Of a stretch of DNA of 38,114 nucleotides, positions 1 to 38,114 are shown piece after piece. The stretch is from a virus (taxonomy: Duplodnaviria > Caudoviricetes): IMG/VR virus record IMGVR_UViG_3300009095_000007, positions 1 to 38,114 of that record; one strand, 5' to 3'. Each line of letters begins with the position of its first letter. The first letter of the stretch is position 1. The translations under genes were made by a program, and so were the position numbers. The notes below the pieces were generated by a model. That model searched no databases and had not been told where the DNA came from. It worked only from the letters and a program-made list of their open reading frames with translations.

Positions 1-123
1 AGAGGATTGATTTGGAGATCCCCGATCAGGTGTTCCAGATTCAGCTTACGGATCATGGGGCTCCTCGTATTTGCGCAGCGCGTGACTACATCAACGAATG
101 GATCTATATCACCTATCCAACTC
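1..123. repeat. Terminal direct repeat, copy 1 (identical to 37992-38114); circular assembly overlap
   Basis: AGAGGATTGATTTGGAGATC...CCTATCCAACTC occurs at both ends, and the reading frame is continuous across the join. Confidence 0.95.
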
Positions 124-1070
124 CTGACAATACTGGTGTGTCGGTAGCCTATACATTCCCAACTCAAACGGTTCAGTATAACTACCGTGAAGGCACGTGG
201 GCTATTTTTAATGAGTGCTATACCACCTACGGACTCTTTAGAAAGAAAACAGGTCTCACCTGGTCTGCCGCTACTTTCACATGGGCTTCTGCGACGTTTG
301 CCTGGGATTCTGGAGAAAACACCCTTCTTCAACCAGAAGTAGTTGGAGGAAATCAGCAGGGATTTCTGATGCTAAGGGCTCAAGGTACAGGTGAGGGAAA
401 CTCTCTTTACATTCAGAATATTTCGGGCAATACTGTGACATCTCCGGATCACTGCCTGAATGAGGGCGATTATATAGTGCTATCTGGATGTCTAGGAACT
501 GTAGGAGACGGGGTCAATGGAAAAATATTCTCAGTTGCTAGTCCTACAGTTGATAGCTTTACTCTTGTTAATGACGATATCACTATTAGTGGCACTTACC
601 TAGGAAACGGCGTTATCAAGCGCATGTATGTACCTGAGATACAAACTCGGCAATTCCCTGTGTCTTGGGGGATGGGAAGAAAAACGCGCATAGGCCCTCA
701 GCAGTACCTATTTACCAGAACAGCCAATGGCCAGGTTACTCTGCAGATCTTCCTTAGCCAAAACGCAGTCTCTTCTTATAACAATCAGGCCGATAATGAC
801 TCCCTTATTTACAGCACTGTTCTATATACATGCCCAGAGAGTACTAATCTTGGCCTTACGGCGCCAAACACTAACCTACAAATGCCAACGGCAGCGCAAC
901 AGTCTCAAATTTGGCACAGGATGAACACTAGCCTTCTTGGAGATACAGTGCAGATTGGCTTTACATTAGATGATACTCAAATGCGTGACACCGACTTTTC
1001 CAATCAGTTTGTAGAGATAGAGCTCCACTCATTCATTTTGGACGTAAGTCCTAGCCAACTTTTGGTGTAA
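1..1070 (+). CDS. C-terminal part of the tail nozzle/virion stabilisation-like protein that starts at 36311
   Basis: In frame with the ORF at 36311 through the terminal overlap (38003-36311=1692, divisible by 3). Lies between adaptor and ejection genes, as P22 gp10/T7 gp12 do. Confidence 0.7.
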   Translation, partial: RIDLEIPDQVFQIQLTDHGAPRICAARDYINEWIYITYPTPDNTGVSVAYTFPTQTVQYNYREGTWAIFNECYTTYGLFRKKTGLTWSAATFTWASATFAWDSGENTLLQPEVVGGNQQGFLMLRAQGTGEGNSLYIQNISGNTVTSPDHCLNEGDYIVLSGCLGTVGDGVNGKIFSVASPTVDSFTLVNDDITISGTYLGNGVIKRMYVPEIQTRQFPVSWGMGRKTRIGPQQYLFTRTANGQVTLQIFLSQNAVSSYNNQADNDSLIYSTVLYTCPESTNLGLTAPNTNLQMPTAAQQSQIWHRMNTSLLGDTVQIGFTLDDTQMRDTDFSNQFVEIELHSFILDVSPSQLLV

Positions 1071-1071
1071 C

Positions 1072-1533
1072 ATGAGTAATCAAGCCCCCTTCCTTAGAAG
1101 CTCCTGGCAGTTTCCTGATGATAACCCTCAGGCTCTAGGGGTAGAGATAGATAGAGCCTACTTGGCTATTGCTAACAACGTAAACGCGAGAACTATTGGT
1201 GTATTCCCGGATAACGTTCCTATTGGAAACGGTGAGAGATGGTACCTCAGTGGACAGTCCCACGCGGGACAAAGGAAAGTGTTCACATTTACAGCCACAG
1301 GCAACATTGCGCATGGTTTGGACATATCCACAATCACTTACTTCACGAATTGCTTCGGGTCGTACACGGACGGTACTAATATTTATGGACTGATCTTTGC
1401 GGGAAGTACCCCTGTGGCAGATCAAAACTCTTTTTACATCACTAGTACTAACATTGTCGTTGGTGCTGGAGCTGGCGCCCCTCCGTCGATTACTTCTGGG
1501 ATTGTTTGCTTAGAATTTATATCTCAAGTCTAG
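1072..1533 (+). CDS. Putative virion structural protein
   Basis: 153-aa ORF starting 1 nt after the previous stop; beta-rich, G/T/S-rich composition. Confidence 0.6.
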   Translation: MSNQAPFLRSSWQFPDDNPQALGVEIDRAYLAIANNVNARTIGVFPDNVPIGNGERWYLSGQSHAGQRKVFTFTATGNIAHGLDISTITYFTNCFGSYTDGTNIYGLIFAGSTPVADQNSFYITSTNIVVGAGAGAPPSITSGIVCLEFISQV

Positions 1534-1682
1534 CAGTTTCTAAGCAGCATAGCAAAAAACAGTGTCCCCGCAAGTCCCGTGGCAAATAAGCTCTGACAAC
1601 CATACATCTGATCTGTAGCGCTTAAGAGCACCATGAATAGGCATATCATCATGCCTAGGAAGAAGGCTATTTGTTTAAACAT
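1530..1682 (-). CDS. Small two-TM membrane protein, antisense to the structural operon
   Basis: MFKQIAFFLGMMICLFMVLL...GLAGTLFFAMLLRNC has two hydrophobic stretches and fills an intergenic gap. Confidence 0.5.
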   Translation of the reverse strand: MFKQIAFFLGMMICLFMVLLSATDQMYGCQSLFATGLAGTLFFAMLLRNC

Positions 1683-1696
1683 TTTAACCCTTTGTA

Positions 1697-1714
1697 TATC
1701 AATATATATTGATA
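1697..1714. promoter_or_regulatory. Perfect 18-bp palindrome TATCAATATATATTGATA, putative operator
   Basis: Self-complementary and intergenic; related copies at 11802, 20361 and 22489. Confidence 0.6.
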
Positions 1715-1799
1715 GCATACTCCATTTAACTCAATGTTTCAAAAATCTACTGATGCAAAAATAAGGGCGGTATATGATAGAGAAAACGATAGGTGATTT

Positions 1800-2381
1800 A
1801 TGAGCATGATGCCACAAGCTGCTCCAAAGCTAAACGGTAGTGCTGGAGGCTTAGTTGGGCCTACACAAGCGGGAATGAACTCTTTAATGGGGGGAAACAG
1901 CATCCCTCGAGGATACCGCCTAGGCAAAATTCAACAATTTTCTCCCGAGCAAGTCGAACTCTTTTCTCAATTGTTTTCTCATGTCGGCCCACAGTCTTAT
2001 TTATCTAGGTTATCCCGAGGAGAAGAGGGTTTGCCTGATGAAGAGCAAGCCTGGAGAGATTACCAGGGATCTATTGGGGGTCTAGCTAGCCGATTCAGCG
2101 GAATGGGAACCGGACTGCAGAAGTCCAGCGGATTTCAAAATACGATGTCTCAGTCAGCGCAAGATTTTGCTTTGGGATTAAAATCTCAGCGCCAACAGCT
2201 TCAGAGAGAGGCATTACAAGAGCTTTTTGGTCTATCAGAAGCGCTTCTAGGCCAAAGACCTTCAGAACAATTTCTGGTTCAAAAATCTCCTAAAACTCCT
2301 AGCTTTTTAAAACAATTAGGATTGGGTGCAGCTTCTGGATTGTCTCATGCTGCAGGCGGCATATTCGGCTCATTTTTATAG
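1800..2381 (+). CDS. Putative DNA ejection/pilot (internal virion) protein
   Basis: G/Q/S-rich helical protein with a Gly-rich hydrophobic C-terminus; sits after the nozzle gene as in podoviruses. Confidence 0.55.
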   Translation: MSMMPQAAPKLNGSAGGLVGPTQAGMNSLMGGNSIPRGYRLGKIQQFSPEQVELFSQLFSHVGPQSYLSRLSRGEEGLPDEEQAWRDYQGSIGGLASRFSGMGTGLQKSSGFQNTMSQSAQDFALGLKSQRQQLQREALQELFGLSEALLGQRPSEQFLVQKSPKTPSFLKQLGLGAASGLSHAAGGIFGSFL

Positions 2382-2388
2382 GTAAATT

Positions 2389-4212
2389 ATGGTTCAGATC
2401 ATTCCAGAGAATAAAAGAAAACAATCCTTCTCTTCGCTTCTTGGTGAAAGATTGGGGACTGGCCTATCTCATGGTCTCATTTCAGGGATTGAAAATAAAA
2501 GAGCAATGGAACGCGATTTTGCCAAACAATTTGCGTCGGGTAAGCAAGCTAAGCAAGAAGAGAGAGTTCGGGCTATTGAAGGTGGCCTTGGAACTTTAGA
2601 GCAAATGAAAGGAATTTTAGGGCGAGGAAAACTCGGAAAAGGTTCAGGATTTTCAGCGTTGTTCTCTCCGGAAGTTAGAAGAGATCGCGCAGAATTTGAG
2701 CAGTTAGGAAGATCTTTAATCCCTCTTGTTTCGGCCGGGGTTTCCATTAGAAACCAGAAAGAATTTGAAGAATACAAAAAAATCATCACAGATCCTAGCG
2801 CTTATCAAGACGAAATTGCTGGAGCTATCGCCGGATTAGAAAGCTTGTTAAGCCGTACCATGCAAATGAGCGCAGAAGATCATCCACTTGCCCAATTTGA
2901 TCTAAAAAAAAAAGAGCCTTCTAGATTAGCCAAAGAAGAGGAGTCTCCTATCGGTGACGATGTTCCTTTTCATGAAGTAAAAGGACCCGAAGAGACCAAA
3001 GCGGGCCCTTCAAGATTACAGTCTTTGTTATCAGCAGCTCCTAAGGGAGCTATTAAAAGTTTAGAATCCATCGGGGAACTGTTAAACATTCCTGTGGATT
3101 CTCTAACTAACATGCTATCTCCCGAATTTGCTGAAAGAAAAAAGAAGTTTAAGACACAGCGAGAAGAATGGGTAGAGAAAGCCCTACCTACTTTAGAGGG
3201 TCCTGTAGAAGACATTCTTCAGTTTGCAGGAGAACAGCTCCCTTTTGTAGCTACCGGACCTGGAGGCGCTCTTGCAAAAGGAGGAGCTGCCTTTGCTGGG
3301 GGCCTCGCTAAAAAGGGAGCTAAAGAAGTTGGCCTTCCCGAGTGGGCGCAGGATCTTGCGTCAGGAGTTGGAATTGCGGCACCGGGTCTTGCTAAAGCGG
3401 CCCTTTCTAAGGTAATCAAGCCATCAGCTGCGCAAAAAGAAGTAGTAGATTTTCTTCGATCTAAAGGTCTTTCGGAAAAACAGATTACTCCTATCATTCA
3501 AGATGAGAAAAAGCTAGCTGCTCTTTCCAAAGTAGCTTTTAAATATCCCGAGAAAAGCCCATTTATTCGAGAGATTAGAGACAATCTTGGCTCTTTATAT
3601 GAACAAGTTTACTCCAAAGGGGCGCAGAAGGCTCTTGGTGATCAAGGGCTTTCTATCTTTACGAGCGATCTCAACAAAGCACTGCAGTCTTTAAATCCTA
3701 GATATAGAGATGCGCTAAAAAAAGAAGTAGAGCTCCTTTTCAGCGAACCGATCACTTTCAAATCTTTAGCTGAATTTGAGCATGCAGCCAACGATGCATT
3801 GCGAGGAATGACCGGTGGAAAACGTTCGATAGGAGTTCTTAAAGATGTCGCCAAAAAGACGATGAAATATTTGGATCCAGCTCTTTCTAAGGAACATGAG
3901 ATGGTTAACAAATCTTATGCACAGCTTGCTAATTTCACCGAACATATGACTAAGAAACAGGCTGATTCCTTTCTTAAGCTTGAGAAGATTAATCCGGGCA
4001 TAGCGGCTGCAGTCAGTCTAAATTTTGCCGCCTTTCCTAAACTGGGACTAACGGCGGCAGCGGCCCCCTATGTGGCTCGTAAATTTTTAACTAGCCCTAG
4101 ACTTCAAAGGCTTCATGCTAAAATGTTTTCAGAAATGGAAAAAGGGAAGGTTCAGAACGTGTTAAAGCTGGGACAGGTGTTTACAAAGGCCTTGGAAGAA
4201 AAAGAAAGTTAG
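2389..4212 (+). CDS. Putative large DNA ejection/transfer protein
   Basis: 607 aa, A/K/L/E-rich helical, with Gly/Ala hydrophobic segments; synteny with ejection genes. Confidence 0.55.
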   Translation: MVQIIPENKRKQSFSSLLGERLGTGLSHGLISGIENKRAMERDFAKQFASGKQAKQEERVRAIEGGLGTLEQMKGILGRGKLGKGSGFSALFSPEVRRDRAEFEQLGRSLIPLVSAGVSIRNQKEFEEYKKIITDPSAYQDEIAGAIAGLESLLSRTMQMSAEDHPLAQFDLKKKEPSRLAKEEESPIGDDVPFHEVKGPEETKAGPSRLQSLLSAAPKGAIKSLESIGELLNIPVDSLTNMLSPEFAERKKKFKTQREEWVEKALPTLEGPVEDILQFAGEQLPFVATGPGGALAKGGAAFAGGLAKKGAKEVGLPEWAQDLASGVGIAAPGLAKAALSKVIKPSAAQKEVVDFLRSKGLSEKQITPIIQDEKKLAALSKVAFKYPEKSPFIREIRDNLGSLYEQVYSKGAQKALGDQGLSIFTSDLNKALQSLNPRYRDALKKEVELLFSEPITFKSLAEFEHAANDALRGMTGGKRSIGVLKDVAKKTMKYLDPALSKEHEMVNKSYAQLANFTEHMTKKQADSFLKLEKINPGIAAAVSLNFAAFPKLGLTAAAAPYVARKFLTSPRLQRLHAKMFSEMEKGKVQNVLKLGQVFTKALEEKES

Positions 4213-4376
4213 TCTAAGTCATATTTGGAAGCATAGTAGTCGTCCCAAGGGTACGATTCCTCTTCTTCTCTTTTAGATTTTGCTGATGCATTGCGGACGC
4301 TATCTATGATTTCCCATGCGCACTCCCATAAAATCCATACGCATATAAAAGTTATTACTGATCCTGGAATCCACAT
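4209..4376 (-). CDS. Small single-TM membrane protein, antisense
   Basis: ATG at 4376 preceded by AGGAGG on the minus strand (4381-4386); N-terminal hydrophobic helix and acidic tail. Confidence 0.6.
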   Translation of the reverse strand: MWIPGSVITFICVWILWECAWEIIDSVRNASAKSKREEEESYPWDDYYASKYDLD

Positions 4377-4644
4377 ATTTCCTCCTAAAAAATGAAATGG
4401 TTGCCCCCTATCTATATCAAGGCTGACCCTCAAATACCGGAGTCATCCAAACAATCCCCGTCCGTGACTACTTCCTACTTTCCAACCATATTTCCATCAT
4501 TCTAACCAATAAGATAAGCTAATTTAACGGTTTTTGTCTATTAAAAACAATTAAAACTAGTTTCTAATTAAATACTATAATATCCCTTTCCAATTAATCC
4601 ACTAAATTTTACTCTATAGACAAGTAAAAATTAGGTGGTACCCT

Positions 4645-5406
4645 ATGACAAGTTCTCCTTCAGTCAATCTTTACTCTCAAGGGGGCGGGACTGCCTCTTC
4701 AGCTCAATTTCCAAGCTCTCCTGTAAGAGCAACAAGAGCTCCAGCAACAACAGATGTTAAAGGTCAGTTTGGCCTTTTCCCAATCGGTCAGATTTGGATA
4801 GACACTTCTGCTCCTGCTAACTACATGTTATCTGACTTTACTGCTTCAGCTGGAACAGTTACAGCAACATGGAACCTTCTCAGTGCAGGTTCTGGAGATT
4901 TAGACACTTTAGATGGTGACAGCGGAAGCGCGACTCCAACAGCGGGGGCAATCACTATTGCTGGAACTGCTAACGAAGTGTCTACGAGTGCAACAGGAAG
5001 TACAGTAACATTATCTTTACCGTCCGCAATAACAGCTCCTGGGTCTTTGACAACAACAACCACTCTTACAGCAACAGCGGGTGATATCACCGCTACAGAT
5101 GGTAACCTTGTTCTAGGGACTGCTGGTAACAAAATTGAAATCGCTACTGGAGCAGATGCGTCTGCTGGGAGTGCAACTCTTACAGCTGGTACTGTAACCG
5201 TCTCAACAAGCGCAGTAACAGCCGATTCACTGATCTATATTAGCAGAAAAAGCATTGGGGCTACAGGAGCTGCTGCTACTGGAAATTTAGTAGTGGGAAC
5301 TGTAACCGCAGGGACTTCATTTGTAATTAACTCGGTAGACCCAGCGGATGCAACTTCACTTCAAGCTACCGACGTGTCCGTGATCGATTGGGTAATTATA
5401 AACTAA
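4645..5406 (+). CDS. Tail/virion-associated protein (T/A/G/S-rich)
   Basis: 253-aa ORF with fibre-like composition; first gene of the tail appendage cluster. Confidence 0.65.
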   Translation: MTSSPSVNLYSQGGGTASSAQFPSSPVRATRAPATTDVKGQFGLFPIGQIWIDTSAPANYMLSDFTASAGTVTATWNLLSAGSGDLDTLDGDSGSATPTAGAITIAGTANEVSTSATGSTVTLSLPSAITAPGSLTTTTTLTATAGDITATDGNLVLGTAGNKIEIATGADASAGSATLTAGTVTVSTSAVTADSLIYISRKSIGATGAAATGNLVVGTVTAGTSFVINSVDPADATSLQATDVSVIDWVIIN

Positions 5407-5415
5407 GGTAAGATC

Positions 5416-5772
5416 ATGAACCAAAGTACAAGTATAGTATTTAACCCTTTGATAAGCGTGGATAGCGCTACTTTTACAGGCTCTTATATTGCCTTTGGTA
5501 CAGGGTTTACCTATCCAGTTCGCATCTTACACATTGTGAATAACTCCGATCAGAATGCCACGATCTCTTTTGATGGAGGGACGACTGATCACCTTCTTAT
5601 TCCAGCAGGTTCGTTCGTTCTTTACGACTTTGGCACTAACAAGGGCGAGAGTGCTCCTGTCTTGGAGCTTAAGAAAGGCAGTCCTATGGTGATCAAAGGA
5701 AGTGCTGGAACAGGCCTTGTATATGCTATGTCAGCAGCAGCCGTTACTCCCACAATGACAATCCCTAGTTAG
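5416..5772 (+). CDS. Putative small structural beta-sandwich protein
   Basis: 118-aa ORF with AAGGT RBS, in the tail cluster. Confidence 0.55.
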   Translation: MNQSTSIVFNPLISVDSATFTGSYIAFGTGFTYPVRILHIVNNSDQNATISFDGGTTDHLLIPAGSFVLYDFGTNKGESAPVLELKKGSPMVIKGSAGTGLVYAMSAAAVTPTMTIPS

Positions 5773-5780
5773 GAGGATCA

Positions 5781-8051
5781 ATGTCCCAAGCAGGAAAGCT
5801 CTCAGAAGGTAACCCTTCGATACCAGGGATTGAAACCCTAACTGGTGATTCAGGGGGCGCGGTTCCAGGATCGGGTTCGCCGGTCAATATTGATATCGTG
5901 GGAGGATCTGGGATCACTACTGTTGGCGATCCAGGTACTAGCACTCTTACTATTGATATATCTGCCGGAAGGTATCCGATTAGTCCTTATGTAGTGGGGC
6001 CAATCGGTCAAGCTGATTACCAAACCATTCAGGCTGGAATTGACGCAGCTAATGCAGCTGGTGGCGGAGAAGTATATATCCAACCAGGACAGTACACGGA
6101 AAATCTTACTCTATACAACAATGTAGACCTAGTGGGAGCACAAGCAATTGCTCATGGGGACTATGTTAATATCATAGGAACTCACACTCCTCCCACTAGT
6201 GGTAATGTTAGGTTCTACGGAGTTTCCTTCACAGCGAATTCAGGAAGCGTATTTTCTTCTGCAGCAGCGGGCACAACCAATCTTCTATTTGACTCATGTA
6301 TCACTACCGTTACTTCAGGGTACATGTTTGATCTTGTCAACTGGACTGGTGATCTCGTTATGTTTGCTGGAGAGATTGGCGGGGCTGCTAACAGCTTTGT
6401 AAATAACACTGGCGGTTCTACAGTCATCGTTTACACTCTTACTCTAGGAACTGCAGTAAGTGGAACGGCGATCATTCACGGCGATCTACTAATGGTAAAT
6501 ACTCAGTGTAGCATCGCACTTAATTTAGGTGGTTCAGGGGTCAGTTCTATTAACGGCGGGTGTCAGTTCACCAACGCTATTACGCTGAGTGACTCTCATG
6601 CTCTAACTATGCAGAACTCTGCTGTTGATACCGGAGCTATCACGCCCTTTACCACAACTTCTTCGGGCGAGCTAACTCTGGAAGATATCAATATAAATAC
6701 TTCCAACTCTACGGCTATTGCAGGGACTGGGGGTGTGACTTTTGGTAATGTCTCGTATGCAGACTCATGTGTTGTGGCCGGAACGATTACACAGACATAC
6801 GAAAGAGCGATTGGAAGAATGTCCCCCTATATTGTCGGGCCTTCAGGCAATTTTGCTACCATCCAAGCGGCTTTAGATGCAGCCAATGCAGCTGGTGGAG
6901 GTACAGTATACGTTCAACCTGGGACTTATACCGAAGACCTCACTCTCTACAGTATGGTGACTATTGTAGGGCTTACAGGAGTTCCAGCCCTTCAGGATGT
7001 TAAAATTGTAGGCACTCATACCCCTCCTCTAACTGGATCTTTCTCTACTCAGCATATCTATTGGTCAGGAACTAACGCGGTTATCTCCTCTGCAGCTGCA
7101 GGTACAGCGACTATTACATTTGAGGAAGCGGACTTAGAGATTACGGGAACAGGGCCAGCGTTTGACGTGCCGAACTGGGCAGGAGAAATATTCTTCTTCG
7201 ATATTGATACGCATGGAGCTAACAACTCTTTCATAGACAACTCTACGGGATCAGCCGATTTTGCCTTGTTTAACATGACAGTTGGGAATTCGGTAACAGC
7301 AGCTACTATGCAATTTGGTACTGGAAATGTTCTTATTACCAACGTACAGCTTGGAGTAGAAGTTCAGTTCAACGGAGGCTCTTTCAATATCCAAGGTGGA
7401 AGCTGGATATACAACACGATAACTGCTTCTTCTAATTCGACAGGTCATATTGTAAATAGCTATTTTGATACAGGGGCAGCGCCCGCTTTCACGATGTCCT
7501 CCTCTGGTGCTGTAACTCTTGCAAATTGCGTAATAAACTCTTCTAACAATCCTTCCATTACTGGTGCAGGGGCTGGATCTCTAACCGTTGCTAACTGCTC
7601 GTTTTTAGATAATGATCAATATACAGGTGGATTGACCGTAGATTACACTTTTCAAGGTGCTGCCGGAGAGGGGACGACAGGGCAAGTTTTAACCAGTAAT
7701 GGTCCTGGAAATCTTCCTACATGGGAAAATAGCACTAATGGGTCTTGGGAAGATCAAAGCGGGGTATTTAATGCGGCTTCGGGAACAAATTACTTTCTAA
7801 CCGCCGCTTCTACAGCTACTCTACCTGGATCTCCTTCACAAGGAGATACTATTAGATTTGCAGTGAATACAGCAGGCGCCTGTGTGATTACAGCAAATAC
7901 AGGACAGACTATCCGTGTATCTTCGACTACTTCAAGCGTTGCCGGTACAGCCACAAATACAGCTAACGGAGACTGCCTACATTTAGTATACAACTCAACC
8001 AGCACCTTATGGATGACCGTAGCGTCTATGGGTAACTGGGTATTAGCATAG
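5781..8051 (+). CDS. Tailspike with two tandem pectin-lyase-like beta-helix modules
   Basis: Motif TIQAxxDAANAAGGGxVYxQPGxYTExLTL occurs twice (from about 5982 and 6822), typical of beta-helix N-caps; AGGAGG RBS. Confidence 0.75.
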   Translation: MSQAGKLSEGNPSIPGIETLTGDSGGAVPGSGSPVNIDIVGGSGITTVGDPGTSTLTIDISAGRYPISPYVVGPIGQADYQTIQAGIDAANAAGGGEVYIQPGQYTENLTLYNNVDLVGAQAIAHGDYVNIIGTHTPPTSGNVRFYGVSFTANSGSVFSSAAAGTTNLLFDSCITTVTSGYMFDLVNWTGDLVMFAGEIGGAANSFVNNTGGSTVIVYTLTLGTAVSGTAIIHGDLLMVNTQCSIALNLGGSGVSSINGGCQFTNAITLSDSHALTMQNSAVDTGAITPFTTTSSGELTLEDININTSNSTAIAGTGGVTFGNVSYADSCVVAGTITQTYERAIGRMSPYIVGPSGNFATIQAALDAANAAGGGTVYVQPGTYTEDLTLYSMVTIVGLTGVPALQDVKIVGTHTPPLTGSFSTQHIYWSGTNAVISSAAAGTATITFEEADLEITGTGPAFDVPNWAGEIFFFDIDTHGANNSFIDNSTGSADFALFNMTVGNSVTAATMQFGTGNVLITNVQLGVEVQFNGGSFNIQGGSWIYNTITASSNSTGHIVNSYFDTGAAPAFTMSSSGAVTLANCVINSSNNPSITGAGAGSLTVANCSFLDNDQYTGGLTVDYTFQGAAGEGTTGQVLTSNGPGNLPTWENSTNGSWEDQSGVFNAASGTNYFLTAASTATLPGSPSQGDTIRFAVNTAGACVITANTGQTIRVSSTTSSVAGTATNTANGDCLHLVYNSTSTLWMTVASMGNWVLA

Positions 8052-8058
8052 GTGCATT

Positions 8059-8817
8059 ATGACAGGAACCAATAACTCAGCCAACCATCAGGTTACACAG
8101 TACAACTTGATAACAGGGGGTGCATCCAATTTGTTGAACAATGTGGCTCCTAGCGCTACTTCTGGTGTCCCTGTAATTTCTCAAGGATCTAGCGCCAACC
8201 CGACATTTGGCACAGCCGTTGTTGCAGGGGGAGGTACAGGAGCTACTTCTCTTACGGATCATGGGGTTTTGGTAGGAAGCGGAACCTCTCCTATTGATGC
8301 CCTAGCTGTGGGGGCCACAGGTACAGTTCTTGGGGGGGTAACAGGAGCAGATCCCGCATTTACTGCTACTCCATCCGTTACTAGTATCACTTTTGGAGCA
8401 GGAAGTGCTTTAGGGAATTACATAGCAACCACTGCGTGGACTCCTACAGTTGTTGGTAGCACAGGGGCTGGAACAGCTAATTATACTATACAAGTCGGTC
8501 AATATGTGCGTATAGGGTCACTTGTGTATGTTATGTTCTCTTTGCAATGGAATACAGGAACTGGGACAGGAAACTTGTTAATAGGAGGTCTTCCTATTGC
8601 GCCTAATTCCGGAACGGCTTGGAGACCGGTTGGTGACGTTCAGTTAGGAAGCGCCGCTGCTCCCCCTGCTAATACAGTAGATGTTCAGGCGATTATAGCC
8701 GGAGATGTCTCTTCTTCTAACATTTTTATTCAAACAACGGATAGTTCAGGAAACGGCCAAAATGTGTCTTATCCAACAGCTGGGAGCATAAATGGGTCTA
8801 TATGGTATTTTGCTTAA
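8059..8817 (+). CDS. Tail fibre protein
   Basis: GGTGATSLT fibre motif and a C-terminal WTPTV...GQYVRIGSLVYV...IGGLP receptor-binding-type domain. Confidence 0.75.
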   Translation: MTGTNNSANHQVTQYNLITGGASNLLNNVAPSATSGVPVISQGSSANPTFGTAVVAGGGTGATSLTDHGVLVGSGTSPIDALAVGATGTVLGGVTGADPAFTATPSVTSITFGAGSALGNYIATTAWTPTVVGSTGAGTANYTIQVGQYVRIGSLVYVMFSLQWNTGTGTGNLLIGGLPIAPNSGTAWRPVGDVQLGSAAAPPANTVDVQAIIAGDVSSSNIFIQTTDSSGNGQNVSYPTAGSINGSIWYFA

Positions 8818-8986
8818 ATCAAGAATAGTCTGCATATTAATTCCCATGATTCTTTTGTCTGGTTGTTCCCTATGGGAATATCTTTCTACTCCGGACAATG
8901 CAGTAGAAGAAATAGCAGAAGCGGCGCTTGATCATTACACAGGGATTGATCTAGACTTCACACCAGGGACCCCGGAAAAACACTGA
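8792..8986 (+). CDS. Small lipoprotein
   Basis: Hydrophobic signal ending in lipobox LLSGC, followed by an acidic mature part. Confidence 0.6.
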   Translation: MGLYGILLKSRIVCILIPMILLSGCSLWEYLSTPDNAVEEIAEAALDHYTGIDLDFTPGTPEKH

Positions 8987-8992
8987 GGAAAA

Positions 8993-10612
8993 ATGACCTA
9001 TCCCACCAATCAGTTAGCTTATTCTCAAGCATCGGGAACCTCTCAAATACCAACATATAGATTCGAGACCCGAGATCCCAACTCATTTGACTTCAGCTCT
9101 AATTCAAAGCTATACGAGAGATGGGTTAACACCAATACCAAAGGAATTTGGTATCTTGAGTCTGTCACCGCATCTAACGGGTCACTATCCGCACAGTGGA
9201 GAGCAGTAGCCCCAATCGTTGTAGATGTCGTTCCTCCTGCATCCCCCCTCACCGCATCTGCTGATTATTCTTATCCCATCGGTCAAACATGGGTAGACAC
9301 AGCAACTGACTCGTATTACGTATTGGTAGATAACCCCACAGACACTACAGGTTACTGGATTCGCCTAAGCTCTGGTGGACAAACAGTGGAAGAGTTTGCA
9401 GTGGATGCCTCCACTCCTCCTGGCACAGATCCTGTTGTCCCTGACGGAGATAGTATCGTTACTGTCACTGGGGGTCAAGTAGCAGCAGAGACGACAGCTA
9501 GCGTAATACAGACCAACTCACTCGCTCCCAATACCTACACTATCCAAGTACAGAGATCCACCGCCAAAGCATCCCCTACTGTAGGTAGCAATGGTGTATG
9601 CCACTTTGATTCAGATCACTTTACCGTTGATTCGGATGGATATGTACAACTGTTAGGGGGAGGGGCAGCGATTGACGAGGTGAACGTAGATGCATCAACA
9701 CCCCCCGGAACTGATCCTGTGCTTCCCACAGCAGGTGGTGCAATCACAGTGACAGGAGGACAAGTTGCAGCTGCAACCACTGCTAATTGCATTCAGACTA
9801 ACTCTTTAGCTGCTAATACTTACACTGTTCAGGTGCAGAGATCAAAGACTGAAGCCTCTGCAGTGGTTGGTAGCAATGGAGTGTCTCACTTTAATTCTGC
9901 TCACTTTACGGTAGATTCCGACGGGTTTGTTTCTTTAGTCTCTGGTTCTGGCGATATCGCTTCAGTGAATATCCAAACATTTACTTCTAACGGAACATAT
10001 ACCCCTACTTCTGGAATGGTCTATTGTGTCATCGAAGTAGTTGGTGGTGGCGGGGGTGGCGGAGCTTCTACTACTGCAGCCGGCCAAGCTTCGGCTGGTT
10101 CTGGAGGGTGTGCGGGTGGATATAGTCGAGGAGTATTTACAGCAGCCGATATTGGGGCTTCTCAATCGGTGACAGTAGGCGCGGGTGGTGCATCTGCATC
10201 AGCTGGTAATACCACTTCGGTAGGAAGTACTCTTATACAAGCGACTGGCGGTGGGCCAGGAATGACAGTCTCTTCAGCTTTTATGGCTCAAGTAGGGGTG
10301 GGGGGATCTACTGGAGGAGTAGGATCTTTAGGAGATGTTAACTTAACTGGAGGGGAAGGGGGAGCCGCTTGTATTATTGTTGATACCAGTGTAGCTTTTT
10401 TAGGCCAAGGTGGTCAAGGCGGGGTCACTGTCTTTGGCGGAGCTGCTGTCCAGTCTTATGTAGTTACTAGTGGGATAACCACCAGTACAGGAAGAGCGGG
10501 GCAGGCTCCTGGAGCTGGAGGGTCGGGAGGAGCATCTATTAACGGTTCTGCGGATGCTGCGGGAGGTGCTGGTGCTGATGGTATTGTCATCATTACGGAA
10601 TATATTGCATAG
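8993..10612 (+). CDS. Tail fibre protein with a 95-aa internal duplication and Gly-rich C-terminal domain
   Basis: VDASTPPGTDPV...HFTVDSDGxVxL repeated at 9401 and 9686; C-terminal QTFTSNGTYTP...VVGGGGGGG...GADGIVIITEY glycine-rich domain. Confidence 0.75.
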   Translation: MTYPTNQLAYSQASGTSQIPTYRFETRDPNSFDFSSNSKLYERWVNTNTKGIWYLESVTASNGSLSAQWRAVAPIVVDVVPPASPLTASADYSYPIGQTWVDTATDSYYVLVDNPTDTTGYWIRLSSGGQTVEEFAVDASTPPGTDPVVPDGDSIVTVTGGQVAAETTASVIQTNSLAPNTYTIQVQRSTAKASPTVGSNGVCHFDSDHFTVDSDGYVQLLGGGAAIDEVNVDASTPPGTDPVLPTAGGAITVTGGQVAAATTANCIQTNSLAANTYTVQVQRSKTEASAVVGSNGVSHFNSAHFTVDSDGFVSLVSGSGDIASVNIQTFTSNGTYTPTSGMVYCVIEVVGGGGGGGASTTAAGQASAGSGGCAGGYSRGVFTAADIGASQSVTVGAGGASASAGNTTSVGSTLIQATGGGPGMTVSSAFMAQVGVGGSTGGVGSLGDVNLTGGEGGAACIIVDTSVAFLGQGGQGGVTVFGGAAVQSYVVTSGITTSTGRAGQAPGAGGSGGASINGSADAAGGAGADGIVIITEYIA

Positions 10613-10620
10613 GAGGTCTT

Positions 10621-10986
10621 ATGACAGCTCCATTCACAATTAATCCCAAAGTTCAAGCTAGAGATGTAACCTTTGAATTCAATGATTCGTGCAACTGCTG
10701 TTGCTGGGGATCTGAACCCGATCTAAAAAAGGCCGCCTACGTCGATTCTAAGGGGGTTGTACAGCCTTTTGATCCTCGTAAGGCTCAAGATGAGCGTGAA
10801 GCTCTTCAGCGCTCAATTTCTCACTTGCAGCAAGTGATTGCTAATATGGCGGAAGAGAGAGCTAAAGACAGAGAAGAGGTTCTCAAAGTTATCGCTGAAC
10901 GCGTAACCCCCCTTACCCCTTCCGATCCAAAACCTCTTACATTTCAGATGATCCTAGACATGCTTCCGTTTGTTAGAAGGAAGTAA
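10621..10986 (+). CDS. Hypothetical protein with a CNCCCW motif
   Basis: 121-aa ORF with AGGAGG RBS. Confidence 0.65.
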   Translation: MTAPFTINPKVQARDVTFEFNDSCNCCCWGSEPDLKKAAYVDSKGVVQPFDPRKAQDEREALQRSISHLQQVIANMAEERAKDREEVLKVIAERVTPLTPSDPKPLTFQMILDMLPFVRRK

Positions 10987-10988
10987 TC

Positions 10989-11204
10989 TTAAGCGCTGTT
11001 TTTCAGATAGTCTAAGTACTCTTCCAGTTCTTTCTTGGCTGCCTGTCTCTCTTTGTATTCTTGGTAAGGTTTGCTGAAGCAAAATATAATTACGCACCAG
11101 CTGACAGATACCAGAGATCCCCAGATGACAAATTGCTTAAATGGACTTATGCACTGTGATCTTGACCCCATGTCCCCGCCCTCTCTATTTCTCTTTCTGA
11201 ACAC
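10989..11204 (-). CDS. Hypothetical single-TM protein (start uncertain)
   Basis: Hydrophobic segment followed by a charged helix; overlaps the upstream minus-strand ORF. Confidence 0.5.
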   Translation of the reverse strand: MFRKRNREGGDMGSRSQCISPFKQFVIWGSLVSVSWCVIIFCFSKPYQEYKERQAAKKELEEYLDYLKNSA

Positions 11205-11431
11205 GAATTGGGGTCTCTTTCTAACTTTTCAAAACACCGTTCGTTTTCTTTGTCACGAACAGCGTTTTCTAGATGATCCCATTCCGGTGTTCTAATTTCC
11301 ATATCGAATACATGCCCATAAGCAACTAAAGCTGCCAACATCGAAATAACGGCAAAAGCGATAACAATAGCCATGCGTGTCTTACTATAGCATAAATGGA
11401 AGTCCTCTGAAGTCTTGGGAAATCTTCTCAT
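11147..11431 (-). CDS. Hypothetical single-TM protein
   Basis: Strong RBS (AAGGAGGGG on minus strand); TM segment IVIAFAVISMLAALVAY. Confidence 0.6.
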   Translation of the reverse strand: MRRFPKTSEDFHLCYSKTRMAIVIAFAVISMLAALVAYGHVFDMEIRTPEWDHLENAVRDKENERCFEKLERDPNSCSEREIERAGTWGQDHSA

Positions 11432-11885
11432 AGCCCCCTCCTTTCGATTATCTAAAGTTCTGGTTTAGCCTTTCTAATGTTAAATCTATACACATAGAGA
11501 ATTTATGGTAAGAGCTATCTGTTTTTTTAATGTCTGAGGTTCAGTGCGTTTAAAGTCGAAGTTTAGCAGGCATACAAATTATTTTTCTCTCTATAGAGAG
11601 CGCCGAGCGGTAAAGATTCAAATTGGAATTGGTTGACAAAATAAAATTGGCCCCAGTAACCTGAGGCCATAAAAAATAAAGGATGAGGCGGACAAACCTC
11701 ACCCTTGTTCAGCAGGCCAAGTCAGTGTGACTTGAGAAACCTGCCCCCTTCCTCACGCGTAGTGAGGGATCAGCTTGACCAAGTAGCTGATGTATTACAT
11801 GATATATTGATATACAGATTTCTGGCAATATCAAGGAATCATTCTATACAGCTCTTGTCAGGCTAATACTTAGCCAAGGAGAAGT

Positions 11886-12218
11886 ATGAATTATTCAAAT
11901 AATCTTACTACAAAGACCCCCTATTTTGTTTTGGAAGAGGTTCTTCCAGATTTAAAAGAAACAGAGGCGCGTCTTCTATTGTGTCTCATTCGTGAAACGT
12001 GTTCGCCTGGATCGAAGCGCGTTAAGATGAAGGAGGGCCATTTGAAGATAGAATCTTCCATTCCTGCACCTGCCTTCTTTGTAGCTCTAGGCGCGTTAAG
12101 AAGAAAAAAACTGATTTTCAGACGGATTGAGGAGGTAGATGGAAAGCGAATAAAGTTTTACTCCGTTGTATTAAAAAAGAATGTGGACAAAGTTCCTGCA
12201 AAGGGGGAAGAAGTATGA
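11886..12218 (+). CDS. Winged-helix protein resembling the N-terminus of phage replication proteins
   Basis: TPYFVLEEVLPDLKETEARLLLCLIRET pattern; AAGGAG RBS; directly upstream of the initiator and helicase. Confidence 0.55.
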   Translation: MNYSNNLTTKTPYFVLEEVLPDLKETEARLLLCLIRETCSPGSKRVKMKEGHLKIESSIPAPAFFVALGALRRKKLIFRRIEEVDGKRIKFYSVVLKKNVDKVPAKGEEV

Positions 12219-13135
12219 GCCAAGATCTTGGATATGATATCGTTCTACCCTCTCATCTTTTGTTAAATGAAAACTTGGAAGCAAACGCTAAACTATTTTA
12301 TGGAGTCATACGCAATCTAACGCGTCATCATGGTTATTGTTACGCCTCTAATAACTATCTAGCAAAACAGATGAATGTAAAAGAAAGAATGGTTAGAAAC
12401 TGGCTAGAAAGCCTGGAAAAGGAGGGATATATAAAGCGTTCTTTCGATGACACGGGCTCCAAAAGACACATCGAACTTTCCTTTGAGTTTCAAGAAAAAA
12501 ATAGGATGGCAAAAAATTGCCACCCCCCCGGCAAAAAATTGCCACCCCCCCCGGCAAAAAATTGCCACCAGAAAGAAGATAATAGAAAGAAGATAATAAA
12601 CAGCAGCAAGCAGGCGCGCAAGCGCCCCTCCCCTGCTGCCCCTGCTGCTGCTTCCATCGAAGAACAGATTAGGAGCAGTAGGATTCCTTCTGATAAGCAA
12701 GAAGCTGCCATCAACTATTACCGCGCCTTCAAAGATGAGGTCGACAAAAAGAAAAACCCCGTCGGATGGATAGTGAACATGTATGATATTGGAAAGATTG
12801 ACGCGATGGAGGAAGTTGTGCAGCAAGAACTGCGCGAGGTGAATCAGGAGCGCGAGAACTTCCGTCTGGCGTCTATTGTGAATAACAAGTTAAGCGGCAG
12901 GAATGACGTGAAATCTTCTATCAGCGAAGTGGGGATAATAATCGAATTCCCTGGAGGGCGAAGATGCGGAGGTAGATATGATTCCCCTCACTTCAAGACT
13001 GATGTTCTTGGCGGGTTGATCTCTGCCGGATTTGTGAAAGACGTTTTAGAGATAGACGAAGAGTGGGAAGGTTCAAAAGAAGATTCCATATTTAATAAAA
13101 TTCTCCAATTGAAGTACGTTAAATCTGAAAAATAA
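12215..13135 (+). CDS. Replication initiator (N-terminal HTH, lambda-O-like organisation)
   Basis: AKLFYGVI...GYCYASNNYLAKQMNV..RMVRNWLESLEKEGYI HTH; internal iterons; followed by DnaB. Confidence 0.8.
   Translation: MSQDLGYDIVLPSHLLLNENLEANAKLFYGVIRNLTRHHGYCYASNNYLAKQMNVKERMVRNWLESLEKEGYIKRSFDDTGSKRHIELSFEFQEKNRMAKNCHPPGKKLPPPPAKNCHQKEDNRKKIINSSKQARKRPSPAAPAAASIEEQIRSSRIPSDKQEAAINYYRAFKDEVDKKKNPVGWIVNMYDIGKIDAMEEVVQQELREVNQERENFRLASIVNNKLSGRNDVKSSISEVGIIIEFPGGRRCGGRYDSPHFKTDVLGGLISAGFVKDVLEIDEEWEGSKEDSIFNKILQLKYVKSEK
12508..12569. repeat. Three iterons GGCAAAAAATTGCCACC, probable replication origin
   Basis: Copies start at 12508, 12530 and 12553 (22-23 bp period), followed by an A-rich tract containing AGAAAGAAGATAATA twice. 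Confidence 0.75.
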
Positions 13136-13148
13136 AAAGGAGAAGAGG

Positions 13149-14600
13149 ATGAGTGGTGTGAATGAAGTGATAGCATCAGATTTACACTCGGAAGAAACCG
13201 AGAACCTGATCCTAGGCATGATGATTCACTCTGTAGATGCCCTTAACACGTGTGTTGATGCTTTGGAGGAGGAAGATATCTACCTTGCCCCAAATAAGAT
13301 CATTTTCAGGGTTTTAAAGGGGTTTTGGCAAAGAGACCAATCGGTTGATGAACATGTGCTCATCGAAGAATTGCGTGCTAATTCTGCCTTGGACAAGGTC
13401 GGTGGGATTGGATTTATTAAGAGTTTGCACATCTACTCTCAGTGCTATGGAACTCTAGAAGAGTATATTGCTATTGTGAAGAACTTTTCTACCCTACGAA
13501 GGCTTGGCCGGATTGGTTCTGATATGTATCTAAAATCGATGAAGCCTAATCAAAGCGGTTATGAACTTTTAGAAGATGCACAGTCTAAGCTTTTCAAAGT
13601 GAGTCAGGGATCATTTTCCAATGCGGGGATGCTTCTCAAAGACATACTAGACGGAAAACACTCAGAATCTAAGAAGAGTTTTATCGAAGAACTGCAGGAG
13701 AGGCAACAGCGGTTCATTCAGAGCGGTGGGGAGGATGCTCCCTTTGAAGGTGTGAAATCAGGGTTTATCGATCTGGATAAACTTCTTATGGGATTTGGTA
13801 ACTCTCATTTAGTGATTTTAGCAGCAAGGCCAGCTGTGGGTAAGACGGCTTTTGCTCTTAACATCGCAGAAAGAGTGTCCATAGAAAACAACACTCCAGT
13901 TGGAATTTTTTCTCTTGAAATGACAGCAGATGAACTTGTCATGAGACTCATTTGTTCCAATGCCAGGATCAGTAAAGACAAGATTTCCACAGGAAATCTA
14001 GCAGGTGATGAGTTTCAAAAAACATATGTAGCTTCTAAGAACCTTGAAGGTGCGCAAATTATCATCGATGATCAGAGTCATTTGCGTATGGGAGACTTGA
14101 GAGTTCGTGCTCGTCGCATGAAAGAGCGTTATAATATTGGTATACTCATTATTGACTACCTTCAGTTGATTGCTGGTTCTAATTCTTTTCGAGGAGATGA
14201 GAATCGTCAGACTCAGGTAGCTGAGATTTCACGTAACATGAAACTGCTAGCAAAAGAACTTAAGATCCCAGTGCTTTGTTTAGCTCAGCTTTCTAGGAAA
14301 GTTGAAGAAAGAACGGAGAAGAAACCAATTGTCAGTGACCTTCGTGAGAGTGGGGCTTTAGAGCAAGATGCTGACGTTGTTCTTTTGCTATCTCGACCTG
14401 AAGTATATGACCCTTATACAAAGCCCGGGCTTGCTCAAGTGATCGTCGGGAAAAACCGTCATGGTCCTACGGGGGAAGTAAACTTAGCTTACGTGAAAGA
14501 ATGTGCTAGATTTGAGAATATAGCTAGAGAGAAAGAAGAGATATCTGATTCTTACAAGCAGTTCTCCCCGGGATACAATCCATCTACTGATTATGATTGA
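13149..14600 (+). CDS. dnaB: Replicative DNA helicase
   Basis: Motifs LAARPAVGKT, FSLEM, IIDYLQL, AQLSR, SDLRESGALEQDAD and KNRHG. Confidence 0.97.
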   Translation: MSGVNEVIASDLHSEETENLILGMMIHSVDALNTCVDALEEEDIYLAPNKIIFRVLKGFWQRDQSVDEHVLIEELRANSALDKVGGIGFIKSLHIYSQCYGTLEEYIAIVKNFSTLRRLGRIGSDMYLKSMKPNQSGYELLEDAQSKLFKVSQGSFSNAGMLLKDILDGKHSESKKSFIEELQERQQRFIQSGGEDAPFEGVKSGFIDLDKLLMGFGNSHLVILAARPAVGKTAFALNIAERVSIENNTPVGIFSLEMTADELVMRLICSNARISKDKISTGNLAGDEFQKTYVASKNLEGAQIIIDDQSHLRMGDLRVRARRMKERYNIGILIIDYLQLIAGSNSFRGDENRQTQVAEISRNMKLLAKELKIPVLCLAQLSRKVEERTEKKPIVSDLRESGALEQDADVVLLLSRPEVYDPYTKPGLAQVIVGKNRHGPTGEVNLAYVKECARFENIAREKEEISDSYKQFSPGYNPSTDYD

Positions 14601-14847
14601 TCAAGATCCTTATGATGTTAATTGGCCAGATCTATGGGTTTGGTGCTGTAGGCATGGGAAAAAGAAAGAGTTTATGGAAAAGCTCAACAAGTACATGACT
14701 ATGGAAAAGAAGCTTTATGATAGGGAATTGGATGCTTACATAAAAGTAGCACTCGCAGAAATCAAATCTGAGGATATGAAGAAAAGGGCCCAGGTATTAC
14801 CTAGGCCCACACATGAGGTCTTTTGTGAAAACGATGAGAAACTATAG
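14593..14847 (+). CDS. Hypothetical protein
   Basis: 84-aa ORF overlapping the dnaB stop. Confidence 0.55.
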   Translation: MIDQDPYDVNWPDLWVWCCRHGKKKEFMEKLNKYMTMEKKLYDRELDAYIKVALAEIKSEDMKKRAQVLPRPTHEVFCENDEKL

Positions 14848-15744
14848 ATCTGCATGAATTTGATCAACGCGCCAGATAGTAGTAGAGGGCTTTCTGAAAG
14901 GAGCTAATGCTTCTTCCCCATAAGTTTCCACCATTTCTTTTATCTGAGGAATGCTAGCGTAATTTACAGCCCCCTTTCTTTCCACTGGGGTGATGGTAAG
15001 GTATTTTCCTGAGCCTTTTTGACCGTTGCAACTTTTGATAAGCTGTTGTTTAATGAACTCTATCCTTTCGTCTTCTTCTCTTCTTCGCGATAGGGTCTGA
15101 TATAGTTCCTTTTCGAGAACAAGGCACTCTTCGTCAGTAATCATGATAGCTCCGGAAGAAGAATTTAGGTTTTTCCAACCTAGCGGGGTTTTGTGTTTTA
15201 TCGACTCATAAAACTCCGCTGCTTTCTCTATCATCTCATCAATGTATGCTTGATCTCTTTTCACGGGCATTGCAACAAAATGATTAATGTCTTCGGGTCT
15301 ATAGCTCACATACCACGCTTTTTGTTGCATAGTCACCATCATTTGCCATTGGATCTGAGGGTAATAGTAATTTGGGATCTCACCTTTTTTGGCTATATCG
15401 TGGTTCTTCTTGCCTGGGCATTTGATTTCTACTAGTGTATTTCCACCATCCCATCCATCTAAGCTGGCAGCTGCCCATTCTATTTCTGGGCTTACTACCC
15501 ACTGAGGATCGACAAGGGTTGCGAATCTAGTCTCAAAGATATGCCTGGCTTCTGGTTCTAACTCTATTCCTCTATCCATCCAAGCATTGCTGGGCGCCGG
15601 AGGACATTCCCCTATCTTCTCTTCATAGAGTTCTTGAGGGCTCTTCCATGGACTGATCCCCATAATCACAGGCAAGTCTGTAGCTGTTATGTAATTCTTT
15701 CTTATTTCTAGCCACTCTTGACTACCTACCTCTATTTTTCTCAT
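14842..15744 (-). CDS. YqaJ/lambda-exonuclease family protein
   Basis: EWLEIRKNYITATD, RGIELEPEAR, ASLDG, EIKCP and YYPQIQWQM motifs. Confidence 0.92.
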   Translation of the reverse strand: MRKIEVGSQEWLEIRKNYITATDLPVIMGISPWKSPQELYEEKIGECPPAPSNAWMDRGIELEPEARHIFETRFATLVDPQWVVSPEIEWAAASLDGWDGGNTLVEIKCPGKKNHDIAKKGEIPNYYYPQIQWQMMVTMQQKAWYVSYRPEDINHFVAMPVKRDQAYIDEMIEKAAEFYESIKHKTPLGWKNLNSSSGAIMITDEECLVLEKELYQTLSRRREEDERIEFIKQQLIKSCNGQKGSGKYLTITPVERKGAVNYASIPQIKEMVETYGEEALAPFRKPSTTIWRVDQIHADL

Positions 15745-15946
15745 TCTTCACCAATAGTTGATTGAACATCATTAATATTTGTGTCTGCTGATCCAATGGA
15801 TAATGCGTAATAATCTTGCAAGCTATCCGCATCAAGGCCTGAACCACAATGATATCAGGCATCATTTCTTCGTTGATGTAGTTAATAATCTTTTTTTCAC
15901 ACTCATTCACAGCGTCTAATACATCATCCATATCGTCAGGCGTCAT
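15722..15946 (-). CDS. Hypothetical protein (probable paralog of 15936-16160)
   Basis: Both are 74 aa and begin MTPDD. Confidence 0.6.
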   Translation of the reverse strand: MTPDDMDDVLDAVNECEKKIINYINEEMMPDIIVVQALMRIACKIITHYPLDQQTQILMMFNQLLVKNEKNRGR

Positions 15947-16160
15947 TTTCTCTCTCTTTTGATAAAAATCTTAAAAACAATTTTACCATTCTGCCCTGGT
16001 GGTGAGGTATATAATCTTTAATCGCATCTGCAGACACTATCAGCATAGACAGAACGCCCACACTTGGACTCACATTTTCTTTTTCTAAAAATCCAGAAAG
16101 CTTGGAACATAACTCCCCGATTTTCTCTTTTAAATCTTCTGCATCATCGGGCGTCATCAT
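15936..16160 (-). CDS. Hypothetical protein
   Basis: Overlapping start and stop within the leftward operon. Confidence 0.6.
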   Translation of the reverse strand: MMTPDDAEDLKEKIGELCSKLSGFLEKENVSPSVGVLSMLIVSADAIKDYIPHHQGRMVKLFLRFLSKERENDA

Positions 16161-16788
16161 TTTTCCCCTCTTCTTTGGCTCTTTCAGAAGCCTGTTCCTC
16201 CTCCTTCATCTGAGCATAGCGCTTTTTGAAAAGATTGATAATAGCTTCAAAAGCATCAGCTGGGATGAGTTCTATAGAACTTACCTGATATTTATTACAA
16301 AGATACGATCTGGCATCTGGAAAGGTCTTGAGCCATCCATAGATTGACTTAATTTGCTCTGCAGATAGCATTTCTGACTGTTTTGACCTGGGGCTGGACT
16401 TTTCCCCGTCATCATCCATTTCTTTGTCAGCAGCAAGGTTTAAAAGGCATCCAATGGTATATCTCTTGGCATACGTGATAGCAGAACCCTTAGCCTGCAT
16501 AGCATTTACCTTTCCATCAGCCCTGTAATCTAAGCGCATCTCGGTAGAGATCCACTGGCCGCTGGAGTGAAACAGTTTGGTGACCATCCTAGGAAAGTCC
16601 CCCTCTACAATACAATGAGCCATCGCTAGCTCATACTTAACAAGTATCGGCTGTACAGCTTGCAGAGTCTCTGCCAAATCTGCATACATGTAGTTGTATG
16701 CCTTACTCTTCTTCTCTAGGATCGGAAACTCCCCTTGAGCTTTGCTCAAAGCGGATACGATCTCATTCACATTATCTGAGTGCATCAT
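16144..16788 (-). CDS. erf: ERF-family single-strand annealing recombinase
   Basis: ALSKAQGEF, YMYADL, HSSGQWI, QAKGSAITYAKRY and DDDG motifs; paired with the exonuclease. Confidence 0.92.
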   Translation of the reverse strand: MMHSDNVNEIVSALSKAQGEFPILEKKSKAYNYMYADLAETLQAVQPILVKYELAMAHCIVEGDFPRMVTKLFHSSGQWISTEMRLDYRADGKVNAMQAKGSAITYAKRYTIGCLLNLAADKEMDDDGEKSSPRSKQSEMLSAEQIKSIYGWLKTFPDARSYLCNKYQVSSIELIPADAFEAIINLFKKRYAQMKEEEQASERAKEEGKNDDAR

Positions 16789-17144
16789 TATGAATCCTTG
16801 TTTTTTTCAATTATGTTAAAAATAAAATCATCAATATAATCTTTCATTGCTAATCTATCCTGTGCTTTGCACTCTATTAACGGTCTTCTAAAATATTCTT
16901 GACCCGTTTGTTCGTGAAATCTTATAAAAGTCAGCCTTTTGTTATCCCACGCCAATCCCCTGCCACCATCGTATCTTTTCTCAAATCGATCAAATGGGCT
17001 CTTTTTTAAATATCCTTCTAACTGACGGATTTCGTAGCTGATTTTATCTAATTTACTGTTTGATTCTTCTATGGCCTCTTTTAGTTTATCCAAACTGTTC
17101 GCGGCGACGACCTCATTCACATTCTCTGAGTGCATCATATTCAT
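16788..17144 (-). CDS. Hypothetical protein whose N-terminus duplicates that of ERF
   Basis: MMHSENVNEVVAA versus MMHSDNVNEIVSA; near-identical DNA. Confidence 0.65.
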   Translation of the reverse strand: MNMMHSENVNEVVAANSLDKLKEAIEESNSKLDKISYEIRQLEGYLKKSPFDRFEKRYDGGRGLAWDNKRLTFIRFHEQTGQEYFRRPLIECKAQDRLAMKDYIDDFIFNIIEKNKDS

Positions 17145-17367
17145 CCTCCCCTTTGTAAAATTCTTTCTCAGCTAGATGTGCTTGTAACCACTCATCAAAG
17201 TCTTTCCACAACATAGCTTCTAGGTCATCTTTCTGAGCGCCGTGAGCCAACTCTTCCCGTGCCCACGGTTGCATCAACTCTTCTTCCACCTTAGCTTGGT
17301 ATTCGGCAAAGAACTCTTCTGGAATGTAGCTTTCTTCAACCCACTCCCAATCGCCTCTATCAATCAT
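17113..17367 (-). CDS. Acidic hypothetical protein, first gene of the leftward operon
   Basis: GGAG RBS; very rich in E/D/W. Confidence 0.6.
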   Translation of the reverse strand: MIDRGDWEWVEESYIPEEFFAEYQAKVEEELMQPWAREELAHGAQKDDLEAMLWKDFDEWLQAHLAEKEFYKGEDEYDALRECE

Positions 17368-17517
17368 GGCTGACTCCGTCGCTTAATCATTATCAATGAT
17401 AAGCTCATTGTGACACCCTGTTTAATTTCGTGCAAGATTTAATGACTTTCCTCTCCTAAAATACGTTAAATACCCTGATTTGTATCCAATTAAATATCCG
17501 TTTTTGTATATTTAACA

Positions 17518-17787
17518 ATGTTTAACAGGAGGAATATTTTGACAACAACTTCTAAGGGAAATCTGCTTAAAGTTTACCTTTTAGATAAGGGGCTTTCCTA
17601 TGCAGAATTTGCAGCCAAGATGGGATGTTCGGCTGCAAGTGTTTGCCTATGGGTAAATGACAAGACTACACCGAGCCCTCTTTTGGCATTAAAGATTCAA
17701 AAAGTAACTAAAGAGAGTGTCCCAATTACTAATTGGGGGTATGCCATTGGCCCTAATAGACGACTTGTCCGCGTATGCAATACGTAA
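17518..17787 (+). CDS. Cro/XRE-like HTH regulator (start may be TTG at 17539)
   Basis: LSYAEFAAKMGCSAASVCLWVNDKTTPS HTH; AGGAGG precedes 17539; divergent from the recombination operon. Confidence 0.8.
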   Translation: MFNRRNILTTTSKGNLLKVYLLDKGLSYAEFAAKMGCSAASVCLWVNDKTTPSPLLALKIQKVTKESVPITNWGYAIGPNRRLVRVCNT

Positions 17788-18236
17788 TCCCTGGCGATCC
17801 TACTCCGTGGCAGGCGCATAAAGGCTATGGAAAGAAGAGCTATAGCCCGAAGTACTGCGAGAAAAAGAGGGCTCAGTGGGAGCTGTTTATTCAGCATGCC
17901 AAAGCTAAGGGAGGTCTTATATCCTCTAAGGAGCTTATCGACAGGCCTATCCGTATCGACTTCTTGTTCTGTATGCCTATCCCTAAATCTAAACCAAAGA
18001 TTTTGAAGCAGGTTAAAAACGGGGAAGAAGTATACCATTCCTCAAAGCCCGACCTTACGAATTTAAAAAAGTTTTCCGAGGATGCCCTTAAAGGGATAGT
18101 AATCAAAGATGATAACATCAATGTAGAAGGCTTTGCCAAGAAGATCTATTCTCTCACGCCTCAAACCATCATTACCATTTCAGAGCTATGCCCCATCTCA
18201 AAACCTGCAAAAAATGCGGTAAAGAAAAGTGTGTAA
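17775..18236 (+). CDS. rusA: RusA-family Holliday junction resolvase
   Basis: IPGDP, SKPDLTNLKKFSEDALKGIVIKDD and KIYS motifs. Confidence 0.88.
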   Translation: MQYVIPGDPTPWQAHKGYGKKSYSPKYCEKKRAQWELFIQHAKAKGGLISSKELIDRPIRIDFLFCMPIPKSKPKILKQVKNGEEVYHSSKPDLTNLKKFSEDALKGIVIKDDNINVEGFAKKIYSLTPQTIITISELCPISKPAKNAVKKSV

Positions 18237-18388
18237 CCTCTTTCTCTTTTAAGAGAAATTTTGGTTATACTGATTTGTGTACGGAATGTAAGTACAAAAA
18301 CAGGGATAAAGAACCTCTTAAAAAAATGCGGAAGCTGTTTCCAGCGACTTGTGGACTACTGGGAACGGGTAAAAAGCGTAGGAGTTAG
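18188..18388 (+). CDS. Small Zn-finger protein
   Basis: KTCKKCGKEK...CTEC. Confidence 0.55.
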   Translation: MPHLKTCKKCGKEKCVTSFSFKRNFGYTDLCTECKYKNRDKEPLKKMRKLFPATCGLLGTGKKRRS

Positions 18389-18390
18389 AA

Positions 18391-18645
18391 ATGGCTAAGA
18401 AAGAATCAGCGCGTGCAAAAAAAGAGCACGAAGCAGCAGCGGGTCGCAAGTACAATCGTTCTAAAGAGCACCGTGAGCATGAAGCAGCAGGCATGAAAAA
18501 AGCGATGAAGAAAGATCATCCTAAGAAACATGAGTCTGCTAAAGAGAAGAAAGAGCATGAAGCAGCGGCAGGACGTAAATATAATCGTTCTGAGAAGCAT
18601 CATAAAGCTGAGTCTCGTGGCATGAAAAAAGCGATGAAGAAGTAA
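18391..18645 (+). CDS. Lys/His/Ala-rich basic protein made of a tandem duplication
   Basis: KKEHEAAAGRKYNRS...GMKKAMKK occurs twice; AGGAG RBS. Confidence 0.75.
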   Translation: MAKKESARAKKEHEAAAGRKYNRSKEHREHEAAGMKKAMKKDHPKKHESAKEKKEHEAAAGRKYNRSEKHHKAESRGMKKAMKK

Positions 18646-18692
18646 CCCTGAGGGGCTTTCGTATTCTTCGGACGCCCCCTTCTTGAGGAAAC

Positions 18693-18827
18693 ATGGATAA
18701 ATTGATCAAATCTACTCTTGATGCAGTTCGTAAGAAGCTCAAGAAGTCTGAAGATAAGCTAATCAGCAAAGATAAGAAACTAGACAAACAATGCCCGGCT
18801 CGTAAAAAAGCTGATCGGAGGAGGTAA
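18693..18827 (+). CDS. 44-aa Lys-rich protein (not in the ORF track)
   Basis: MDKLIKSTLDAVRKKLKKSEDKLISKDKKLDKQCPARKKADRRR; GAGG RBS; TAATG coupling to the next gene. Confidence 0.6.
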   Translation: MDKLIKSTLDAVRKKLKKSEDKLISKDKKLDKQCPARKKADRRR

Positions 18828-19084
18828 TGGGTCATTATAAACCAGCAAAAGACCGTCTTTACTCTGCCAAGGCTGAGAAGAAGATGGACAAGGTCTACAA
18901 AGAATTCGGTGAAGGGAGACTGCACAGTGGTTCTAAACATGGACCTATCGTAACCAGCGATAAGCAGGCATCGGCGATTGCCATTTCAGAGGCAAAACGA
19001 AAAGGATACAAAGCTGGAGAGCATTGGGAGAAATCTCACCGCACTCATCATAGCCATGCTATGAAACACAAAACAGCGAGGTAA
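18827..19084 (+). CDS. DUF6496-like small basic protein
   Basis: KVYKEFGEGRLHSGS..GPIVTSDKQASAIAISEA motif (family recalled from memory). Confidence 0.65.
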   Translation: MGHYKPAKDRLYSAKAEKKMDKVYKEFGEGRLHSGSKHGPIVTSDKQASAIAISEAKRKGYKAGEHWEKSHRTHHSHAMKHKTAR

Positions 19085-19086
19085 TT

Positions 19087-19395
19087 ATGGCAAGAGATAC
19101 AGCGAATAGAGTTAAGATCGGCAAAGGGATGACCATCGCTCGTGGAGAGGAGTCCAAGCTATCAAAGAAGCCAGGATCTAGCAACGTGGGGGAATATAAA
19201 AATGTTTCTAAGTCTGATTTCGCGGGCCCAAGCGGCGGAGCGGCACGTGGTAGCTACCCCATCAACAACATCAAGAGAGCACGTGCAGCGCTTTCATATG
19301 CTCACAATGCCCCGAATCCTTCAGGCATCAAGAAGAAGGTATACTCCAAGTATCCTGAGCTTAAGAAACGTCACGAGGAAAGAGAGGGCAAGTAA
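19087..19395 (+). CDS. Small basic hypothetical protein
   Basis: YPINNIKRARAALSYA motif of small phage proteins; GAGG RBS. Confidence 0.65.
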   Translation: MARDTANRVKIGKGMTIARGEESKLSKKPGSSNVGEYKNVSKSDFAGPSGGAARGSYPINNIKRARAALSYAHNAPNPSGIKKKVYSKYPELKKRHEEREGK

Positions 19396-19580
19396 TGGTA
19401 GCGGAAATAAAGATCACTCTCAAGAACGAGAGCAAAGAGCAAAAGACGCCCGTGCTAGAGTATGAAGAGTTTCGCCTAAGCCTGGACGATCCTATTCTTA
19501 AAGCACACATAGAAGCGGCTCGTAAAGAGTTCGGTCAGGAAGTAGATAAAGGACACTTAACTATTCGGATGGAGCTTTAG
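19395..19580 (+). CDS. Hypothetical protein
   Basis: TAATG coupling to the previous gene. Confidence 0.55.
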   Translation: MVAEIKITLKNESKEQKTPVLEYEEFRLSLDDPILKAHIEAARKEFGQEVDKGHLTIRMEL

Positions 19581-19710
19581 AAGATTTCAACGCAAAAGCA
19601 ATGAGCCTTTTGATCTCCTCAGACATAGAGGTGTTCCTGTTGAAGCAGTGCATAACGAAGTCTTTCTTCAACTCTTTAGGAATCCTGATGAGGATTGTCT
19701 TGTTTTCCAT
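19561..19710 (-). CDS. Ribbon-helix-helix (Arc/ParG-like) DNA-binding protein
   Basis: KTILIRIPKELKKDF...TSMSEEIKRLI pattern; ATG at 19710 with AAGGG RBS. Confidence 0.75.
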   Translation of the reverse strand: MENKTILIRIPKELKKDFVMHCFNRNTSMSEEIKRLIAFALKSSKAPSE

Positions 19711-20140
19711 GTTTTCCCTTCTTTTTAGGGTGCTGTTTTTTTGAAGTGCTCTTACTTTCATGGGGGTTCTTTTCCTCAGCAGTAAACAAATCTTTGATCA
19801 ATTTGAGTATATGTACGAGATCATAGTGATTAAGAGGGGATTGCATAGCATTAGTTGGGAGAGCTTCCAGTTGCTGGATGGTGGATTCTAGCCTTTCTAG
19901 TCTTCCAATAGGTTTATCCGAGGTTTCTCCCTCTTCTACACCAATGTCTTTGAAGACTGGAGTGAACTCTTTTCCGTTATCATCGATTCTTAAGAAGTTC
20001 TTAGGATTACGAAAGGAAACCTCGTACTTGGTCTCCCCTCCACTGATAGAAATCTCGCCACACTTGCACGAGACGTAGTCAAACTGATGAAAGCTCTCTA
20101 TAGTCTCATAGCACAGCTTGCATTTTGCTCTGTTTCTCAT
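19676..20140 (-). CDS. Zn-binding hypothetical phage protein
   Basis: NRAKCKLC..IES..FDYVSCKCGEISISGG. Confidence 0.7.
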   Translation of the reverse strand: MRNRAKCKLCYETIESFHQFDYVSCKCGEISISGGETKYEVSFRNPKNFLRIDDNGKEFTPVFKDIGVEEGETSDKPIGRLERLESTIQQLEALPTNAMQSPLNHYDLVHILKLIKDLFTAEEKNPHESKSTSKKQHPKKKGKHGKQDNPHQDS

Positions 20141-20342
20141 AAAGCTCCTGGATAGCCCTCTTGGGATCTCGCTTTAGGAAATAAGGATCTTCCTCTAAGA
20201 GAGCATCCACGATAGTCTCCAAGGGAGAACCATACCAAAGATCTATTGGCCATATATCGATAAGGTCGGCTAAAGCACGATCTAACTCATCGTCCATGAG
20301 CATCAAATCTACTAGTTTATGGATAACACTTGAGTGTCTCAC
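20106..20342 (-). CDS. Hypothetical protein
   Basis: GTG start at 20342 preceded by GGAGG on the minus strand. Confidence 0.55.
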   Translation of the reverse strand: MRHSSVIHKLVDLMLMDDELDRALADLIDIWPIDLWYGSPLETIVDALLEEDPYFLKRDPKRAIQELYEKQSKMQAVL

Positions 20343-20461
20343 CTTTCCTCCTGAGCTGTGTATCAATATATATAAATATCACTTTATAGCAAATTATTTT
20401 GATAGCTTTATAGCACCCCATCTTGATATACAATTCTTTAAAACTTAACAGATTTGGTAGC

Positions 20462-21088
20462 ATGGCTGAAAAAGTTGATAAAAGAAGAAGGCCTAAGGGG
20501 CCAACTCCTACCGAGAAGAAAAAAGCTATCCTAAAGAAAAAGGCAGCTGAGTTTGATAAGAAACATGGAATCAAACCCGGGAGAGACGCAAAAGGTAGGT
20601 TTGGTCCAGGTAATCCGTATGGTGGATTTCAAGAGACAGCTGGGAGACCCGAATTATACCATGAGAAATGGTTAGAAAGTGAACTTAATGCAATGGCTGA
20701 ATGGGTTCAAGACCCTCAAAATATCTATCTAAATAAGTTCTGTGCTCAGCGTGGATATCTCTTTAAAAGGCTCCAAGAAGCAGTAAAAAGGCACCCGAGA
20801 TTTACGGAAACTTTAGAAATGATTCAACAAATGCTACACTCAACTTGGATTGAAGGCGCCTCTTTTAAGAGAATGTCCGAGAGTATGGCTAAGCTCTTTT
20901 TGACACAGTGGAAAGTAATAGATCCTGTTGAAACGACCCTTGTAGTAAAGAACAACAATCCCCTTGCTCAAGCAGTTCTAGAATCGATGGATACCTCAAG
21001 AGATATAGTGCATGATCCAGAAAGAAGTAGCAAAAGAGTTTCTGATGAATCCTCTCTGGAGGATAGAGAATCTCTACAAGATAATTGA
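20462..21088 (+). CDS. terS: Terminase small subunit (putative)
   Basis: GRFGPGNP...GRPELY motif; immediately upstream of and overlapping terL. Confidence 0.7.
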   Translation: MAEKVDKRRRPKGPTPTEKKKAILKKKAAEFDKKHGIKPGRDAKGRFGPGNPYGGFQETAGRPELYHEKWLESELNAMAEWVQDPQNIYLNKFCAQRGYLFKRLQEAVKRHPRFTETLEMIQQMLHSTWIEGASFKRMSESMAKLFLTQWKVIDPVETTLVVKNNNPLAQAVLESMDTSRDIVHDPERSSKRVSDESSLEDRESLQDN

Positions 21089-22487
21089 TAAGTACGGCCA
21101 AAAGCGTACTTTTAAGATGAACTGGGCCCAGAAGGAGCTCTATGACAATTTTTGGTATTGCAACGTCGTGCTCAAAGCTCGGCAGCTGGGGATCTCCACC
21201 TTTATCTGTCTGCTTTTTCTTGATCGTTGTGTATTCAATCGCAATATGGCTGCTGGCATCATTGCTCATACAAGGGAAGATGCCGAATACCTTTTCAAAC
21301 GTATTAAATTTGCTTACGACAGCCTCCCTGAAGATGTACGCCAAGAGGTTGTGGCAACTAATGATAGTGCGCGCGAACTTGTGTTTACAAATGGCAGTTC
21401 TATTCGTGTGGGTACTTCTATGCGAGGTAGCACTCTTAATTTTCTACATATCTCGGAATTTGGGAAGATATGCGCTAGGTTTCCTGATAAAGCTGAAGAG
21501 ATCATTACTGGATCGCTTAATACGGTGGCTCCGGGGCAATACGTAGTCATTGAGTCTACGGCTGAAGGGCGAGCTGGCTACTTCTACGACATATGCAAAA
21601 AGGCCGAGAAAACCCGTTCAGAGGATCTAACCGACCTAGACTTTCGCTTCCACTTCTTCCCCTGGTGGAAAGAGCCTGCTTATCGCACAGGGTCCGTAAT
21701 TGCTTTTGATCAAGACGTGCTAGAATATTTTGAATACCTAGAAGGTAAAGGAATAAAGATAGATCAGGAGCAAAGAGCGTGGTATGCCTTGAAATCCCAG
21801 ACTCAAGGCGATAACATGATGCGTGAGTACCCTTCTACGTCTGAAGAGTCTTGGATGTCTGCTATCGATGGTTCTTACTATGCGAAGCAAATGAACTTGG
21901 CTCGCGCAGAAGGACGCATTGGATTTATTCCTTATGACGAAAATCTACCAGTTCATACTTGCTGGGATCTCGGTTACAACGATTCTACTGCTATATGGTT
22001 TTGTCAGCTGGTTGGCAAAGAAATTCGACTAATTGACTATGTAGAAGGCTCAGGAGAATCCCTAGCTCACTGGCTGGGCGTTGTAAAATCTAAGCCTTAC
22101 ATCTATGACAAACATATTGGGCCTCATGACATATTGGCCCACGAGTACTCTACTGGTATGACGCGGCAGGACTCAGCCCGTAAGATGGGGATGAACTTCA
22201 TTGCTAGTCCTCGCGTTGACGTTCTACAAGGAATCGATCTTGCTAGAGGAATTATTTCTAGATGTTGGTTCGACGAGACCAAGTGCGCCAGAGGAGTTCA
22301 ATCTCTTGAAAATTATACCAAAGAATGGGATGAAAAACGCGTTTGCTGGAAATCACGTCCCCTCCACAACCAATTCTCCCACGGGGCGGATGCCTTTAGA
22401 TATCTTGCCATCTCTCTTCATATCCTAGATAAAGGCGACTACAACCCAGGAACTTTAGGAGGTTTTCGTCCTCGAAGTAGATTTTAA
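21012..22487 (+). CDS. terL: Terminase large subunit
   Basis: LKARQLGIST Walker A, LHISEFG Walker B, ESTAEG coupling motif, nuclease WDLG and SHGADAFRY. Confidence 0.95.
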   Translation: MIQKEVAKEFLMNPLWRIENLYKIIDKYGQKRTFKMNWAQKELYDNFWYCNVVLKARQLGISTFICLLFLDRCVFNRNMAAGIIAHTREDAEYLFKRIKFAYDSLPEDVRQEVVATNDSARELVFTNGSSIRVGTSMRGSTLNFLHISEFGKICARFPDKAEEIITGSLNTVAPGQYVVIESTAEGRAGYFYDICKKAEKTRSEDLTDLDFRFHFFPWWKEPAYRTGSVIAFDQDVLEYFEYLEGKGIKIDQEQRAWYALKSQTQGDNMMREYPSTSEESWMSAIDGSYYAKQMNLARAEGRIGFIPYDENLPVHTCWDLGYNDSTAIWFCQLVGKEIRLIDYVEGSGESLAHWLGVVKSKPYIYDKHIGPHDILAHEYSTGMTRQDSARKMGMNFIASPRVDVLQGIDLARGIISRCWFDETKCARGVQSLENYTKEWDEKRVCWKSRPLHNQFSHGADAFRYLAISLHILDKGDYNPGTLGGFRPRSRF

Positions 22488-22488
22488 T

Positions 22489-22518
22489 CATGTATATCGA
22501 TATATATTGATATACATG
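22489..22518. promoter_or_regulatory. Near-perfect 30-bp palindrome CATGTATATCGATATATATTGATATACATG, putative operator
   Basis: One mismatched pair; same core as 1697-1714; intergenic. Confidence 0.6.
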
Positions 22519-22775
22519 TGTCACTTTACCCATATGGAGCATATATGACAGTAGCTTCTCACACTGGAGCAACCACTCCCAAAGCAACTTATTTAGATCC
22601 TTTAAAAGACCTTAGCCCTATCTCTGAAGCAGAAAAGGCAAGCGGTAGAACAGATTTGCTTGTAAAAATAATATTAGAATCTCAGGCCTCTAAAAATGAA
22701 CTGCCTGCTTCTCCCACCTCACTAAAGAGAGCCCATTCGTTTAGAGTGTCTGTTGATTCTTTAATGCAGGAATAA
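22518..22775 (+). CDS. Hypothetical S/T/P-rich protein (start uncertain)
   Basis: ORF fills the gap after terL; GGAG precedes an internal ATG. Confidence 0.5.
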   Translation: MSLYPYGAYMTVASHTGATTPKATYLDPLKDLSPISEAEKASGRTDLLVKIILESQASKNELPASPTSLKRAHSFRVSVDSLMQE

Positions 22776-22879
22776 GGCGGTCGTCCCTGCGTCAGCTGAT
22801 CTTCGCTAGATGCTCAGCTAGCGCGCAGAGCGATATTGTATGTGGTTTTTTAACTTTGTCAAGGAAAAAACGGAGATAT

Positions 22880-23164
22880 ATGGAATACAAGATTGTTAGA
22901 ACTTATTCAGCTGGTGTTTTTGCTGGAGAGATAGAAAGTCGCAACGGACGCGAGGTGGTAATGAGGAATGCGCGTAGGCTTTGGTACTGGTCAGGCGCTG
23001 CGTCTTTGTCAGAACTTGCCATGAAAGGGGTTGCTAATCCTAAAGAGTGCAAGTTCCCTATTGCCGTCGATCGGGTAGAGTTATTAGAAGTCGTTGAGAT
23101 TTTAGATACCACTCCTGAAGCAAGAAAGTCCATAGAAGGGGTTCCTGAATGGACGGCGGGGTAA
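22880..23164 (+). CDS. DUF6948-like phage protein
   Basis: IVRTYSAGVFAG...NARRLWYWSGAASLSELAMKGV (family recalled from memory); GGAG RBS. Confidence 0.75.
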   Translation: MEYKIVRTYSAGVFAGEIESRNGREVVMRNARRLWYWSGAASLSELAMKGVANPKECKFPIAVDRVELLEVVEILDTTPEARKSIEGVPEWTAG

Positions 23165-23709
23165 TGGTAACAGTTTGCTCTGGCTTTGGCACTGGCTATG
23201 GCTCTGGCATTGGATCTGGCATTGGATCTGGATCTGGATCTGGCATTGGAGCTGTCTATGGCACTGGCTATGGCTCGGGGGATGGGGATGGCTCGGGGGA
23301 TGGCTATGCCGATGGCAACGGCTAATTTTAACAGGGTTTTTGAAATGAGTGATAGTAAAGGGGTTCCTGAATGGACGGCTATGTAAGGGTATCAGCTGGC
23401 TATGGCTTTGGCTCTGGGGTTGTTTCTGGCTATGGCGATGGCTATGGCTATGGGGATGGTTCTGGCTATGGGGCTGGCTATGGCTATGGGGATGGTTCTG
23501 GCTCTGGCGATTCGAAGGGCTCTGGCGATTCGAAGGGCTATGGGGATGGCTATGCCGATGGCTATGCCGATGGCTATGGCTATGGCTAATGTTAATGAGG
23601 CTTTTGAAATGAGTGATAGTAAAGAGGTTTCCGAATGGACGGCGCTGTAGAGGTAACACCTAACTGTGGTTATGGGGCTGGCTCTGGCTCTGGCTATGGT
23701 GATGGCTAG
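23149..23709 (+). repeat. Three tandem cassettes encoding Gly-X repeat peptides (ORFs 23149-23325, 23371-23589, 23635-23709)
   Basis: Each starts ATGGACGGC (MDG) and consists of GGCTAT/GGCTCT/GGGGAT hexamers; the cassettes are separated by a conserved spacer TTGAAATGAGTGATAGTAAAG.GGTT.C.GA. Confidence 0.75.
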
Positions 23710-23774
23710 TTTTAATGGGGTCTTGAAATGCGTGCCGGAAAAGAAGAGTTGGATGATCCAATTAAAGGAGCCTC

Positions 23775-24032
23775 GTGATGCATGAAGATGCCATAGAAGA
23801 CGAGAAGTATATTGTTGAGTGCTCAAATTGCTTTATAATCGAATGGAAGGAGAAAAAGGACATAAATAGACAAGCGATGATATGCGACTTTTGCCGCGAT
23901 CACCCTTTGTGCCAAATTCCTAATTCTCTAGAACAAGTTCAAAGGATGTTAGATGTATTACACGATAGCAGGGCCTCTAGGTTTCCCAATGTAATAAGAT
24001 CCATGTTCAATTATTTAAATAACAAGGGTTAA
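23775..24032 (+). CDS. Hypothetical Zn-finger protein
   Basis: Two CxxC pairs; AAGGAG RBS. Confidence 0.6.
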   Translation: MMHEDAIEDEKYIVECSNCFIIEWKEKKDINRQAMICDFCRDHPLCQIPNSLEQVQRMLDVLHDSRASRFPNVIRSMFNYLNNKG

Positions 24033-24033
24033 A

Positions 24034-24285
24034 ATGCTTAGATCAATTTTGGCTGTATTAGTGGCCGTATTCTCGTTATCGGCCAGTTACGCTGGTATTA
24101 TAACTCCCCCAAAGCCTGATACCTCCCCTGGTATGGGTGGAGGAGTAGACTTTCTAAAGTTTGAGATGGACGGTCATTGGTTCATCTACTTCAAGACTAG
24201 GTCAGAGAGGCCGCATGAGACGATCATGCATGCGCCTAGCTGTCCGTGTCGGGATAAGATTGAGAAGCCTAAGATGAGGGCGTGA
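24034..24285 (+). CDS. Small exported hypothetical protein
   Basis: Signal peptide ending ASYA; C-terminal HAPSCPC. Confidence 0.6.
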   Translation: MLRSILAVLVAVFSLSASYAGIITPPKPDTSPGMGGGVDFLKFEMDGHWFIYFKTRSERPHETIMHAPSCPCRDKIEKPKMRA

Positions 24286-24485
24286 TGGAGTGGATAAGCG
24301 TTAAAGACAGGTTGCCTGATATTGATTTAAAATGTCTATATACCGACGGAGAAGAAAAAAACATATACCTGGGATCTCTTGTTTCAGGAATGGGAAAAGA
24401 TGTTTACTGGTCTCATTATGACTTTTTAGAAGACACAGGAATAACCCATTGGATGCCCCTACCCTATCCACCGAAGGAGCGCTAG
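24282..24485 (+). CDS. DUF551 family protein
   Basis: MEWISVKDRLP...ITHWMPLP. Confidence 0.85.
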   Translation: MMEWISVKDRLPDIDLKCLYTDGEEKNIYLGSLVSGMGKDVYWSHYDFLEDTGITHWMPLPYPPKER

Positions 24486-24686
24486 ATGGAGTGGATAAGC
24501 GTTAAGAACAGGATGCCCCTTAGAAGACAGCAGGTTTTAGTAACTGATGGGGACGGCTATTGCATAGATGTGCTGTGGTATTTTGGCAAAGATGAAGAAG
24601 GTGAGGATATGTGGGGGAATAGTGAAAGAGTTTGGACAAATGAAATCGCTTATTGGCTAGTTATTCCACCATTAACAAAAAGGTAA
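24486..24686 (+). CDS. DUF551 family protein (second copy)
   Basis: MEWISVKNRMP...IAYWLVIPP; starts with the same DNA (GATGGAGTGGATAAGCGTTAA). Confidence 0.8.
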   Translation: MEWISVKNRMPLRRQQVLVTDGDGYCIDVLWYFGKDEEGEDMWGNSERVWTNEIAYWLVIPPLTKR

Positions 24687-24689
24687 CAG

Positions 24690-24887
24690 ATGGCAAACAA
24701 ACATGAATTAGAGCTGGGACTAACGGAAGCTGAGCTCGAGGCATACCGCGTAAAAGAGAACCGCAAGGTGGCCAGGGAGGCTTCTTGGCTTACGGATATA
24801 TTCCAGGAGCATGGGGTGAGTGTGACTGAGAGGCAGGAGGTGTTGAGGAGGGCGTTCAGGAAGTCTGAAGAGGAGAGGAAGAAATAA
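24690..24887 (+). CDS. Hypothetical protein
   Basis: 65-aa charged ORF with AAGGT RBS. Confidence 0.55.
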   Translation: MANKHELELGLTEAELEAYRVKENRKVAREASWLTDIFQEHGVSVTERQEVLRRAFRKSEEERKK

Positions 24888-24963
24888 CATCGACACTTAA
24901 AATTACCTGTATAGATGTTTAAAAACTTAACTGATAAGCTTAGGCTCACTATTATGAGGGCCT

Positions 24964-27066
24964 ATGTCATTTTATTATCCGCCATGGGAAAACGATCTCG
25001 AACCAAACCAAGTGAGCATCCGTCAGTGGCTTGATAACTTATACAGCAAGTTCCAGCCAATCGAACAATCGCGCTGGAATCAAAGTAATATCGATACTCT
25101 TTTCTACGCCGGCTCGCAGACATTCATAAACAGGTATTTTAACTACACGCCTGCCAACTCGATGCAGAACTTCTACTTCAACCTTCTGCAGCAGCCTGTT
25201 AACATGGTGACGGGATATCAACGTCAGCACAGAAAGGCGATCAACTACCTTCCTGGTCAAGGAGGAGATTCCTCCACCACTGACCAATACACCCGTCTGA
25301 TGACTCAGGTGTGTAATTCGCAGATGGTGCACGAGCAGTTCTCCAGAGCCTGTGAGCAATCTTGCATTGCTGGGATGGTATTGCTTCAGCCCTACCTTGA
25401 TTTTACTGGAAAAGATCCGGCTCAGGGTGAAATTAAGATGAAGCTATGGGAATACAACTCATTTTTAGTTGATCCCTATTTCCGCAACTACGATATGTCA
25501 GACGCTCAATTCGTCTGGTGTCAGGAGTACATTTCAAAGAAAGAAGCAGAAGAAAGATTTCCCGATCAGAAAGACCGAATCCTTCCGATGGCAGGAACTC
25601 CTCAGCGCTATGGATCATTCTATTTCTTGCCTGAAAACTACAATATGGCCCGCAACGATCTATTAGTTTTGTCATACGTATGGTATCGCTGGAAACGTAA
25701 AAGGAAAAAGCTCTATTCTAAGAGCAGAAATCAGTTTTTTGATTTCCAAGAGGACGAGGGAATTCTTCCTGAACTGCTCTCAGCAATTCCTGACTTAGAA
25801 GTTGTAGAAGTTACAGTGCCAACCTGGAAGTTAGCGGTCGTTTTAAACGATCAGCTGATGTATCAGGGTGATAATCCTCTTGGTTTTGATGATTGTCCCT
25901 TTATACCGGTGTTTTGGAACTATGAACCTCATAACAATTATTACGATCTTCGCGTGCGCGGTCTTGTACGGACTATGCGTGACTGTAACTACCTTCTTAA
26001 TCGGCGGATCATCTTAAATCATGATATCTCCGAGGCGACAATCCAAACTGGATGGAAGCGTAAAGTCGGAGCTGTTGCCAATGAAGATAACCTTAAAAAG
26101 TCCGGTCAAGGCTGGGATATCATCGTTAATCAGGGATATGAATTACAGGATATTGAAAAAATCCAACCTACTGCTGTTCCTGAATCAGACTTTGCTCTTG
26201 CTGATCAGCTAAGAAACTTAATCTTTGCCACTTCTGGAGTTGATCTAGAGAACTGGTCGGCGCAGAATGACAAGCAGGCCTCTACTCTTACAACTATGAT
26301 CAAGCAAGCAGCCAACCTTGTTGTGCTGCAAAAGTACTTCGATCAGTGGGATCTGGCACTCAAGCTAGTAGGTGAAAAGCTTCTTCAAATTGTTTTAAAC
26401 AACTGGAACGCGCAGAAAGTGGCCACCATCCTTCAGGAAGAACCCACCCCCCTGTTTTACAATAAGATCTTTTCAGAGTTTCAGGTGATCGTGGAGGAAG
26501 GACTTTTAACTCCAACTCAAAGAGCGTACCAAGCTCAACAGCTGCTTGAGATCAATTCTTCCTTTGGCAGAGAGGTGTTCCCACCGTCCTTTATCGTTAA
26601 AGATATGAATCTCGCCGGTAAAACAGAAGCGGTAAAATATCTACAACAACAGGAGATGCAAGCCAATGCCATCCAGCAAGAAGCAAGTACAATCCAGCAA
26701 GCCTTTGAGCAAGCAAAGCTGCAAGAAATGTACGCAAAAACAGCCTCTGCAATTGCCACCGCAAGAGAGCGACATTCAAGGTCTGACTCGAATATCGGAC
26801 TCTTTGAAGAAAGGCTGGCAGAGATCACTCGAAACCACGCTCTTGCTACTAAAGACCGCATGGAAGCACTTCAAAAGCTAGTTGAGACGATCGAGAAGTT
26901 TGGCGAACTTGAGACCATCTTGGCTGACCACCAGCTCAATCAGATGGAAATCGGTGAGCAAGTTGACGAAGAGAGAGGCAAAATGGATGCTCGAAGAACC
27001 TCTGCAGGAAACCGATTCATGGCAGAAATTCTTGGGGGTAACCCTATTAATCGAAACGCAGGATAA
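24964..27066 (+). CDS. Portal protein (P22-like)
   Basis: 700 aa; FNLLQQPVNMVTGYQR, GLVRTMRDCNYLLNRR and a Q/E-rich C-terminal coiled coil; lies between terL and the capsid gene. Confidence 0.85.
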   Translation: MSFYYPPWENDLEPNQVSIRQWLDNLYSKFQPIEQSRWNQSNIDTLFYAGSQTFINRYFNYTPANSMQNFYFNLLQQPVNMVTGYQRQHRKAINYLPGQGGDSSTTDQYTRLMTQVCNSQMVHEQFSRACEQSCIAGMVLLQPYLDFTGKDPAQGEIKMKLWEYNSFLVDPYFRNYDMSDAQFVWCQEYISKKEAEERFPDQKDRILPMAGTPQRYGSFYFLPENYNMARNDLLVLSYVWYRWKRKRKKLYSKSRNQFFDFQEDEGILPELLSAIPDLEVVEVTVPTWKLAVVLNDQLMYQGDNPLGFDDCPFIPVFWNYEPHNNYYDLRVRGLVRTMRDCNYLLNRRIILNHDISEATIQTGWKRKVGAVANEDNLKKSGQGWDIIVNQGYELQDIEKIQPTAVPESDFALADQLRNLIFATSGVDLENWSAQNDKQASTLTTMIKQAANLVVLQKYFDQWDLALKLVGEKLLQIVLNNWNAQKVATILQEEPTPLFYNKIFSEFQVIVEEGLLTPTQRAYQAQQLLEINSSFGREVFPPSFIVKDMNLAGKTEAVKYLQQQEMQANAIQQEASTIQQAFEQAKLQEMYAKTASAIATARERHSRSDSNIGLFEERLAEITRNHALATKDRMEALQKLVETIEKFGELETILADHQLNQMEIGEQVDEERGKMDARRTSAGNRFMAEILGGNPINRNAG

Positions 27067-27069
27067 TCC

Positions 27070-27432
27070 ATGAGAATTTTTCCCATGACTCAGATAGATG
27101 AAATGCTTCGCCACGCGGCAGACGTTCACTGTGATAAAGTTAAGATTACATCTGGCCCACATTACTACACCTTTAATCCTGAAGGCATCCAAAATGAAGT
27201 TTTGCGTGAGGTTTTTAACGCTAAAATGGATGAGATGGAGTGTGGGAGAGGTCATGGAGCAAGCAATTTTCACAACGTTCTTGTAGAGTGCTTTACAGGA
27301 GACACAGTGCAATGTCAGATGGTTTTGAGCCTTTTGGGGCGCCGTCCGTGCACACATCCTACATTTATCGATGCGCTAGCAGGATCTGAGGTTACTGAAG
27401 AACCTGGATTTTGGAATCACAAAAAGGTTTGA
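27070..27432 (+). CDS. Hypothetical protein
   Basis: 120-aa ORF directly after the portal gene. Confidence 0.55.
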   Translation: MRIFPMTQIDEMLRHAADVHCDKVKITSGPHYYTFNPEGIQNEVLREVFNAKMDEMECGRGHGASNFHNVLVECFTGDTVQCQMVLSLLGRRPCTHPTFIDALAGSEVTEEPGFWNHKKV

Positions 27433-27456
27433 AATTGAAACTTGGCACAGTATAAT
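27429..27456 (+). promoter_or_regulatory. Sigma70-type promoter TTGAAA-N16-TATAAT
   Basis: Near-consensus hexamers upstream of the ORF at 27501. Confidence 0.55.
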
Positions 27457-27500
27457 CAAAATTGTTAGTTAGTCCAAAGCTTTGGAATATGGAGGCCATA

Positions 27501-27713
27501 ATGGGCGCAAGAAGAATTGATGACTTTGGCGGTTACGCTAAAGATTCTGATGAGCTTATGAGAAGCTCAAACAAGGTGAAGAGATATGCTTCCGGTGAGG
27601 GAGCTGGTGGCGTTAGCACTTATCCCGATTCTCCAGAAGAGATTGAAAGAGATCAGCGCAAAGGTGATGCTAAAATCAAAGCCCACCCAATGAAAGCTGG
27701 TAACCGTTATTAG
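27501..27713 (+). CDS. Small hypothetical protein
   Basis: GGAGG RBS; MGARRIDDFGG... Confidence 0.65.
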   Translation: MGARRIDDFGGYAKDSDELMRSSNKVKRYASGEGAGGVSTYPDSPEEIERDQRKGDAKIKAHPMKAGNRY

Positions 27714-27748
27714 TTTTTGCTAAACGCTCGAACACTTTAGCATTTACT

Positions 27749-27788
27749 GTGGGGGGATTGTGATTCGAGCTACAATCACCCACTTTTA
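27749..27788 (+). terminator. Possible intrinsic terminator
   Basis: GTGGG..GATTGTG/TACAATC.CCCAC stem followed by TTTT. Confidence 0.45.
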
Positions 27789-27827
27789 CACAAAAGTTAT
27801 CATATAGGTAACTTTACTGAGGCATAT

Positions 27828-28046
27828 ATGGTATTCAAAGACAGAATAGCTCCCAAAGAGCGCAAATCCAGCAAGACATTTGCAGCCCCCACCAAAGATC
27901 AAGCATTTTCAGGCAAGTTTATGGCAGCTGGTGATGATTATGGTGTAGGGTTTGCTCAACCCATTGGAACAACAAAGGAAACTTCTAAACTTTATGTTCC
28001 TCAAGAGTCTAGATGCTTTTCACCCAACGATCTAAACCATGACTAA
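27828..28046 (+). CDS. Small hypothetical protein
   Basis: GAGG RBS; contains GDDYGVG. Confidence 0.6.
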   Translation: MVFKDRIAPKERKSSKTFAAPTKDQAFSGKFMAAGDDYGVGFAQPIGTTKETSKLYVPQESRCFSPNDLNHD

Positions 28047-28212
28047 GACAGCTTACGGCTCTCATACCCAATGGACTGAGCGTGGGACTGGTGATTATTA
28101 CGGATCTGGCAAGAAGAACAAGATGTGCAAGATCCGTCATTGGTCTAGTGGGGATGCTGTTCCATCTCCTGTTAAAGAAAAACTGAAGATAAAACCTAAG
28201 GCACTCGCTTAA
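28039..28212 (+). CDS. 57-aa basic hypothetical protein (not in the ORF track)
   Basis: MTKTAYGSHTQWTERGTGDYYGSGKKNK...KPKALA; overlaps the previous stop and has a GDYYGSG motif similar to its neighbour's. Confidence 0.55.
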   Translation: MTKTAYGSHTQWTERGTGDYYGSGKKNKMCKIRHWSSGDAVPSPVKEKLKIKPKALA

Positions 28213-28726
28213 ACTCGGGAAGTATCAAAGACGACTTCTTAGCTCTAGCAGACTCTTCTAACTCTCTAGCCACCTTCAGCCAAATCTCCTTCTGCTTCTC
28301 TTCCGAAAGGTCATCTTTGTGGGGCTCTCCCAGTTCCTTTTTCTTGTTCTTGTACATCCAAATGCACCACTGGATATACTCACTCCCCTCAATCACTGTC
28401 CCATCTTTGAATTGTTCAAAAAGTTCAGCTTTAGGGAGCACCCAGCAAGGCTCTAAAAGATCGGTTCCTGACAATCCTCTAAAAAGAAAGGTGTTAGGAG
28501 AAGGAGCAGGCTTACAAAGCTTAGGTTGCCAAATCAATCTCTGTGTGACTCCATCTTCATGGGTTCGGAAGTGACCATATACGTAAATATAAGGGCTGTA
28601 ATCCTGAAGAGCCAGAGAAAGGGGATTGCGCATTAGGCACTCAGAAGCCCCTTCCGCAATTACCTTTTCTTGGTCTCCTAAGAAGTGCTGATACCTGTCG
28701 TGAGTCTCTAATCTATCAATTTTCAT
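28196..28726 (-). CDS. Hypothetical protein, antisense within the head module
   Basis: 176-aa ORF filling the gap, with protein-like composition. Confidence 0.7.
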   Translation of the reverse strand: MKIDRLETHDRYQHFLGDQEKVIAEGASECLMRNPLSLALQDYSPYIYVYGHFRTHEDGVTQRLIWQPKLCKPAPSPNTFLFRGLSGTDLLEPCWVLPKAELFEQFKDGTVIEGSEYIQWCIWMYKNKKKELGEPHKDDLSEEKQKEIWLKVARELEESARAKKSSLILPEFKRVP

Positions 28727-28793
28727 GAGCTTAAAATGTTTAATCTGCTATAGATATATGTTTAATTGACATTAACTTCAACCAGGGTTTCGT

Positions 28794-29459
28794 ATGACAG
28801 AAGACGTTCAAGAGCAAATGGAAAAGGCGCCAGCTCAAAATAATGATGCTGAAAGAAACTTCGCCAACTTGCGTAAAGCATTGGAAGAAGAGAAGCGATC
28901 GAAGCAGGCTCTTGAGGAGCGATTGGCGCGCATTGAAGCAGAGAGAAAGCAAAAGACCGTTGCTGTGGAAGAGGATGACGATGATTATGATGAGCCCTAT
29001 ATCAACAAGTCTAAGCTCAAGCGTGAGCTTTCCTCTATGTATCAAAAAGCAAAGGAAGATGCCAAAAAGGAGGCAGTCTATGAGTTTCAAAGGACGATGC
29101 AGGAGCAGAGACAACAAGACTGGATTCGAAACAATCCCGATTTCTATGATGTCATGCAGCACGCGCAGAAGTTTGCCGAGCAAGATCCTGAGTTGGCTGA
29201 AACGATTCTTGCGATGCCAGAAGGCTTCGACCGTCAAAAACTCGTGTATAGAAACATTAAGGCCATGGGTCTTCACAAGCCCAAGGAAGAGAAGTCGAGT
29301 ATACAGACTAAAATAGATGGCAATCGTAAACCTCTTTACTACTCTCCTTCTGGATCATCAGCCGCACCTTACTCTGCAGCTGGGGACTTCTCCTCGACTG
29401 GACAGAAGTCAGCGTATGACAAGATGCAAGAGCTTAAGAAGTCATTAAGGTTGGGTTAA
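28794..29459 (+). CDS. Putative head scaffolding protein
   Basis: Highly charged coiled coil (NFANLRKALEEEK) immediately upstream of the capsid gene. Confidence 0.7.
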   Translation: MTEDVQEQMEKAPAQNNDAERNFANLRKALEEEKRSKQALEERLARIEAERKQKTVAVEEDDDDYDEPYINKSKLKRELSSMYQKAKEDAKKEAVYEFQRTMQEQRQQDWIRNNPDFYDVMQHAQKFAEQDPELAETILAMPEGFDRQKLVYRNIKAMGLHKPKEEKSSIQTKIDGNRKPLYYSPSGSSAAPYSAAGDFSSTGQKSAYDKMQELKKSLRLG

Positions 29460-29487
29460 TTGACTAAAATAAACAATTTCATATAAT
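29460..29487 (+). promoter_or_regulatory. Capsid operon promoter TTGACT-N16-TATAAT
   Basis: Near-consensus hexamers about 190 nt upstream of the capsid ATG. Confidence 0.65.
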
Positions 29488-29680
29488 GATTCCCACGCAG
29501 CGACAGCGTTATCATGCAAGCGTAATACCCTTCGCAAAGGTAGCGTCTCAGTTGAAGGCCGACGGGCTCACAGACTAGAGATGCGGCATGCGGCACATTA
29601 GCTACGTAAGGCATGTTTTCTAAGACGTACAGTCCTCTCGTCAAGGTCAAAAACAAGTATTTAACTATTTGGATTTGACT

Positions 29681-32381
29681 ATGTCTATTACAAACACAGG
29701 AAACTTAGGACCTATGATCCTCCAGTCGCTTGCGCCTGCGATGTTATACGTGCCTACGCCTTCCTTTAACTACATTTTGGTGTGTGACAAGGTGTCCATG
29801 CCAACTAATGGTGGAACGACTTGTCGTTTCATGAGACCTAGGGCGCTTACGCCTCCTACGGTTCAACTTGGAAATTCTGGGATCGATGAAAACCTATGGT
29901 GCGTCGATGTAAAACCTTCTCTGATTGACTTGGAACTCCTCGATGAGGACAACAGGGCGCAAGCGAAAGCAGCGTGAACGACTAAGTGAGAAGGGGCCGA
30001 AAGGTCATGCGATAGTCTGAGCTCATGGGTAACTATGAGAGAGAAATCCGAAGAGGTTTCCCCGCCTTATAAGCTGCGGGTCGAAAAAGTAACAGAGTGC
30101 CACCAGCCCAAGTGCCACAGCGCGATATCATCGATTAAGGCGCAAATGGCGTTCTTCGGTACGGGATGTATCATAAATGAACAAGTGATACTCCAGGATC
30201 AAGAGGGTTATAGGTTTATAGCAGCTTAACTTGTATTTGTGAGTAAATAGTACACCGTGATATAATTCCCGTCAAAAGGAGTTTTTCATGCAGGAAGAAA
30301 TAGATATGGCATATGCGGCAGGAATATTAGACGGAGACGGGAGTTTCTCAATAATGAAAGCTCATGGGAAGTATTACCCATGCATTCAGTTGAGTAATGC
30401 TCATGAGGGCATGTCTAAGTGGTTACATGAAAAATTTGGCGGCTCTTTAAGACTTAAAAAGCCTCAGAAAGACCACTATAAGACTCTTTATGTATGGTCA
30501 GTGAGGAGCCTTGAGGGATGTAGGCGTCTTATTGAGCAGATTTCTCCCCATATCGTCTTAAAAACGCTTCAGGCTAAGTGTATGTTGGATTTTGTTGGCA
30601 AAAGAAGTGAAGGTTGTTTTTGTGAAATAGATGGAGAACGGTTTTCGTTTCGGATGAAGGAGTTAAATCGTACCATTTTATTAGGCAGCGACAGTCTCAA
30701 TCAACAGTCCATAAAAACTACAGATTGTCCTAAGTTTTGGTCATATGTGGCAGGGATTATGGACACTGAGGGATCTTTTTCGATTAAAAAAGAAAAGCCT
30801 CACTCAGGAAGTGTGTCTACGAGATACAACCCCATTATCCAGCTAACTATGGTTCCTTCGGCCGTTTTAAACTTTATTCGTGCAAACTGTTCGTTGGGGA
30901 GTTTTTGCATCCCTAAAGCAAAATGTACGACCAAAGGTTATGCGTATAAAATGTCTATAGGTAGCAAGGATGAATGCATCCATTTCCTTCATAAGGTAAA
31001 AAACTATTTGCGATTTAAAAAGGGCCAGCTTTTCACTTTGTTAAACTTCTGCGAGAATTATTGCTCAGTGAGGTTTTGCAGAGGAGGAACTCCTAGAGAA
31101 GTTTTAGATTTCCGTGAAGAGATGTACCAACAAATGCGGCTATTAAATAAATAACACGCCCTCTTAGCATAGCTAAAATGGTGTTAGCGTGGGTCTCTGA
31201 AAGACTTGCGGTAGCTATGCGCCAGGCTTGAGATAGTAGGCCTGGATAAACTAGATCTGATTGACTTGGAAGGCTAAACCGAAAGGCATGCCGACAGGGC
31301 GGAACTCGCAAGAGACCGTGAGAGACTGAGTGATCTGGAGCCGAAAGGCTATGCGACAGTCCGAACCATCCAACGAAAGGGGTGGAGATAGGCAGAAATG
31401 ACCTATCCACATCGAAAGATGGGGTAACAGATTGGAAGATCTAATTTTGAGAGACTACATCGTATCCGCAGCTAGCCAAATTAACGCTAGTGGTGGATCC
31501 AACGGTAGACGAAAGGTTGTTGCCGTTGTTAAATCTTCTCTGATAGACTTGAAACTCGCAGCGTAAAGACGGCGACAACAAGGGGCAAGATTATGACTGA
31601 TTGGTTGGTAGAAAATTTAAATGCGCGGGAAAGGCTGATGTATAGAATCGCCATCACAAACGCCAAAGATCCCGAATTAGTGGATAATTCATTCTATCAT
31701 GCCTTCGGAAGGGATCAGCCTGAACGTAGCAAGCGAGAAGACCCCGAAAGGGGATGCGGTGCTCTGAACACTAGTGAAAGCTAGTGAGCTAGGTGCAATA
31801 GGCCTGGCCGCCTAGATGTTTGTAGTCTAGGTCACAAAAGTAACAGATTAATGGACAACCCAACCAACCTAGGAGTCTCTGACTTCTCGTTGGTTGCAGC
31901 AACACTCGATACTAACAACGCCTATAAGTTTATGGCGGGTATCGAAGGTGAAGATAAGTTTGGAACAGGCCCTGTACGCTCTGCATATTTTATGCTTAGC
32001 TCTACAGAGCTTCAAACTGATTTTGATGGTCTCACTGGCTCAGGATTCATTAGCCAATGGAACTATCCTACAAACGCATCTGCGCTTCCATCAGAGTACG
32101 GTACTGTTTATAACATCCGTATCCTGGCAAGCTCAGAAGCACCAGTTTCTAGAAGTAGCTCTGCTAACTCTAGAGACGTGTATTATAACACAGTAGTTGG
32201 TAAGCAAGCGGTAACGCACATTAACCAAGACGGGTACAGTATGAACCTCATTTATAGAGATCCATACTACTCCGGCATGCGCGCGCAAAACGCGACGCTA
32301 GCGGTTAAATTTGCGCAAGCGCAGGCGATTACTCAAGATACTGCGATCCGAAACCTACTCTGCACACGCAGCAGCAACTAA
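29681..32381 (+). CDS. Major capsid protein (N4-gp56-like), 319 aa after splicing: join(29681-29887,30100-30135,30140-30208,31181-31228,31435-31506,31854-32381)
   Basis: The joined exons read ...QLGNSGID|PPAQVPQRDIID|AQMAFFGTGCIINEQVILQDQEG|VLAWVSERLAVAMRQA|EDLILRDYIVSAASQINASGGSNG|DNPTNLG...GEDKFGTGPVRSAY... with no stop. Every junction is phase 0, follows a T and removes a segment ending in G. Confidence 0.88.
29888..30099 (+). ncRNA. Group I intron 1 (212 nt, complete core, no ORF)
   Basis: P1 AUCGAU/GUCGAU with U.G; P10 UGGUG/CACCA; P3 CCUUCUC/GAGAAGG; P7 GACUA(29980)/UAGUC(30013); P8 GGCC-GAAA-GGUC; P9 hairpins; terminal G. Confidence 0.92.
30136..30139 (+). other. 4-nt intervening sequence TAAG (candidate satellite micro-intron)
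   Basis: Creates an in-frame stop and a frameshift. Removal restores DIID|AQMAFF, and the ligated junction pairs with the intron 1 IGS over 11 bp. Confidence 0.65.
30258..30281 (+). promoter_or_regulatory. Extended -10 promoter (TGATATAAT) and RBS (AAGGAG) for the endonuclease
   Basis: TGnTATAAT at 30258-30266; AAGGAG at 30276-30281; ATG at 30288. Confidence 0.65.
30288..31154 (+). CDS. Double-motif LAGLIDADG homing endonuclease
   Basis: AYAAGILDGDGSF and SYVAGIMDTEGSF motifs in an intact 288-aa ORF. Confidence 0.93.
   Translation: MQEEIDMAYAAGILDGDGSFSIMKAHGKYYPCIQLSNAHEGMSKWLHEKFGGSLRLKKPQKDHYKTLYVWSVRSLEGCRRLIEQISPHIVLKTLQAKCMLDFVGKRSEGCFCEIDGERFSFRMKELNRTILLGSDSLNQQSIKTTDCPKFWSYVAGIMDTEGSFSIKKEKPHSGSVSTRYNPIIQLTMVPSAVLNFIRANCSLGSFCIPKAKCTTKGYAYKMSIGSKDECIHFLHKVKNYLRFKKGQLFTLLNFCENYCSVRFCRGGTPREVLDFREEMYQQMRLLNK
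31229..31434 (+). ncRNA. Group I intron 3 (206 nt, complete core)
   Basis: P1 CCAGGCU/GGCCUGG with U.G; P3 CUAGAUC/GAUCUGG; P7 GACUG(31324)/CAGUC(31357), covarying with intron 1; shares CUGAUUGACUUGGAA and the GUAACAGA..G end with intron 1. Confidence 0.92.
31507..31853 (+). ncRNA. Group I intron 4 (347 nt; about 120-nt insertion in P6; atypical P7)
   Basis: P1 CAACGGU/GCCGUUG; P10 GGUUGUU/GACAACC; P3 UCUUCUC/GAGAAGA; P8 CCCC-GAAA-GGGG; ends GUAACAGAUUAAUG. Confidence 0.88.
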
Positions 32382-32392
32382 GGAGGCGTATC

Positions 32393-33505
32393 ATGACTGA
32401 GTATTCAAAAATCGCTCGAGGTACATTTACCTCTACTGGAGCTGCAAAGGCTATTTACTTGCCTTTTCAGCCAAATATTATCCGTATGACAAACTATACA
32501 GCAGCGGCAACACCTGCACAAAACGGGTGCCCTTTTGCTAATTGGGATGTCGGTATGGGCCAAGGTGGCGGAGTGATGCAAATCTTCAACGCTACTCCTG
32601 TTCTAACTACTGATAATATTACAACCAACGGTTTTAGCACTTTCAGAGCTGGTCTTGACTTCAACTTTGGAGCTCAAATCCAGATCTCTGGAATCACTAA
32701 AGCCTCCCCTGCTGTTGTAACTACAGCTTCGGCTCACGGTTATTCAACAGGTGATGTGGTGCTATTCCAAGGTCTTGCACAATCTAGCACAACTGGTATG
32801 CAACAGATCGCAGGAATTCCTTTCACAATTACTGTGACAGGCTCTACTACATTCACTATCCCTTGGAACACAAACCAGTCTAACTACACAGCTCTGTCCG
32901 GATCTCCTACAGGCGCATACGTGAAAAAGGTTCTTTATCCTTTTCTCTATGCTCCTCAAGGATCTGTGGTAAGTGCGGTGACAACTGGTACAACAACTAC
33001 AATTGACACAGCGATGGCGCATAACCTCGTTGTTGGTCAAGAAGTGGCGTTTCGTATTCCAAGTTCATGGGGAATGACACAGTTGAACTCTCTACCTAAC
33101 ACCACAATTCCAGGATCTCCGATCTATGGATATGTGACAGCAGTAACAGATTACAACACTGTCATCGTGAACATTGACTCCTCTAGCTACACAGCTTTCA
33201 ACAGTAACCAAACTTTTGCAAGCGTAGCAGCCGGTCTCAGTTTCCCTATGATCGTTCCTGTAGGCGATGTAAACTCAGGTGGCGTGGCTTATAGCGGCGG
33301 CAACCTGTACCCTTCTCCTTACACAATCCCAGCAGCTGCTCAGGTACCGTCTATCAACGGCCCTGGCATCTTGGGATGCTTCTTTAACAACACTCGTCAA
33401 GGGTTTGTTATCGGAGCTGGAACAGCTGTAACTTTAACCTCAGCAGTTCTCGTCGGTGCAAACTCAGATGTAATTTTCTGGGAAGCAATGCTTACGGATA
33501 TGTAG
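32393..33505 (+). CDS. Virion structural/decoration protein with two FCCH-like beta domains
   Basis: ISGITKASPAVVTTASAHGYSTGDVV and AHNLVVGQEV motifs; AAGGAGG RBS directly after the capsid gene. Confidence 0.7.
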   Translation: MTEYSKIARGTFTSTGAAKAIYLPFQPNIIRMTNYTAAATPAQNGCPFANWDVGMGQGGGVMQIFNATPVLTTDNITTNGFSTFRAGLDFNFGAQIQISGITKASPAVVTTASAHGYSTGDVVLFQGLAQSSTTGMQQIAGIPFTITVTGSTTFTIPWNTNQSNYTALSGSPTGAYVKKVLYPFLYAPQGSVVSAVTTGTTTTIDTAMAHNLVVGQEVAFRIPSSWGMTQLNSLPNTTIPGSPIYGYVTAVTDYNTVIVNIDSSSYTAFNSNQTFASVAAGLSFPMIVPVGDVNSGGVAYSGGNLYPSPYTIPAAAQVPSINGPGILGCFFNNTRQGFVIGAGTAVTLTSAVLVGANSDVIFWEAMLTDM

Positions 33506-33545
33506 GTCTGCAAAATCAGTTGTAAAGTTTTACTTAATAACTGAA

Positions 33546-33572
33546 AATGGGGGGCAAATAAGCCCCTCATTT
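33546..33572 (+). terminator. Probable intrinsic terminator after the capsid/decoration genes
   Basis: AATGGGGGGC-AAATAA-GCCCCTCATTT hairpin. Confidence 0.5.
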
Positions 33573-33577
33573 GCTTT

Positions 33578-34009
33578 ATGACAAGTCCTCTATTCACAGG
33601 CCCTCAAGCCCTCTACCGCAACGTTCCAATCCACACGGAATATTACAATCCCCAAGCAGCGGTTATTTCTTCCATCACTCCTGTCTCACAGACAGCAACA
33701 ACCGTCGTAACAGCCACTGATAACTACTACACAGTGGGGACAGTCGTACGTTTTGTGATTGTGAAGAATGTGGGCATGCAGGAGCTGAACCAAGCGCAGG
33801 CTCTTGTGACTAGCATTACTAGCTCTACTGAATTTACCGTACATGCGGATGCAACCACCATGACCGCATTTAATTCTGCTGGCAACACTAAACAGGATTC
33901 CATGGTTCTCCCTATAGGGGATATCAACTCGGGTCAAATAAATTCTAGCGGTAGAATCAACAATACGCTATATATCAATGGAAGTTTTATTAACGTATCC
34001 CCAGGGTAA
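33578..34009 (+). CDS. Structural protein related to the second domain of 32393-33505
   Basis: VRFVI...GMQELN...LPIGDINSG parallels VAFRI...GMTQLN...VPVGDVNSG. Confidence 0.65.
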   Translation: MTSPLFTGPQALYRNVPIHTEYYNPQAAVISSITPVSQTATTVVTATDNYYTVGTVVRFVIVKNVGMQELNQAQALVTSITSSTEFTVHADATTMTAFNSAGNTKQDSMVLPIGDINSGQINSSGRINNTLYINGSFINVSPG

Positions 34010-34010
34010 T

Positions 34011-34559
34011 ATGGCAAAAATGAGAGATGATCTAGAACAAGCTAAGCAAGTCGCAGACAATTTTGAGAAGTCCATGAAGGATCTCAGAGAAACGGATCGC
34101 TTTGCTCCTGTTAAAGAGACTGAAGGGCCACAGATGTCCCAAAAAGATATTAACAGCTCAAAGGATATCTACCTGAAACCTGTTCGCTCCCTTTCCGATG
34201 GACAGAAGTTTGATGAAAACTATCGAGACGAGTACAACTTCTTCAAAGAGTACGTATGCTTTATTGCTGAGCATAAAGAGATCATCGGCGAGAAGATTGA
34301 GATCTGGACTAAAAAATATAAGGGTATTCCTGCTGAATACTGGGAAGTTCCTCCCGGAAAGGTAGTATGGGGGCCTCGTTATCTAGCTGACCGCATTGCA
34401 GAGTGTCATTATCGTCGTCTTAAGACCGAAGATCACACTCAAACTGCTTCAGGACATGTAGGTACCTTTACAGGTGCATTAGTAGTGGATCACGAGGTGG
34501 CAAGACTTACAGCTACCCCTGTGACAAAGGGAAGAAAGTCTGTGTTTATGAGCGCATAA
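34011..34559 (+). CDS. Hypothetical head-module protein
   Basis: ATG 1 nt after the previous stop; 182 aa. Confidence 0.65.
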   Translation: MAKMRDDLEQAKQVADNFEKSMKDLRETDRFAPVKETEGPQMSQKDINSSKDIYLKPVRSLSDGQKFDENYRDEYNFFKEYVCFIAEHKEIIGEKIEIWTKKYKGIPAEYWEVPPGKVVWGPRYLADRIAECHYRRLKTEDHTQTASGHVGTFTGALVVDHEVARLTATPVTKGRKSVFMSA

Positions 34560-34572
34560 CTAGAGGTATAAT

Positions 34573-35754
34573 TTGAACCTTCTATCAGATATTGTGACTT
34601 ATGTTAGAAGGATCATAAAAAGCCCTTCTAATGCGCAGATCACAGACAACCTGATCATCGATTACATCAACCGCTTTTGGCTGATGGATATGGATGCTCG
34701 AATTCAGCTATTTGATTTCAAGACCACTTACAGTTTCCAGACCATACCGGGGATAGACAAGTACAACATGCCTGTTTACTCCTTACAGACAGAACCTGGT
34801 TCACAGTCGATAAGTTATTATCCTGTTTACCAGGGCTTTGCTTCCCCCTGTTATGTGAATGGCATTCAGATACCCTTTTATGGGCAAAGAGATGCCTTCT
34901 ATAATATATGGCCGAATTTCATCCAGTGGAATGATCAAGTAGCCACCGGGGATGGTGGTTCAACGTACCAACTTACTTTACCATGGTTTCCTGCGGTTCC
35001 AGGTCATGTAGACATGACTGGGATCATCAAGTCTGGTGCCGCTCCTACCGATCCCCTCTTCCTTACAGATGTTTCCTCCCCCACCATTGCCACGGCTGTA
35101 TCTAGGATTCCCACTACTAGCATCATGCCAGGGGTGACAATTGCAGCTACTGATAGCAACGGAAACAACATAGTTGTAACAGATTCGGGTATTTTCCTAG
35201 GGGGCAACACTAGCAGCGAGTTATATGGAGTGCTAATTAATCCAGGAGCTGCTCCTTATGGAAATACTACTCTCGGTTCTTATAGCACTACTTCTAACAC
35301 AGTTAATTACCAGACAGGGGTTGTAAACGTAACCTTTCCGAGTAACATTCCTTCAGGTAATGCCATCAACGTGCAGTGCAACTACTATGAGCAAGGGATG
35401 CCGAGAGCTGTTCTTTTCTATGACAACTACATTCAGGTGAGAAATCCTCCAAACACTCAGTACCAGATCACACTAGATGGCTACCTCTCTCCTGCTGCGT
35501 TTCTAACGACCTCAGATGCTGTACAGTTCGCTTATATGTGTGAATACATAGCAAGAGGTGCGGCCAGAAAGATCCTGTCAGATACAGGCGATATCGAGCA
35601 GTTTAACTTTTATGAGCCGTTCTTTATCGAGCAAGAGCAGCTCGTCTGGAAGAGATCACAGCGCCAGTTTACATCGGTTAGAACTCAAACCATCTTCTCT
35701 GAGGCTGGAATCTCTGGAAGCACAGGAAGCAACAGCTCTTACGGAGGAACCTAA
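34573..35754 (+). CDS. Head-tail adaptor (tail tubular A/gp4-like) with an inserted beta domain
   Basis: LSDIVTYVRRII...IIDYINRFW N-terminus, PRAVLFYDNYIQVRNPPN and EYIARGAARKI C-terminal helices; TTG start with GAGG RBS. Confidence 0.65.
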   Translation: MNLLSDIVTYVRRIIKSPSNAQITDNLIIDYINRFWLMDMDARIQLFDFKTTYSFQTIPGIDKYNMPVYSLQTEPGSQSISYYPVYQGFASPCYVNGIQIPFYGQRDAFYNIWPNFIQWNDQVATGDGGSTYQLTLPWFPAVPGHVDMTGIIKSGAAPTDPLFLTDVSSPTIATAVSRIPTTSIMPGVTIAATDSNGNNIVVTDSGIFLGGNTSSELYGVLINPGAAPYGNTTLGSYSTTSNTVNYQTGVVNVTFPSNIPSGNAINVQCNYYEQGMPRAVLFYDNYIQVRNPPNTQYQITLDGYLSPAAFLTTSDAVQFAYMCEYIARGAARKILSDTGDIEQFNFYEPFFIEQEQLVWKRSQRQFTSVRTQTIFSEAGISGSTGSNSSYGGT

Positions 35755-36308
35755 TGCCCACCTTTACCTATAACGAAAACATCCCAGCAGCAAGCAATCT
35801 TTTGTCCGACGACCAGCCCAATCTTGAAACTAACACCAACTCTATCGCCAGTATTTTAGGTGGCGATTCGACGGTTGATATGATCGGATTTGGTAACGCC
35901 AACGGCGGATGGCACAGACAGTTGACATATGTCGTGCAAGGGTCAGCTCCAGGAAGCGCGTCGGGACAAGCTAGAACTTATTCCAAGACATCTAGTGGAA
36001 GCAGTGAGATCTTTTTGCAGAGAGATAACGTAGCTACAGAGATCCAGTTAACACGCGGCACCCCTTCTGCTGCTACAAGTGGGTTCACTTTCCTTCCAGG
36101 TGGTATTCTTCTTCAGTGGGTACAACGCACCGCAACAGGAGCTTTTAACTGGCCTACTGCATTCACAACGGCTGTCTATGGAGCAACTCTTGGTTATAAT
36201 GATGCAGTTTCGGGGTTGGTTCCAAATTTAACCTCTTTGACAATAACGGGAGCAACGCTAAACAATTCGTCTACGGCCACTGTATTCATAATGGCAATTG
36301 GAGTATAA
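35754..36308 (+). CDS. Short tail-fibre-like protein
   Basis: GFTFLPGGILLQW...WPTAF...FIMAIG C-terminal domain of fibre type. Confidence 0.65.
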   Translation: MPTFTYNENIPAASNLLSDDQPNLETNTNSIASILGGDSTVDMIGFGNANGGWHRQLTYVVQGSAPGSASGQARTYSKTSSGSSEIFLQRDNVATEIQLTRGTPSAATSGFTFLPGGILLQWVQRTATGAFNWPTAFTTAVYGATLGYNDAVSGLVPNLTSLTITGATLNNSSTATVFIMAIGV

Positions 36309-36310
36309 GC

Positions 36311-38114
36311 ATGGGGGAGAGGATCTTTGTTGGCCCAATTGAGAAAGGTCTTCGAACCGATGTAACTCCTTTCAACGTAGACAACGATTCGTTCCCTAAA
36401 CTGGTCAATGCTTACCAGTGGAGAGGAAGAATTAAGAGGAAGCGTGGAACAGAGCTTCTAGGCAGATTGACGCGTTACTTCAACTCTACTTCCACAGCTT
36501 ACAATCCAGGCACGACCACCATCACACTCTCTTCAGGAGCTGGGAACCTTATTACCGGGTTCACCTCTTCGGGAATTCAGGCAGATGCGTCCATTGTTCC
36601 TGGAACAGTAACCATTACTGATACTACATCTGGTAATGTTTACACTGATACTGCTCAAGACGGGACGCTAGTGGGGGCGCCCTCGGGTACCGGTACAATC
36701 AACTATGCCAGCGGAGCCATAACAATTGCCAGCGGCGCCTCTAATGTCATCAACGCTATCTTCAAGTACTACCCCGATCTTCCGGTTATGGGAATTGAGG
36801 ATCTCATTCTCGATCCTACAGATGACACTGCAACCTTAGCCTTTGACACCGACTATCCTTACAACGTCTCTATTACTTATCCCTACACCATTCACGCTGT
36901 TAACTTCTACAAGAACCCCGCTACTGGTGCTTACACTGGTTATACTCAAAAGACCACATGGACTCCATTTACCTATAATGGACAAGATTACCAACAGTTC
37001 TGGACGGTAAATTATGAAGGAGCTTTATGGGCGTGTAATGGGATCACTAAGCCTTTTACAACAACTAATGTGGGGATGCAATACAAGGCAATTAGTGTAG
37101 TGGACAATATCACCGGAGGGCCACCAGCTACGGCCGATCTAACGATCACAGGACATGGTTTGGTGGTAGGAGACTTTGTGTTTGTCAACGAGGTGGCTAC
37201 AACTACAGGAATAAATTTCCAAACGGGATATGTTACAACTGTCGTCAGTGCAGACAAGGTAACAGTCACCTTCCCTAACGCTACGATTGCCACCAATGGT
37301 ACAGGAGGAATTGCACAATATCTCACCAGTAATGCGGACACTACTAAAGACTGCATCAAGTTCTACAACGGAGCTCCTCTAACTAGCGCCTCCCCTCCTG
37401 TGTTTACAACAGGTCAAGGATGGGTGAACTTCTGCCCTCCTCTCTCTAATGCTGATTTTTCTATTGGAGGAAAGCCCGCTGATCAGTATTACCTAGTGAA
37501 CGCTAGAATGATCGTTCCTTTCAAAGACCGCCTGCTATTCATAGGCCCTGTCATTCAGACGTCAACAGCTGGAAGCCAGGTATATCTTCCTGACACGGTC
37601 ATTTATAGCCAGAATGGTACGCCTTATTACACTGCGTCATTTACAGGCACTCCATCCCCTTCTGTTACCTACAATCCTATCCTTACTCCTACGGGTACTA
37701 CGGCGACTCCGCAAGCATGGTGGGCAGATCAGACAGGCCTTGGTGGATGGATAAGTGCAGGGCTTCAAACAGATATCAATACTGTATCTGCGAACGAAGA
37801 CGTCCTCATCATGGGCTTTTCAACTAAGCAGGCACGGTTCGTCTATACAGCAAACGATCTATTTCCCTTCGCCTTCTATATCATCAACTCAGAGCTTGGA
37901 TCAGGAGCTACTTTCTCTGCTGTTAACCTAGACAGAGGGGTTATCACTACAGGAACTAGAGGACTCATCATTACCTCTCAGACTGACTCTAAGAGGATTG
38001 ATTTGGAGATCCCCGATCAGGTGTTCCAGATTCAGCTTACGGATCATGGGGCTCCTCGTATTTGCGCAGCGCGTGACTACATCAACGAATGGATCTATAT
38101 CACCTATCCAACTC
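36311..38114 (+). CDS. Tail nozzle/stabilisation-like protein, N-terminal part; 916 aa across the circular join (not in the ORF track)
   Basis: MGERIFVGPIEKGLRTD...NAYQWRGRIKRKRG; the frame stays open into the terminal repeat and continues to the stop at 1070. Confidence 0.75.
   Translation, partial: MGERIFVGPIEKGLRTDVTPFNVDNDSFPKLVNAYQWRGRIKRKRGTELLGRLTRYFNSTSTAYNPGTTTITLSSGAGNLITGFTSSGIQADASIVPGTVTITDTTSGNVYTDTAQDGTLVGAPSGTGTINYASGAITIASGASNVINAIFKYYPDLPVMGIEDLILDPTDDTATLAFDTDYPYNVSITYPYTIHAVNFYKNPATGAYTGYTQKTTWTPFTYNGQDYQQFWTVNYEGALWACNGITKPFTTTNVGMQYKAISVVDNITGGPPATADLTITGHGLVVGDFVFVNEVATTTGINFQTGYVTTVVSADKVTVTFPNATIATNGTGGIAQYLTSNADTTKDCIKFYNGAPLTSASPPVFTTGQGWVNFCPPLSNADFSIGGKPADQYYLVNARMIVPFKDRLLFIGPVIQTSTAGSQVYLPDTVIYSQNGTPYYTASFTGTPSPSVTYNPILTPTGTTATPQAWWADQTGLGGWISAGLQTDINTVSANEDVLIMGFSTKQARFVYTANDLFPFAFYIINSELGSGATFSAVNLDRGVITTGTRGLIITSQTDSKRIDLEIPDQVFQIQLTDHGAPRICAARDYINEWIYITYPT
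37992..38114. repeat. Terminal direct repeat, copy 2
   Basis: Identical to 1-123. Confidence 0.95.

Follow-up and report, generated by a model that had tools for sequence, protein, structure and literature searches.

A four-base insert in a phage capsid gene and its probable removal from RNA by a neighbouring group I intron

The major capsid gene of an uncultured phage of the class Caudoviricetes (IMG/VR record IMGVR_UViG_3300009095_000007) contains a 4-nt insert, TAAG, that breaks its reading frame. The stretch analysed, hereafter the window, comprises positions 1 to 38,114 of that record (38,114 nt). Comparison with related genes suggests that the insert is excised from RNA by the group I intron that lies 36 nt upstream (intron 1): this second excision is probable, and it would be a natural case of trans excision-splicing (TES). 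The likely agent is intron 1 reusing its own guide a second time. To our knowledge, group I introns are taken to remove themselves only, and excision or insertion of bases in another RNA belongs to laboratory-built tools for RNA repair. No case of natural TES was found in the literature searched (most subscription papers lay outside the search); the reaction was found described only for engineered ribozymes.

Organization of the capsid gene

The interrupted gene encodes the major head protein (phrog_1357), annotated in relatives as an N4-gp56 family major capsid protein. Its exons and five inserts are listed in Table 1. When TAAG is retained, translation ends after residue 81, and the whole 319-aa capsid protein is obtained only with TAAG removed. 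With all five inserts taken out, the frame is stop-free and the 319-aa product aligns with that of an uninterrupted relative at 92% identity and with no gaps, which bears out the frame break reported in the first-pass annotation and the restoration of the capsid frame (DIID/AQMAFF) by deletion of TAAG. The hexamer described there is also present: positions 29888 and 30136 are each preceded by ATCGAT. Among 234 database proteins retrieved with 11 queries, none is full-length and identical to a predicted spliced product (the best have 90-95% identity), and cluster look-ups contributed nothing further.

Table 1. Features of the interrupted capsid gene in the window (a slash marks a splice junction)
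Feature	Positions	Strand	Remarks
Capsid exon 1	29681..29887	+	69 codons; 3' end ATCGAT
Intron 1 (I66)	29888..30099	+	Compact group I intron, 212 nt, no ORF; U/...G; omega-G 30099
Internal guide sequence TGGTGCGTCGATG	29897..29909	+	Wobble G 29903; matches the rejoined micro-site as well as the junction of exons 1 and 2
Intron 1 3'-region arm	30070..30077	+	Complement of 30221-30228, early in the core-less intron
Capsid exon 2	30100..30135	+	12 codons, PPAQVPQRDIID; 3' end ATCGAT
Micro-insert TAAG	30136..30139	+	Without guide or core of its own
Capsid exon 3	30140..30208	+	23 codons; G 30179 is the base absent from the DNA of single-G relatives
Core-less insert (s101)	30209..31180	+	972 nt; U/...G
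LAGLIDADG ORF inside s101	30288-31154	+	Pfam LAGLIDADG_1
Guide of s101	31153-31165	+	Near the 3' end; present in 19/19 homologues
Capsid exon 4	31181..31228	+	
Group I intron	31229..31434	+	206 nt
Capsid exon 5	31435..31506	+	
Group I intron	31507..31853	+	347 nt
Capsid exon 6	31854..32381	+	Runs to the stop codon

Micro-inserts in related capsid genes

TAAG recurs in a separate assembly: a 38,021-nt Logan contig (depth 33.7) covers positions 30040-30300 with zero differences, TAAG included. This contig is not independent confirmation, because run X1 may be the source sample, and the possible common origin speaks for an assembly or sequencing error. Such an error is nonetheless barely credible, and largely refuted, in view of the identical bases at that depth and of the other G-ended inserts found at the same codon in 12 further lineages.

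In a non-redundant set of 116 capsid genes, 13 phage genes carry G, AG, TG, TAAG, TTAG or TGAG at this codon. They represent the window and 12 other lineages, with exon identity of 70-81%. In 13/13 lineages the insert is preceded by ATCGAT, has G as its final base and lies adjacent to a homologue of intron 1, and such an insert occurs in 0 of the other 103 capsid genes; all 13 lineages have the same mobile cassette, within which identity is 85% locally vs 80% in the background, so that these counts are not independent and homing may have spread an association that arose once. The same kinship inflates the contrast in ATCGAT before the site (13/13 genes vs 24/103 others). Lineages with G only do not form one group on the intron tree, which is built from a short alignment.

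Although the inserts differ in sequence and in length (1, 2 or 4 nt), all follow U and terminate in G, which is a group I signature. TAAG thus has the ends of a group I intron and neither a guide nor a catalytic core; inserts of only 1-4 nt are better regarded as substrates than as members of the group I introns. Alignment of homologous genes, proposed in the first-pass annotation as a check, reveals variable micro-inserts at the site, solely in company with an intron 1 homologue. Two other suggestions made there fared less well. The stop codon and the likeness to the UAA start of the T4 td intron are incidental, since G, AG, TG and TTAG serve equally, and an origin of TAAG as a maximally reduced intron is not supported: none of the 116 genes has a longer insert at the site.

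Two scans of IMG/VR, one for the insert and a separate one for the intron 3' end plus exon, returned the same 11 contigs, and a third, for the guide alone, returned those 11 contigs and 2 chance matches. In a metagenome scan (20/64 parts), 5 of 119 matches were capsid genes, each of the five with both insert and intron, and the other 114 were chance. A loose pattern run on named genomes (13/64 parts) gave 120 loci, none of them in a capsid gene, and cultured phages gave no match.

That all carriers are uncultured assemblies would suit dead capsid genes in phages that are helper-dependent or decaying. This explanation is most improbable: in the 13 lineages, at 70-81% exon identity, the frames are intact and the divergence is synonymous, and complete genomes with terminal repeats are among the carriers. 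Two complete single-G genomes have just one capsid gene each.

Coding constraint on the exons

Exon 2 keeps PPAQVPQRDIID while 10 of its 12 codons vary among the 13 lineages, every change being synonymous, and both exons flanking the micro-site change synonymously only. Spacing across the region is kept in 161 of the 162 database proteins having both anchors, and loss of the 12 residues of exon 2 occurs in none of the 162. These data bear on a simpler splicing pattern, in which exon 1 is joined straight to exon 3 by removal of one 252-nt intron, yielding a protein 12 residues shorter. This join would preserve the frame (307 aa), and exon 3 is a good pairing partner for the guide, but as the main route it is very unlikely, given the preserved exon 2 and the absence of any such loss in the proteins; it would also leave the missing G of the single-G lineages (see below) unexplained. 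Because the middle exon is under coding selection, the 29887-to-30140 join, an outcome that the first-pass annotation had set against its own proposal, is not the functional product. RNA with exon 2 skipped may be a side product.

Intron 1 and its guide

Judged by sequence, intron 1 is a group I intron of the self-splicing type. Its P1, P3, P4, P5, P6 and P8 show compensatory changes, with both-side changes at 6 of 7 pairs in P3 and likewise in P4 and P6. P7 (29980-29984 with 30013-30017) is paired in 12/12 sequences (60/60 cells) and has two both-side changes. The U.G at the P1 cut (5' exon U, guide G) is found in 12/12 sequences, and P10 with the intron's own 3' exon is paired in 47/48 cells from +2 to +5. 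Rfam group I models gave no match to intron 1 at E <= 1.

The guide forms 6+5 pairs at its own exon 1/2 junction, with a mismatch at +1, and 7+4 contiguous pairs at the rejoined micro-site (CAUCGAU/GCGC), two of them G.U (at the cut site and at +3). Both pairings, the second over 11 contiguous bp, had been noted in the first-pass annotation. Across 12 sequences, the guide and the rejoined micro-site are paired in 120/120 cells (10 pairs), compared with 17-49% in slid registers of the tested structure. The micro-site P10 has 4 pairs only; at its first 4 positions, rejoined junctions are paired 4/4 and unedited junctions 0-3. The +3 pair is C-G in 5 sequences, U-G in 4 and U-A in 3, but the same guide position pairs with intron 1's own exon in 11/12, so this variation is not specific to the micro-site. 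Mismatches at +1 between guide and own exon occur often (27/76 other introns), and this feature is weak support. When a full guide match is defined as at least 6 pairs in P1 plus 4 of 4 in P10, the micro-site is a second full match in 13/13 intron 1 homologues, more than expected by chance; the 76 other core introns gave 11 scattered matches. In these comparative tests the original proposal, that the intron 1 guide serves both sites and that intron 1 removes TAAG, held up.

Removal by another catalyst, whether one of the group I introns further downstream or a nuclease-ligase protein of phage or host, is unlikely. A downstream core intron is present in 12/12 insert genes that are readable past exon 3, and proteins often aid group I splicing. 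However, the micro-site is matched by intron 1's guide only, the introns downstream differ from gene to gene (profile codons 113, 117 and 119), none of them having the micro-site as a second match, and the rule of U/...G ends fits ribozyme chemistry.

We give very little credence to translational recoding, in which ribosomes would skip or frameshift over the insert and leave the RNA unchanged. A run of 6-7 T lies a few codons downstream in several relatives, and recoding of savior indels is known, as described in PMC5009743. The window, however, has no T run, ribosomes at a single site would have to shift by 1, 2 and 4 bases, in some cases over a stop and in others not, and the invariant ATCGAT, the terminal G and the tie to intron 1 would be left unexplained. 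Excision by intron 1 remains the probable reading.

Proposed mechanism

In the scheme that we propose, intron 1 would excise itself and retain a free 3'-terminal G, and its guide would then shift 36 nt onto the second AUCGAU. The terminal G of the intron would cleave after U, acquiring UAAG and the downstream RNA. With the G of UAAG in the G-binding site and the guide paired to GCGC, the exons would be ligated and UAAG left on the ribozyme tail. We lean modestly towards this terminal-G route over a cut by free GTP. The features of TES are recognizable in the sequence: one guide forms both a P1 with U.G at the cut and a P10 with the downstream exon, and a G-ended segment is combined with a ribozyme 3' G. 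Of 92 core introns, 67 have a 5-nt spacer ahead of omega-G and 21 have one of 6-9 nt; given this variation, displacing the 3' G by 1-4 nt seems acceptable.

Ribozymes made from excised introns are described as excising a single G in vitro by means of their 3' G (PMC2532722), and the same reaction is reported to function in E. coli (PMC6155759). The engineered yield is modest, 47-68% in vitro (PMC2532722), and excision of longer segments in cells is reported as low (PMC6155759). By analogy, a modest yield would be a burden on a major capsid gene with five inserts. The insert probably persists as loss of intron 1 becomes lethal, and possibly as a shield against the cassette's own endonuclease at its putative target.

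The missing G of single-G lineages

In the five single-G lineages, a G is also absent from the DNA 39 nt downstream of the insert, where the unedited frame stops; this site is new here and absent from the first-pass annotation. With a single G extra and a G missing 39 nt on, the ribozyme would likely move that G. As a candidate site for trans insertion-splicing (TIS), the position offers a P1 with 6/7 pairs and one A.C mismatch; at the first 6 positions of P10, 2 are paired without the G and 3-4 with it. It ranks only 5th-11th among 116-285 U sites as a guide target. The missing-G pattern is indirect support for the intron's 3' G as the putative nucleophile that would end up carrying the segment.

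Reassignment of a stop codon does not account for the single-G forms: one of them has TAA in the unedited frame and its capsid gene also ends in TAA, and all 4 variable codons are synonymous in the capsid frame only.

A broader role for intron 1 is conceivable, falling somewhat short of probable: it would act as a natural multi-substrate editor of the mRNA that deletes the insert and, in the single-G lineages, keeps the excised G on its tail and re-inserts it at the site 39 nt downstream, so that deletion and insertion would both proceed without protein. It would also dock onto the core-less endonuclease intron by way of a covarying arm and splice it, with the insert both making intron 1 indispensable and shielding the gene from the endonuclease of the cassette.

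Comparison with known systems

TES has been described for Pneumocystis, Tetrahymena and Candida group I ribozymes (PMC2532722, PMC6155759), and both papers present it as a non-native, engineered reaction. There, as proposed here, an intron without exons and with a 3' G binds its substrate by means of P1 and P10 and cuts out a short segment ending in G. Segments as small as one G are reported, and the reaction is described both in vitro and in E. coli. The present case differs in that the substrate is encoded in the genome, within an essential gene and only 36 nt away from where the intron itself is spliced, and in that it varies among lineages. TIS, described as TES reversed, was obtained in vitro with a pre-charged ribozyme (PMC6155759): a 3'-charged ribozyme inserts a short segment into a target RNA, which is the type of reaction that the single-G relatives need, except that here excision from that very mRNA would supply the charge.

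Very small group I-type intervening sequences are also exemplified by PaSSU of Phialophora in fungal SSU rDNA, where degenerate group I introns of 56-81 nt have their own P1, P7 and P10 and are reported to splice in vitro (PMC3160393). TAAG is without any pairing element and so falls outside the PaSSU type as described there. In placozoan cox1, a one-base discrepancy between gene and protein is likewise associated with group I splicing (PMC5436844); the base there is reported as a true single-base micro-exon between two introns, whereas here bases are removed or missing in mid-exon.

If the proposal is true, the window provides natural TES under selection to act on an mRNA made in abundance, and the 13 variants of its sequence are available for study. 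In the single-G form, a ribozyme would by itself carry out RNA editing of the insertion-deletion type. A selfish intron would have turned essential and acquired multi-site action, as is frequently supposed in accounts of how trans-acting splicing arose. The case also cautions that a one-base "frameshift" in a phage assembly may be genuine.

The core-less intron and the endonuclease cassette

The insert s101 is not matched by a profile built from 42 core introns. Core-less mini-introns of 30-60 nt, with their own guide and U/...G ends, occupy three sites among the capsid genes. Such mini-introns resemble the micro-insert in being non-autonomous, in their U/...G ends and in always lying near a complete intron, but they borrow a core only, whereas the micro-insert would borrow both guide and core.

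The S-PM2 psbA intron reportedly undergoes collaborative homing with a free-standing endonuclease, and intronless homing is said to occur in T4. The likeness lies in an ORF-less intron that moves together with a separate endonuclease gene and in a recognition site thought to be interrupted in carriers; the difference is that the interruption proposed here is a 1-4-nt insert repaired in RNA.

The intron 1 arm is exactly complementary (8 bp) to the first part of the core-less intron that begins at 30209, a pairing absent from the first-pass annotation that would tether the ribozyme near the micro-site. In an energy permutation test, arms did not favour their own partners over others (p = 0.54); the arm window was too wide, and one arm sequence is common to 9/12 in the test. 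Given this null result, the claim for the arm rests on the exact complementarity and on variants in which the same endonuclease cassette follows another upstream intron (I75). Five genes have this arrangement and zero micro-inserts, indicating that the insert follows intron 1, not the endonuclease.

Organization of the capsid gene

The window is a complete virus record of 38,114 nt with terminal repeats. Its tailed-phage genes include those for portal, terminase, helicase and tail proteins. Its major capsid gene belongs to phrog_1357 (N4-gp56 family by the name of its relatives) and has five interruptions. TAAG, if retained, closes the frame after residue 81; removal of all five inserts yields a product of 319 amino acids that aligns gap-free and at 92% identity with an uninterrupted relative. 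The sequence statements of the first-pass annotation were all correct on recheck, and the assembly error that it had allowed for is countered by a Logan contig (depth 33.7, possibly from the same source sample as the window) with identical bases at the TAAG site.

Sites are named by profile codon number, which is the window residue number minus three. A nucleotide profile built from 35 intact capsid genes served to align each locus, with insertions of any length allowed. In the capsid genes from 116 relatives, about 25 different sites are occupied by group I introns, and these sites cluster between profile codons 60 and 141. Four more distant capsid genes (L479, L480, L484 and L496) have related endonucleases and several inserts beyond the profile's resolution.

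Features of the capsid region (window positions)
Feature	Position	Remark
Major capsid gene	29681-32381	
Intron 1 (I66)	29888-30099	
Internal guide sequence of intron 1	29897-29909	
3' arm of intron 1	30070-30077	pairs with 30221-30228
TAAG micro-insert	30136-30139	site 78
Site 91	just before 30179	30179 is the G missing in single-G relatives
Core-less intron s101	30209-31180	site 101
Partner of the 3' arm	30221-30228	start of s101
ORF of 63 aa	31593-31784	within last intron; no Pfam or PHROG match
First gene 3' of capsid gene	32393-33505	Pfam E1_FCCH; also major tail protein family
Second gene 3' of capsid gene	33578-34009	Pfam E1_FCCH

Association of the micro-insert with intron 1

The micro-insert accompanies I66 in every retrieval. 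Five of 80 loci retrieved by the last exon (three distinct phages) have I66, and all five have an insert at site 78; the single I66 gene among 80 loci retrieved by exon 1 has it too. Scanned for the insert, IMG/VR yields 11 contigs; scanned separately for the end of the intron together with exon 2, it yields the identical set, and scanned for the guide, these 11 and two unrelated matches. In a metagenome scan of 20 of 64 parts, 119 loci included five capsid genes, all with both I66 and the insert. The homologue alignment suggested in the first-pass annotation yields variable inserts of 1-4 nt at this site: among 116 non-redundant genes, the insert is present in 13/13 with I66 and 0/103 without, where several of the 13 were retrieved by the insert pattern itself and the last-exon, exon-1, intron-end and guide retrievals are the unbiased ones. 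The variants are G (five lineages), AG (three), TG (two), TAAG, TTAG and TGAG; each is preceded by ATCGAT and ends in G, and none has a length that is a multiple of three.

The 12 long I66 genes share 70-81% identity, do not resemble one another more than random pairs do (74.4% versus 74.5%), and are dispersed over the capsid tree. Identity is higher near the cassette (85% versus 80%), which points to a single cassette spread by homing. Although the cases thus do not represent independent origins, the genes diverged long ago and have retained the arrangement.

Structure and guide of intron 1

By its predicted structure, intron 1 belongs to the group I introns. Across 12 homologues, pairing holds in 96-100% of cells for P1, P3, P4, P5, P6 and P8, where two-sided changes are frequent, and in 60/60 cells for P7, with two compensatory variants. 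Rfam detects neither intron 1 nor the other two group I introns of the window.

The guide of intron 1 fits both its own junction and the micro-insert junction, as had been claimed from the sequence. All I66 introns (13/13) find a second complete match at site 78 (at least six P1 pairs and 4/4 P10 pairs); the same criterion gives 11 scattered matches for 76 other core introns. Ten pairs between guide and site 78 are intact in every cell of 12 sequences, and the +3 pair is C-G, U-G or U-A. Unedited junctions pair poorly with the guide. Synonymous codon choices around site 78 fit the guide: ATCGAT precedes the site in 13/13 I66 genes versus 24/103 others, and a purine (A or G) occupies +3 in 13/13 versus 47/103, a position to be read with caution as site-specific, since it also pairs with intron 1's own exon in 11/12. 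Similarly, the +1 mismatch to its own exon should not be over-read, as 27/76 other introns have one. In L043, a third perfect P1 match lies in an exon at profile codon 176, with no insert there, and is a possible off-target site.

Coding selection around the insert

Ten of the 12 codons of exon 2 vary over 13 lineages with no amino-acid change, as do 11 of the next 13 codons over 12 lineages (excluding L264, where another insert interrupts that stretch). Both anchors are present in 162 of 234 database proteins, and their spacing is kept in 161 of these 162. By this pattern, the flanking exons on both sides are translated in the capsid frame. Such synonymous-only variation and constant spacing argue against exon skipping, dead genes or a shifted frame, and ribosomal recoding is disfavoured because inserts of different lengths share one site.

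Proposed excision of TAAG

The DNA shows the arrangement, its pairings and the pattern of selection; from these we infer the following chemistry, by which TAAG would, with good probability, be removed by intron 1. Intron 1 would self-splice, and its terminal G would then attack site 78; in the G-binding site, the insert's G would take the place of the terminal G, whereupon the exons would be joined. The shift of the 3' G by the insert looks tolerable, because the spacer before omega-G, 5 nt in 67/92 core introns, is 6-9 nt in 21/92. A route using free GTP would account equally well for TAAG excision, but leaves the moved G of the single-G lineages (below) unexplained.

The system would work like trans excision-splicing. 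Engineered ribozymes excise single-G substrates via their 3' G (PMC2532722), single-base excision is functional in E. coli (PMC6155759), and the reaction is treated as non-native (PMC2532722, PMC6155759). The proposal that TAAG is a maximally reduced intron is not supported. Having no pairing element, TAAG is neither a group I intron nor a PaSSU-type small intron (PMC3160393). The placozoan one-base exon (PMC5436844) is a different arrangement, and excerpts of PMC5871332, PMC11835236 and PMC8393795 hold nothing closer. A literature search over the main texts of mostly non-subscription papers found no natural trans excision-splicing.

Missing G in single-G relatives

A G is also missing from the first position of a glutamate codon 39 nt downstream in five of five lineages whose insert is a single G; loci with this deletion are L038, L043-L045, L075, L090 and L232. 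A scan of IMG/VR for this deletion returned six contigs, exactly the single-G ones. The two changes balance the frame overall, and an unedited reading meets TAG or TAA at the deletion. The four codons that vary between sites 78 and 91 do so synonymously in the capsid frame; read in the unedited frame, each of them changes the residue. Two complete single-G genomes have one capsid gene each. On these grounds, one base has to be taken out at site 78, and another added at site 91, in these lineages.

Site 91 reads CAUCAAU in 5/5 single-G lineages, with 6/7 guide pairs and a better P10 when the G is present. This sequence occurs in 0/7 other I66 genes read there, and ATCAAT in 18/103 genes without I66. 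The guide match is weak, ranking 5th to 11th among 116-285 U sites. The simplest reading, which we favour by a little, is that the ribozyme picks up the G of site 78 on its 3' end and returns it at site 91; insertion with a charged ribozyme is described in PMC6155759 as the reverse of excision. The window itself needs no such return step. NCBI protein P0128, from a 2,425-nt contig, is a capsid protein without exactly the 13 residues between sites 78 and 91, which could reflect a deletion between near-repeats or mis-joined RNA.

Core-less inserts and the endonuclease

In each of 19 genes, the score of s101 against a 42-member profile of core introns is zero. It follows a U and ends in G, and carries close to its 3' end a guide of its own, which varies along with the 3' exon. 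Its first 25 nt form 6-9 Watson-Crick pairs with the I66 3' region in 12/12 genes, one of which has another intron matching one base longer. In five genes with a different upstream intron, I75 (L005, L039, L443, L477 and L478), arm and partner co-vary in three variants. An energy-based permutation test of arms against partners is uninformative (p = 0.54). We infer that the arm pairing may be a tether keeping the upstream ribozyme close to sites 78, 91 and 101.

An interruption at codons 75-78, either I75 (5) or the micro-insert (10), is present in all 15 genes with an intact endonuclease ORF in s101, versus 0/5 genes with an s101 of 30-49 nt. Endonucleases of I75 cassettes share 68-70% identity with that of the window. 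Together these suggest that the micro-insert may block the endonuclease's target, as I75 would. In two genes s101 has decayed, and both still have I66 and the insert.

Core-less inserts of this U-to-G type are found at three sites: 101 (the window and homologues), 85 and 88-89 (L004, L011, L012, L025, L074 and others). Their length is 29-93 nt, or about 950-990 nt in those that hold a LAGLIDADG ORF, and no gene has one without a complete intron as well.

What the first reader, a model, noticed from the sequence alone, without database searches (positions are those of the whole stretch)
30209..31260. Core-less homing-endonuclease intron that appears to borrow the ribozyme core of downstream intron 3
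Seen: this 972-nt element has only a short AT-rich leader with a promoter, the LAGLIDADG ORF, a 14-nt guide and 15 further nt ending in G. The guide (31152-31165) pairs fully with AAGAGGGU|GUGUUA as P1 with U.G plus P10. No P3-P9 core lies between the guide and the 3' splice site. Of those 15 nt, GCAUAGCUA (31167-31175) is the exact complement of exon bases UAGCUAUGC (31212-31220), 1 nt from the P1 helix of intron 3. Established: in cores such as Tetrahymena, P1 is linked to P3 through P2/P2.1 helices. Inference: the 9-bp tether and intron 3's P1 mimic P2/P2.1, so intron 2's P1 docks in intron 3's core. Intron 2 would then have to be spliced before intron 3 leaves.
Basis: partly seen in the sequence, partly recalled or inferred. 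Interest (0 to 1): 0.92.

Follow-up and report, generated by a model that had tools for sequence, protein, structure and literature searches.

The report
Core-less endonuclease intron borrows neighbour's ribozyme
A 972-base insert that breaks an uncultured phage's capsid gene carries a DNA-cutting enzyme gene and the splice-site guide of a self-splicing intron but no catalytic core; it is predicted to base-pair right beside the next complete intron, which likely cuts it out, so the two would form a partnership in which one likely supplies mobility and the other splicing.

Summary
Observation confirmed. Removing 30209-31180, three complete group I introns and a 4-nt insert restores a 319-aa major head protein matching intron-free relatives. 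The element holds a LAGLIDADG gene, a 14/14 guide and a terminal G. A family-specific core profile finds the window's three full introns and 0 of 28 inserts at this site; Rfam misses even the full introns. In 114 genes picked by flanking exons, 11 of 11 with this insert have a cored intron at codons 105-122, against 11 of 103 without. The tether is rewritten to abut whichever of three host sites is occupied (26 of 26). Borrowing intron 3's core is therefore likely (0.85) but untested on RNA. The order is open; I lean to intron 3 excising first. This scan earlier noted 33-74-nt mini forms on other DNA. Added here: the endonuclease-bearing form, whose host introns lack long ORFs (12 of 12), and 1-4-nt inserts at codon 81 that fit intron 1's guide. 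Four relatives would also need a G moved from codon 81 to codon 95. My ten literature searches found no natural precedent.

The parts
30209..31180 (+). Core-less (satellite) intron after capsid codon 104; follows U, ends in G
30209..30229 (+). Read-through peptide in the capsid frame ending Ala-Ala-stop, a predicted ssrA-like degradation tag
   Evidence: 36 of 43 core-less inserts end in AA, against 1 of 278 off-frame controls; function inferred
30237..30266 (+). Promoter-like site (-35, extended -10) for the endonuclease gene
   Evidence: consensus match only
30288..31154 (+). Two-motif LAGLIDADG endonuclease gene, 288 aa, in the loop between the 5' splice site and the guide
31152..31165 (+). 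Guide: P10 strand 31152-31157, wobble G 31158, P1 strand 31159-31165
31167..31175 (+). Tether, 5' strand
31180..31180 (+). Terminal G of the satellite
31188..31210 (+). Predicted exon hairpin enclosed by the tether helix
31212..31220 (+). Tether target in exon 4, 1 nt before the host P1
31222..31250 (+). Host P1 (exon strand 31222-31228, guide 31239-31245) and the 5-nt linker to P3
31229..31434 (+). Intron 3 after codon 120: complete 206-nt group I intron without a long ORF, the predicted host ribozyme
   Evidence: helices covary in relatives
29888..30099 (+). Intron 1 after codon 69: complete group I intron whose guide (29900-29909) fits both site 69 and site 81
30136..30139 (+). 4-nt insert after codon 81 (follows U, holds a stop, ends in G), predicted to be removed by intron 1
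31507..31853 (+). Intron 4 after codon 144: complete group I intron
29681..32381 (+). Major head protein gene, 319 aa, in six exons: 29681-29887, 30100-30135, 30140-30208, 31181-31228, 31435-31506, 31854-32381
   Evidence: PHROG 1357

Best explanation
The element is a core-less insert with a group I splice guide, a terminal G and a LAGLIDADG gene, and it is likely spliced out in cis by the catalytic core of intron 3. Shown: the frame needs its exact removal; it has P1, P10 and a terminal G but no core; it has a 9-bp complement that ends 1 nt from intron 3's P1. Inferred: the tether helix and intron 3's P1 form a hinge that puts the base of the satellite's P1 where intron 3's own P1 leaves for P3, so either P1 can dock in the active site. 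Inferred, less firmly (about 60:40): intron 3 excises first, stays paired to the ligated exons, and its freed 3' G attacks the satellite's 5' splice site; the satellite's G then enters the G site and the exons join, as in engineered trans excision-splicing. This would release a joined intron 3-satellite RNA and would avoid skipping exon 4. Inferred: the endonuclease cuts insert-free capsid alleles, and repair copies the satellite together with the small host intron 48 nt away, so the pair spreads as one unit. Inferred: the Ala-Ala-stop tag sends capsid fragments from unspliced RNA to protease.
For: Spliced frame matches intron-free relatives: 319 aa, alignment score 1530 for L001 against 1567 for the window. 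Core profile: 0 of 28 site-104 inserts hit, while all three window introns hit. Forms of 30-56 nt at the same site are too short for a core. Co-occurrence 11 of 11 against 11 of 103, Fisher p 1e-9; any core-less insert with a cored intron downstream of codon 88, 30 of 30 against 10 of 84 (related genomes, not independent). Among the three possible host positions the tail pairs best next to its own host in 26 of 26; 25 of 26 beat shuffled tails at p<=0.05; the best duplex abuts the host P1 in 22 of 26 against 10% of shuffles. With the guide held in P1 the tether forms in 26 of 26, median 8.7 pairs against 1.9 shuffled. Host sites differ within both endonuclease clades, so the tether was rewritten more than once. 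In 9 held-out inserts the abutting window was best in 5 and among the top three in 7. Host cores covary in P3, P4, P6 and P7. Host P1 helices are stronger than those of other introns, median -11.2 against -9.0 kcal/mol. The endonuclease is intact in 13 of 13 long forms, and its changes concentrate at third codon positions. Hosts of endonuclease forms lack ORFs of 140 aa or more in 12 of 12, against 6 of 11 for mini forms. Chemistry has engineered precedent (PMC2532722, PMC2709566, PMC4094466).
Against: No RNA or biochemical evidence. Unconstrained folding of 31145-31262 does not give the tether; it appears only when the guide is held in P1, and P1 must close across about 940 nt. In 3 of 26 elements the best duplex lies 11-12 nt from the host P1, and in 1 the host P1 is broken by a mismatch. 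At site 88 some tethers are weak (L076, L025, L436). Most of the site-104 set was found by a pattern that forces a short tail; only 11 came blind. Hosts do not gain more from P10 than other introns (-5.9 against -7.35), which gives no support to the host-first order. Genomes are related, so p-values overstate. Endonuclease activity and target were not tested.
Confidence: 0.85

Rival explanations
1. Same borrowed core, other order: the satellite's P1 docks in the unspliced precursor, free guanosine attacks, and the satellite leaves before intron 3 splices itself.
For: Host P1 is strong as a hairpin by itself while its P10 gain is not raised. The satellite's P1 can form before the host core is transcribed. 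In engineered tandem introns a downstream core used a distal upstream 5' splice site in cis (PMC10136302, section 3.4).
Against: Intron 3's own terminal G would compete in step 2 and skip exon 4; P10 loss only reduced splicing in that paper. Transcripts in which intron 3 goes first would be stranded unless the other route also works.
Confidence: 0.35
2. The satellite is spliced in trans by any freely diffusing excised intron (1, 3 or 4); the tether only folds the exon.
For: A guide supplied in trans can serve a core (PMC2709566, abstract). The gene has three cores.
Against: The tether abuts the P1 of the next intron specifically and moves with it. Upstream or distant introns never replaced a nearby downstream host in the 11 blind cases.
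Confidence: 0.06
3. A hidden or unusual catalytic fold inside the ORF, or a protein such as the LAGLIDADG acting as splicing factor, removes the element without intron 3.
For: Small fungal inserts of 63-75 nt have been reported to splice themselves with a P7-like helix (PMC3160393, passages). LAGLIDADG maturases exist (recalled).
Against: No core hit on either strand. Forms of 30-33 nt are nearly all guide, tether and linker, and have no ORF. Strict dependence on a neighbour is unexplained.
Confidence: 0.04
4. The insert is not spliced: the gene is dead, or ribosomes bypass it.
For: No transcript evidence is in hand.
Against: The record is classed as a complete virus with terminal repeats. Exons are conserved, and the guide covaries with the junction. 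No in-frame landing codon matches the take-off codon (sequence; bypass rules recalled).
Confidence: 0.04

Closest known systems
Self-splicing group I introns of phages with a homing endonuclease gene (review PMC3984707, passages read)
   Same: U.G at the 5' splice site, P1 and P10 guide, terminal G, endonuclease gene in a loop with its own promoter-like site. Cored introns at codons 123 and 90 of the same gene carry related endonucleases (46%, 42%, 34% identity) before their guide.
   Different: No P3-P9 core; a tether to the exon beside the next intron takes its place.
Engineered trans excision-splicing ribozymes (PMC2532722, abstract and introduction read) and spliceozymes (PMC4094466, abstract and design section read)
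   Same: A group I core removes a core-less segment ending in G. In trans excision-splicing the ribozyme's 3' G is the nucleophile and a single G can be removed.
   Different: Engineered, in trans, with the guide on the ribozyme. Here it is natural and in cis, and the guide sits on the removed piece. The codon-81 insert is the closer match, since it would use the ribozyme's own guide.
Exon skipping between neighbouring group I introns (Twort orf142, Coxiella 23S; known to me through PMC10136302, passages and section 3.4; originals not read)
   Same: One core can act on a neighbour's splice site across a short exon.
   Different: Both introns there have cores and the event is a side reaction that loses the exon. 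Here the exon is kept and the event would be obligatory.
Small degenerate group I introns of fungal SSU rDNA (PaSSU, PMC3160393, passages read)
   Same: Tiny inserts with P1, P10 and a helix between the insert and the 3' exon.
   Different: They are described as having a P7 and ending in U, with no helper intron or endonuclease.
Collaborative homing of a free-standing endonuclease and an ORF-less intron (PMC3984707, passage read)
   Same: An endonuclease would mobilise an ORF-less intron.
   Different: Here the endonuclease gene sits inside the essential gene and would depend on that intron to be removed, so the dependence is mutual.

Membership tests
Self-splicing group I intron (the element 30209-31180) | P1 with U.G at the 5' splice site | tested here: met
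   8 bp in 24 of 26 elements; the other 2 are cut by contig ends
Self-splicing group I intron (the element 30209-31180) | P10 with the 3' exon and terminal G | tested here: met
   4-7 bp in 26 of 26, covarying with the exon; all end in G
Self-splicing group I intron (the element 30209-31180) | Own P3-P9 core with the P7 guanosine site | tested here: not met
   0 of 28 inserts hit the core profile at E<=10; window controls hit
Self-splicing group I intron (the element 30209-31180) | Splices by two transesterifications | not testable with these tools
   needs RNA data or in vitro splicing
Group I intron (host, intron 3) | P3, P4, P6, P7 with invariant G-C pair | tested here: met
   profile hit E 2e-29; 91% of cells paired and 19 of 23 pairs change on both sides in 23 relatives, G-C invariant
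Group I intron (host, intron 3) | Match to the Rfam group I model; subgroup | tested here: inconclusive
   no Rfam match listed for any window intron; subgroup not assigned
LAGLIDADG homing endonuclease | LAGLIDADG motifs with acidic residues | tested here: met
   PF00961, 31.9 bits over cut-off 23.1; two motifs; nearest solved structure 3e54, E 0.0013
LAGLIDADG homing endonuclease | Cuts the insert-free allele and drives homing | not testable with these tools
   inferred from an intact ORF in 13 of 13 long forms
Small degenerate fungal group I introns (PaSSU type) | P7-like helix inside the insert, terminal U | tested here: not met
   ends in G; no P7 5' word found; 15 nt follow the guide
Trans excision-splicing | Ribozyme 3' G as nucleophile | not testable with these tools
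   the P10-strength proxy was inconclusive

The most novel reading that the evidence does not exclude
These phages carry a two-piece mobile intron: a core-less endonuclease satellite that provides homing and a small host intron that splices both, coupled by a tether rewritten whenever the host changes. In the same gene an excised group I intron works as a natural mRNA editor: it removes 1-4 nt after codon 81, and in four relatives carries the G and inserts it at codon 95.
Probability: 0.5. Interest if true: 0.95.

Novelty: categorically new. Interest (0 to 1): 0.88.

Why it matters
Group I introns are defined as carrying their own catalyst. A natural intron that keeps only address signals and uses its neighbour's core would be the splicing counterpart of a non-autonomous transposon. 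This form adds an endonuclease, which would make it a mobile parasite of a parasite, or a mutual partner. It shows that a ribozyme could remove about 1 kb of arbitrary sequence given a 14-nt guide, a 9-bp tether and a G, a compact and programmable design that is easy to test in vitro. The 1-4-nt inserts and the predicted G transfer would be natural cases of reactions that my searches found only for engineered ribozymes. Such genes are also likely to be called pseudogenes by annotation.

Tried and rejected
Rfam scans found no group I intron at all, so they were dropped as a test. Sequencing runs for window 29400-32400: no RNA holder was listed; this is no evidence either way, and no reads were laid. 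A scan for a cored intron with this guide gave 52 stretches; 2 lie in capsid relatives, both at codon 176, none at codon 104; exact pattern, one collection. The metagenome pattern scan was mostly chance: 35 of 162 loci encode the capsid, and L218 was dropped as a weak alignment. A scan for more codon-95 deletions gave 9 stretches: 6 on contigs already held, 3 not capsid. No cultured phage matched the capsid protein; genome hits are contigs binned with unrelated taxa, so the host cell is unknown. Whether site-104 endonucleases form one clade was neither shown nor rejected (p-AU 0.23). P10 strength did not settle the order of events. A local hairpin over the 5' splice site is not stronger than shuffles. 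Rows left out: L180 (contig ends in the host P1); L152 (same 3' end as L118); L147 and L152 at and before site 104 in the tag count, and wholly (cut). No dedicated pattern scan for site-88 inserts was completed. Literature searches without a natural precedent: (open-licence PMC and bioRxiv only; subscription papers and supplements were not seen).

Full report
Setting. The window is a complete 38-kb virus record with terminal repeats. The gene at 29681-32381 encodes a major head protein (PHROG 1357). A spliced alignment gives five inserts, after codons 69 (212 nt), 81 (4 nt), 104 (972 nt, the finding), 120 (206 nt) and 144 (347 nt). Their removal gives 319 aa that align end to end with intron-free relatives. 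No cultured phage matched and the host cell is unknown.

The observation. Every stated feature is present. The guide is the only 14-mer on the + strand with 12 or more Watson-Crick pairs to the junction, and a 9-nt tether arose in 0 of 20000 shuffles. Rfam lists none of the complete introns, so I built a profile from 43 short full introns of relatives. It finds introns 1, 3 and 4 of the window and nothing in 28 distinct site-104 inserts, on either strand, at E<=10. No other convincing core lies in the window. The host-type introns are true group I cores: P3, P4, P6 and P7 covary in 23 relatives, and the guanosine-binding pair is invariant. In them P1 runs to P3 through about 5 nt, with no P2.

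The family. Site-104 inserts come as long forms with an intact endonuclease (13, 946-987 nt), remnants (93 and 325 nt) and minis (30-56 nt). All keep the guide, a tail of 15-18 nt and a final G. In 114 distinct genes picked only by flanking exons, all 11 with the insert have a cored intron at codons 105-122, against 11 of 103 without it (the first blind set gave 9 of 9 against 5 of 63). Hosts occur alone; satellites were never seen alone. Similar core-less inserts sit at codons 88 and 91, and 30 of 30 genes with any such insert have a cored intron downstream. A scan for a cored intron with this guide found two, both at codon 176 of more distant capsids, where the exon ends in the same six bases; these are a possible source of the guide. 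The genomes are related, so the p-values are not independent tests.

The tether. Hosts occur at three positions: 38, 48 or 54 nt downstream. For each element I compared the tail with the 11 nt abutting the host P1 at each possible position. The own position was best in 26 of 26; the free best duplex abutted the host P1 in 22 of 26, against 10% for shuffled tails. Three exceptions have a slightly better site 11-12 nt upstream, and one has a mismatch in the host P1. Compensatory changes occur in each class: L043 and L109 against L038 (116.2), L093, L092 and L037 (122), and L284 against the window (120). The window's nearest endonuclease relatives (70% and 68% identity) have hosts at 122, while the window has 120; the other clade has 116.2, 120 and 122. 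So the tether was rewritten more than once. Unconstrained folding does not give the tether; with the guide held in P1 it forms in 26 of 26. The enclosed exon folds more strongly than in genes without the insert (8 against 62 sequences). In 9 held-out inserts the abutting window ranked first in 5 and was weak in 2.

How it likely works. The satellite's guide ends 0-3 nt before the tether, and the tether target ends 0-1 nt before the host P1. That places the base of the satellite's P1 at the junction from which the host's linker runs to P3, so either P1 could dock (inference). Two introns at codon 98 carry an extra helix and an ORF between P1 and P3 (read by eye), so the family tolerates a branch there. 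The order is open. If the satellite goes first with free guanosine, the host's terminal G competes in step 2 and exon 4 may be skipped. If the host goes first, its freed 3' G is already in the site, the ligated exons stay paired (predicted -17.8 kcal/mol), and capsid-frame ribosomes stop in the satellite's leader and cannot strip them. This is trans excision-splicing chemistry (PMC2532722).

The endonuclease. It has two LAGLIDADG motifs and changes mostly at third codon positions. Its nearest relatives outside this site lie in cored introns at codons 123 and 90 with the same layout: tag, promoter-like leader, gene, then guide. This suggests descent from such an intron by loss of the core, or cassette exchange; the tree does not decide. 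Hosts of long forms are 196-338 nt without a long ORF in 12 of 12; hosts of minis exceed 400 nt in 8 of 11. I read this as division of labour: homing by the satellite would be lethal without a host, but repair should co-convert a host 38-54 nt away (inference).

Degradation tag. Reading from the capsid frame into the insert ends in Ala-Ala-stop in 36 of 43 core-less inserts, 37 of 93 cored introns and 1 of 278 off-frame controls. The likeness to the ssrA tag is recalled; an earlier scan note (e1-10201242) gave the lead.

A second core-less insert. Codon 81 is followed by 4 nt in the window and by 1-4 nt in relatives, always ending in G. All 10 distinct genes with it have the codon-69 intron, whose guide pairs with both sides of site 81, including all three first bases of the 3' exon. 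In the first blind set every codon-69 intron came with this insert. The four genes with a 1-nt insert also lack the first G of codon 95, a glutamate invariant in 67 of 67 other genes; both the unedited frame and the frame with only the G removed hit a stop. These four have a sequence before codon 95 that pairs with the same guide at 6 of 7 positions, found in 7 of 67 other genes and in none of the 6 genes with 2-4-nt inserts. The simplest reading is that the excised intron takes the G onto its 3' end and inserts it at codon 95 (inference; nucleotidyl transfer and trans insertion-splicing by group I ribozymes are recalled, not read). The four genomes are close kin, so this may be one event.

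What is known. The nearest systems are engineered excision ribozymes, a core working with a guide supplied in trans (abstract), exon skipping between tandem introns, small fungal introns and collaborative homing. Ten searches showed no natural intron spliced by a neighbour's core; the library lacks most subscription papers. This scan noted mini forms before on other DNA; a search for the endonuclease-bearing form returned no note holding all words, and one for the G transfer returned none. [quoted passage not shown]

Verdict. Real, well supported by comparison, untested on RNA. Borrowed core 0.85; interest 0.88.

Noticed in passing
window 30136-30139, with the guide of intron 1 at 29900-29909: A 4-nt insert with a stop codon after codon 81; 1-4-nt inserts ending in G occur there in 10 of 10 distinct genes found with the codon-69 intron, whose guide fits site 81 on both sides.
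   Followed up: partly
L038:4663-4704, L043, L075, L105 (same place): One extra G after codon 81 and one missing G at invariant codon 95, with a stop in both uncorrected frames: a predicted G transfer by the codon-69 intron.
   Followed up: partly
window 29888-29977, 30209-30229, 31507-31566: Read-through peptides into introns 1, 2 and 4 end in Ala-Ala-stop, common across the family.
   Followed up: partly
L004:4983-5029, L011:4652-4694, L076:4644-4684 and others: Core-less inserts of 29-67 nt at codons 88 and 91 with the same anatomy; hosts lie from 26 to about 170 nt downstream.
   Followed up: partly
L012:4829-5625 and L100 (codon 98): Host introns with an antisense LAGLIDADG gene in an extra helix between an extended P1 and P3; the satellite tether appears to abut the extended P1 (read by eye).
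   Followed up: partly
L048:4777-5937, L057:4784-5937, L063:3691-4962: Cored introns with a related endonuclease gene before the guide; possible ancestors of the satellite.
   Followed up: partly
L294 and L321 (codon 176): Cored introns with nearly the same guide at another capsid site with the same exon end.
   Followed up: no
window 29460-29680: A promoter-like site and a 190-nt capsid leader with short motifs conserved in 68 relatives; no Rfam match and no consensus fold from a plain alignment.
   Followed up: partly
window 30267-31434: A transcript from the internal promoter would hold the guide, the tether and intron 3 but no 5' exon, which is the layout of a trans-splicing ribozyme.
   Followed up: no
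window 23165-23650: Low-complexity repeated short ORFs rich in Gly, Tyr, Asp and Ser.
   Followed up: no
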